From: Lama glama
Taxonomy: Eukaryota
Length of the DNA stretch: 64,000 nt
Assembly: GCA_028534125.1 (NCBI GenBank)
Contig: CM052816.1
Coordinates: 90,522,001-90,586,000, forward strand
Direction: 5' to 3'
Made by a program: the position numbers and the translations under genes. Within the stretch, counting starts at the first letter, position 1; each line of letters opens with the position of its first letter. The notes under the pieces are model-generated. The model worked only from the letters and a program-made list of their open reading frames with translations. It was not told the origin of the DNA and ran no database searches. Positions 1 through 64,000 of this stretch are shown piece by piece.

Positions 1-48
1 TTAAAAGTGATTTATGTTTATGAACTTGTCTTACCCCTTTTTGCTATC

Positions 49-614
49 ATATTAGTTATCTATTGATGCATAACAAGTTACTCCCAAAATGTACCAACTT
101 AAAACAACACACATTTCTTATCTCATAGCTTCTATGGGCTGGGATCTGGGCACGGTTTTACTGCACCCATTCATTTCAGGATTCCTCATGGGCTGCAGTC
201 AAGGTGTACACTGGGCTGTGGCTCAGATGGAAAAAAAAATCTGCTTCCAAGCTCACGTGATGGCTTCCAGGATTTGGTTCCCCGAAGTTGGTTGAACTTA
301 GGATCCCAGTTCCTCACAGCTACTGGTCACAGGCCACCCTGAGTTCCTTGTTACATTGGCCTCTCCATCACGGCAGCTTGCTTCATCAATGTGTTCAAGC
401 CAAGAAGGCAACGAAGACAGCCAACTAGCAACATGGAAGTCACAATGCTTTGTAACCTATTTCTCAAGGAGGCATCCCCTGGCCTTTGCCATAGTCTGTT
501 GGTTGTAAGCAAGTAGCCAGGTTTGGCCAAACCTCAAGGGGTAAGGGTAACACAAGGCCATGGAATCAGGAAATGGTGATCATTGTGGGCCCTCTGAGAA
601 GCCAGCGGACCACA
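49..614 (-). mobile_element. MaLR solo LTR (MLT1 family)
   Basis: Starts with tattagttatctattgatgcataacaagttactcccaaaa...cttaaaacaac, the reverse complement of an MLT1 3' end, and ends ...accaca. Confidence 0.8.
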
Positions 615-3600
615 GGTACCTCTTAGAGGCACACAGTCACAACTGAACAGCAATAAAGCTGAATGACACAAATAGCAGTGAACAGCCAATTGATGCAACA
701 AAATGTGCAGAGTTACAGAAACAACAGAGGCAGAGCCACAAGCCCTCTTCTTGAGCCAGCTGCCCTATTGATTCATCACGTTCATCAGAACTAGACCACT
801 TCGGTGTTCAATATTTTCTGTTATATGTAATCTTCAATATTTCTTCAAAATTATATTATATATCTTTTACCAAAATCTGAGTAAGGTTGAGTTTGCCAGA
901 ACTGAATCTTAATAATTTGAGGAGTCTCACCATCCACGTTAGATGGATCCCATGATCAAGAGAACACCTTCTGGAAACTTGCTCCAAGTCACAAAAAGTA
1001 AATCAAATTAGGCTGCATGTTCTGGGCCAAGTGACTTTACCACTGAACCTCAGTTTTCCTTCAGAAATGTAAATGCTTTTCCAGATAATCTCTCAGGCTC
1101 CTTCTAACTCCAAGATGGCCCCAAGGTTTTACAGCCATTAGTCCAAATATTGTTGTGTGTTAAGGAATCTTTCCCAAAATCCAAGAGCCAACCACCAAAG
1201 AAGTTGCAGCACTGGGAGTGAGAATAGAGGGCCATTTGAAATTCAGAGTTTCCAAAAGCTTCATCTGCAAAGCAGAGCTCAATCTCATTCCTCATTTTGC
1301 CACCCAGGAAGCTAATGAAAATTATCAAACCCTTTCAGCGGTTGCATGAGCATCTGGCAACAACAGGGCCACATCAAAACCTGAAAAAGACTGAAGTTGG
1401 GGAGGGAGAAGGGGAACGGGCTCGAAGATATTTCCAAGTGGAAATGCACTGAGCCAGTGGGGCATCCTCGATCTCTCCCAAGAGGACCTGCTGACTTGGC
1501 GTTAGCCATAGTGGGTGCACAATGGGTCCTGGCTGACCGAACAAATAAGAAAATGAATTTTCTGTATGCTGGACATGAGATCTGTCGTCTGTCAGGTGCA
1601 TATTCACAAGAAACCAAATACGTTAAGAGGAGCAAATAGTCATCAACAGTCCGTTGACTCACTGAACTCAGAAATGCCATGCAAACCTACAAGAGAAAGA
1701 AAACTGTCTTCGGTAAGTGGCCTGGTGAGGTTGGACTCAGAACACAAGGAGTAAGATTAATAGGAAGTTTAATGCTGTTGAGCTATGGCCTCTGGAACAG
1801 GGAAAGGGGCATCAGTTGGGTCCTTGGCACTTGAGGTTTCTTGATGAAAACTTGCTTTCTCTGGATGGTGTTTAGATGGTTAACACCCTGTCTGCCTTGT
1901 GACTCCCCTTTTATCCAAGCTTCCAAGTGGGCTGAACCTCCCTGCAGAAAGACGGTGTAACACAGCTAATAAAGGATGCTTTCACTGGGTTAGAGGGTCC
2001 AAAGAGCCATTCTGTCTCTTTTAAGAATCCTTTGTATAATATTATTTTAATCCCACATCAGCTGATTTCAAAGGGAAATTCTCACTGGAAAATCTGCTTT
2101 CCCAAATTCCAGATAATCAGGAAATGACAGTCCCCAAGGACAAACAGTAGTACTGAGCACCTACAGTGAGCTGAACCTTTGGGCAAGTCTGCATTTTTTT
2201 TTTTTTATGAAGAACCAGAAAACAGCAATCATAGCATAGAGACCCTGTAACATGTCTTTCCTACCAGTTCATAGAACATCTCATTGATAAATGGCTCCAT
2301 TTGGCAATGAAAAGAGGTCAAGAAGATGATCTCAGGCATGTAAGGAGTGTATAGTCAAAATCTCACGATTTGTGTGACCACATGACAAAGCGATCCCTTG
2401 TTTGAGCCTTCTCTATAATGAGAAAAAAAAAAAAAGGGTAGAAATTTTTCTGCCCAATTTAATTACATCTGTATGATTACTTTTCTTATACGCACATGAG
2501 CAATAAAAGCTAATGGAAAGTGGCTATTGTAATAAAATTTCCATAGTGTGTCTTTATTTCCTACAAAGTTATATAAAAATGGGTCTAGTCCTTTTGCTGG
2601 GACCATTTGCAAGCCTGCGGGCAATTACACAGAGTGTATTTGAGTCACCACACAAATCTCCTAATGGCAGCCTGGCCCTGAGCCAAGCTTTAAGTCAAGC
2701 CTCAGGGAATTCAAATTTAAAAGTCAGCTGCATTAGAGGCAGTGATTCAGTTTGGAGAAGAGATCTCCTTTCGTGATTTATTACAGCCAGTGCTTTCAGT
2801 ACATTTAAAAGATGATCTGGTTTGGTTGCATCTTCAAGGGAGCAGCATGGCATAAAATGAAAAACATCTGAATCAGGAGTTACCAGAAAGGAGAGACTTG
2901 ATTAGAGCTTGAATTATGTGGACAGCACATCATTTTTCTTAGAAATAGATCTTCAAACGGCCCAGAATCTGCAAAACTGAGCTTCATTTTCAATCTCCAC
3001 TATCTAACTTGTGACTGATGGGTCTGTTTTTGCCAAGTATTTTTAAATGACTAAAAAAAAATTAGTTCCCTAAGTGAAAAGTAATCATTTAGTATCAAAA
3101 ATAAACAGATGACTTAAAATATTAATCTTACCAGTGCTTATAATCTATGAGAAAGTTGTATTTACTCTCAAAGAGAACTCCAAATCTTTCTCCTGTCTGT
3201 AACCCAGGAGAATTTTCACTAAGACTTATGACCTGAGGGATTCGCCCTGGTTTTCCTCAATTTATGTCTTCTATCTCAGCCTTTGATGTCTTCTATCTCA
3301 GCTGGAGACAGATGAGTGAATCAGTAAATCTTTTCAAAATATTTATGGTCTTTAACACTCAATTAAGATTCAGAGAAAAAAATCGGAGCTACCGTTCTAT
3401 TAAGAGCAAAGTAGTTTAGAAAAAATATCATTTCTGTAAAACTAAATCTATCTATATGTGTGTTTTCCTTACTAATATATTTGGTAGGGAAAAAAAAAAC
3501 ACTACCATGAACTTCAAGTCCATTTCCCACTCGTGTCTTCATTTTTATATTTTATTGCATTCTGCAGCAGTTTTGCAACCAGCTGTATCAAGAGTTTCTA

Positions 3601-3994
3601 AGAGGAATGTAAACAAGGACTTTGCAGTGACTTGGGCTAGAACGCATGAATTTAACTGGGAGCAAAAATCTCCACTGAGCTATCCCAAGATGAATGGTCA
3701 AGCTACATTCCAAATCTCTGCCAAGTTCTTCCTGGCAAGCACATCAGGAAATGAAATCTACCCACCAGAAAGGAACCAGGAAGAGATTTCATCTACCTTT
3801 AGGAAAACATCAGTTCCATCGCATAATAAACTAAATAGTATTGTTATCATCTTGTATATATATGTAATGAGAACATTTTGAGATACTAACTAAGTTTATT
3901 TTTTCTGGGCTCTGTGGCCTTGTCGCCCTCCCCCCAACTCAGGCTGTGACACTGCTTCAGAAAAGGAGTAAGTCGGAAGGACACAGGGATCAAC

Positions 3995-4210
3995 TTCACT
4001 CATTTATTCATACATTATTTTGTCCAACAAATTTTTATTGAGCACCGTCTATATGCAAGACCCTGTCCTCAGTGCTGAAAATAATCTTTATCTTCATAGA
4101 CTTTTATATTTTGGTAGGGAGAAGTCAATGAACAAACCTTTTTTTTTTTTTAAAGATCAACTGATGAAAATATGATGGAGAGCAATAAAACCAGTTAATG
4201 GGATAGAGAA
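3995..4210 (-). mobile_element. L2 3'-end fragment
   Basis: cactcatttattcat...caacaaatttttattgagcacc...tatgcaagaccctgt is the typical L2 tail in reverse. Confidence 0.7.
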
Positions 4211-6729
4211 GGACAGAAGGACAGAAGGTAGGCTCAGGCTTTGAGTTTCAGAGGCCTCGGTCCAGGCCTAAAACACTTAGGAGCAGTACTCAGCCCGAGG
4301 TTATTTTTCTGACCCCAAGATGAGATGCTGTCTTCTCAGGCAAGAAGAAGAAGGAAAAAGAAAGATTTAGAGTTAATAAGGAGAACTCGAAGCTAGGGCA
4401 TGCCTGAGACCCTCATGTCCTTCCTGTCCCCCAGAGGACACCGTTCCTGGAAGTCAATAGATCCTGGGAAAACTAGGACCTCAGATGTGACTGACTGGTG
4501 TGTCAGCAAGTGAGGGAAGAGCAGGACAGGACGGTGACACATAGAGGAGGTAGGGCCGGTAGATTGCTGGAGGCAAGGGGGGACTGTTCGGCAGGCCATG
4601 CTGGGCAGGATTTGGATTCAGAGCCACAGAGCTCAAAAGAAGGGCAATCTGAATAAACCAAAGCAGGCAGGAATGAGTGTTCCCAGCAGAGGCTGATGCG
4701 GATTGATGGTGGGGACAGCCAGACCCCCCCCCGATCCCCACCGGGCAGAGACATGTCCTAAAGCCCCTTGGAAATGAGGCTGGACCCCATACAACTGTGG
4801 GATGCAGGCAGGAGGGTTGCTAAATTGACTTAAAGGTTTTGCTGACTGGTGGAGTGAAGGCTCACAATGGGAATTAAATTCCATTATAGAAAAATAAATT
4901 AGGTTACATTTCTTGCAGTCAGGGATCTGTGGCTTTTGATTTGCACCCATGGGGTCTTATGTTAAAAAAAATAAAATAAAGATGGTCAAATCTGCTCTCA
5001 AGTCCAAGTCCAGAGAACACAAAAGATGTGAGAAAGGGGGAAGACCTGGAGAGCTGGTCAGGGAGACTCTGCCACAGAGCATCTCTTTGTTTCCCGTAAC
5101 AAAACCTTTTCCAAGGTCGCAGGGCCTGTATTTTGCAGCTGCAAACCAATCAAATAGCCCTTTTCTAAATTAAATCAAATTCAATCTGCTCACCTGAAAT
5201 GCCCAGGGTTCAGGGTAACAAGATTCATCACGCTTCTCTAAGAATAGATTATTATGATCAGAAAACATATGCTCTACATTCTACAGTTCTTAAGCTCATG
5301 ACATGCCTGTCACCACAGCAAGCGTTGCATAGGGTCAGGCAGACGAGGTGGACCATAAACAAATAAAATGGATGTTACATTATGTAACAATTCATCTAAA
5401 ATGTATATTGGACGCTTGTGCTCTCAATCAAAACTCAATACCAGGTACAATTTTTTTTATTAAAAAGAAAAAGCTAAGATAAAGATTTTTTTAATCTGAG
5501 ACCAAGAAAAAGCTTTCTGTTCCTGAGCCCCAGAGTGATAGGGAGGCTGTGCTGTTAACTGCTTCATTTTCAGTCCTAACATTCTGTGCTGAATCCCTGG
5601 CATAGAGAATGGTTCAGAAGAAAGGGGTAACATGGGGAAAAGCAGGAGGGCAGGAGTGTTACGAGGATCACGCTTAAGAGACTAACAGGCAGGAGCAAAT
5701 GTCTTGGGCACAAACCATCAGCTGATCGCACCAGCCTCCTGCTCTCTCTGAGACACAGGTGTAAGCCTCTGCCTGGGAGCCTACAGCCCCATTGTGCTGC
5801 AAATGCACACAAGTTCCCATTCAGTAACCCCCAAGGTCCCTCCTGTTCTGCATTATAACAGATCATTGCAGAGCCCTGAGGGCCCTGGGATTCGCAAAGC
5901 CACACAGAAGGCTGTGGGTTGACTCTAAGCGAAGAATGTACACCAGACACATGACTCCATAGGTTTTCTCTTTCCTGTTGGAATAGAAAGAAGGAGGTGA
6001 AAAGAGTGAAGTCCTCCAAATCCAGAGACAATCAACTGCTTATGAGAATGCTTACAGATCAACAGCTGGGGAGAAAGAATTGCAAATCTGCGGGACTCTT
6101 TCCTACAAGCAAAATGTCATTAAAAATTAGTTGTAAAAGAGTAAGTCCAATATTTGATTCACATAAAAATCACCGTGGTAAGGAGGCAAGCCAATGCTCT
6201 GTGGCACCATTTCACAATTTTGGGGGGAAAGCAACTCCATCCAAACCTTAGTACGTTGCCTGCCCACTACCCAACTTCTGCCATCCTCACCCTCAGAAAA
6301 ACTGCTTCTACATTCAGCAGGAAAACTGAGGCAATGTGCCTTTATTAGCTAAACAATATTCAGATCGTCCATCACCACCGTCATCACTATAAAGTTAGCT
6401 ATAGCCATGTTTATTTCACTTCCTTCACAGTAGAGGCAGGGAAAAAAAGGTACATCTCTTCTTGTTCAATGCATTCCATCCCTTCACACCTAGCTCCTCC
6501 AGAGCCTTGGTCCATCAGAGTTCCTTCTCTCATCTTTATCTTCCATCTCTTCGTCTTTACTAGCTCTTTTCCATCAGCATCTAAGAATTCAAGTTCCCCC
6601 ATTCTCTGGAACTTAAGAATTCATGGGAAAATTTTTAGACCCACCAATAAACTAAAACCAGAGCAATAATTGGAAAGAAAAGTAAGCCTATTATATAATG
6701 CCTCCAGCAGCAAGTATGAAAGTTGTTAG

Positions 6730-7720
6730 CAAGTGGTTAGACCTTCAAACTTTTGATGACAGACCACATTTTAGGGTGACATCTAAATTTTTTTTATTGT
6801 TAGTTTAAATGGTTTCAAAGGATAGAATTTCTAGAATCCTAGTTCAATTGTGATATTTTAAAAAACTGTTCATTTAAATATCAGAGTAATTTACCATCAT
6901 TCATTTTCAAAATATGTGAATAAGCTATTTTGTAAAAGTCACAAATTGTACATTATTCCCTTTCTCCTTGAAATCTTATTTTTCTTTCACTTTTCCACAC
7001 AACTTACTATAAGATGATCTATTTTTCCATCTGAATGCCTTTTATCGATCACTCAATCATAAATGATCAAATATATGCAGATACTTTTAAATGTATACAG
7101 TGTTTAAGTCATTGTGCTCATATAGTTCTAAGTCACAATTTGATGTTATTATTAGTCCATAATTAATTAAACAACATAAAATTTTTTATAACTAATAAGA
7201 ATAAAAAGTAAAATCGGGGGAAATAGCTTCTCTTAATAAAATGGATAGGCAAGGTTTTGGTGTCTGGATTAAAAGAAACTTATCTGACACCAACATAGTG
7301 CTTTGTGTTGCCTTACTGAAAATTTTTCATGGTGAAAAAGGCCACATATAAGAATTATTATATGATAGGGACATGCAGTTCTCTTTTTTTTTTCCAGCTT
7401 TATTGAGATACAATGGACACATAACAATGTCTAAGTTTAATGTGTACAATGTGTTGATTTGATACATTTGTCTGTTGCAAAACAATCACCACCATCCATG
7501 CTCTTCTTTATAAAGCAGCAAAAACGAGATGTGAGAAGAGAGGTGGACAGGAGAAGGGCTGAGCACCTTCCATAACGTGTGCTGAGGCAGATCATTTCCC
7601 TAGAAAAAGAATATTTGGAAGTAAAGGGTCTAGACTCTAAATCCATTAAAAGCTCTCAAGGATTCCATCCAACACTTGGAAAGTCTGCTCTTACTGCGCA
7701 AGGTAGGCACACCCCAGTTT
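6730..7720. mobile_element. Old hAT-Charlie-like DNA transposon remnant, interrupted by an L1 3' fragment (about 7384-7500, minus strand)
   Basis: The ends resemble Charlie termini (agtggtt...cttcaaac and gtttgaatatcac) around an AT-rich body. The internal poly-T plus agctttattgagatacaat is an L1 tail. Confidence 0.45.
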
Positions 7721-7849
7721 GAATATCACAAGGTGAGATTATGGCTTCTACATTGCACAACTGACCCCCCTTCTCCTATTTTCCTGATATTTCCTTTGCT
7801 AGGCTCTGTGGAAAGGGGAAATAATTTACAGTAAAAACACTGATGTTTT

Positions 7850-8414
7850 GTAAATAAGTTCATTTGTGTTTTTTTTTTTTAGATTCCACATATCAGTGAG
7901 ATCATATGATATTTTCCTTTCCTCTGTCTAACTTATTTCACTTAGTATGACAATCTCTAGGTCCATCCTTGTTGCTGCAAATGACATTATTTCATTCTTT
8001 TTATGGCTGAGTAGTATTCCATTGTACATATATGCCACAATTTCTTTATCCAATCATCTGTTGATGGACTTTTAGGTTGTTTCATGTCTTGGCTATTATA
8101 AATAGTGCTGCTATAAACAGAAACAGACTCACAGGCATAGAAAACAAACTTATGGTTACCAAAGGATAAAGTAGAGGAAAGAGATAAATTAGGAGTTTGG
8201 GATTAGCAGATACAAACTACTATACACAGAATAGATAAACAAGGTCCTACTGTATAGCACAAGGAACTATATTCAATAGCTTGTAATAACCCAGGATGAA
8301 AAAGAATATATACATATATATGCATGTATAACTGGATCACTATGCTGTATACTGGAAACTAACACAACTTTATAAATCAACTATACTTCAATAAAAAATA
8401 AAAATAAAATGAAG
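7850..8414. mobile_element. L1 insertion with 5' inversion (7850-8118 minus, 8115-8414 plus)
   Basis: Two adjacent pieces of L1 3' sequence lie in opposite orientation, with an AATAAA/A-tail at about 8390-8410 and an imperfect TSD aaaaacactgatgtttt / aaaactcactaatgtttt. Confidence 0.88.
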
Positions 8415-9149
8415 AAAACTCACTAATGTTTTCCCCATTAGTGGAAGTAGAGCAAATTATGCTGGTTGGGCTGTATGATGTTTGGTATGATGTTTTCCAA
8501 GTATTCATCCCACAACCTGAGACCTTAAGAGAAGTGATATTTAAAAGGTCACATCTTTAGTTCATTCATGGCACGCCCCACCTCTGCCGTTGCTGGGTGC
8601 ACACCTGCATGTAACTATTACAGTTCTGATGTCAGAGGTGTCTGCTACATACAGAGGACCATCCTTTGGGGCAGGAAGAGCAGGCCAAGAGAGCATCATT
8701 TGAGGTCACTGTCACTTCGTTTGTAATTACAAGGGGAAAATGCAGAGATATGACTGCTCACTGACAATACAGGCTATGAAAACATATAGAGGCAAGAATT
8801 TTAAAGATTACAGAGAAATAGCTCAAATAGTCTTCTTCCTCTCCTGGGATCTAGGGGCCAAGAAGATATGATGGGCCGATGCTTCAATATAGAAAATCTA
8901 TGTGAAGGATTATAATCTGAGGCAAGTTGTCTCAGACAAAACCTGCAGATAAATCATGCTGTCTTGTGTTTTACGTGGAGATATTATGAGGAATTGGAAA
9001 TTAGTACTTTGAGTTCTTTTCCAACTTCTGTTTGGGAACCATTTGGGAATCTTCTTAAAATTCAGATTACTGGGCACAACCTAAGACCAACTGAAACATA
9101 ATTAGAGGCGGGGAAGAATAGGAATCAGCACTTTTAAAAAGAAATTTGG

Positions 9150-9640
9150 CATTTCTCAGCCATAAAAAAGAATGAAATAATGCCATTTGCAGCAACGTGG
9201 ATGGAGCTGGAGATGATCATACTAAGTGAAGTAAGTCAGACAGAGAAAGACAAACATAACACGATATGACTTACATGTGGAATCATTTTTAAAAAATGAC
9301 ACAAACGAACTTATTTACAGAATAGAAATAGACTCACAGATGTAGAAAACAAATTTATAAAGTTACCAAAGAGGAAAGGGGGGAAAAACTTAGGAGACTG
9401 GGATTAACATATACACACTTCTATATATAAAATAGATAAAGAAGGACCTACTTATATATGTTTCTGTAGAGCAGAGGGAACCATATTCATTATCTTGTAA
9501 TAACCTATAATGGAAAAGAATCTGAAAAAGTGTATCTCTCTATATATGTATATGTATAACAGTCACTTTGCTGTACACCTGAAACTAACACAACATTGTG
9601 AATCAGCTCTACTTCAATTTAAAATAAACTATTTTAAAAA
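9150..9640 (+). mobile_element. 5'-truncated L1 3' end, next to a MER5-like fragment (about 9045-9140)
   Basis: ctcagccataaaaaagaatgaaataatgccatttgcagcaacgtggatgga...acacctgaaactaacacaacattgt followed by an A-rich tail. Confidence 0.88.
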
Positions 9641-11301
9641 AGAAGCAATTCAAGCTTTTAGGATCAATAACTTAGAAAGTCAGGCTTACAAAAGACAATA
9701 TAAACCTGCAAGATTTCTAGCTCTGGAGTCCTGAAAATTTTTCTTGTACCGCTGGACTTACTTTTATATTCATGCATGTTCATTGTGTTACTAATATTTT
9801 AACATCAAAAAAGTAGAAAAATGTAAAAGGTGAGATTTTTTTTTTAAGTGTAAATCCTGATATTTGCTTCCCACACCCAAAGAAATCCTCCGGCTTCCCC
9901 ACACTCAGCCTTATGCACACATCCCATTTGGGGACCATGTGCCTCTAGGCAAGGACAGAGAACAGCATAAAGGGATAAAGTCTACAAGAGGAGTCTATGT
10001 TATGAAGAAAGGGTGGCCAATGGAGGGAGACACTTTTAAATGGAGGTCATTGTTTATCCTTCCTCTTAGCTTGCTTCTCTGGGCTGCAGTTTAGTTTGAG
10101 CATTCTTACAGCTTTCTCAGGATTATGAAAAAAATATTATTAAAAATTCACTCAAATAATGGAAGAGCTATTCCTTTAGGAACTGATGTGAAAGCAGACT
10201 TCTGTGGATTACTTGAAAGAAAAACATTGGATTGAGATCCTGATCCTCATAGGCCAGGCTAACACTTTTGAGATATTAAATGATTTTTTCCCCTCCAGTG
10301 TGTTTCCCTTTTCTTTCCCAAACTCTTGGCACCTTGCTCCATCCCACGCCGTTCTAACGAAGCTCTGTTTGCATGAGTTGAGAAGCTCAGAGCTTTTCGT
10401 TTCCTAAAGACTGATTTCCAAACCAAAGCAAAGTTCCTTCAGAATTGATGTGAAGAGTAGTGCAAAATGATAGAAGGAAATCCCTGGCAGAAATATGCCT
10501 GAGGTAGAAAGGATTTCTCCCCGAAGACTATAGAACAATCTCTCTAGGTTAGGGAAGTGAGGGGACATCGAAGGAAAAAGATTTGGGGATCCCGATTGAA
10601 AGGGCCAGCCATGGAGTGGCCATGTGCACAAGAGGAAGGGATGCAAAGAGCTTTCCTTGACCCCCAGCAGTTTGAGGGCAACTGAGTGATCCACCTTCTA
10701 CAGACTCTACTGCCACCACTCCTTAAGCAACACCAGTGCCCAAGGACAGGGCTGCTGTCCCTCCCTTCCTCATCCTGTGATGACCTCCCTCACTAGCAGC
10801 CAGTTCATCTCTGATGGCCACCCAGCAGGAGGGATATGGCATCCTCCTATAAAACTTTGCTCACACTGTGTTTGTTAAGCTCAAAAAAAAAAAAAAGACC
10901 ATTCCTGAGATCAGTATATCAATAAGGAAGCTTCTGAACAGAAGCTGCTCCAAGACCCCTGTAACTGACACAGAGGTTGCAACACTGCAGGCTTTTGCAC
11001 ACACATCTGCCTACATGCGGTCCTCACTGCTCTTCTACCATGGGCGTGCAATGGCCAATCAATTCAAAATTTTTAAATATATCAACAAATACTTCTAACT
11101 TTTCCCCTTCCTCCTGGTATGTCCTCACCATCACCTAAAAAAAAAAAGTGCTGGGGCAAGAAAAACTCTTGTACAGTGATCTCAACAAGCTTTGGAAACC
11201 ACAAAATCAAAACTACATCACATATCTCTGTCATCATCCAATAAGCTAAGACACCAAGATGATTCAGTGACACATAAGCAAGAAAGGTAGGAGTTACCCA
11301 T

Positions 11302-11707
11302 TGTGATGGTTAATTTCATAAATCAACTTGGGAGGTAAGTGGGTGAAATTTGGGTAAAGCACATTACACTCCACAGTGTGGGTGGACCTCATCCAATTGC
11401 TTGAAGGTCAAATGGAACAAAAGAGTGGCCTCCCTGAGCAAAAGCAAATTCTTCAGCAAGTTGCCTTCTGACCGGCCCTGCACCATTGGCTTTCCTGGGT
11501 CTTGAGCCTGCCAGCCGACACTGAGAATTCTGGACTTCCCAGCCTCCCTAAGTTCAAGAGCCAATCCCTTATAATAAATCTCTTTGGATAGATAGATAAC
11601 ATAATATCGATATACATATATTATGTGATAACATTATATGATAACAATACAATATATAGATACAGATATAATGTTATTACAGTGGTTCTGTTTCTCTGAA
11701 CCCTCAC
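11302..11707 (+). mobile_element. ERVL solo LTR (MLT2 family)
   Basis: tgtgatggttaattt start, aataaatctctt followed by an AT/GATA tract, and ggttctgtttctctg-aaccc end. Confidence 0.85.
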
Positions 11708-11749
11708 TGCATTCCCCACATTCCAGCTTATAAATTCTACCTCCGATTC

Positions 11750-12525
11750 TGTGCTATAAGAAAAAATATGTATTTGGTCTTTGTCCCCATTCCTAGTACA
11801 GATTTCCTAGTACAGAAAACACTAGGAATTTCCTGAGTGATGTGTCTTTTGTTATTCGTAATGAGCTCCTTCAACCATACCTGGGTTTATGCTAATGAGG
11901 TGACTCTTGGCAGGACCCTAACAGAGCTGCAGGATGAGGGCTGGTCACCAGGGGAACTAAGCGGGTGATCAGAGAGTTGGGACTTCCTCACCACTCCCCA
12001 CCTCTGGTGAAAGAAAGGAGGCTGGAGATCCAGTTCCATTGCCAATGGCCAATGATTTAATCAACCCTGCCTATGCAGTGCGGCTTGGATTAAAACTCTG
12101 AAACAATGAAAGTGAAGAAGCTTCTGGGTTGGTGAAGGCATCCACATGCCAGAAGGATGGTGCATCTTAACTCCAAGGGGACAGAGGCTCCTGCACTTGG
12201 GACGCTTCCAGACCTCGCTCTATGCACGTCTCCATCTGGGCGATCACTGTATCCTTTCTAATAACTGTGATCCTAAGTACAGCTCTTTCCTGCATTCTGC
12301 GAGTCATTCTGGCAAACCCCAGGGGGCATCTTGGAACCCCCAAATTTGTGCCCAGCCATGTAGAAGTGCAGGCGGTCTAGGGATCTCGTGTGAGGCTGGT
12401 GTCTAAACCAGGGTCATTGTATGGGACTAAGCTCCGTGCTAACTGGATAGTTAGTGTCAGAACTGAACTGATTGTCAGACACCCAGCTGGTACTGTTGTT
12501 AGAAAGAAAAAAAAAATGCACAAGT
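11750..12525 (+). mobile_element. Solo LTR, MER21-like
   Basis: tatttggtctttgtcccc...tttatgctaatgaggtgact...gctggtcacca...gttagtgtcagaactgaa...cacccagctgg motifs. Confidence 0.7.
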
Positions 12526-12549
12526 TCATATCCTAGTTCTAACATTACT

Positions 12550-13275
12550 TTGTATCTTCACCACTGCCGCCCTAGTCCAGCCATCTTCTTCTCTCTTCTG
12601 GACTTCCCTCTGTCATAGGCTCCTCACTCACCTTTGTACCTCCTTGGGTGGTCCTACAGTACAGTTAACACTCAGCCAGCAGAGTAGGTTTTTAAAAACA
12701 CAAATCATATGTCATTTCTTGCTTAGAATCATCCGTTGCCTTCCTATCACACTTATAATAAAACCCCATCACGTTATTCTGACTTTCGATGTCCTTTATG
12801 ACAACTGACCATGTCCTGTCTACTTACTGAAACTTATCAGATAGTACACTCTCCCCCTTGCTCAGTAAGTCCTTTCCATGTGGCCTTCTTTCTGGTTTTC
12901 TGTTTATTAAATCCACCAATTTATTTCTTATCTTGGGGCTTTGGTACCTATGTCTTCCGTGGCCTGACATACTCAACCCTCTTCTGAATAGGCCAATCTG
13001 AGCTATTATTCAGAATCCATCTCAGAGATGCCTTCCTGGACAACCCAAACAGGGCTAGAGATTCACCATCTTAACAGGCTATTCTAATTCTCTGCATTCT
13101 TTATCAGCATCTGACACATTTCATGTTTATTTATCTGTTTATTGTCTGACTACACCCACTAGAATGTTAGCTCCATGAGAAATGGGACCTTGTCTGTCTC
13201 ATCCATCACTTTATCCTCAGTGTCCAAAACAGGATCTGACCCAGTTGGCCAATTGATGAACATTTGAAAACCGAG
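12550..13275 (+). mobile_element. L2 3' portion
   Basis: CT-rich body ending cactagaatgttagctccatgaga...gggaccttgtctgtct. Confidence 0.75.
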
Positions 13276-14169
13276 TGGTTGAAGAAAACCTTCACATAGG
13301 AGGCAAAAGACCAGGGGCTTCCCGATGGCTGAATTAATTTGCCAGAGGACAGCAGAGACCATGGTTACTCTTAGCTAATTCTGGGTTGTAGGGTCTGACT
13401 GGCGATAGGGACTCATGTTGGGAAGGAAACTATTTCAAGGATTTGCCCCATGAAAGGGCTGTTTATTAGAGCATCAGCAAATATAAACAACTTCTTATAA
13501 AACCAAACAGGAGGGCCAGCACCAAACAAGGTTCTGGCAAGTTTCCTTGCTCTGTGCAGTGCTTTCACTGCCGTTCCCATGAAAACCATTCATTCTGCAA
13601 GGCAGCCAGCCTCCTGTCTCCTTGGGCGCTAATTGCTCTGCTTGGTTAGGCAATTTAGGAAAACGTACCACTCTCAACATGCCTAAGCAAAGGGGAGAGA
13701 GAGGATCTTGCTTTTGAAAAGTACAATGCGTTCCGACAAAAGAAAGCACAGAAAATCATTCCAAGAGAGGAGAATGCTCCTCTCAATGGGAATGAACGTC
13801 TCATCTGAGACCAGGAAGGGGCTCTCAGGCCTCTGGCATCCGTGTTCTCCAGCAAGCCTAGAATCCCACAGCTCCAGTGGGAAATGGAGAATTTGGGCAT
13901 TTCTTGAATCTGGCATGTGAATGCTAAAGGCTTTTCTCTAAATAGGCAGACTCTGTCTGCCATCCACTGGGTCTGCTTGCTGTCCAAGTACAAAGATACA
14001 AGTTTGTGCATATTGAAATTCAAAAGTGTGGTTCCAATATAAATATGGCCGGCAGCTAATGCCAACAATTAACACTGTATATTTCATCTCTGCCATGAAT
14101 TAATCCATCTCACAAAAGATATTTCAAATTTCCAAAGGGAAATCCGTGTACAGTGTATAGTTAAGTCCC

Positions 14170-14385
14170 TTAAAATGGCTGTAGCCTTTCATCCAGGAAT
14201 TCCACAGTCAGAAATTCATCCTGAAGGAAAACAATAAGGAATGCAGACAAGAATTTATTCTCCAGAATGTTCAAAATCCTGAACATGATGAACAACTGAA
14301 ATGTCCATCAACAGAGAAACAGTAAAGAAAAATGACTGAGTGTGACTATGATGGAATGTTATATAGTCATTAAAAATTGTATTTA
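14170..14385 (+). mobile_element. Old L1M fragment
   Basis: ccaggaattccac...aacaactgaaatgtccatcaacagag...atggaatgttatatagtcattaaaaa. Confidence 0.6.
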
Positions 14386-15379
14386 TGGGGGGCTTTTAAA
14401 AGCACACTTGTGCTTTAAAGAATTTCGCCATGCTTCTAAAAGGTTCACAGAAACATTGGTTAATCCCAAAGAATTTCTGGATTTCCTCCTATCCTTCCCT
14501 TTTGTTTTTTCTTTTTTGAAATCAGAGATGTTGACACACCATGGTGTTAAAATGGGAGAAGTTGGTTGGAGAGGGGGGTAATCCTCATGTAAGTCTATCT
14601 CCACACACGAAAACAAACCCTCCTGTCCTTGAAAGAGGGGAAGTATGGCAGAGTCAGTGTTGTGAACGTTTCTTCCTGCCATCTGCTGACTCTACGCTTT
14701 CAAACTATTTCTTAAGCAGCTGCTAGGCAGCTGTTTCAGACTCCTGAGGTAGGTAGAGAGGAAAGGAATGGAAAAAAGGATAAAGACTCTACAGTGAATT
14801 GCGTTCCACCCAGACTCTAGGTAGAGCTGTGCAACGTTACATTATGGAGACAACCGTATTAAAGTCCTTAGCTAGAGACCCACCTGGTGGAGAAAATGCT
14901 AGGGTCAGTCCACTTGGTGGTTGGACCACTAGGGCCTATGGCTTCACCAGATGGGGCTGAATTAAATTATCTACTTATGAAGGGGCTGTTGGGGGAAGGG
15001 TGTCAGTTAGGAGCCACGTGGATGAAGGCTTAGGCGAAGCCAGGAAGATAAAGGATTTTGAGACAGAATAAAAATATCTCATCAATCTCCCACAAAGTCA
15101 CCAGAAAAGCCTGCTGCTCAAGCAAAGCTAAATTTACTAGATTTCCTGTAATAAAGGAGAACAATTCTTGGCAGAGCTTAGCAGTGTCTCAAAATGGGGA
15201 AATTGGGGAATCACATGTATGGAGGTAGACTATGTCTTCTACCACCATATACCCAGTGCCTAGCACAATACTCAGCATACATAGAAAATAAATGGGTCCT
15301 AGAGAGGAAATCCAAGGATGTGCTAAGCATTCTATAAGTGATATGAGCAATAAGAATACAAAGGAAATAATGCTTTCTG

Positions 15380-16050
15380 AGTTTCAAAGCAGTAAAAGCA
15401 GATTGCAAGAACTTAAAATCATCATTGATGTAGGGAGGTATGAAGATGAAGAGGAAAGACAGTGAGGTAAGAGTAAGTAAGGCTTGTCCCAGTAGCCATA
15501 GGATCATTCTAAGGTGAATGAAGAGGTTACGTCGGAGAAATAAGCATGCTTGAAGGATGAAGCTAGATCTAAGGGCTCTGGACACCAGAAAGACAGATAA
15601 ACTGAGAGGTTTTGAATAGCAACAGCAAGAAAGAGGAATTTCTTTTAAGAAATCAAATCCAGCTAAAGTATTCCACTTGGATCAGAGAGGAAGGAGGAAG
15701 AAGCCAATTAGGAGGCACGAGGTAAATAAGTCTTGGATGAGGATGTTCACAAAGTTAATGGAAAAGGGAGTAGAGATACAAGATACGAACCAGGGCCAAC
15801 AAGCCACAGGACTTGAAACAGAACAAATGTGAGTCATTAGACATAAAAGAAGAGTCAAATGGAACTCCAAATTCCCAAGCCTCTTGGTTGGGAGACTCAT
15901 GACGCCCCTGGGAATCAGGAACAGGAGACACAATAGGGAGAGAGGACAGGGTTTGTACAAATTGAGACAGGTTGGGTTTCTTCAAGTGTGAGGATATCTA
16001 AGTTATACCTCCAGAAGGCAGTTAGACATATGGGGGTGATGTTTTGGTGA
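15380..16050 (-). mobile_element. Degraded L2 fragment
   Basis: Purine-rich stretch with gagtcaa...ctcc...ttggttggg...gggaatcaggaacaggag motifs typical of reverse L2. Confidence 0.5.
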
Positions 16051-18027
16051 AATGACAGAAGATGAGAGGCGAGACCCATCACTACATCTCCAGTGGTTCC
16101 CACAGACCAGAGGCAGTCCTACCTGGATCCAGGTGAGATTTCCACCAGCCTCTCAATGACAGAAAGAGCAGGTGGGCAGGGTCTTCATTCAGGAGCAAAA
16201 CAAGTTGTTCACAAAGTGAAGTATGAAAGTATTTCTCTCCTTTTGCCAAGGGTGCTTTCAGTCCCTACACAGTGGGGCTCCCAAGGGCCCCAAGAAGTAT
16301 TTCTGCAGCTCATCTCACTCCCACTCTTTCTACCCTTCAGATCTACTCAAGACAGCCGGTGTGACCTGACGTGTGCTCCAGGCCTAGCCTCTGGGACCCG
16401 TGTCCCTAACTCCATCCTGGAGGACAGCTCCTCTGAGTTGGGGTTTCTCACTGTCTCTCATAGAAAGGCTCAACAGAGGACTTCCACACCCTTCAGCACA
16501 AGGCAGCACAACACTTCAAGCAAAAACCTTTCTCCGGCTGATTTGGAAGAATTCTCAACATAACCCCACGCTTTATCATGATTTAAAAATGCCTTCTTCT
16601 TCACAAAGAGTGATGAGGAGGAGAGCTAGGGGAGAAAACAGGAAGTTGGACCTAGGAAATTTGTTTTCCCACTGGTGAAAAGAGTGTCTCCTAAAATGAT
16701 TTTATTTCAGTGCTAACATCATTCTTGAGGGTCTCTCACATTTCATTCTGGTAGAGAATGAAGCACTTGAGCAAATGAGAGTTGGAGAAAGACAGAAATC
16801 AATAGAGAAGACTAAGAAAAAAACTAGCCAAGGAAAGGAAGAGTCAGGACTCAAAATACCGGAGGAGTAACTTCAGCAGAAGCTGAAGATAATGGTAGGT
16901 GAAAAGCCACCAGACCTGACAGTGAGAGAGATGGTGACCTTCAAAAGAGGAGTGTCAGCAGAAAGGGGTCAATATGCCAAGTTTAATTCAAATCACCGAA
17001 GAATCATCCCCTCTAAGCCTGTACTTCCTTGACCTAGCTTGCCTGACTTCTTATAGTCACATGTCAGCCTCCCCAAATTTTATCGGTTAACTCAAGAAAG
17101 CAGAAGAACACTTTATATGAGTAATAAAACTGTGATCTTGGTGGCACTCATGATAATTTGTAAAATCACATATTTTAACACATGCACAGCAAATTTACTT
17201 TCAGGAAACCCTTGTCAGTTTTCTGCCCTCTGTCGCAAACTGGCTCTGGGCTGAGTTTCCTAAGACTGCATATTTGTGTCTGCATTTCTGGAATAGTATT
17301 AAGAATGCATTCTACACCCAACTCCTTCTCAAATAGATCCATTGATGGCAATTTTGAGAAGCCTCCTTAATTAGCCCATATTCTGAACATCTGTGCTGTT
17401 CTCTATCTTAGTATTTTCTGTCAGAAAAACTAAGCCACTTCCCTCCACTGGTATTTGTTTTTAAACCAAGCTCAGATTCTGACATCCTTTTTTTAAGGTG
17501 CTGAAATTCACGCAGGATTCCTTACCACATGCTTTGAACTTTACCCATATGACATGACAAATGCGCTCAACTCCCCGTCTGTGATTGCTTCCATTGGCAG
17601 AGGAACTTAATTTGCAGTTGGACATGATTTTAGGCATTGCCATTATATTAGTCTATTTTTTTAACTAGAGAGTCAATTCCCTAGTTAAAAATAACTAGAT
17701 ATAACTAAATAAATCTCTAAGTTATATTGGACAAGGAATACTTTCAAGGTTAAATCCCACAGCCAAACAAATTAATTTTATAAGGTGATACTGTCTAGTT
17801 TAATGAACCTTACTTTTAATCCAACTTGCAAAAGGTTTTCCAAGTCATTAGCCATTCCTAGTAAAATAGCTTTTTGATCTATACAAACAGATCCCCAGCA
17901 CCATGGCCTAAATGACCTCTTATGCCCATTAGACTAAGCAACGTCATACAGACACTAATTTTTAACAGATACGTTCCGATTTCAATAATGCAAATAAATG
18001 AGTTAAACAAAAGCAATATTAGTGTGG

Positions 18028-19133
18028 GTATCATTCAGGGTTCTCCAGGGAAACAAAACTAGTAGGATATATATACGTATGTATAACTATTCATGTATGT
18101 ATATATATGTTTTTTCTTGGAGGTTTATTTCAAGGAATTGGCTTACATGGTGGTGGAGGTTATCTGAAATGCATTGGGCAGGTGGCAAGCTGGAAATTCA
18201 GGCAGGATTACTATGTTACAGTGTTGAAGCATAATTTCTTCTGCATCCAAGAAACCTCAGCTTTTGCTCTTAAGGGCTTCAAATGATTGGATGAATGTGT
18301 TCGTATTATCAAGGGTAATCTCCTTACTTAAGTGTAATAACAATAATAATAAGGACACAAATGAACTAATTATTATTTTGATTTCTTGAATATGTGTAAG
18401 CACATTTGACTGTCCTTTATAATTGGATTACCGCATTCTGTTGATTCTTGTTTTGTAGTTGGCTTTATTCCTTTGATAACTATGTAAATTTAAAAAGTTA
18501 AAGATCTAATCTCTTCTTAGAAACAATAATTTGTACATATATGTAAACTAAAAAAAAGTGCAGAATACTGTATATACATACTTACATGCAATATAATGTG
18601 TATGTGCAGTCAAACTGTAACAATTCTACCTAATAAAACTGAAAAAGGAGAAAAAAAGTACAATCAATTACTTGAAGTTAATTGTACATTTTTTTAATTG
18701 AGATGTATTGATTTACAGTATTATATAAGTTTCAGGTATATCAGTGATTCACAATATTTAAAGATGATACTCCATTTATAAGTATTATAAAATATTGGCT
18801 GCATTCCACATGCTGTACAGTATATCCTTACAGCTTATTTATTTTATACATAGTAGTTTGTACCTCTTAATCCCCTTTTCATTTAATTTTTTAAATTTTA
18901 ATGTATTTTATTTAAAATAAAATTGTACTTTATTTTCATTTTTATTTATTTCTAATTCAGTTTTTAATTTTGATTCTGATTTTGAGTATCCTTTTTATCA
19001 GATAAATACATAAAGTCAATTGATTGTAGTATCAACCACATCTACAGAATACTTTCACAGCAACATCTAGGTTAGTGTTTGATTAAATTATTGGGTGGTA
19101 CAGCCTAGGCAAGCTGACACATGAAACCATCAC
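18028..19133 (-). mobile_element. MLT2-family LTR split by a composite insertion (about 18334-19010)
   Basis: The left part tcagggttctccagggaaacaaaactagtagga...gggtaatctccttactt resumes at aaagtcaattgattgtag...gctgacacatgaaaccatcaca. Confidence 0.8.
18688..18878 (-). mobile_element. Short L1 3' end nested in the MLT2 LTR
   Basis: Poly-T then aattgagatgtattgatttacagtattatataagtttcagg...tttgtacctcttaatcccc. Confidence 0.85.
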
Positions 19134-19854
19134 AGTGTGGTCATCCTTTTGGGTCCACAATATCATCACAGTTCCTATATCAGCAAAGACTGTGTCAGAT
19201 GAGGGAGAATGTTAGCAAGACCCAAAAGGCATACACTCCTGCTTTGCAATAGAAGATCATCCAACAACAGAAACTGACAATCATGGAAAATTGCATAAAT
19301 CACAGAAGATATAATCACATAAGCCATAGAGAGACATCTCGTAGGGCCAAAACCCAACACTAACTAATTGACTTTAGTCTTTCATACACTTTTATTGTCA
19401 AAACAAATATTCATTTGTTTTAAGCAAACCACACCACACTAATGGAAGACATTAATTATCTTAGCTGAAAAGGTCTCACATTATACAAATTTTAATTTTA
19501 TCCAGGGTATGTAATAGTTTCCTTTTGTCAAAGTATATGGTTATTTTTTTTAACTTGATGATACTCTATAAAAATAATTATGAAGCAAATTCTGGTTCAT
19601 CAACTTATAGAATATGCCTCCCTAACTGGGTTTTTATCATCTCAAAGTGCTACAATTAAGGAAGCGAGAAAAAAAATGAAGGATAAGGAAGTTGCCATCA
19701 TGGCTAGAATCACTTTTATTCTAGTTGCCATATTTCTTTTACATCCTAGTTTCACTTCTTTTTTACTCCCTCACATTTAAAAAAAGAAATTACTCTCAGG
19801 AAACTAGAATTATCAAAATCAAATCTCTTATTTTGAGCTTTTGGATGACTCATC

Positions 19855-20334
19855 TCATGTGTCGAATTGGCTAGGCTGCAGTGCTGAATCATTTGGTCAG
19901 ACACCGGTCTAGATGTTGTTGTGAAGGTATTTGACGATGTAACTAAGATTTAAACCAGTAGACTTTGAATAAAGCAGATTACTCCCCATAATATAATTGG
20001 CTGTATTCAATCAGTTAGAGGTTTCTCATAGAAGAATAAATTCTACACAAGACTGGAACATAGAAATTCTGCCTGCTTCTAGCCTGCTGCCTTTAGACTC
20101 AGGACTGTGACATCAACTCTTACCTGAATTTACAGCCTACCGGTCTGCCCTTCCAATTTTGTACTTGCCAGCCTCAGGAATCATGTGAGCCTGTTGATTC
20201 CAGTTGATGAATAAATAGAATATATGCTTGATAGATAAGTAAATATATGTGTGTATGTACATTATATGTGTGTGCATGTATATGTATGTACATGTGCATG
20301 AGGAGATACACATGCTGTTTCTCTGAACCAATAC
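19855..20334 (+). mobile_element. MLT2-family solo LTR
   Basis: gtgtcgaattggctaggct...ctagatgttgttgtgaagg...cttgccagcctc...ctgtttctctgaaccaataca. Confidence 0.82.
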
Positions 20335-21239
20335 AAAGATTGTTCCTTAATTTTTTCATAACTATTTCAGACAAGAAGGGCAACTTACTGTAACAAAAAA
20401 ATCTTAGCTCATATGCCTGTTTACACCATGAATTCAATAATTTATTTCAGTGGTATGAGGTGCCTTAAGTTTTAACCTGAAAGGTCTGAGATGCATTTCT
20501 TTTCCTTTATTTTGACTTTTCAGAGACTGACATCCCTGTTCATCCATAAACAGCAGTTGGCAAGACTGAATACACTCTTCCTCCTTCCAAGCGCTGCTTT
20601 AGTGTTGCCTGGGGCTTCTAGGCAGTGGATACTGGCCAGTGTAAATAAACGACAGGTGTTCAATGTGGCTCCTGCATACCTGTGCCTGGGAGGGATACGA
20701 ACTTGCGGTGGTGGAACTAGGAAACTGAAACAATATGGTAACTTGGGGGTGTCCACTGTGGCCGCTGAAGATCATTCTCTTATTACTCTTTCCTAGTGTC
20801 TGCTTCTGTGGAGCCATTCAGTCAATCTGTATTTGCCTAATTCATCTGAGAATTGCCGTGGGTAAGGGATGGAGGAAAGCATAACAGACACGTAAGGACG
20901 TGAACACTAGTCTCTTAAGAGACCTGCTTTATTGATAAGGTTTTGCTGAGATGAGTAAGATTTGCCTCGTTGCCAAGGCAACCTGTCCACTGGAATAACC
21001 CAACTGTCCCACATTCTGGCAAGTGGTCCTTGCACATTTAATAAAGGGGAAAATAAATATAACTACAGACCCACATCAGAGGGAAGAGAGAAAAATAAAA
21101 ATACAAAAAGGAAAAAGATAATTTGGGGAGAGGTGGGCGTTGGGTTTGAAGACTGAGGTTAAATGTTATCTTCCCAGAAGAAAGCCAGCGCGATGAGGAA
21201 TACAAAAAATAGATGTCTAAGTCTGACACAGCGTTTCCC

Positions 21240-21662
21240 CACCCCCTCCCCTCTCTGATCTTGTTTCTTAACACCTTCCTGTGCTGTCTCTGCCCAGCAT
21301 CACTGGACTCCTTGGCTGTCCTCTAACATGCCATGCTCAAGTCTGCCTGAAAACCTCTCTCCCCAGATAAGCGGCTGGCTCCTCCTCGCTCATATCCTAC
21401 AGGTCCTCTTATCAGAGAATCCTTCCTTGGACACCATCCCTCACTGCCCTTCTCCGTCACTTTACCTACTTAATTGTTTTCATAGCATTTATCACCATGT
21501 AATATTAAATATCCATGTATTTCTTTATTCCCAGTTTCTCCCGCTAGAACGTAAGCTCCTTTAGAGCAGACTATGAGCGTCTTGCTTACTGCTCTGTCGT
21601 CAACATCGTGAAGAGCGATTTGTTTCTTGTACAGTAAATCATTATCTGTTAATAAATGAAGT
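21240..21662 (+). mobile_element. L2 3' end
   Basis: ...gctagaacgtaagctcctttagagcagact...cagtaaatcattatctgttaataaatgaa. Confidence 0.75.
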
Positions 21663-21894
21663 TGTACTCCCAATCTTTAAAAATCCAGTTGAGGAGATAA
21701 AACTAAAACATAAAAACAAGTATATAATGTTAATGGTAGAAAATAACAAGGCAAAACCAAACCAAAGTCAATTGCAAGGGATTACAATATGGGTTAGTGG
21801 AGGTAGGGGAAGAAAGCATTACTGGAGAAATGAGACTTCAGTCACTACCTGAGAAATCTCTCTAAAAAGCGCTCTACATCATGCTAGTTAGTAC

Positions 21895-22390
21895 CTGTTG
21901 TCGGCTCTGTCAGGCCAGGCAGGGGCTGGCAGCCTGGAAACCACATTTCCCGGGCTCTTTTGCTAGCAGGGCTCTAGTCAAGGTTTTGCCCTCAGGAGGC
22001 TCTCTCATGAGATCAGAGAATAGAAGAAGAGTAAGAACCCTTCTTCTTCAGGCCACAGCAGTGGCTGTAGGCTCCTTGGTACCTGTAGGACACCTGGGCT
22101 AGGGTGAAGCAACAGACCATCACAGGCAGTTTGGGGCAGAGGGATTCAGGGACGCAGGTCTGGTAACACCTCCCTGTAGTTTCTGACCTTTGAAAACCAC
22201 TTCGTTTTCTGTTTCTCCAACCTTTACAATAATTTTAGAATCTAATTGCCCATATTAAATACCTCTCTACAATCCGATCACTAGAAAGGAAATAGAAATA
22301 GCAATTAAAAACCTCCCTACAAATAAAAGTGCTGGAAATATCTTAAGTGGCTTTTATTTTTCTTGACTCAATCCAACCGATCTGATAACC
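21895..22390 (+). mobile_element. ERVL LTR (LTR33/LTR16-like) carrying a small L1 patch
   Basis: ggaaaccacatttcccgggctctttgctagcagg start region, and attaaatacctctct|gctggaaatatcttaagtggctttt end region. Confidence 0.65.
22269..22330 (+). mobile_element. 62-bp internal L1 ORF2 fragment
   Basis: 22271-22330 translates to NPITRKEIEIAIKNLPTNKS, resembling the L1 ORF2p segment NRPITxxEIxxxIxxLPTKKS that precedes PGPDG. Confidence 0.85.
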
Positions 22391-23256
22391 ACCTACTCCT
22401 TATCCTATCAGTTCAAGCTTTCTTTAATTCCTATTCTCAGTTAAACAAAGATTTAATTCATATTCATATTCTTTAATTCATTTTCTAAATCCTCTAGCTT
22501 CTCTAAAGATGGGGAAGAAGGCTACACCATAACCATTCTCAAGAAAGCCCTCTCAATCAATTGCCTCTAGCCAGCATTCTTCTGTCCTTTGTCCAAAGTC
22601 TTACATTATGTGAATTTTGCACTCAGCCCCACACATTATCATATTTTACTCCATATCTTTTCATAAATAAAAATGTTCACTCTCCAATTAAATTTTAAGT
22701 TCCTGGAGAGCAAGACTTGAAGTTTTTTTCTTTTCTCTCTGGTAATACCCACGACAATGCTGGGCATGCTGTCAGTACCTGATCAACAGACATGCATTAG
22801 TGTCACTTGAAAGAGATCAAAGAGAGTATTTTCACATGACTTCAGTGTAGAAGGGCAAGGACTTGGTCATAGATTATATCATAGATTATATTGCTGGACA
22901 CACTGGTATAAACCGTCTTAAACCTTAGTCATTGCAGAGTTCAAGGGCTTGGGAAAAAGTCAGCACAGAACTGCTAGAGGACCCTTGGTTGTGCATGTGA
23001 AAACTGTTATTTCAGTTCAATAAAGATGAATATACTAACAACTGGAGCCAGAAAGCTATTTTTAGCCAAGTGTCACCCCTCTAAAACTTGCCAGAATATC
23101 ATTGCATATTGTCCACATTTCCAGAAAAGTAGCAGATAGACTATTTCACTTCAACTACTTTTGATCAGTAATCTCAATATTTGCTTAATTTTTTTCTGTT
23201 ATTTTCTACTAGACAAAGTTTTGTGATGTGATATCAATAAACAGCCACTTCTTATG

Positions 23257-23368
23257 TTTTTTTTTCTCCCCCAGAGGAAATTGTTCTGAACATAGCTGTA
23301 GATTCAGTGTGTCTGTGGGAGGAGGCAAGGTCAGGATCCTTCTGCTTTGCCATCTTGAACCAGAACCC
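23257..23368 (-). mobile_element. Isolated fragment resembling the extreme 5' end of an L1 5'UTR
   Basis: The minus strand reads ggttcaagatggcaaagcagaaggatcctgaccttgcctcctcccacagacacactgaatctacagcta..., with the YY1-type caagatggc motif, then A9. Confidence 0.6.
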
Positions 23369-24699
23369 TTCAATCTCTTATCATGAGCAAAGGAATTATT
23401 TTCTGGATGCATAGTTGAATCTATGACATAGTCAACTCAATTAAATAGATTTGGATAAAACAGCAGGAAAGCTATTAAAAAAGAAAGAATCCAAAAAAGA
23501 AGAAAATGAATCTACACAATCCAGTATCTTCTAAGAATTTTGAAGTAAACTGTCAAATTGCCATCTTTGACCCTCCAAAGAAAAATCAGCTAAGTTAAGA
23601 ACCAGAGGATAGGTCTGGAAATTTGGAAACAGAAACAATTCTATCCTGGTTTTAGAAGAGAGAAAGAGACTTACATTACAAAGAACCCTCCAGTGCCTCG
23701 TATATGATTCTAACAGGAATTGATCTGTTATTCAGTAAGCAGAGAAAAAGTCAATATCTTCTTATTACTAACAAAGCCCTGAAAATGCTACTAACTTAAA
23801 ACTTGGGAAGTATCCAGGTGAGGAACTGAGAAATAAAGATTTTATTCTTAGATTATAGAGAATATTAGGATCGGGTCTTTAGATGAGGTGTGTATGCTTA
23901 ATTTCCTTCATTGGGCACTGCCAGGCTGCTCTTTAAACACTGATACATGCCTGTGGCTTTAATTTGACTATCCCAACCAAATTAGACAGTCCTTATTGTG
24001 ATAAATTACATTATTCAAGGATGTTAGTTACTAACAATAGCAAATTGGCTATTTAAGAAGAAAAGGAATTTAGTCAAGGATAATAGATAGGTCTCAGAAT
24101 CTTCAGATAAGTCAAGGAACGGGTTTATAGGTTGGCTAGGTGACCAGGCACAAAACCTAAGGTACACCATCCTATGGCCAATAGTCCACTGACGTTGTCC
24201 CAAAGCAAGGACCCCAGCACAGCAACCCACGCCTCAGAGATCAGCCATGCTTTCCACCTCTGCTCTCCCTGTCTCCAACTTCCCAGCCGAGCCAGGATGC
24301 AGACTACATGCAAGGCCTTTGCTTTCTTTGGATGTTTGTTCTAAATCCAAGTCCTGCACAAGTGCATCTCATTTATATCTTCTAGGTCACGTGCTTTTGC
24401 TTAATTGCAAAGGATACTTCCATTTTGAGCCATTTTGGATCCAAAAGAAAAAGAAAAAACCTGTAATGCCAATCCTATCTTTATTTAAAATTTTGTTCAT
24501 CATTGAATTTTGCTTTTTTATTTTTTAGACTATTACATTAAAATACTATTTACCTTGATTACTGAGTTATTTGGTTCTCCCTTAAATCTGTCTTCTGAGG
24601 TGAATGCCCCACTCTCCCTACCTTGGTCCTGGCCCTAACAAAGAAAGCTGGGAGAGTAAGCTTCTGGATAAAAATCCAGTTTCTGGACTGAAGGGTTAT

Positions 24700-25204
24700 A
24701 TGTCACACTGAATGGTGGACCTCAGAAACGTCCATATTCTGAACCCAGAACCTGTGAATGTGTTAACTTCCATGGGCAAAGGGAATCTGCAGATGTGATT
24801 AAGGATCTTGAGGTGGTAAAAATCATCCTGGATTGTCCAGGTAGGCCTTATCAAATCCCAAGTTTCTTCATGGGAGGAAGGCAAGATAGTCAGAATAAGA
24901 GTTTAGGAAATGCGACAATGGAAGCAGTAGACAGAGAGAGCTGGAGATCCCATGCTGCTGGCTTTGACCATGGAGGATGGGGCCTGGAGCTAAGGAATAC
25001 AGACAGATTCTAAAAGCTAAAAAAGTCAAGGAATCAGATTCTAGAGACTGCAGAAAGAACGCAGCCATGCCAACACCTTAATTTTAACCCAGAGAGACTG
25101 ATCTTGGACTTGTGACCTCCAAAACTGTAAGATAATAAATTTCTGTTTTCTAAACCACTAAGTTTGTGACAATTTTTAAATATCAGCCATAGAAAACTGA
25201 TAAA
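24700..25204 (+). mobile_element. MaLR solo LTR (MLT1C/D-like)
   Basis: cccagaacctgtgaatgtgtt...gcagatgtgattaagg...tgacctccaaaactgtaagataataaat...cagccatagaaaactgata. Confidence 0.9.
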
Positions 25205-26663
25205 GACAAGGGGATTCTCCAGACATCATCAGAGAGCTCAAAATGAATAAGGCGGTCATGGGGCGTGACACCTGCCCCACACCTGAAGATTTTCCATTTT
25301 CAATGTCTGTTTTTATCCTTTTACTCAAAACTCCAGAACTGACATACTGCTATGGTTCTTACAACAGAGCTACAGACAAACAGTCTTTGTCAGGTGAAAC
25401 GGTGAATTCCCCACTTCACTCTATCCACCAATTCAACAAGTGTCTTGAGTCTTTTTGTCCACATATGTTCAATTGTCCTAGGTTGATTTTCAGTTGTTAG
25501 AGTTCAGGAGTCTGGTCTCTACTGACTTCCAAACATTCAAGACCAAAATACAGAACTCCAGCCTTAGTTTCTTCCCAAGAATAACTATAGCAACAAAACG
25601 GCAGAGTCATTTTTCTCTAGTTTTTTATTAGAAAATAATGACTTTCCGTCCTTATTAAACATGGCTTTAATCTACTATAATGTAACGCTCCTCACAGGAA
25701 TAATCACAACAACAAAACCTACTTTAATTGCTTGCCTAGTGCTTTGTTTTCCATGGAAAACCGAAACATTGTAACACTATAAAAGATAGTTTTCCTGTTT
25801 CTTACGGGAAAAATTGTGTATTCTTCACCCCAGAATATAAGTAGAGTACACTGTGCATTTAGCAACCAACTGAAGACTGTGTTTGCACATTTCATAGATA
25901 CAGATGGTCTCCGGTGTACATACAGATTATACTCTGAAAGTTCATTTGTTGGCCAGTCATTCGGAATTCATTTTAACAGAGCAACATTTGTTAACATGCA
26001 ACAATTATTGCAATCTCATTGTAACAGCCCAGAGAAAGCTGTAGCTTTGTAGAAGTTGGTCTCATGAAGTCCATCTCAGTGAAGGGTCTGGTTGGGGCAG
26101 AACATAATTTGAAGAGCACATAACGTGATATGCCCTGAAGAAGGAAAAAGTTTCGTGTGATAAAGGAGGTTGAAATAAGTGAAGCCAGGTTCAGGGCTGC
26201 CTGAGGGAAAGTGTCTCTGAATGTGGAGATGAGAGTGACTCGGGAAAGGACAAATATCTTCTGGGGACAAAATGTCCAATGTTTCACATAATGCACTAAT
26301 GCTTCGGTGTTGGGGGGTTATTTGCGGGGTGGGGAGGGGACGAGGTGAGCACACATGGGCCACATCAAGGCTGGCGAAGGGCAAGAACAATCATGTGTGG
26401 AAACCCCAGGGCTACATGCTTTCATAATCATAGCCAGCGAAAACAAATGACAGCCTCAGTTCTTGGCTCCAAGCTCCCCCTGAAATCTACTTCTCATCCT
26501 CAAGACCTGAGCTCGCAACCATAAAGTGAGTTAATTAATCTCAAATTATTCCTTTGTTCCTAAAGTCTCAAGTAAAGAACTTCATTTGAAGAAAGGAGGT
26601 AGAGGGGGACAGAGGTGGGATAAACCTAAGCCAGAGTCATTCTACTGGGAAAGACTCTTGAGG

Positions 26664-26689
26664 ACACACACACACACACACACACACAC
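26664..26689. repeat. (CA)n microsatellite
   Basis: Perfect CA run. Confidence 0.95.
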
Positions 26690-26999
26690 TCGCGGCATCT
26701 TTTCAATATAAAATTCTGAATTTTTTGTCCTGGCGGACAACTCCATAGAACCCGACTCCAGGGACTACAATGCTAACGGTGGCCCCCAGAGCTGTGCATG
26801 TCGTGGCCCTGACATGAAGAGAAATTCATTTTCACTTCAGGACCTGTGAGCCATGATGCGTGTGAAAGTGGCAAAGAAACAGACTCGGAAAGTTTATACC
26901 CTCATTCGTGAGGCAGGAAAACCCCTCAAGGCTCCCTGAGGGCTGGGCTGGGTCTTGAGCCATATGCATTCTCGTGACCCCACACCATGACGAGCACAA

Positions 27000-28050
27000 C
27001 CCGATCTGTCAACAAATCTTGCTAATTTTACCTTCAAACCTTATCCCAAATGCATCTACTGGCCTCTATTTTCACCACTACCTCCAAGTCCAAGTCGCCA
27101 TCATCCGACCCCTAGACCGGTGACTTCTGAAATGTTTGCATCATACACGAAACCATAAAATAGTTTTGAGCACACACACTTCCGTTATGTATGTTGATTT
27201 ATTTGTGAATAGTATATCTGCTATGGTGTCCATATATTATGTCTCTTACCATATAGAAACAGAAAGCTTAGAATAAGAAATGTTAACATATACACATATG
27301 CACATATGCACACACGTAGGTGTGTATATAAATATATATGATAATATTTTCTTTAACAGTGCTAGGAGAGTGTCCCCCACACTCGCTGGGAACGTGTCCT
27401 CTGCACCGGAGTCACCGCCTGTCTACCATAATTCCTTCCTAATTGACCGCTCTACTTTCTCTCTTGTTTCCTATCATTCATTTTCCACAAATAAACTAAA
27501 TTAGGAACGCCATCCTTCTGCTGACAGCTCTCCAGTGGTCTTTCATTGTGTTTAAAATAAAATCTAAATTCCTTCCGCTGACCGACAGAGTCGTCCGTCA
27601 TCTAGGCCCTGTCCACTTCTCTGAAGCCCCTCTGCCCGAGGTTTGTCACACAGACCTTCCCCCTCTTCCTCTGGCACCACGCCCATCCCCACAGGGGGGC
27701 TTCTGAAGCAACTCTCCATGCCTTGAATGCCCTTTCCTAGGTCCTTGCAAGCCTCACTCCTTTGGGTCACACAGACCTCACATAAATGAATCCTCCTAAG
27801 AGAGACTATTTTAGCCCCTCAGCTAAGGTAGTGGCCCTGTCACTATCCAGCCCATCACGATGAGGGGATTTTCAGCAGAACACTTGCCTGCCCTCCGATG
27901 GTCATTGGTGTGGGTGTGTTCACAGGTGTATGTGTGTTCACTGTCTATTTGCTTGTTGTCACAAAAGAGTCGAGAATTTACCTCTCGCATTGACTGTGGA
28001 GCTGGTCTCACAGTAAACCCTCAATAAACATGTGCTGAATAAATGAACTT
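27000..28050 (+). mobile_element. L2 3' portion, interrupted by a probable DNA-element fragment (about 27125-27410)
   Basis: CT-rich L2 motifs ending cctcaataaacatgtgctgaataaatgaa. Confidence 0.7.
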
Positions 28051-29829
28051 ATGGAGCACTTCATTAATAGAAATCGGATGAACTCCTGATATGAAGTCAG
28101 TTGAATCAAGCAGAGTACAGTTTTATTAAGCCTATTTTTACTGAAATCCTTCTTGTAAGCAACCTATGAGAAAAAAAAAAAAGTAGGTGGCTTTATAGAA
28201 ATAGCCTGACAAGGGTTCAGATTTCTTTGAAACACCTACAATCAAAGGAGTCTGAGTCTAACAAGAGAATCACAGATTTCCAAAAATAAACACCCCTTTG
28301 GAAACAGGCAGTCTGCCATGCTTTGTAACGGGAGCTCTAAAACCCCATTACTGAGCCCTTTCTAGGAAACCTCAGTGATGTGAGTATAATTCAACAGCCT
28401 CTAATTGGCTGTGCTCTTAAAAGACCTTAAATACATAACAGACCTTATCTGATCTGAATTGCATCCAAAGGTTGTCACTTCAAGGAGATAAGGCTCTCGC
28501 AAAAGATACCGCATTGGGAAGGGAATACTGAACTATTCTCTGCTCCTCAACAAGACATCTGAAGGGAAAATGTTAATTTATATGTGCTTATTGAAAAGAA
28601 TTAAGTTTTCAGAAAACTAGGCTCATGAGAATACTAATATCCAGACAAACTGTTCAAATAAATAATCAAAGACATAAATATTCTGCAAGGATCCAATGCC
28701 TGAATCTGTTATTATTTTGCTGACAGAATTCCCATTCAAAATCATGAATTGTTTGTGGTGTGAAGCAGAATGAGAATCCACCATCATAATCAGCTCCAAG
28801 CAAAACTGGGTATTAGGCAGAGTTGGAAATCCATGTTCCTAACCTCACTTACTTGCACACCACACACATGGACACACGTGCACGTGCCTCCATCAATTCT
28901 GAAAAATCCAGAAAACCCTTTGATATGATTTATTAACATTTTAATATAAATTTAAAGTGTCCTCCACTCTCCCAGAAATATTTGTACCTGTCTCTTTTTT
29001 AACTGTGGAATAAAATAGCTTGTCTCCCTGACAAAGACATTTTGATGTTGAACATGGAATTGAGGGCGTTGTTTTGGAGTTAGTTGGAACTCTACCTTTT
29101 TCCCAAAATCATATCATTTGAGTAGCCATCTAGTTATTTGAAGCGTGCGCTTTTGGAAAAACAGCTCTCCTCATCCAGACGAGAGTTCTGCCCTCTTTGT
29201 TCGGTTGGATGGAACCATTAACAGAAGCACAGACTCGGGAACTTCCACCTGTCATCTGGAAACACAGACACACCCACATCTTATTCACCTTCTCTTGACT
29301 AACAGCTCAGATAATGCTGCTGAAGTCAGTATCAATTTCTTAATTATTCATTCTGACTGTGCCTTGGTGAAAACAAAGGCATGTTTTATACCCCTTGCTT
29401 TCTCACACTTTCTTTCAAAAGAAAGATCCTGTCAGAAACTATTATGACTTATTTAGACTTTTCAGCAAGCTGGGTGCTACTCAGAACCCAGCCTCGGAAG
29501 AGCTTCTTACGCTAGGAACTGGCATCTTAAAGAAGCCACCCAGACAGGACCAGGTAGACCCAAAGAAATAGAGAAGAAAAGAACAGAATTTTGGCATATA
29601 CTAGAAGTGATACACAGCCTTACACAATCTATGGGCACACCTGCCCCCTCACTGTCCTGCCCTTACACGCAGAACTGCATGCGGGCAGGGTCTTCCATTT
29701 GGGGTTGTTTCAGGGCTACACATGAGCCTCTCAACCCTCCTGCCCCCTGCCTGCCAACCATCACCATATCTTTAGCAGGGAATCTGCTTTTGACTTCTGC
29801 TTTTGTAATTCCCACACCCACCCCAATGC

Positions 29830-30245
29830 CTGCCATGATGTCAACAACTGATGAGAGTTGGACAAAGGAAGGGATGGATGCTGATTGGTCCAGGAATCAG
29901 GCTGATCCAATCAGAGCCCTTCCCTCAAATTTTAACATTTACCGCCCACAGTCATGACTCTCTACACAGTAAAGCTGCAATATGTAGACCAAGAGCTGCC
30001 AGAAGCTTAGGTGATGGCCATGAGAAAGAAGCCAGTCTGCGTCAACGAGACTGATACAGAGAGTATAAGAGAGATGGGGAAGGGAGGGAAGGTTCCTGGT
30101 GGGGTTTGTACCTTACATTTCACTGTGTCCACACCCTTGTCCTTCCTTTAGCTATGCAGGCCTTTGGGGAAATGCCCCCTTTTGCCTAAGCTATGGTTCA
30201 GCTAATTTTCTACAATTTGCCATGAGAAGCGTTCTGAAGACCTAA
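29830..30245 (+). mobile_element. Old ERVL LTR (LTR16-like)
   Basis: tgattggtccagg...ccaatcagagcccttccc...cccccttttgcctaagcta...gttctga. Confidence 0.5.
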
Positions 30246-31399
30246 TGTGTGTTTGTTTTTTCAACTATACTACGAGGGTCTTGGGGGAAAAAGCTCACCT
30301 CCTATTGCTTCAAAATCCTCCATGGTACCTATTATGGCATTTGGTACATGGAAGTCAGCATACTGATGCTTTCCAGAAAATGTGCTGTCTCTCATGTTGG
30401 AGAAAGACAGAAAGATATAGAAAGCATTTAGACAGGCCTGCAGCTGGGAGAGTGTTGAACAACAAAACTGGGGTCAAGGCTCCTACAGTGGCCACCTCCA
30501 TGGAGGCCCCCGATGACCTCTGCCTCTGACATTGGTATCTTGTACAATTCCCTCCTATGTGGTACCAGGGTCAGTCCATGTGACAAAGAGTACAGAGCAG
30601 AGTGATGGGCGGTTACTTCTGATACTCGATTATAAAAGGCAGCTTCCATCTTGAACATCTTTAGATTATGTTCACTTAAAAAAAAGAAGCATTTGTCATA
30701 AAAGAATATGCCTGAGTTTAGTTGGATATTTTACGAAGGAAATATTTTAATCTTGCAGAACTTCAACTTTGACATGGGCTATATATGCTACTTTAGGTGC
30801 TTTGTTGTGCCAGTCAGTCCACATGAAGTAACTTCATATTAAAGGCAAAAATTATTTTAATTAATCTGAGGGGCTCAACAAAAGATGTGACAATATATAA
30901 ATTAGCTCAAGTTGTTCAATACCATTTTAGCATCAGCACTCTCCCAAAAATGATAAACTGTGACAACAGTAGATAAGTTTCAATAGATAATTAAACTTAA
31001 TACTATGTAAGGACTGATATATTGATCCAAGACTGAGTATGTTCTATTGCCAAGTCAATAAGCATGTCCCATGGGCCTGAAATGGACAATGCCAAGAATC
31101 AGCAATCTATCAAAACACATAAATACTGTATGATATCAGATAAATACTGTATGATATCCGATTAGCTCAAGAGTGCCGCTTAAAACTATGAGAGGAGCGA
31201 AGGGGTTCTCAGTGGAAAGTTTAACTTGACCATGGCTCTATGCTGCCTTGAAAATATTTATGAGTAGATCATATTAATGACCACAGTGAAGAATTAAATA
31301 TGTGCTCCCAAATAAATGTTAGCCAACATGTTTTTGCAATCTCACGTCCAAGATGGTTCTAACAGGTGCCAATAGGTTTCCTCCCTAAAATTACTCTTG

Positions 31400-32060
31400 A
31401 CACATTTCTTCTCACTGAATATTCACCTGCCAAAAAACTAAGTTATTTCCTATTCCTCAAACACATCTTGCACTCTCTTGCCTTGGTGCTTTTGGTCTTT
31501 GTGCTCTACCTGATACTCCAATACTCACTCCATATCCTCCCCAACTTCACCTCCACCAACACATTTTGTACCCAGCCACAGGACAGCTCTGCTGCGAAGC
31601 CTTCCGAGCCACTCAAGAGTCACTTCCCACACCTGAATTTCTCTGATGCATGTGCTCTGCTGTCCTCATTTGGAAACTCATGAGAATTTCTTTCTCTTAT
31701 ATTTTCTAAATCATCACTTATTTGGGATTCATCTTGCCAATCACTTTGAATCCTTTTAGAGAAGACTTTGTCTCAAATGTCTTGGCAAGCCCAAGAGTGT
31801 CCTACAACTGGGAAGACAACAAGGTGTATCTGTGGCTTGATTATTCATTTATTGAAGAAAGAACAAGAAAGAGAGACATAAAAGTAAAAGCTAACATTTA
31901 CTAAGGGTTTACTATCTGCCAGGTACTTATTCTTCATGCTCCTTTTTGCATTTTATATCATTTATTTTTCTCAGTATCTTATGAAACAGATTCCCTCATT
32001 AACCACATTTTATGAAAGGAAGCAAGTTCTCTAAGGAAAATTTACTTCCCTGCACCACTG
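31400..32060. mobile_element. L2 3' fragment followed by a MIR
   Basis: L2-like CT-rich body, then agctaacatttactaagggtttactatctgccagg...cacattttatgaaagga (MIR core). Confidence 0.55.
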
Positions 32061-32307
32061 CCCCATCCCACTCACCCCAGGGTTGAGTTCAGCTTGCCCA
32101 GGGCTTCTGATGAATTCTGTCCTACCTGAAAATCTGGTTCAACTGAACATGGTCCTATCAGCCTTTCGTCTAAGCCACGGAGCAAAGGCAAATAGCTTTG
32201 CCCCAGTTGTTCCCATTTAAAGATGTGTGGTGAGGAACCATAAAAATACCAACGTTAACAATAGGTAAGGAAATAAATTCAACTTTTAAGAGAACAAAAT
32301 ATTAGAA

Positions 32308-32327
32308 TATATATATATATATATATA
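32308..32327. repeat. (TA)n microsatellite
   Basis: Perfect TA run. Confidence 0.9.
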
Positions 32328-33749
32328 AAATATCCTGCATAAAGCAAAATACTTTGACTTACTAAAACCAACTTCCAGGGTAACTTCAACTTAAAAAAAG
32401 TAAACATTTATTTGGTTGACAAATACTTGTACATTTCCTGCAATCACTGATTTAAATATCAGGAACTCCAAAGTACTCACCCATTTTGTTCATCTTGCTT
32501 CAGCCTACAGCCTAAAAACGCACCCAAGGACCTTAAACTATTCTGAAGAGCACAACAGTGATCATTAACCATTTCCATCTCAAAGGCAGAGCTATTCTAG
32601 GTTCTAGAAAGCCACACAAGAAAGTGAAACTCAATTGTAGCCGTATATGTATACGGCAGTAAGAAGAGCCTCTAAAAACCAAACTGCTTTAAATAAATTG
32701 ACCTCTTTAACCCTCCTTTAGGGAATGTCTAGGACATTCATAACTCATAAGGAAATTAATTATGAAACAATGCATCCCAGAGTTTCCCTACATCCACATA
32801 AAAAATTAATATTAATCATGGTAGCACTCCCTTCTACAGCACCTGCTCCTGACTGTCCCAGTTAATTAAAGCTTACACAGTGGCCTTAGCCTTGGGCAAT
32901 CCTTTGAATCGTAGGCCCTAGCCATGTCCTCCGTACCCAGAGACGTTGTGCTGACAGTCTTATTTCCCTGATGACCTGAAGTGACTGAACCGAAGAATGC
33001 AGAACAAGTGGTCCCCACCCTGCCATTTTCCCTTTCGTGAGGATGTAGCCATTCTCTCTGACTGGCTCGAAAGAAATTAACAGTCAATGAGAGGACAGTG
33101 TTTCACAGCAATATTTGTTGAAGTGACACTTGGAGAGGGGGCTTGAGAAATAATTTTGGAGCCAAAATTGAAGTTTATGCTTAAATTATACATGATGTTG
33201 TTGCAGTTTCATAGATCATTAAACAATTGCAAAGCTGCATGAGGAAGGGAGGGAGGGAGGAGGAAGGGGTGAAAGAGAGAAGAAAAGGAGGGGGTGGGGG
33301 GTGAGGGCCACAAAGAAAGCACTGCTGATGACCGGAATTCTCAGACTTTGTCCTCATATGACTAACGTCATCTCATTAGGACAGGAGGCCTTCAAAGTCA
33401 AATGTATCTCCAAATTTGAGGATAAAGTCAGAAAAGATCACATCTGCAATAAAATCTAAAAATTAAAAAGAAAAAAGAGTGGAGGGAGAGATTTGGATCA
33501 ACCCAATACCCAAGAGGAACCAAGTTAGAGATGCCTTGTAAGTATGGCACCAATGAGGTTAGTATAACTTCAGATTCTACTTGAGAAGACTAAAATAATA
33601 ACCAAGGTCAGCTGAACCCTGCTGGCATCAGCTATATTGTGCCCAAGTATTGTGAACTGACTTAAAATCAGTGGGACTGCCTAGCTGTTACGAGTTTCTT
33701 TTAGTCAAAGTTGAGTAGTACATGCAGTAATCTTCAGTGTTAACTTACA

Positions 33750-34230
33750 AACATTCAGATACACTCCTCTGGGGCTCAGAGTAGAGTTGTGCTTCCGGGC
33801 ACTCATGCAGTGGGGTGAGTCATGTGACCAGCCCTAGCCAGTGAATTGTGAGGAGTCTTTTAATCACCAGCGTGATACCCACCAGGACTCCACATACGTC
33901 CCACAAGCAGCGATGCTCCATCAGCTCAGGTCACAGAATGAGCTCAGCCATGATGCAGAGCAGAGCCTCCAACCAACCCACAGTGGGCATGGAGTGTGAG
34001 CAAGAAATATACCTATGTGGTTTTAAGCCACAGCAAAACCTAGCCCAGTGGTTCTCAGAGAGTAGTTCCCAGCCAGCTGAAGCAGCATCACCTGGGGCCC
34101 TGTGAGCCATGAAAATTCTCAACCCCTCATCCAAGACCTACTGACTCAGAAACTCAGAGGCTGGGGCCCAGTCACCTATTTTAACTAGCTCTCCGGTGAT
34201 ACTGATGCTAACTAAAGTCGGAAAGCCAAG
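33750..34230 (+). mobile_element. Old MLT1 fragment followed by MER5A (about 34045-34225)
   Basis: catgtgaccagccctagccagtgaattgtgag...gagcaagaaata...ttttaagccac, then cagtggttctca...gcagcatcacctggg...agacctactgactcagaaactc. Confidence 0.7.
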
Positions 34231-35285
34231 AACCGTCTAACCTAACCTTCTGGACGCAGTCTACGTGTCCCTTCCCCCAAAGTGATCTAACACCAAGTGA
34301 TAGACTACAAAGAAAGCAGGTCTTAGTCTCATTTCTGACAAATGTAGGGATATTTACTAGCAAGCAGGTGTCAGTTATGAGACCTACTCTCATAGCTCAC
34401 GAAAGTCCTGTCCCTGCCCTCAGGCCCTCTAACAACACCTTACAGGGAAGTTTCACTCTCAGGCCAATAAAAGGATATTTTGCAGACAGGACCATCCAGA
34501 TCCTAGTGAGATGTCAGCGTCCTCCACAAAGCAGAGTGATGCATGACTAAGATGGCTCTACACGGACCATGGCAGCCCGCTGGGCTTCCGGGGTCCTGGG
34601 ACCCAGCCAGTTTTTGACTTACCGTGAAAGCCAGTCACTGCACCAGTGAAAAGTTATTTCTTACAGCCCAGTTGCTAATTGATAAGTCTTTCAGCATAGA
34701 TTTCCAAAGGTTTGAAATAGTAAGAAAAGGAAGAGTTGTTTCCTTGCTATGACACTTCAAATGCTAACTATTCATCCTAGAACGTGGATTCTGATGAAGG
34801 TATTCCAACCGTCTCAGGAGGGTGTAGATTAAAGGTAATTTTAACATAGGTGCATCACATTTTTTGTACAAGAGGAAATATTATTAAAAATCAAGTTATG
34901 GATTCCATCAGATCCAGTGAGAGAAGAATCAGGCAGTCTGAGTGTCAGGGTGTCAAACTCAAGGACTATTTCAAAAAACACTTTCAATAGCCAGTCCTGC
35001 CTAAATGGGTCGAAATACTTGTAGAACACAAAGGACAATTTGTTGAGCTACTATGGTTTCTTGGCAATATCCATTGGTGTAATTCTAAGCTCACCAAGCA
35101 AGCTCCTAGTCTCTGTTCCCCTCACAGGACCATTGTCCTGGCAGAAGCGAGTGTCCTAAATAAAAAGGTAACTCCAGTAAAAAGGGTAGCTGGAGTTAGG
35201 TAAGACGGCCTACCAGATATCTTAAGATTGTGACTTGAAAATTGCCACTCTGGCTTTTTAATCAGCATATTGAAAGTTTGGTTGG

Positions 35286-35812
35286 TGTGGTCGGCTCAAT
35301 AATGTTCCCCCCATCCCCTCGCCAAGATGCCTGTGTTCTAATCCCAGAACCTGTGAATACGTTCCCTTACATGGCAAAAAGATTCTGCAGATGTGGTCAA
35401 GGGAAGGATCCTGAGATGGGGAAATTACCTGGGATTGTCTGGATGGGTTCAGTGCAATCACAGGGGTCCTACAGGAAGGAGCCAGGAGGGCCAACATCAG
35501 AGAAGTTGATGTGATGATGGAAGCAGAGGTCTGACAGCCAGAGAGGACTGAAGATGCTCCAAGGCTGGCTTTGTAGAGAGAGGAAGGGCTGTGGGTCAAG
35601 GAGCGCGGGCAGTCTCTGGAAGCTGGGAAAAGCTAGGAAACAAATCTTCCCTTAGAGGCTTCAGAAGGAGCCCGCCCTGCGGACACCCTGACCTGAGCCC
35701 AGTGAGACTGATTTTGGATTTCTGACCTCCAGAGTATAAGATAACAAGTTCGTGTGTTTTTAAGCCACCAAGTCTGTGGTAATTTATTATAGCAGCACTA
35801 AGAAACGAATAC
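35286..35812 (+). mobile_element. MaLR solo LTR (MLT1D-like)
   Basis: tgtggtcggctcaataatg...ctaatcccagaacctgtgaata...ttatagcagcactaagaaacgaataca. Confidence 0.9.
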
Positions 35813-37834
35813 AGTTCGTGCGATTTATTTTACAGTCTGATAACCTCTGGGTGAATTAAAAAATTGGATTTCTGGAAGATTAAAAACTGGGCCCTGGGCC
35901 TCTGAGGAATCCCTGTGATGTTCATTCTCTTCTCCCACTCTCACTTTCCTTTTCCCTCTCTCTCTCTCTCCTCATGATCATCCTCAAAGCCTGAAGGAAA
36001 AACTGAAAGTAGGGATTCATTTGACAATTCTCTACTTTGACCAGTCATCTATTCAGATGTAATGAAAGAACACATCAATTTTATAGAGTTTACCTGTCAA
36101 ATATCTTCAGTTACCTACAACAGAAAAGAAGCCTAGAACTTAAAAAACTAGCTAAGTCAGATATAACACATTCCATTGACTAAATGTCCCCTATTTTAGC
36201 CCTAGGCGGTTATCTCTATGCCTAATCACTCTTATGTAGGATTTAACAAACTCCGAGATCTAACTGTCGAGCCCATCATAAGATCTGAAGCTACAGACAC
36301 AGAAGAAGGAATGGGGAGTGGACCGCTAAAAGCAATCCAGCATTTGCAGAAGGAAGCAAGAGGTCACAACCTAACAGCATGAATGAGACATAAAAACTCT
36401 TCTTAAAAAAACAGACCCCAGACTTAGGAGAGGGAAAATAGGCAGCAGCCTGGAGCCATTTCATGAAGGATCAGCTAGACCTACACAGCTGGGCAGAGGC
36501 TCTGGATACATAAATGCATTAAATCACAGAGCAATTTCTGGCATTTCTTACGATGAGCCTAAGTTACCAGAATAGCATTCCACCGAGCTTTTATAAAATG
36601 CCTAATAAGGTAGGGAAGTATGTTCTGTTGTGGTAAACATAATTAATTGTATGTTTTAATGTTTAATAGGGTAAGATCCCTTAATAAATTCACTTAATAG
36701 GAAGCCCCTCATTCTTCAATTATGCCAAATAGTGTTACAATATTATTAAATTAATTCCATGCTAATTAGTAATTCTTAAATCAGAACTCCTTTTTCTTTC
36801 CCCGGCCTTTTTTTTTTGACTCTCAAGAGTTTAAGATTGAGGAAATCCTAACACCAAAGATAAGCATCTCCTCAATTCATCATCTACTTTGTGGTCTTGC
36901 CAACAGCCCCACAGGAGATGATTTGAAAGAGCGGCATCCAGGCAGGATTTTACTCATCCCAGAATTTGGAGAATTTACCTGGCAAGCTCTATGAAAGAGG
37001 TCTGATCCCACCCACGGAAGAGGGGAGAAAGGTGTAGCCAAAAGCACTTCCATCATCAGTTCACATCTCCTGAGACTCTCAAGACTCGAAGCCCAAGATC
37101 GAGTCATCAAGACAGGATGCAGATGTCAGATGTCATTTAAAGTCAAGTTTTTAAAAGTCACTTTAAACACATCAGCCCTAAGCATAACTTCCTATCCAAA
37201 TGAAAGTTAAGCCAATGTATAAGACCCGACAGGTTTGCAGACGACCTAAGCCCTTCAAAGCGAGAAATTAAAGTCATATTTTTGGCATTCACAGATCTCC
37301 ACCACCCCCAGCCTTGAGTTTCCTCAGGCAAAGATTAAGCCCATGATTTGGTAACCATCACTTTGCATATCATAGAAAAAGGTATGTTAGGTAAGTGCTT
37401 AGCATTCTCCAGGGACTCTGTAGAAGGAAGTGAGTTGCTCAAGGGCACAGCCATAAAGTGAGAAGTGAGAAGACCAATCAGATAATATGGAAGATTCCAC
37501 AGCTTGGAATTGCACCATCGAGTTTCTCATCTCCAGTCTCCAGATATCGTTTCATTGAGCAGTGACAGTAAACCTGATGCTAGGGGGAAAAAATGATGTT
37601 TCTCAAGCAGCAAACTCAGAGGAGAACATGAGTGAAAAATCAGATATCAACTTTGCCTGCAGATATATGGGGGGTTTATTACACCCTTTCTCCTTGGCTG
37701 ACTGACTCTTCACCATCATGTGGGGTTATTCTCCAGGCTGCTGCTGGAGACCTCTTACACATCAATTCACTTGAAGTACCAAACGGTCTGTGGTGGGTTC
37801 TTCTATGCAACCAAAAGCTCTGGTCACTGAAAAT

Positions 37835-38320
37835 ACACTAGTGAATGAGTTCCACATAGTCCTTGCCCTCAGATAGCAGAGAAATTGAGCTAGGAAAGAG
37901 GAAATTGCAATCAAATGTGAAATGTGCTCTGATCAGAGCAATGTGGGGTCCTATGGGAGTTCTAGGAGGGGCTGTATTAAATATGAGCTGAGAGGGATGA
38001 GTGGGAATTGCAAGCTGAAGGTGGAAGCCCCAGGATGAGGGAATCTCCCTGGAAGATGAAATCACGGGAGCAAAGAGCTAGTGATGAGAATGTGAGCTGG
38101 GCGTTGGCATGGTTGAAAGCAGCTCAGGTCAGTCCCCCTGGTGAGTGGGCTATGTTGGAGCATTTCAAGTTGATCTAAAGAGTAGGGAAGAGTCTCTGAA
38201 GGGCTTGAAGGGTGCTGGTGTCATCAGCAGGGTCTCATTCAAAAAGATACCTCTGGCTGAAGCTGAATAGGCTATGGAGAGCTTGAGACAAGAAGACTTA
38301 TTTGAAGGTTGTGGAATCTC
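37835..38320 (-). mobile_element. L2 fragment
   Basis: catagtccttgccctca...aatgtgctctgatcagag...gctgagagggatgagtgggaatt. Confidence 0.6.
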
Positions 38321-38715
38321 TCATAGAAGACCCTCATAGCATCAGAGTGTGGGGAAACATACCCTGAGAGGTAGGCTGACTTCAGAATTAGGCACTGTGC
38401 TGGAGGATCTGTTATACGTCTACATGGGTGTCAATCTGGTATCTCTGCAGGTTGAATCCAGTGATAAATAAATTTCCTTGGCCTGAACAGTGATTATTCT
38501 TAATGAACTTAGATGTCTTTTTAAAGTAAGGCTTGGTGTCTCCATTACTCTCTATTTTCCTAAAGTCAACGCAAGTTACACATGTATGCTACCAGCATGG
38601 TGACTGTGCGCACTCGAGTTTATACATTTCTGAGATAAAACATGAAACTATTTTTCCATGTAATCAAAGAAATCATTATCCTTTTGGACAGTTTGGGCCA
38701 CCATTATGTGAATGA

Positions 38716-39700
38716 CCCTCATATAACTTAATAAGAAAAAAACAAACAACCCAATCCAAAAATGGGCAGAGGACCTAAATAAGCAATTCTCCAATGAAGA
38801 CATACAAATGGCCAACAGGCACATGAAAAAAATTTTCAATATTGCTAATTCTCAGAGAAATCCAAATCAAAACTACAATGAGGTATCACCTCACACCCGT
38901 CAGAATGGCCATCATTCAAAAGTCCACAAACAATAGTTGCTGGAGAGGCTGTGGAGAAAAGGGATGATGATGGGAATGGTGCAGCTGTTATGGAAAACAT
39001 TACGGAGATTCCTCAAAAGACAAAAAATAGACTTACCATATGATCCAGGAACCCCACACTTGGGCATATAGCAAGAGGAAACCTTAATTCAAAAAGTTAC
39101 ATGCACCCCAATGTTCATAGTAGCACTATTTACAATAGCCAAGACATGGAAGTAACCTAAATGTCCATCGACAGATGACTGGATAAAGAAGTTGTGGTAT
39201 ATTTATACAATAGAATACTACTCAGCCATAAAAAATAATAAAATAATACCATTTGCAGCAACATGGATGGACCTAAAGATTTTCATTCTAACTGAAGTAA
39301 GCCAGAGAAAGAAAGAAAAATGCCATATGTTATCACTTACATGTGGAATCTAAAAAAAAAAAAGACATAAATGAAAAAGACATAAACAGAAACAGACTTA
39401 CAGACACAGAAAACAAACTTATGCTTACCAGGGCAGAAGCAGGTGGGAAGGGATAATTGGAAGTTGGAGATTTGCAGATACTAACTAATGTAAGTAAAAT
39501 AGATAAACAACAAGTTCATACTGTATATATATCACAGGGAACTATATCCAATATCCTGCAGTAATTTATAGTGAAAAAGAATATGAAAACTAATATATGT
39601 ATGTTCTGTATGACTGAAGCATTATGCTGTACACCAGAAATTGACACATTATAAACTGACCATACTTCAATAAAAATACATATATATATATAAAAATTTT
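38716..39700 (+). mobile_element. About 1-kb 5'-truncated L1 (end of ORF2 plus 3'UTR), relatively young
   Basis: aaacaacccaatccaaaaatgggcagaggacctaaat...aaactacaatgaggtatcacctcacacc...cttcaataaaaa. Confidence 0.93.
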
Positions 39701-39704
39701 TTTA

Positions 39705-40383
39705 AATAACAAGTGTTGATGATGAGGATGTGGAAAAATTGGGATCCTCATGCATTGCTGGTGAGATGTACCATAGCACAGCCACTTTGGAAAACAGTTT
39801 GGCTGCTTCTTTAAAAGTTCAGCATGAAGTTAGCATATGACCCAGCAATTCCCTCTTAGGAAATTATCCAAGAGAAATAAAAACATATGACCACATGAAT
39901 GTTCATAGCAGCACTTCTGCTCATAAGAGCCACAACAGTGGAACAATCCAAATGACCATTAACTGGTAAATGGATAAGCAAAGTGTAGGATATTCGTACA
40001 AGATATCCATATATATTGTTCTGCAACATAAATGAATGAGGTATTAATACAAACTACAACCTGGATGAACCTCAAAAACACACGCTAAGTGAAAGAAGCC
40101 AGTCACAAAAGACGACATATCATATGACTTCATTTATACCCAAAGTCTAGAAAAGGCAGATCTGTAGAAAGATCATTAGTTGCCTGAGGCTGGAGGTAGG
40201 AACAGGGAGTCCTTGCAGAGAGACACTCAGGATCTTTTTGAGATAATAGAAATGTGCTAAAATTGGATTGGGCTGGTGGTCTCATGACTCTGCAAATTTA
40301 CCTAAAATCATTTAATTCTATGCTTAAAATGAGGGAAATGTATAGGATATAAGTTATACACCAATAAAGCTGTTCGAAAAAAG
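39705..40383 (+). mobile_element. Older L1 (L1MB-like) 3' end
   Basis: ataacaagtgttg...gaggatgtggaaaaattgg...gacccagcaattcc...gaaagaagccagtcacaaaagac...caataaagctgtt. Confidence 0.88.
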
Positions 40384-41289
40384 ATAATCTCACATCGTGA
40401 GACATGGGAAATGTCAAATCAATGGTTTAAGAAAATGGTCTTCAAACTTTTAATGTTAAAAATATGAGTGTGCCTCCTCAATATATATGCATTTATTTCT
40501 TTACAAATAATGAAATGAAGCAATGTATTATTAGTCTTTTAGGTGGAGGAGAGACTATACCACCAAAAATAAAGATTTTAGTAAAAGACGAGGATTTAAA
40601 TCACATAAACAGGTAATATTTGAATATAAAATTATTGATCTCATCACAAGATTTTTAAGAATAAAAGAATCTAGGGATTAGAATTAGTGAACAAAGTGAA
40701 TTCCAGGATAATGAACATGTGACTATGGGAAGCTGCCAAAACTGACTGGGGATTCTGTGATGGACAAGACCACTCACACGTAATGAACCCTCAGAATATT
40801 CATCCATTTGAAAATCATGTCCGAAGTGATTCTGTGTTTGCATGCTGAACAAAGGGACATCCATCAAAATACACCCAGCTGTTCTAAGGATGGTGAATAT
40901 TCAGGAACACGGGACGGCAGGCACTATTGATCACAAATGTCAAAGAGGAGAGTTCAAAGGAAGGGCAGAGAAGGAAAGTGGGAGGAAGGATTCATACGAA
41001 GAGAAAGCTTCCTGAACAATGTGGACAGCTGCTTCCAGGTGGGGCGGATTTGTTCACATCACTCTGTCTAAGCCACCTACTGTGACCAAAGAGTTAAATA
41101 TAAAGAAGAATGTGCCAAGTTTATGTGGCGTTATAACAGCTATTAAATTTTTAAATACCTTTGCTCCATCTACTGGTGTTTACCCTTAACCTTTTCTCCC
41201 AAGGTTTCACATTGCAAAACTAATGATTTCTGTTGGCTTTGATGTTTACAATGTGATACGAACAGCAAGTTACAGGCAAGAAATGAAAA

Positions 41290-41665
41290 TAACCAAGACA
41301 GAGGGTTCTTAGTAGTGAGTTGTGAGAGACAGGTAAGGTTGGAGGAGGATTTTAGGACCAGATCCTGAAGGGCCTTAAAACAAAATTTTGGAGTTTGGAC
41401 GTTTTCTGTGTAGTCATCATGGGGGCCATTAAGTGTTTTTGAGCACAGGGCAACCTGAGTGGTGCAGCTTTTGGAGGAATTCACAGAGTGCCACACACGG
41501 TGTGGACAGGTGTGCGGAGAGATGAGAGATGCTATTCTCACTGGTCAGGAGTCTAACAATAAAGAGCCCAGGGCAGGTTGGAATCAAGGGCCTAGACCAA
41601 GATGGCAGCAAGGAGAACAGAAGGAAGAGAACAGTAGAAAGTGGAGAATTTCTAGACGGTTGTTG
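41290..41665 (-). mobile_element. L2 fragment
   Basis: ggaccagatcctgaagggcctt...gagtttggac...ggggccattaagtgtttttgagca. Confidence 0.65.
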
Positions 41666-42949
41666 GTGATGGACAAGTTTGTAAATCTTGGTGCCAAGAA
41701 CTCTCCAACACCAGGCCAAAGGGTAAGTTCAAATGAAGTGCACAAAGATAATCTACAAGCTAATGCTCCACTGGGTGTCTCTGGCTAAATGTGTGGCCCA
41801 GAGCACTCTGGAGCAAGCCCAGGAGCGGGAGATGTTTTATCTCATTCAGTTCATAAAGTATCCACTACCCAGTCCTGCTTCACGGCTTCTCACTTTTATT
41901 AAAGAAGCCCAGGAAAGTACTGAAGGACATGTCATCAACTTTTTTTAAATACTAAATACAATCATCTTACTTTGGAAAGGGGACTTCCTCTCCATCCATC
42001 CTTGAGGAATTTTGTAAGGAGGACTCAAGAATTAAAAGATCCATAAAATCCTTATCCAGTGATTTGAACTTGATTGTGTTGTGGTTGACATCTGCGTTCA
42101 GCCACTCTCAGAGAAGCAAGGCTGTTATTTTCAGGAACCTGGTATCTACACATTCTGTCAGTCCATGGAATTACAGCCAAGTGACCAAAACAGGCACCAG
42201 AATTCCTACATCGTGGGAAAAGAAAAAGCTAATTGTCCATCCATGTATTTCTAGTGTCACTATGGAATCACTCTGGAAGAAATGTACTTGGGAGTCTGTC
42301 CTAATATTCCATTTTCTTAATTGCATACATAAAACCTCAAAGGTTTGGAATTCACTAGTGAAAACTGAAATAAAAAAAAAACCATAATAAAGACAATTTT
42401 TTTAATATTACCTGGTAAGAAAATTCCAAATTTACAATAGATACAATGATCTGCCAGATTTATTTTTCCACCTTCCAACATCTTTGTATTTTCAGGTTGG
42501 TTAATAGTAATAGTAATAGTAATATTACAATCAACTAGTAGACCTTGGCTTCCTTCATCTGAGGAGTCAGAGATGCTAGACAGTTGGCTTCTTATAGAGT
42601 TTATCCTAAAGATCACAACCTCAAAGACATCTTCATCCCTCACTTCCCTTATGGAATCTGCTCTTTGTGGGTCTAAAGAAACATTTTCTGGCTCTAAAGA
42701 TCAAGAGCAGAAACTGTATCTTCTGGTTACTAATAAGGTCATTATTTAGTTTCCTTGGTTTGGAATGGGCAAAGCATCACTTTCGGGACAATGTGTAGCC
42801 TCCATTGCTGGGAAAAAAATGAGCATTTGGTACATGGTCAGATGAAGTCAATGATTATTTAATTTTTATGACAATAAAATAGTAAATCTTGGCACACAAT
42901 TTTGTATACAATCATGATTCTAGACTATTACAAGACAGGATATTAGAGT

Positions 42950-44180
42950 CATGCCTTGAAACTGTCTGTCTCTACAAGTCAGCCATCTTTTTCCCTGATC
43001 CCAGTGAAGAATTTATGGGACTTGCCCCTTCTGGAAGTATAATCAGCATACTACAGAGTATCCCCCAAAAGGGGAATCTGGAAACTTGAAAAGTAAGCCA
43101 GTCCCAAACTGGCTGCATTCTGGGGGGTTTGCACTGAACCCTGGAGATACAATAAAGACTAGGGTCATCCAAGCTGGACTCCAGTAGGAAAACCGTTACC
43201 TAAAGCTGAGACCTCAAAGGGAAACAAGAAATACATCACACACAAAAGGAGACCAAGCCTAAAATTAAACAAAACAAAAATTACAGCTGTATCTCAAAGG
43301 TGGTGTTGGATGAATGAAAAAGAAATCTCCTTTAGGATTTCATAGTGACAGTCTAGCCCTTACATGGGTTTTCTGTCTACATGTACGCTGATCTGAAACA
43401 TCTCAACAGAGAACTGGATTAAAGCAGTCTTGATTTTGTTACAAGCGGAAACAAGATATATCTTCTGGAGGGTCTCAAGTTCAAATCGGACCTCAAAGAA
43501 TTCCCACTAATAAACTTCCAAGGAAGATGGGCAGCTCTCATTTAAACTTCAGGAAACACACAAGGAACAGGCATCTTAATAAAAATAAGCAAAAAAAAAA
43601 AAAGCAAATAGCTGAAAGAGACATATGAAACTTCAGTATTAGAATTATTAGATACAATATAGATAACTATATTTAATTGTTTTTAAAGGACATGTTTTAA
43701 AAGAAACTTTAATATATAAGCTGGAAAGAGGCAAATTTAAAGAAATAGAACTTCCCAAGGTGAAAAGTGTAGTAATTGAAATAAAAACTCAATAAACATG
43801 AATACTTGATAATATTAAGGGATTATTGTTAATGCTGCAGAATATCCCTATTTTGAAGAAATGCATGCTATAGTATTTATCAATCAAGGGTGATGATATC
43901 TGCTACTTATTTTTAAAGGGTGCTAGAGAGACAAATGGGAAAACAGATCAATGGGTAGATGAAGGGAGGCATGGATGGATGCATGGAATGGGAAGGGATG
44001 GACAAAGAGATGGAGAGAGAGAGGGACAAGGGATAGTTGGATGGATGGATACATTGATGGGTGAATAAGCAAATATAGGAAAATGTTAACAATTTGTTTG
44101 TCTAGCTGGGTGGTTATAGGCCTGTTCACTGAACCACTCTTTCTGCTCTTCCGTACCTTGAAATTTTTCATAATAGAAGT
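42950..44180 (+). mobile_element. Degraded old L1 fragments, with an internal GGAT-rich tract (about 43950-44060)
   Basis: A-rich L1-like segments such as gtaattgaaataaaaactcaata, ttgataatattaagggattattgttaat and cttgaaatttttcataata. Confidence 0.5.
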
Positions 44181-44484
44181 TGCAAGAAAAAGTAATCTGT
44201 ATAAATAGAACAAAGAGTCCTTCCCAGTCCTTCCCTCCTTCCAAAACTCCCCCATGCTTTCCCTTCTTCTCTTCACCTGACCCTGCCCTCGTCTTCTCCC
44301 AGGTAGCAGGGAAGAAAAATGCAGTTTCCAAACTTTTCAGTGGGTACTTTTGGAAAGCTCTTCTTTATGGGGAAACAGAACTAGGTTGTCTTAAGATAAA
44401 ACTTTACTAATAGTTATTGAAATGTAGATTCTTTCCTATTTGTTGTCATTTGAGATTTTCATGATACTTCTCCTTCATTCTTTA

Positions 44485-44575
44485 TTTTATTTTTTAATTG
44501 GGATATAAGTGATGTACAATGTTATGTCAGTTACAGGCGTACAACATAGTGATTCACGACATTTAACGGTTATAT
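44485..44575 (-). mobile_element. About 90-bp L1 3'-end insertion with a 14-bp TSD
   Basis: T-rich tail plus aattgggatataagtgatgtacaatgttatgtcagttacagg, flanked by tccttcattcttta at 44471-44484 and 44576-44589. Confidence 0.88.
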
Positions 44576-45729
44576 TCCTTCATTCTTTAGTTGAGTCTAG
44601 AACTCAGCCAGTCCTTACCTCCTTATAAGAGGATGCATGTGCATACACACGCGCGCACACACAAACACACACATACCCCTTTTCCCCAACTACATTGAAT
44701 CAAAGCCCAGCTGGCCCTATTAGAATTGAACAGAATGAGGCAATGGAGCAGACCGCACAGTTTAAAACTGGATTCTTGGAGGGAGTTGAGGCTTCCTTGA
44801 GATCTCCCCAGGGAAAAGTAAAGTAAAATTTTGTCATTCTCAGAAACTCACATATGTTAATGTAATATTAAAACCAAAATGAAATCTTCCTCTTCCTGTT
44901 TAACAGAAGTTCACTTAAGTTGTCTGTGTACCACTGACGGCTTCTGCAGCACATTAGTAAGTGATGTAAAAGATTAATTTTAACAGAAATCACACTTTCG
45001 GTGGTTATTAGGCTAGCATGAAGCAAATAAGCAGACTGCCTGCGAAAGAGGCTGATGGCTGCTGGGCAGAGGGAAAGAACCGAATCACCTTGTTTTGCCG
45101 CGGGCTGTACGACAGCATTCATATTCCTTGCTTCAGTTTGCAGCTTGCTTATGTGTCTTCAACTCGTGAAATATTAGGAGAGGACCCTTCTCAGGAAGTG
45201 AGAGTCTGAACTTGACAGACATATAATCTCATCTAGAATGACAACTGCCTCGTTCCTAATCCACAAGCATTCGTTTCCACAATTTGCAATAACCTCCCAT
45301 GTGCCTGCCAAAGCGTCCTGGACAGAACTAGCAGTAGCAAGCTGGTCTTCTGCCCCACAGCCTTTTTTGCTAAAACCAGATATACAATCAAATGCTAAGA
45401 AAATATATGCCTTCAATCCTGAAACAAATATGTGAATGCAAACTACACGAAAGTAATGTGCTCCCGGAGCCGAGGTGTGTAAATCTAGTTTGCATGTGGA
45501 AATCAAGGTTGCTGTGTTCTGCCCTGACCCCCCTCCCCACCCCACCCCACCCCCAGCACATTCTGCTGCAACAAAGGTTAACAGCCTCTTTGACCCTGAC
45601 CCGCAGATAGGGGACTAGTAGTGACACTAAATGACACAAGCTGGCCTCAGACCTGGGAAGGGCAGAGAGTGGCAGAGATGGAAGGAGAGGATAAAGGAAC
45701 AAAGAATTTAGAGAGGGGTGAGCAGACCC

Positions 45730-45976
45730 TTTTTTTAAAGTAATTTTTTATTGAAATGTAGTTGATTTACAATGTTAGTTTCAGATGTACAGCAAAGTGA
45801 CTCAGTTATACACATACATACGGGTATATATTTTCTTTTCAGACTCTTTTCCATTATACGTTATTATAAGAAATTGAATATAGTTACCTGTACTATATAC
45901 AGTAGGTCCTTGTTGTTTATTTTATATATAGTAGTATGTATTTAGTCCTAATTTAACCCTGATTTTACCCTCCCCA
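45730..45976 (-). mobile_element. L1 3' end
   Basis: ttttttattgaaatgtagttgatttacaatgttagtttcagatgtacagcaaagtgactcagttata. Confidence 0.88.
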
Positions 45977-45977
45977 C

Positions 45978-46191
45978 CAGCAAACTCTTTCTGTAATGGG
46001 TCAGATAGTATATTTTTAGGCTCTGTGGGCCATTTGGTTTCGGTGGTAACTACCTAATTCTGCCCCTTCCAGTACAAAAGCAGCCAGATAGAATCTGTAA
46101 ATGCGTGGGCCTGGCCATGTTCCAATGAAACTAATTAGGAACAGACATTGAAACCTGAATTTTAGATAATTTTTACATGTCACGAAACAGT
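45978..46191. mobile_element. MER58-like hAT element, apparently resuming at about 47622-47690 after the ERV insertion
   Basis: gcaaactctttctgtaatgggtcagatagta...ggccatgttccaatgaaact...tttttacatgtcacgaaa, then ttttcagtcctctgaaagtgtgaaacccatt after the ERV. Confidence 0.7.
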
Positions 46192-46289
46192 TGTTAGGTA
46201 GTGTAACGGAACTGAGCACGGGGCAGGGGGAGAGGAAGGGGAAAGGAGCAATCCAGAGACGAGGGCTTAGGCATGAATTGAGGACCAAA

Positions 46290-46791
46290 TTCTCTACCTG
46301 TTTCAACCAGGGGGCAGGTGTTAGCTATCAGAGGTAATGGAGGAGCTGAAGGCAGCGTCTTTCCTGGGTAAGAGGGAAACGAGAGGTATATGGTGCGGAG
46401 AGCAGGGCAGGGCGTTGGTTTAGGAGAATCCCCCTCGCTAGGGGGTGTCAGTCGGGGACAGTGGGTTATTAGATGTAACCGTTACCTGAGTGGTTAATTG
46501 AAATCCTTCTAGGAGATCACTGCTGTCCCTCAGTAAGTAAAAGACATGAATGTGTAGTATTAGACCGTTTGCCTTGTCTCTTACACAAGAGCTCCAGCTG
46601 GAACAAGATGGTTGACTTTATGCTCCCATCTGTAGGCCGTGCTTCCTAACAAGGAAGTCGATATTGGGGCCAGGCAACATTACCAAAGGATAGAAGTGTT
46701 TTCTTTTAAGGGTTTGTAGATTAAAATGGTCCCAGTTGGCCAGTATGCAGCCCAAAGGAATCCCAGCAGGGATAGACTCTTGGTTTCCCAC
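46290..46791 (-). pseudogene. gag: Decayed retroviral gag N-terminus (matrix region)
   Basis: (V)GNQESIPAGIPLGCILANWDHFNLQTLKRK, then a frameshift to NVAWPQYRLPC*EARPTDGSIKSTILFQLELLCKRQGK. These match class I ERV Gag motifs (PLGCIL..W, AWPQY, QL.LFC...GK). The start codon appears as GTG. Confidence 0.85.
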
Positions 46792-47196
46792 CTGAAACAC
46801 AAGGTAGAATACAGGGGGGTTTTCAGAGCTTAGCGTCCTAAGATGAAAAGCCCGTGGACAAGGCTGACGTCTCAGCCTCTGTCCACAACCAAATTCACCC
46901 TGGAGGGTAGCCGTGCATCAGCAGCGCCCAGCGTCCTAGGGTCCTGATTCAGGGATGGAAGCTGACGTCTCAGCCTCCCTCCAGAAAGAGGGGAACGGCC
47001 ACAGTCTTACCGTGTGCTGGGTGTCTCCGTGGTCTGGCTGGAGTGATCTTCTTTAGTTTACCAGTGGCTGGTCACCCTACCGCGCCTTGTAGTCTCAGTC
47101 CAGCTGCCACAACCGGCCCCAGGAGCTTGTGCTCCGCTGGCTGGCCTTGGGGAGGGAGAGGGAAATGAAGGAGGCAAGATTAAGTTTAAGCACACC

Positions 47197-47214
47197 ATCC
47201 GAGTCACGGCACCA
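47197..47214 (-). promoter_or_regulatory. Primer-binding site complementary to tRNA-His
   Basis: Minus-strand TGGTGCCGTGACTCGGAT is the 18-nt complement of the tRNA-His(GUG) 3' end, located 7 nt downstream of the LTR end. Confidence 0.92.
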
Positions 47215-47221
47215 AAATTAA

Positions 47222-47617
47222 TGTTACCGGGAAAAGGAAAATAAGAATTACCTTGGTTCTCAGGCACCTGAAAAAAAAAGAACTTTTGATGAGAGACAAA
47301 AAGTGTGATATAAGCAAGAGTTTTATCAGCAAAGTAAAAAAAAATAATACACTCCCGAGAATTGGGAGCAAGCCAAGCCAAGAGAGGAAAAATGGCACCG
47401 CTTCCGCCTTCGTCCTGTTTTTATAGCCTGGTTTCTTGATTGATTGATTGGTTAATTGGCTGATTGGTTGATTGATTGATTGATTGATTGATTGATCAAC
47501 AACTCAAGTTCCCTGTGCTCTGGTTGATTGACAGCTCGGATTCCTTGCGCTCTGGATTTTTCCCTTCCCCTTACTCTCCCCCTGCCCAGTGCTCATTTCT
47601 ATCTAAACTACCTCACA
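47222..47617 (-). mobile_element. 5' LTR (396 bp) of the ERV
   Basis: The minus strand starts TGTGAGGTAG and ends GGTAACA. It contains a CCAAT/CAAT cluster (about 47437-47497), TATAAAA (47425-47419) and a poly(A)-signal-like GATAAA near 47322-47327. Confidence 0.85.
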
Positions 47618-48135
47618 TAGTGTTCACTTTTTCAGTCCTCTGAAAGTGTGAAACCCATTTCTATTCTATCCTTGATCATTTGCCAACCTTCAGTACTTTG
47701 TTCAAACAGCCTGGACAGACTTAAGCCAGCATGTCTGTGTCCCAAGTATCGAGAGCCATGCCTGACACTTTCTTTTTTAATAAGCACTTAGATCTTCTCA
47801 AACGAATGAATGTATAAGTGATACCAATTTATTTGGGTTTAAAGTAAGAAAATATGTGAAGACATTCTGATGCGTTCAAGGACTTTGATATAACTGTTTA
47901 CTTGCTCATAGTGCGTCATGGAGATCAGAAAAAGACATCGAGGATGCATCATTCTGTAAACGTCGTCATCTTGCGGCTGCACGTTTAGTCTCAAGCATCG
48001 CAATTTAGGACTTAAGAAGCAGGGCAGCCCCTTCACCCAGCCGCTTTCTGGTACAGCAGTTGAAGGGTTTTGCCGTTGCTCTTAACTCCGATCCATCCCA
48101 AATCCCTCATCTCGGGGGTCTTACTCGAACACCAC

Positions 48136-48522
48136 TGCCTTGGTCTACTCAGGCTGTCATAACAGAATACCGTAGATGGGGTGAACCCAGCAACAGAAAT
48201 CTATTTCTCACAGTGTCGGAGGCTGGGAGTCTGAGATCCGGATGCCAGCATGGGTTCTGGGAGGACCCTCTTCCTGGCTTGCAGACACCTGCCTTCTTAC
48301 TGTGTCCTCATATGTCAGGGAGAGAGAAAGAAGGAAAGCTGGGGTGGGGAGGCTGTCTCTTCTTATAAGGGCTTTAATACCACCGTAAAGTCCCCACACT
48401 CATAACCTCATCTAACCCTACTTATCTCCTAAAGGCATCATCTCCAAATACAGTCACACTGTGGGGTTAAGACTGTGATATATGAATTGGGGGAGGCAGA
48501 GGCACAAATATTCAGTCCATAA
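48136..48522 (-). mobile_element. MaLR solo LTR (MLT1A/B-like)
   Basis: ggctgtcataacagaatacc...caacagaaatctatttctcacagt...ggaggctgggagtctgagatc...attcagtccataac. Confidence 0.9.
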
Positions 48523-48709
48523 CGACCATCTTTTGTGTTTCTATCCTGCTCCCTGTAGTCTCAGCTCAAATAATTACTTAACACTACTTAACTTTGCCAT
48601 CCATTGACCCTGCCACTTTTCAGGGTCCTCCCTCTCCCTGGTGTCCTCTTTTTCTCACCTAGACTAAATTCCACAATGGCTCAGTTAAAGCATCCACTCA
48701 AATACATTC

Positions 48710-48840
48710 TAAACCACCAGAATCTCCCTCCACTATCCTGTGAAGTGAATGTTATCATCATCCCCATTTTACAGGTAAGAAAACTGAGGCACAAGGGAAC
48801 GGGGCCAGCCAAGATCCCAGATTTCAGAGCCTCCACTTCT
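48710..48840 (-). mobile_element. MIR fragment
   Basis: atccccattttacaggtaagaaaactgaggcaca. Confidence 0.8.
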
Positions 48841-49118
48841 TCTTGTTTGGTTAAGTTGATTCACCTGGTCATTTGCTGCAGCTGGTTTGCTAGTGACTCC
48901 ACTACGGAGTTGGTTTAACCGGAACTACTCCAAGCGCGGCCTGCTGACCAGGGGCCCCTGTAAACTGGTTGTTACCAGTTCACCATGGCGACGTCGCTTC
49001 AGAAAATCTGGTACTTGCCTTCTGGGCATCTTTTTTTAATTTCATTTTTCTAGTAGTTTATTTAATTGTATTTTATAGAAGTAACAATCCAGGATGGATT
49101 TGAAATTAAAAAACAAAT

Positions 49119-49280
49119 GGAGGGGAGGGTAGAGCTCAGTGGCAGCGTGAGTGCTTAGAGTGCCTAAGGTCCTGGGTTCAATCCCCAGTACCCCTATTAA
49201 AAAAATGAATAAAAAATAAATAAACCTAATTACTCCCTCCCACCAAAAAAATAAATAAAAATACAAACAAACAGAAAAAA
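49119..49280 (+). mobile_element. tRNA-Ala-derived SINE (camelid Vic-1 type)
   Basis: ggggagggtagagctcagtggcagcg...ggtcctgggttcaatccccagtacc (A and B boxes) plus the tail aaataaataaacctaattactccc and an A-rich end. Confidence 0.85.
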
Positions 49281-49714
49281 ACATTTTTTCACAGATAATT
49301 TTTAACACTCTAGTTTAAACAACTAAAAATGCAAGTATATTTATTCCAGTATGTTCTAGATTCCAATTTTATTGAAAGAGAAAATTTGTCCTATGGGATT
49401 AAATGACAATTCCAATTAAATGACACAGAGAACTTTAACATGGAAACTCAGTCCAAAGCCTTTTGAAATAAAAAAGTATTAAATATCTTTTCCAACTTCC
49501 CCCAACTCTTCACATCCCCCTTGTTACACATCTTTTTACCTAAATATGCGGATGATTATCAAATGGCAATATTTTTAATTTCATGCAAAATAACAATTTG
49601 AACCTTTTTATTGCCTATTTTGCTAAATACACCATGCTTTTTCTCATTATTGGAATTTAAAACTACTAGTTAGAGAAAATCAATAGTACATGGTCTTGTA
49701 GTTTTACTTAAATT

Positions 49715-49880
49715 AGGATTTCCAGAATACCTGGAAAACTTGTTAAAAGAGAGACTCCTGGGCCCAGCCCCAGAGATTCCAGTTCAGCAGGTCTGGGATG
49801 GCCCTGGAGTTTCCATCCCTAACAAGCTCCCATGTGGTGCTGATGCTGCGGATATGCCCGCCAAAGTTTGAAGAAGCACA
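49715..49880. mobile_element. MER5A-like DNA element
   Basis: cagaatacctggaaaacttgttaaaa...ctgggcccagccccagagattc...cagcaggtctggg...gctgatgctgc. Confidence 0.75.
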
Positions 49881-51066
49881 AAAAATACCAGGTTACTCTG
49901 TGAATTCAGCTGAAATAGTAATTCATTCGATTATTTTTGTATGTTAAATATAATTTAGCAACTTAAAAACTAAAAGTGTGTTTTTAAATAGATTCAGATT
50001 AAAATCCGAGCTATTTGAGAAACGTCAGCTCTTAAGATGACTATGGCAAACGATAGTCACACTTTCCAGCGCATAGCACTTTACACATTGTGGTGTTTCG
50101 TAAATGTCAGCAGAAAAGAAAGGAAGTGGAGAGTGACAGAGAGTGTGGGGCCTCGCCTAGTTCCGTAAAACGCTTGGGAGTGGAGCTATCGGGATTTCGG
50201 GTCATGCATGTGTTGATCCATTCTGGTATAATCATGAACGTAAACTAACCCGTATTTTGCCAAATAGGCTCCTCTTCTCGTTTGAGCCCTCTTCCAATTC
50301 AAAAATATTGCCAAAGAATATCCTCAGATTGTTTGCAATATCACAAAACTCCCAGAGAACTGGGATTCTGAGCTTTCCCATTCTCCATCTTCCCTGCTTT
50401 CCATGCGTCCTTCTCAGGAGCAAACCCAGAACTCCCTGCCCTCATGTGTGTAGTCTGGTCTCTAATTCAGTCCCCCGTAGCAGGCCTCCTGTCCATCCGT
50501 CTCCCATAGATGTAGTGACATCTTCCGGATTAGCCCAAGCGTCAGCTGACGGTTAGGGTGTATGCAGCCCAGCAAGCTCATGTCTTTATCATCCTCATTA
50601 GTTGGTAACAGGCAAGCTACTTCCTAGTTAAATATTTTATCTTAGGCTATCTCAGATTGATCACTACTCTAAGGCTTCTATTACAATTCTTCAGCTACAT
50701 CCTGCGTGTCTGTGCAACTTAAATAAACATTTCGTTCATGCTAATATAGGGTCAGCTTAATAGACGGCCACATATCAGCCATCTGTGCTGTATCCCCATC
50801 ATTCTTCTTGACATCTGTGAATAACAACTCAACCAATGGTTCTAGCAATGCCTTCAAGAGGTTGCTTTTCCATACGTTAGCACCCATACATCTTATAGAA
50901 AAGAAAGTTGAGGCCTAGAGAATTAAACTAATTTGCACAGTGGAATAATACTTACACAAGCTCTATATCCCAGTTCTCACTCTGATTCTGTTTATTTGGT
51001 CAAAGTGAAGAACCATATCAAACATATTCAGCTAGAGTCCATGTAGGTGGGAGATGGGAGGGAGTA

Positions 51067-51566
51067 NNNNNNNNNNNNNNNNNNNNNNNNNNNNNNNNNN
51101 NNNNNNNNNNNNNNNNNNNNNNNNNNNNNNNNNNNNNNNNNNNNNNNNNNNNNNNNNNNNNNNNNNNNNNNNNNNNNNNNNNNNNNNNNNNNNNNNNNNN
51201 NNNNNNNNNNNNNNNNNNNNNNNNNNNNNNNNNNNNNNNNNNNNNNNNNNNNNNNNNNNNNNNNNNNNNNNNNNNNNNNNNNNNNNNNNNNNNNNNNNNN
51301 NNNNNNNNNNNNNNNNNNNNNNNNNNNNNNNNNNNNNNNNNNNNNNNNNNNNNNNNNNNNNNNNNNNNNNNNNNNNNNNNNNNNNNNNNNNNNNNNNNNN
51401 NNNNNNNNNNNNNNNNNNNNNNNNNNNNNNNNNNNNNNNNNNNNNNNNNNNNNNNNNNNNNNNNNNNNNNNNNNNNNNNNNNNNNNNNNNNNNNNNNNNN
51501 NNNNNNNNNNNNNNNNNNNNNNNNNNNNNNNNNNNNNNNNNNNNNNNNNNNNNNNNNNNNNNNNNN
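51067..51566. other. Assembly gap (500 N)
   Basis: Run of N. The round length suggests a placeholder size. Confidence 1.
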
Positions 51567-52024
51567 TCCTTCTCTTTCCCCACGGCTTGGCCACCAGGTT
51601 CCTGGGTGGCATCACCTTCCACACGCACAACTTATCTGAAGCCCTGGGCTCTCAGCATCTTCACTTCCTCTTATTCAATAACCTCCTCACCCCTTCAGCC
51701 ACCTTCTTCCCCATTTACCAGGAAAACTGTCACCATGCAAACATCTCCACCTCCAAAGCTTCAAATTCAAGTGTCCTGCTCCGTGACTCAAACATGCTTT
51801 TCCAACTACTCTTACCGTGACTGTGGTTTGGCTTCTCCGGGATGTTTATCCCACTGACTGCTTTTCCTTTCTTCCCGTCCATCGGTCTCCTGGTTCTTCA
51901 CTCCCTCCCAGTCTGATTGTCATGCAATGGCCACCATATCAACAACAATCTTGCCAGGTCCCTAACTGGGTTTGGAGGTCTAGGTTTCTGTCACATGCAC
52001 CTAGAAGAATCCAATCCTGGAGTT

Positions 52025-52572
52025 TGTATCATTTGTATCATTATTTTAGAGTCTACATATAAGTCATCTCATATGGTATTTTTCTTTCTCTTTCCAGCTT
52101 ACTTCACTTAGAATGATGATCTCCAGGTCCATCCATGTTGCCGCAAATGGCTTTTTTTGGCTGAGTAGTATTCCATTGTATAAATATACCACAACTTCTT
52201 TATCCAGTCATCTGTCAATGGACATTTAGATTGTTTCCACATCATGGCTGCTGTGAACATTGGGGTGCATGTATCTTTTCAAATTAAAGGTTTTGTCTTT
52301 TATGGTTATATGCCTAGGAGCTGGACTGCTGGATCATATGGTAAGTCTATCTTTAGTTTTATAAGGAATCTCCATACTGTCTTCCACAGTGGCTGCACCA
52401 ATTTACATTCTCACCACCAGTGTACGAGGGTACCCTTTTCTCCACAGCTTCTCCAGCATTTATTATTTCTAGACATTTTGATAATAGCCATTATGGCCAG
52501 TGTGAGGCAATACCTCATTGTAGTTTGAATGTGCATTTCTCTAACAATTAGCCATGTTGAGCATTTTGTCAC
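52025..52572 (-). mobile_element. L1 fragment (ORF2 end and start of 3'UTR) lacking the tail, within L2-like sequence
   Basis: cttacttcacttagaatgatgatctccaggtccatccatgttg...ggctgcaccaatttacattc...tacctcattgtagttt. Confidence 0.9.
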
Positions 52573-52759
52573 ATTCCTGAAGAGTTCAACCGTACTTCGT
52601 TATCACTCCCTACTCCAGAAGTTTTTCAGTCATTTTTTCCTCTAGCTGTTCCCTACCTATATGAAATTTCAATACCACAAATCCACTGTATACCTGTATA
52701 TGTGCCATATGTGTTCCTGTGGCATACGTATACAAAGAGTAAGATATTTTTACTTCAGA

Positions 52760-53060
52760 TGTGGGATGAATTACAGCCCTTAAAATTGCTATGTTGAAGT
52801 CCTAACCCCCAGCACCTCAGGATGTGACCACATCTGGAGATGAGGTGTTCACAGAGGTGAAGTTAAAATGACATTGTAAGTGTAGACCCTAATCCGATCT
52901 GGCTGGTGTTTTATAAGACCAGGAGAGTTATGCACACAGAGAAACGTCAGGGATACTCGCACACAGAGGACAGACCACGTGAGGACACACCAAAAAAGAG
53001 AGCGTCTGCAAGCCAAGGAGAGAGGCCTGAGAGGAACCAACCCTGATGAACTACAGCCCC
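52760..53060 (+). mobile_element. MaLR LTR fragment (MLT1A/B-like)
   Basis: tatgttgaagtcctaacccccagcacctcaggatgtgac...ctgcaagccaaggagagaggcct. Confidence 0.85.
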
Positions 53061-53714
53061 CAGAACCAATTTCCACTCGCTTGAGGACAATATTGCCCCC
53101 GCGGAGGATACATGCCTTAACCTACCCCATGGCAGGACTGTGGATTTTACCTCTATTTAAGCGCCTCTTCCGCCTCTTTTTCTCCATTTCTCTGTTGCTT
53201 CTGTAGTCCAAGCAGCCCTTCGTCTCAGTCTGGTGACTGCAAGAATTTCCTCATCAGGCTTCCTGAATCCATCCTGGACCCTCGTCTGTTCCCCACACTG
53301 AACCTAGAATGATCTTTTCTTTCCTTCCCATATGCACCCACCCCACCCCACCCCATTTACATTCTCCTGTGGTGTGAGGAACAGAGTCCTCGGCCTGGCC
53401 TGCAAAGTCCTGCTTGTACTGACCTCAGCTGTGTGTCCAGACTCATCTTTTCCTCCTTTGCTTTTTCTCTGTGAATTCCTACTACTATGCACTCACCTCA
53501 GCTCCTCAAGAATTCCTTGTTCCCTCTGCACACAGGTCCCTAAATCATGCTGTTCCCTCTGCCTACAACACTTATTCCTCTCCCCAGCCTCATCCTGGTT
53601 ATGGTCTTTCATGGAGCTTATGTTCCTTCATGGTACATAACTCAGATTTAATTATTCATTGTTGGAAGATTATGTTTAATTTTTACCTCTTCAACCACTA
53701 ACTTTTTCATCCCT

Positions 53715-54945
53715 CTCAATAATATTTATTGACTTTCTACTCTGTCCTAAGTTCTAGAGGTACAGCATTGAACAACAACAACAACAAAAAAAAGCTCAGC
53801 CTTATGGAGCTTATATTCTTGTGGCGGGAGACAGAATAAGCAAATTATTTAAGAAAAATGTATCATCCATGGATAATTAGCACTGTGGAGGAAAGAATTG
53901 GGGAATGGGGAAAAAGCAAGGTATGTTGGGGAGGGTGGGTAGATGGTGGGTTGAAATTTAAAACAGGATGGTCAAGGAGATCTCACTGAGAATGCGACAT
54001 CTGAGCAAAGTTGTGAGGGAGGTGAGGGGGTTTGGAGAACACCTGGGCAGAGGGACTATCACGCTTAAAGACCTGAAATCAACAGGGTGCCTGGGATGGT
54101 CCCACTGAAGGAACAGCCAAGAAGCCAGCCTGGTTGAGTGGAAGGAATGAAAGACAATAAAACTGGAGCTTCTGGAGGGAAGGGCAGAAGGGAGACCCTA
54201 GGAGAACCTATAGGCAAGGCCTGGTTCATGGGCATGTCACCCGGGCCGACACACAGGACACTACACTCAGAATAACCACAGACCTACTTTAATACTCTGA
54301 CTGTCTTGAAATTCCTAAACATTTTTGGACAAGGACTTGCAAATTACACAGCTGGTCTGCCTGTTGTAAATTACACAGCTGGTCTGCCTGTAGGATCTAG
54401 TGGGTTACCGTTCCCTCTGCCTGTCTAGTCTGGTTAAGACATTGTCGTTCCCTCTGGGTGACACCGAGAGTCAGCTGAAGGTTTTGAGCTGAAGAATGAC
54501 ATGGTCTCACTTACGTTTCACCAGGGCCATTCTGGCTGCTCTGGTGAGACAAGTGTCAGAGGGTTGAGACAAGAACAGAGCACTTGGTGAGAAGGTCCTC
54601 GCAATAATCTGAATAAGAGACTCAGGTGACCTGGGCCAGGGTGACAACAGTGGTTGGATCCTGGTTGTAGCAGATGTATAGACTCAAAAGAATTTTCTGA
54701 CATGTGGGATACTGAGTATGAGAAAAAGAAGTGAGTCAAGGATGAAATCACTGATTTGTTGTATCTGGAAGATAGAGTTACCATTAGCTGAGCCAAAGAA
54801 GCCTGAAGGAGCAAGACTGGGAGTAAAGATTAGAAGTTCACTTTGGGATATGTGGCCTTTGAGACACCTGTAAGATGTCCAAGTAGAAGGTTCAAGAGGA
54901 AAGTTGTATTTTGGAGTCCAGAGTTGAGGGGAAAGTTCTGGACTC
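53715..54945 (-). mobile_element. L2 (about 1.2 kb) with a small nested DNA-element remnant (about 54210-54360)
   Basis: caataatatttattgactttctactctgt...gccttatggagcttatattct...gagtcaaggatga...gttcactttgggatatgt. Confidence 0.8.
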
Positions 54946-55267
54946 TGTTTTCATGATCATTGTATTCCTAACATTTGCAGGAATATGATGCCTGGCAGAT
55001 AGTAATTGCTTCATAAATATTCAGTAAATCAATGAATGAAGCAATGAAGAACACCCTAGGAGAGCTGACATCAGTGGAATGTTATACATACAGAATGAAT
55101 AAAGATCAAACCAGAATTAATCTATAACATAGGATTTTTCTTTAAAAGAGAAACTGATCATAAAAATCAGGGTGCAGGAAAGATGATTTGCCTCCGTCTT
55201 GACTATTCACTTGTTTGGAGGGAAATGCACATCATATGCACAGTGCATCCATTCAATGAGTACGTAA

Positions 55268-55866
55268 GTTATCGAATTGGTCAACTGGACTTGGCCAGGA
55301 GTCCTAGCCCGGGCTGAGAACCCTTGTCTTGGCCAGGTTCTTTTTCCAACTAGATTCACGCAGACAATGATGAAACCAATGCTGAGGCTGGAACAGCATA
55401 GGCTTTATTCAACAACCAAAGAATGGAGAAGCTGGAATCTAGTTTGAAAATCAGCTTCTCAAACTAATTCAGGTGGAGACACTGAGTATTTAGTAAGGTT
55501 GAGGTAAAAGGGAGGGAATTGGGGTGTGAGAAGGAAATTCAGATTTATCCGAGAATGGGGGTCTGGTTTGGACCTGGAACTGAGGCAACACTTCCTTTCA
55601 GTCCTTGTATGGGCATTTCTAGTTGTTGTCATGGCAATTGTCAACTGTCATGGCACTGGTGGGTGTGTCTTTTGCATGCTAATGTAATGCAATGACTGTA
55701 CAATGATGCTCAAAGTCTCCTGGAAGTCAAATCTTCTGCCATCTTGGGCCTATTTGGTTCTAACTAGTTCTTGTTTTTTTAATCTTTGCAGCTTCTTCCT
55801 GAAACTTAGATAAGCGTAATTGGCTTCCATCCAAAGGAGGGGCAGGGGTATCATTCTGGGACAACA
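55268..55866 (-). mobile_element. Probable solo ERV LTR (family uncertain)
   Basis: Reverse AATAAA (ggctttattc, about 55404), gccatcttgg and gtctttgcatgctaat-type motifs, and an ...acaaca terminus. Confidence 0.55.
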
Positions 55867-57113
55867 GCCTTGGTGACACTTGTATACTAGGTACTGTGCT
55901 AAACACAACCTTTGATGCTCTCCACAAACCCCCAAGACAGGCACATTCTCTAGTTTTCAGATTAGTATATTGAGGCTCCAAGAAGTGAAATCTGTCCCCA
56001 GGTCGCAGAGCTAACTAAACAAAAGAGGTAGGATTCCAAGATCTTCACCTGCCATCCACAAAGGCAATTCATTCTCCCTCCTTGAATCATATCTTAGTTA
56101 TCTCATTTGAATATTCTCAGGAAAACCATCTTGAATTTTGATCTCCTCCAAAAATGATTCCCATACATTGCATGTGTGTTTTGTTTTTTTCCTACAAACT
56201 GGGCTATCTTGTCTGGGATAACTTGGGTCTCAATTCCATACTCATTGCCTTTGCATTTCCAAGGAAACATTAAGGTATGTCTTCCCATTATATTTTCTTT
56301 CACAATTTAAGTGGAATAGACAGGCTAGAGATTACAATCGCTGTTCTGTTTTGTTTTTTTGTTTGTTTGTTTTTGGAACAGAAGCCTCTGTTGTGGTTCA
56401 CTGAGTATATATCAAGAGCTGGTTACTTCCCGCTCTTTTTAAAAATATTCACAGCAAATTATTCTTCTTCCCTTTTATTTTCCTAATGAGGTAAGTGAAC
56501 CCCAGAGATGTTATGTAATTTATTTAAGGTCGAAGAATAATACACAAAAAATGATTCTAACCCAAGTCTCTTTGCAAATCTTTGAAAGTTACATGATCTC
56601 AGTGGATTCCCGAAGAAGGGCTATATGAAACGTCTCCCTTCCTCCATCTTCCATAAGAACTACTGAGTCAGAAGCACGGTTTGGTGCCTGGAACGTTTTT
56701 ATTTCAATATCCAAGAAAATTTTCCGTAGCCTAGTGGTATGAAATTTAGGAACCACCGCCCTGCATTCTGGAATAGAGCTTCTGGAGGTGAAACCTTAAA
56801 AATTCTCTTTTAATAAATAGTGTCCATCAAAGACCATTTCAAATTATCCTGAACATATCTGCTCTTAGCCTCCCAGTTATTCTTATAGGTAAATGGTGGG
56901 GCAGGGGAGGGGAGAAAAGTAAATTACAGGTAATTTCCAAGTAAAGAATATTATTCTTTCTGAACAAAGAACAAAGGAATATTAAGGGTTATGCAAAGCC
57001 AAAAAAAAGTACATTTAAAGTGTATTTAAGAAGTACATATTTAAGATGTATATAATTTTTATCATTTTGGCCCCTTGTACATATTTGCCCCAGTCAGTGT
57101 GAATTCAATGGCG

Positions 57114-57202
57114 GAAGGGAAGGAAGGAAGGAAGGAAAGAAGGAAGGAAGGAAGGAAAGAAGAGGAGAGGGAGGAAAAGAGGGAGGGAGAAAGGGAAGAA
57201 AG
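57114..57202. repeat. (GGAA)n polypurine tract
   Basis: ggaaggaaggaagg... run. Confidence 0.92.
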
Positions 57203-57414
57203 ACAGTGACATCATCACTTTAGAATTTAATTAGCTGACCAAAAAAAGTAGTAGAAAACTTGATGGGAAAGACAAAAATGCAGAGGAAACAGAATAAAGA
57301 AGAGAGGAAGTAAAAAATTATAATGAAGTTCTGACTAGCATCAGAAATGTAAGCAACTCTTTTTTTTTTGGTCTTCTAATTATGTTCTTTTTGGTTTTGT
57401 TGAGTTTTACTATT

Positions 57415-57429
57415 TGAGTGAGTGAGTGA

Positions 57430-57462
<33 letters not shown>
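57415..57462. repeat. Compound (GAGT)n(GT)n microsatellite
   Basis: tgagtgagtgagtgagtgagtgtgtgtg... Confidence 0.92.
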
Positions 57463-57465
<3 letters not shown>

Positions 57466-60400
57466 ATTTTATTTTGAACCGGTAGAATTTGCTCTGAATG
57501 TCAAGGCAATTTCAGCTCCTGCAAGAGACGGCAGTTGAATAGGTAGCAAGCAAAATACAGTCTCTATTATCCTCAGCTAAAAGAAAAAAGAAGAAGAAAA
57601 AGAACCCTCTGGGGAATTTGCATACTAGTCAGACTTTGGTGGCTGCTGTGGGTGGTTCCGGCTGAGAGGCTGCTCTATTCTTAGACGTCTGTGCTGAGGC
57701 AGGGAGATGGAAATTGTTCACTGCTGCCATTGGACCTTCTTCCAGTCAGTGCTTTTAATGGGGTTCACCTATCAGATCAAATTTCCCAAACCTGCGTAAA
57801 AGGCAGTTGTAATCAGACGTGTCACCCCCTCCTTCTCGTAGCAAATCTCCAAACAGGGCTGTTTCTGTCTGTAAAGGACCGAAATGGAGACTTTCCCTTC
57901 CATTAAGAAGATTGCTTTCTTTTTAGGGGCTCAGAGATTTTTTTTTTTCCCCACTTTTCTTCACCATTCTTGTTGTTAACAAAAGTGTGTCTTAAGTGAA
58001 TGTATTTACCTCCAGGTAAAAAAGGTGCCCTTTTCCTTTGAGTAACGTGATGGGCCTGACTTTCTGGCCATGTGGCTCTTAAATACAATCCAGTCGACAT
58101 CAGGGACTGATTTATTCAATTATAAAGCAAGAGTCTTCGGTGCCCTGATCCAACATATTTTCTACTTGAATAAACTCATAGCTTAAACAGCCAGAAGATA
58201 GTGAGGTTGCCAATAGCCTTTCTAGTGATTGAAACTCAGTCTTTAAGATACAGATATTTTTAAGGTCTCAGAATATTGAGGTTAAGTTTACAAAAACAAA
58301 TTTCATTTGAAATTTAAGCAGCCTTTCCTCACCCACATCTTCAGGGAAGCCTGCAGCCTGACGGGCTTCGCTTTTGTTACCTGAAATTCTGCCTCAAAAT
58401 TGGGGACATGCCTGTAAAGTCATAAGAAGATGAGAATTTCTCCAGACGGCACTTCTGAGACCCTTTCTCTCTAACGCTTTTAAATTCTGGGCATGCAAAA
58501 GCGGAAGCATATGTGAGGAGAGCAAACACAAACACTTTCTAAATGATTCTAAATTGGTGCTTATCGCTCCATCGTTCTGTCATCGACCGTTGAGGACATG
58601 GACCTGATCAGCAATTCTTTGAGAAAAAGAAAACCTGAGGGAGTTAAAACAAGTGGATACACTCTAGAAGACCAATTAATTTATAAATGAGTGATATTAA
58701 AAGTGAATTTTCCTAGACTCAGAGGGAAACTCGGGGGAAACATAAAACCATCTTCAAAGGAAACAAAATGGAGAACAAATGTGATATTTGGACCTTGGGA
58801 CAATATGAAGGTCAAGCGTACGTGAGATAGAGCTATATGACATTGCTATTTACTTTAATGTGTACATTTGTACTCAGTATTCTTTTTCAAGAGCATAGTT
58901 CTTTTTCAAACAGACATTCCCTCGAGGAATTTAAATATGTATCCAAGTGGAAGAATACAGCTTCACAAGGAAAAGTGCTCTTAATAAAAGGAAGGCTGAG
59001 AAAAACTGGGAGAAATGTACTAAACCAGTGGTTTCTGGACTTTTAGATTTTGTACACTAATAAAATCTCTGTTGTTAAAAAGGCATGAAGCATATAGGCT
59101 CATGAAAAGAAATCTTTTTTTTTTAATCAAAGAGATATACCTTTCTGAAAAAACTCTCTGTATTACTCTTTTCACTTTTCCATGAGCAGAAAGGGTTAAA
59201 AAAAAAAAAGAAAAAATTGCAACATCCGGCTCAAATGGCCGTCCCTGAGCTAAACGATTAAAGATGGACTACTTGGCTGACCAAAAACAGTATCAATTAT
59301 AAATGAAACAAATTTTGCTTCCTTTTATAAAGATGCATATAATAGCTCATCTGGTTAATCCCACAAATATTAGTGGCACTGCTATTTGGTATATTCTTAA
59401 AATTATCTTCCAATCATCCAATTTCCATACTTGTGCAAATTAGTTAAAAATAAAGATCAAAATAACTGCGCCCGTTACTCTGGAAAAGCAAAATAGAAGT
59501 CAAGATTGAAGATTAACCTCATCACTCTTGAGACAGGACATTGGATAACAACAAAATAGTAAAGTTCCTAAATAGATTTTTTTTTCCGTAAGTGAAACTG
59601 GACTGAAATTTGCTGTATGTCTAAGCCTTATATCTGTAAAGGAACAAAAAAAGATGGGTGTCCCAAAGCAGCTCCGGCAGTGAATGTTAATTGCTATGTT
59701 GAATGTTTCAATGCAGATAATGTGTTTCAATATACCATAGTATTTCATTTCATGAAAATTAAGATTTTGGGATACTTTATCGGAAAAACTGTATAACTTC
59801 TGGCACCTAATAATTTCCCCAACTTTGGCAGCTAAAGAATGTCTACATCTTCTCAGCACTAGACGGCTGACAACCAATTCCCTAATGTACATTGGACCTG
59901 GGTCTTGACTGCACCAAATGAAAGAAGACTCTTCAAGAATGGCCAAGTGGCGTTCCTGGATCATGGCCATGTGTGGCCTCTGCCTCAGTGGCCAGGGACA
60001 GGTTGAAGATGGGCTGTTCTTAGGGCTGAGGCCAGGTATGGTCACCATGGGATGTCTGTCACCCCCTCAGCTCTTGGGGACTTGCGTCTATCCCCATAAT
60101 ACAGAGGCAGTGTCAGCTACTGGACAGGACATTCAAGGTAGACAGACAGCGCTGGTCACCATCGACAAGTTCATTTCAATTTCTGTCAGTTTCCTCCTTG
60201 CCGTCTGCACACAGACACTCCATAAGTGTTAGACCCTGGAATCCTTTCTTCTTTGTAAAGGAGATGTTGAACACGCCTGAGTGTGGTGAGTACCCAAACA
60301 ACTTGCCTGCTGAGCACAAGTCTGTGTGTTACCTTCCCTTCAAGATCCTTCTTGAGGAGGGAGCAATCTAGGTTAATCCAAAATTAAAATGGATGCCAAC

Positions 60401-60548
60401 ATTGTTCCTTCCTGGCTGAGCCAGTCACTCCCACATAGAAGACACTTGCTGCTGATTACACAATTTCAAAGGAAGTTTTTCTTAGTGTGGTAAAATTAAG
60501 TATTACGAGCCACAGTTAGGTTAAAATTCTGATTTAAATATTTTGGGT

Positions 60549-60702
60549 GAGGAGCCTGGTATAGCTCAGGGATAGAGCACATGCTTAGCATGCACAAGGT
60601 CCTGGGTTCAATCCCCAGTACCTCCATTAAAATAAATAAATAAATAAACTTAATTACCCCCCTCAAAACAAATCTAAGGAAAAATGTTTCAAATAAATAA
60701 AT
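60549..60702 (+). mobile_element. tRNA-Ala-derived SINE (camelid Vic-1 type)
   Basis: ggtatagctcagggatagagcacatgcttagcatgcacaaggtcctgggttcaatccccagtacctcc plus a (TAAA)n tail, with an imperfect TSD atattttggg / atatttgggg. Confidence 0.88.
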
Positions 60703-62589
60703 ACATATTTGGGGGATCACATTTCCGATACTTTTAAGTTGCTTGAACACCTACTAGAGTTAGAAAAGAGAAAAATAGCTCAGATTTTAATTCTCCCAGG
60801 CAACAAATTTAAATGTAAATAAATGAAGAAAAACGTCCTCTTAGTTTCACTTAGCCCTAAATGGCAAATTTATAATGATTAACGCTACATACACCAGGAG
60901 GACGATTTGAGTATTCTAATTACCAAAAAGCCTAGTGAAATATTTTTTTATTAAAAGAAGGGGATGAACAGTGAATTTATAACATATTGCTTCCATCAAG
61001 CACATCTATCTGCAAGAAAAGCATGGTATTTAATATTAGTAACCATTTAAATGCCCTCCATGGTTCAGAGAATCTGTTCTTTCCCCACCACCGCTACCAA
61101 CCCACCCCCAGAGCTATTTTATATAAGCTAGGACACACCCACAATAATTTGGACATTCCTCTGCTGTTTTTCCTTACCTAAAACAGTTGCTTGGTGGTTA
61201 ATGTGTTTACATATTTCTTGTTTGTTGTGCTTCCAAGCATTAATTTCACATTTATTTCACTATAGAAACAAGAACCAAAAGTGCCTAAAGTTGAACATAG
61301 ATATGAATTAACCCCAACAAGTCTATTTGCCTAATATTCAGTTTCACCGTTTTCTTCTCCCATTTCATCCACTGGCGACATCTTAGGTATGGTCCAGACT
61401 AGGCTACTGAGAAGATAATTGGAGGACTTTTTCTCCTTTTTTATTTCATAACCCATTTGATCCGAATAGGGTTCATCCTCATCCACCATATCGCTCATGT
61501 CCCTTTGGGAATTAATTCATGTATACTAGCCCTTCACAAATTCTGCAGAAAATTTTCTAGGTTAATTACCATCCAATCCAACCCCCCTATCCCTGCAAAA
61601 AAAAAAAAAAACTTCCACTTAACTGATAGAATCATGAGGAATTTTGGGGTGGCTAGGGTTCAATTCTTTTTTAAGTAGTTTATATTGGAGATTTGGTGGC
61701 TAATATCCAATTGGAAAAGACCCAAATCAACATCAAGAGATTTGAAGCAACTCATCTTACATTACTGAACTGATGCTCATGGCTGGCTGCTCCGAAAGCC
61801 GCTCCTGACCCCCAACCTCCAACCCCCTCCCCATCTACGGAACTTGAGCGAACGGAGGAGCACTGTTTCAGCTCTGGGGGAGATTTCAAGGGATGAGGTG
61901 ACATCACAGCTGTTGCTATATACCTATCCATCCTATAAATCCGTCATCAGGCACGTACACAAACTATTAAATATTTCAGAAGGGGCTTTGCCCTAACCCT
62001 CTTGTAAGTAGAGCAGGGAAGCCCGGCAGTTTAAATGTAGCTTAAAAGCCATACAAGTCGTTCATGCTAAACCTGAACAGGATTAGTCACTGCCCTCCAG
62101 CGTACTGCTCAACACTCAGGGCCCCTTGCCTGGCTCTCTCACAACAATGATAAATAAACAGATAAAACAAAACTATCTTCAGTGGTTTCACAACTGACAT
62201 ACGTGGCATGTTTCTTTTAAGATCTTGGAATTCTCTCCTCTCCAGCCCTTCGTGATCAACTCTGTTTATTGTTTGTCTTCTAATGTATTTTATTCAAAAT
62301 ATTTGTGACTTTTAATTAAATTCATCACAACCTCATTTTTATGGGGTATATCATACATAGTAAGTTTTTAGTTTCGATTCTTCTAAGATTTACTGACACC
62401 GATGAGCTAATTTTTGAAACAGATAAGGTCGAGGCTCCTGCGTTATATGTCTGTCCAAATATATTCATGAAAACGCCCAATACATAAGGTCTGTCTGTCA
62501 GTAATTACTGGGGAGGTGGGGGCGCGGGGCAGGGTGGTGGTGGTAAAAGAAAACCAGGAGTCTTCGTGACTTCATTTTAATTGTTTAAC

Positions 62590-62595
62590 TTTATT
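62590..62595 (-). terminator. BASP1 polyadenylation signal AATAAA
   Basis: The minus strand reads GCAACAGT-AATAAA-GTTAAACAATTAAAA, followed by a U-rich element (GGTTTTCTTTT, about 62557-62545). Confidence 0.8.
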
Positions 62596-63367
62596 ACTGT
62601 TGCACCATTTATACAATTACATATAATTTCAATGCATCCATTGTACTTTTTTTTTGTTTTTTTATTTTTATTTTTATTTTTTTTCCATTTTCCAATGAGT
62701 GGTGTGTTGGTGTCTGTGACACGGAATGGAAGAGAAACTGGAACTGCAATGAACGCAGACTTTTTTTTTTTTTTTTCATTTCCACTGACCAATAAACAGA
62801 ACTACAGGTGCACCCAACCACGGACATGCATTAACTCGTCATGAGAAAATCTAGGGAGGCTAAGTAGGATGAGAGAATGTTTGTTACTCCCAAAAATACC
62901 TGGGGAGGAAGAATGGAGTCTTGGCCTTGAGATACATATGGACAGGCTAAGTGGGCTGTCTGAAAGTTGGCATTCATTCACGACATTAAAAAAATACCAA
63001 ACTAAGAAAGGCTGTAAATTAAAAAGAAAACACAGAAAATACTGCTCTCATAAAGATCTGATTGCCTTGGCACAGGCCCTGCGGGCAGAATCGAACACTC
63101 CGACTCCCCTTGCAGAAGGCAGGATGTTGGGATCTGAGTGGCAGAGTGCATGGAACAGCGGTTCAGGTACAAAAGGTGTACTTTACTTTCAGACATTGAG
63201 CTTGAAAATCCAGAACTGACTGGCAGAGTTGACTGAAGGTATATTAGATATTTCCCCACAAAAATACTATTTGGATTCTCCCCACCCCCTCCCTCCCTCG
63301 ATGGGACATCATCCTTTTTCTTGGGCAATACATCTCATTACTTCCAATTTGAAACAAGTTAGTATAG

Positions 63368-63404
63368 GAGAGAGAGAGACAGAGAGAGAGAGAGACAGAG
63401 AGAC
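63368..63404. repeat. Imperfect (GA)n/(TC)n microsatellite in the BASP1 3'UTR
   Basis: gagagagagagacagagagagagagagacagagagac. Confidence 0.9.
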
Positions 63405-63449
63405 AGGTTGCTGTTAGACGGTATTCTTTTTTCCCATAGGCTGTCCGTG

Positions 63450-64000
63450 TTACTCTTTGACTGCTACGGTTTGATCCGAATTAGCTGCCGGCGCCTCGGC
63501 CGGTTTGACCTCGTCTGCGGGGGCCTGGGCCTTGGGCGTGGAACTGGGTGCTTCCGTGGCTGCGGGGGTCTCCTTGGAGGATGGGGCAGCCTCAGTGCTG
63601 CTGGGTTTTGAGTCTGAAGCTGGGGCCCCGTCACTTTTCGTCTCCTGCGCGGCAGGAGCGGCGGGAGCCTCAGTCTTTGTGGGTTCCCCTCCCTCCTTGC
63701 CCTTGTCATCCTTGGCGGGGGCGGCGGGCTCCTCGGCCTCCGAAGCCTTGGGGGCGTCGCCGCCCGCAGCGGGGCCCGAGGCGGCCGCCGGCTCCTGCTC
63801 GGCATCCTTCGGGGGCTCCGGCTTCCCCTCGCCTCCCTCCGTCTGCTCGGGCTCTGCCTTCGGGGCGTCTTCCTTGGCTGCCTCTGTGTCTTTCTCGCCT
63901 TCTTTGTCTTCGGGCTTGGAGGCCGCGTCCTGGGCGTCCTTCTCGGGCTTCTCGTCCTTGCCCTCCTTCACCTCCGGGGTCTCCGCCGCCGCCTGGGTCT
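63450..64000 (-). CDS. BASP1: Brain acid-soluble protein 1 (BASP1/NAP-22/CAP-23), C-terminal ~183 codons; the N-terminus lies beyond the window end
   Basis: The open frame reads TQAAAETPEVKEGKDEKPEKDAQ...TEAPAAPAAQETKSDGAPASDSKPSSTEAAPSSKETPAATEAPSSTPKAQ...PAANSDQTVAVKE* (TAA at 63452-63450), matching the known BASP1 C-terminus. The ORF-track start at 63971 is an internal GTG (Val), and the frame stays open to 64000. Confidence 0.98.
   Translation of the reverse strand, partial: TQAAAETPEVKEGKDEKPEKDAQDAASKPEDKEGEKDTEAAKEDAPKAEPEQTEGGEGKPEPPKDAEQEPAAASGPAAGGDAPKASEAEEPAAPAKDDKGKEGGEPTKTEAPAAPAAQETKSDGAPASDSKPSSTEAAPSSKETPAATEAPSSTPKAQAPADEVKPAEAPAANSDQTVAVKE
63480..64000. promoter_or_regulatory. 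CpG-island-like segment over the BASP1 coding exon
   Basis: GC and CpG density rise abruptly compared with the CpG-depleted rest of the window. Confidence 0.8.

Follow-up and report, generated by a model that had tools for sequence, protein, structure and literature searches.

A 64,000-nucleotide stretch of Lama glama DNA, hereafter the window, contains at 46192-47617 an ERV fragment of ~1.4 kb in which a minus-strand LTR, PBS, leader and broken 5' gag are closed by the plus-strand start of a U3. We tentatively attribute this structure, with a probability of roughly 0.4, to one old germ-line insertion of an aberrant cDNA with U3 at both ends, which would have arisen through a template switch from gag onto the U3 of a second genome. 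On our best reading, the element is a rare one-off fossil and not a new system, and a possible origin from two LTR lineages is its one distinguishing feature.

Host junctions and terminal U3 ends

The region 45950-47950 was screened by 194 sampled words in 24 runs, which come from 7 studies and carry the organism labels A-D. Among the runs listed, 20/24 hold 74-83% of the sampled words, and the other four (X21-X24) hold next to none and are uninformative either way. Contigs were aligned at 85% likeness from four of these 20 runs (X1, X2, X4 and X12), one per organism label and from three studies. In all four, the left host junction at 46192 lies inside an unbroken contig, which spans 45950-46250 with 0 differences in X1, X2 and X4 and reaches 46242 with 1 gap in X12. 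The right host junction at 47617 is likewise inside an unbroken contig (47584-47950) in 4/4 runs, with 0, 0, 0 and 2 differences, and both junction contigs stand at flank-level, single-copy depth. Unbroken contigs at both junctions argue against an empty allele in the four samples, and among the 15 joints listed (17 others exist) none bypasses the element or departs at 46258. The insertion is present in all four samples, old and single-copy. Locus-specific gag contigs (46326-46532) were also found in 4/4 runs, with 0-2 differences and at single-copy depth. For the family as a whole, summed depth, a rough measure, indicates several hundred LTR copies and ~6-27 internal paralog-equivalents at a likeness of at least 85%. 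A pattern scan for the U3 start found 0 stretches in viral contigs and 2 in metagenome contigs, both of them chance 26-nt matches without LTR context.

A first-pass annotation made from the letters alone had proposed U3 ends at both termini in inverted orientation, and this holds: the left copy (46192-46258, plus strand) and the right copy (47617-47550, minus strand) are identical in 57/68 columns. Its estimate by eye of ~10 mismatches and 1 gap over ~68 nt turned out to be exact, with 10 + 1 in 68 columns and a blastn E value of 8.7e-14 against the window. The full minus-strand LTR that it placed at the right end is delimited in 4/4 runs by piles of loose contig ends with heterogeneous flanks at 47222 (29-33 contigs per run) and 47617 (31-35 contigs per run), which set the LTR at 396 bp and identify 47617 as a natural LTR start. 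At 47606 lies a further pile (36-42 contigs per run); many LTRs start TGTTAGG, as the left copy does. The latter is a 67-bp inverted U3 start with a natural TG terminus, as defined by blastn against the right LTR and by the contigs. Within 5 kb, the window holds only two other inverted matches, both between unrelated host repeats, and the predicted fold of the element re-finds the terminal stem only.

The element is flanked by CAGT on the left (46188..46191, plus strand) and TAGT on the right (47618..47621, plus strand), which match in 3/4 positions and probably represent a target-site duplication (TSD). When duplication lengths of 3-20 were compared, a near match appeared at k=4 only. The chance of a flank match of at least 3/4 is 6%, or ~8% for some near match when lengths of 4-6 bp are all admitted; at 12% divergence, a true TSD is favoured over chance by a likelihood ratio of ~6. 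The previously claimed 4-bp TSD is therefore retained as probable, on weaker evidence than had been implied. Similarly, processing of two U3 ends by integrase, also proposed at first pass, is still the best reading, with two TG... U3 termini facing outward at real host junctions and a probable 4-bp TSD; it is an event that we infer, and the TSD is imperfect. The intact TG...CA at both outer tips, together with the short duplication, points to integrase at both ends.

Anatomy of the element and its locus

Read along the minus strand, the element runs from the LTR at 47617 through the PBS, the leader and gag-like frames from ~46790 to the inverted LTR start from 46258, and closes with CA at 46192. 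Judged by the TG...CA ends of the LTR and the tRNA-His PBS that follows, it is classified as a class I (gamma-like, PBS-His) ERV fragment. The complete 5' LTR (47222..47617, minus strand, TG...CA) carries a TATA motif at 47425-47419 (minus strand), found by motif scan, and a CCAAT/CAAT repeat in U3 just upstream of it (~47437-47497, minus strand). This repeat could be an enhancer array of NF-Y type or an expansion specific to the locus; paralog depth is nearly absent at 47424-47490, a bin in which repeats are skipped. Seven bases (47215-47221) lie between the CA end of the LTR and the PBS, a spacing that is shorter in MLV, where it is usually two bases. The PBS itself (47197..47214, minus strand) has the same sequence as the HERV-H PBS-tRNA-His primer given in PMC3253121. 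The 5' leader that follows (46791..47196, minus strand) includes a direct repeat at 98-bp spacing (repeat families D3 and D6). Within it, at 46940-47143, the single-copy contigs of X1 and X4 show 4 differences from the window, compared with 0 for the flank contigs; allelic variation, a difference between species or base errors in the window may lie behind them.

The gag-like 5' part (46259..46790, minus strand) was delineated by three-frame translation and is disrupted by frame changes near 46700 and 46480, as well as by stops. We take it to be gag by its presumed likeness to a class I MA, a proline-rich p12-like stretch and an end near the start of CA. Protein searches for gag relatives returned nothing or proline-rich noise only, with no match that supports the label. 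The element contains no pol, and its middle holds no U5 or pol/env remnant. At its left end there is no U5 end, no PPT and no 3' R, the second LTR piece being inverted and consisting of U3 only.

The left host flank (45978..46187, plus strand) is covered by a single-copy contig in 4/4 runs and is presumably the 5' part of a MER58B-like hAT MITE. The right flank (47622..47693, plus strand), defined on the window sequence, would be the 3' part of the same MITE, whose continuity across the site we judge on an assumed consensus. Pattern scans with the MER58-like flank gave 2 hits in prokaryote genomes, by motif match only, and 0 in viral contigs; in plasmids, neither the flank nor the internal part of the element found a match. 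Related repeat fragments, which we take to be L1 3' ends, occur at 45740-45945, directly left of the MER58-like element, and at 7846-8402, 9155-9641, 38829-39676 and 52029-52567. The window further contains a tRNA-derived SINE at ~49125-49200, presumably of the camelid type. At 49726-49843 there is a weak mir-544-like Rfam match, with a score under the gathering threshold, which we assume to be a MER5-type repeat. The sole N run of the window, a scaffold gap at 51067-51566, lies 3.4 kb from the element. The BASP1 coding frame (63453-63998, minus strand; Pfam PF05466, E 2.9e-41) lies 15,836 bp from the end of the element; the ERV LTR is on the same strand as BASP1, ~16 kb downstream of it.

LTR lineages and the inner junction

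The divergence between the two U3 copies had been read at first pass as consistent with two cDNAs. We estimated the family background from 10 paralog rows, each with at least 10% differences and with near-identical rows of the locus and four long repeats of one paralog excluded, and obtained 255/2071 = 12.3% differences. The U3 copies differ at 10/67 positions (P 0.31), which is ordinary family background and does not by itself indicate two cDNAs; the contig break points offer a better hint. They are read here under the assumption of a 31-letter de Bruijn graph, with contig cleaning ignored. The right LTR contig stops at 47584 in 4/4 runs and the left contig at 46250 in 3/4, implying that other loci match 47613-47584 and 46221-46250, respectively, exactly. 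Over 47613-47584, the left copy departs by a gap and 5 substitutions (the latter alone give P 0.035 at 6% per lineage), and over 46221-46250 the right LTR shows 4 substitutions (P 0.11). The first 26 nt of the left U3 carry ~28-53 paralog-equivalents of depth, whose fit is closer to the left start than to the right one. Transversions make up 6/10 of the U3 differences as opposed to about a third among paralogs (P 0.07). Overall, the sequence comparison moderately favours two LTR lineages, with the left U3 probably derived from a sister lineage. The difference in the fourth base (TGTT/TGTG) was considered as a lineage marker and rejected, since it is probably private to the right LTR (contig end 47584).

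At 2.2e-9 substitutions per site per year, the 12.3% background corresponds to ~28 My. At 5e-9 per site per year, the rate used in PMC8605555, it corresponds to ~12 My. We consider the element to be about 12 My old or older.

The inner junction between U3 and inverted gag falls within 46258..46263: on one side, U3 paralogs part from the window at 46257 (17 contigs, X1), and on the other the alignment of a paralog internal contig starts at 46264. None of the 32 contig pieces listed (4173 others exist) bridges it. Here, nucleotide 67 of U3 is joined to gag-like sequence, with an LTR terminus on neither side. As no LTR terminus is present, integrase did not make this junction, and plain autointegration, one of the sources suggested at first pass, is out. 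Similarity to U3 beyond 46258 was rejected (score 0; 1000/1000 shuffles equal or higher). We also rejected a joint of 46244 to 47546 on opposite strands, seen in one contig per run in 4/4 runs, as the true structure of the locus: the locus contig remains identical as far as 46250, and the joint belongs to a paralogous LTR from which a short piece has been deleted. A sister LTR lineage has the first ~66 nt of U3 in common and passes from there into different sequence exactly at the position of the inner junction, as seen from loose ends at 46257 and 47551, and after 46258 the window bears a faint likeness by eye to this continuation. Recombination in the LTR family may have a hot spot at this position.

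Origin and comparison with known systems

In the scheme that we tentatively prefer, the plus strand of a first genome (U3-R-U5-PBS-leader-gag) would have left its template in gag during reverse transcription and primed on plus-strand strong-stop DNA from a second, related genome packaged with it, ~67 nt from its start. Copying of the strong-stop template to its end would then produce a short, linear DNA molecule whose two tips are both TG...CA U3 ends, drawn from two parental lineages, and integrase could have processed and inserted both tips together, duplicating 4 bp inside the MER58-like element. We infer both the timing of the switch and the enzyme behind it. Since it has no 3' R, U5 end or PPT, the insert could never be copied again. 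RSV intasomes are described as assembling on two U3-type ends in vitro (PMC7955051), and a switch by plus-strand strong-stop DNA between co-packaged genomes has been put forward for asymmetric HIV LTRs (PMC9278108). Against a template switch, a single source would account just as well for the U3 divergence as a whole (P 0.31); moreover, the present inner junction may be a later deletion. The stronger statement that the locus is the germ-line fossil of one concerted reaction, in which integrase joined the U3 ends of two different viral genomes belonging to two LTR lineages, appears doubtful to us. Such joining of U3 ends from two genomes is known from the test tube, and, if true, a germ-line fossil of it would be found here.

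The same end structure and TSD would result if two cDNAs had each given a U3 end to one intasome and the host had joined the free U5 ends, forming a head-out inverted dimer from which a later asymmetric deletion left 67 + 1359 bp. This route accounts for two LTR lineages and is helped by the instability of long inverted repeats, but it needs two rare steps, the middle retains no U5 or pol/env remnant, and intasomes normally form on both ends of one cDNA; we regard it as rather unlikely, even though coupling of integrase dimers on two different DNA ends has been described for RSV (PMC7955051). A rearrangement made by the host also seems unlikely. It could take the form of a repair template switch that rewrote the left end of a provirus, of a one-ended aberrant integration with viral DNA copied on, or of two opposite insertions fused by a deletion with a chance TSD. 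The reverse complement of the U5 end and the left U3 start do share 5 nt (TGTTA), and the TSD matches at just 3/4 positions; still, the break would have to fall exactly at the natural LTR start. Had one provirus folded back on itself, the left copy should belong to the right-hand lineage, which the contig-break hint opposes, and two independent insertions must lie within a few bases of each other if the MER58-like element is, as we assume, continuous. Host polymerases are described as extending aberrant ends with viral DNA of either orientation, whereas such HIV ends usually leave large duplications or deletions instead of a short TSD (PMC5041404).

An improbable explanation is that the outer junctions are real and that the assembly of the middle is wrong or has collapsed, for example from a longer inverted dimer. 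The inner junction is indeed unbridged among the pieces listed and a scaffold gap lies 3.4 kb away, yet 20/24 runs listed hold 74-83% of the words of the 2-kb stretch, single-copy gag contigs of the locus extend from 46326 onward, and no joint among the 15 listed (17 others) leaves at 46258. The first-pass annotation had further raised a non-autonomous, mobile family whose terminal inverted repeats derive from LTRs; this we consider very improbable, although old, diverged copies may exist beyond the pieces listed. Among the pieces listed, the left end and gag (46326-46532) are at single-copy depth in 4/4 runs, paralog U3s run on at 46257 as other LTR sequence and not as gag (17 contigs, X1), and the element lacks the 3' R or PPT for reverse transcription; to our knowledge, integrase does not excise proviruses. 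In favour of such a family, Hughes and Coffin (2002) raised the idea of a DNA-transposon-like structure for a HERV-K element, and short non-autonomous ERV1 elements are numerous in alpaca, according to an account (PMC8605555) whose description of them does not mention inverted ends.

If the template-switch reading is right, the locus is a clean example of a cDNA with two U3 ends that could be inserted and fixed in the germ line, and it bears on how strictly integrase requires one U3 and one U5 end, as well as on recombination between co-packaged ERV lineages. Loci with two U3 ends escape LTR-pair finders and mislead dating by LTR divergence. With a human precedent on record, one dead relic of 1.4 kb leaves the general picture unchanged unless the structure recurs. 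If the reading is true and head-to-head insertions or this junction were to recur genome-wide, they would constitute a class of ERV insertion that has been overlooked and whose ends resemble those of transposons.

Among known systems, the llama element resembles HERV-H-type class I ERVs with a PBS-His in its identical PBS, its TG...CA LTR and the order of leader and gag, whereas its LTR belongs to a lineage-specific family and pol is absent. The TSD of HERV-H is 5 bp long, compared with a probable 4 bp here. DIRS elements also have inverted LTR-like ends, but they are unrelated, form multi-copy families, use a tyrosine recombinase and make no TSD. Similar to one-ended aberrant integrations of HIV and ASLV as described in PMC5041404, the locus has one normal end and another that is joined to viral DNA, which in those cases may lie in either orientation; the aberrant ends reported there are usually truncated and accompanied by large host duplications or deletions, whereas both TG tips are intact here and the probable TSD is short.

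Our literature search returned no paper on U3-U3 insertion and none joining inverted LTRs with template switching, and the titles on inverted-LTR retroviruses that it returned did not concern such a structure. The class of ERVs with inverted LTRs is thus little discussed in the literature searched, yet it is not new, as a human precedent exists. This is HERV-K124 (chr4:161579938-161582439, hg19), which is reported in PMC3625200 to have a 5' LTR and inverted, truncated further LTRs with the TSD kept, and for which its authors propose LTR inversion and template switching. For the LTR-inversion mechanism, that paper cites Hughes and Coffin 2002 (Genomics 80:453), on an ERV-related element resembling a DNA transposon. 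Both HERV-K124 and the llama element are short loci with a normal 5' LTR, a truncated internal part and a terminal LTR piece that is inverted and truncated, and in HERV-K124 the original TSD is kept; its outer end would likewise be a U3 terminus. HERV-K124 differs in that it is a human-specific HML-2 (class II) element that has a 6-bp TSD and is composed of three LTR pieces and two internal ones, whereas the llama element belongs to class I and has a probable 4-bp TSD and a single inverted piece of 67 bp that may stem from a second LTR lineage.
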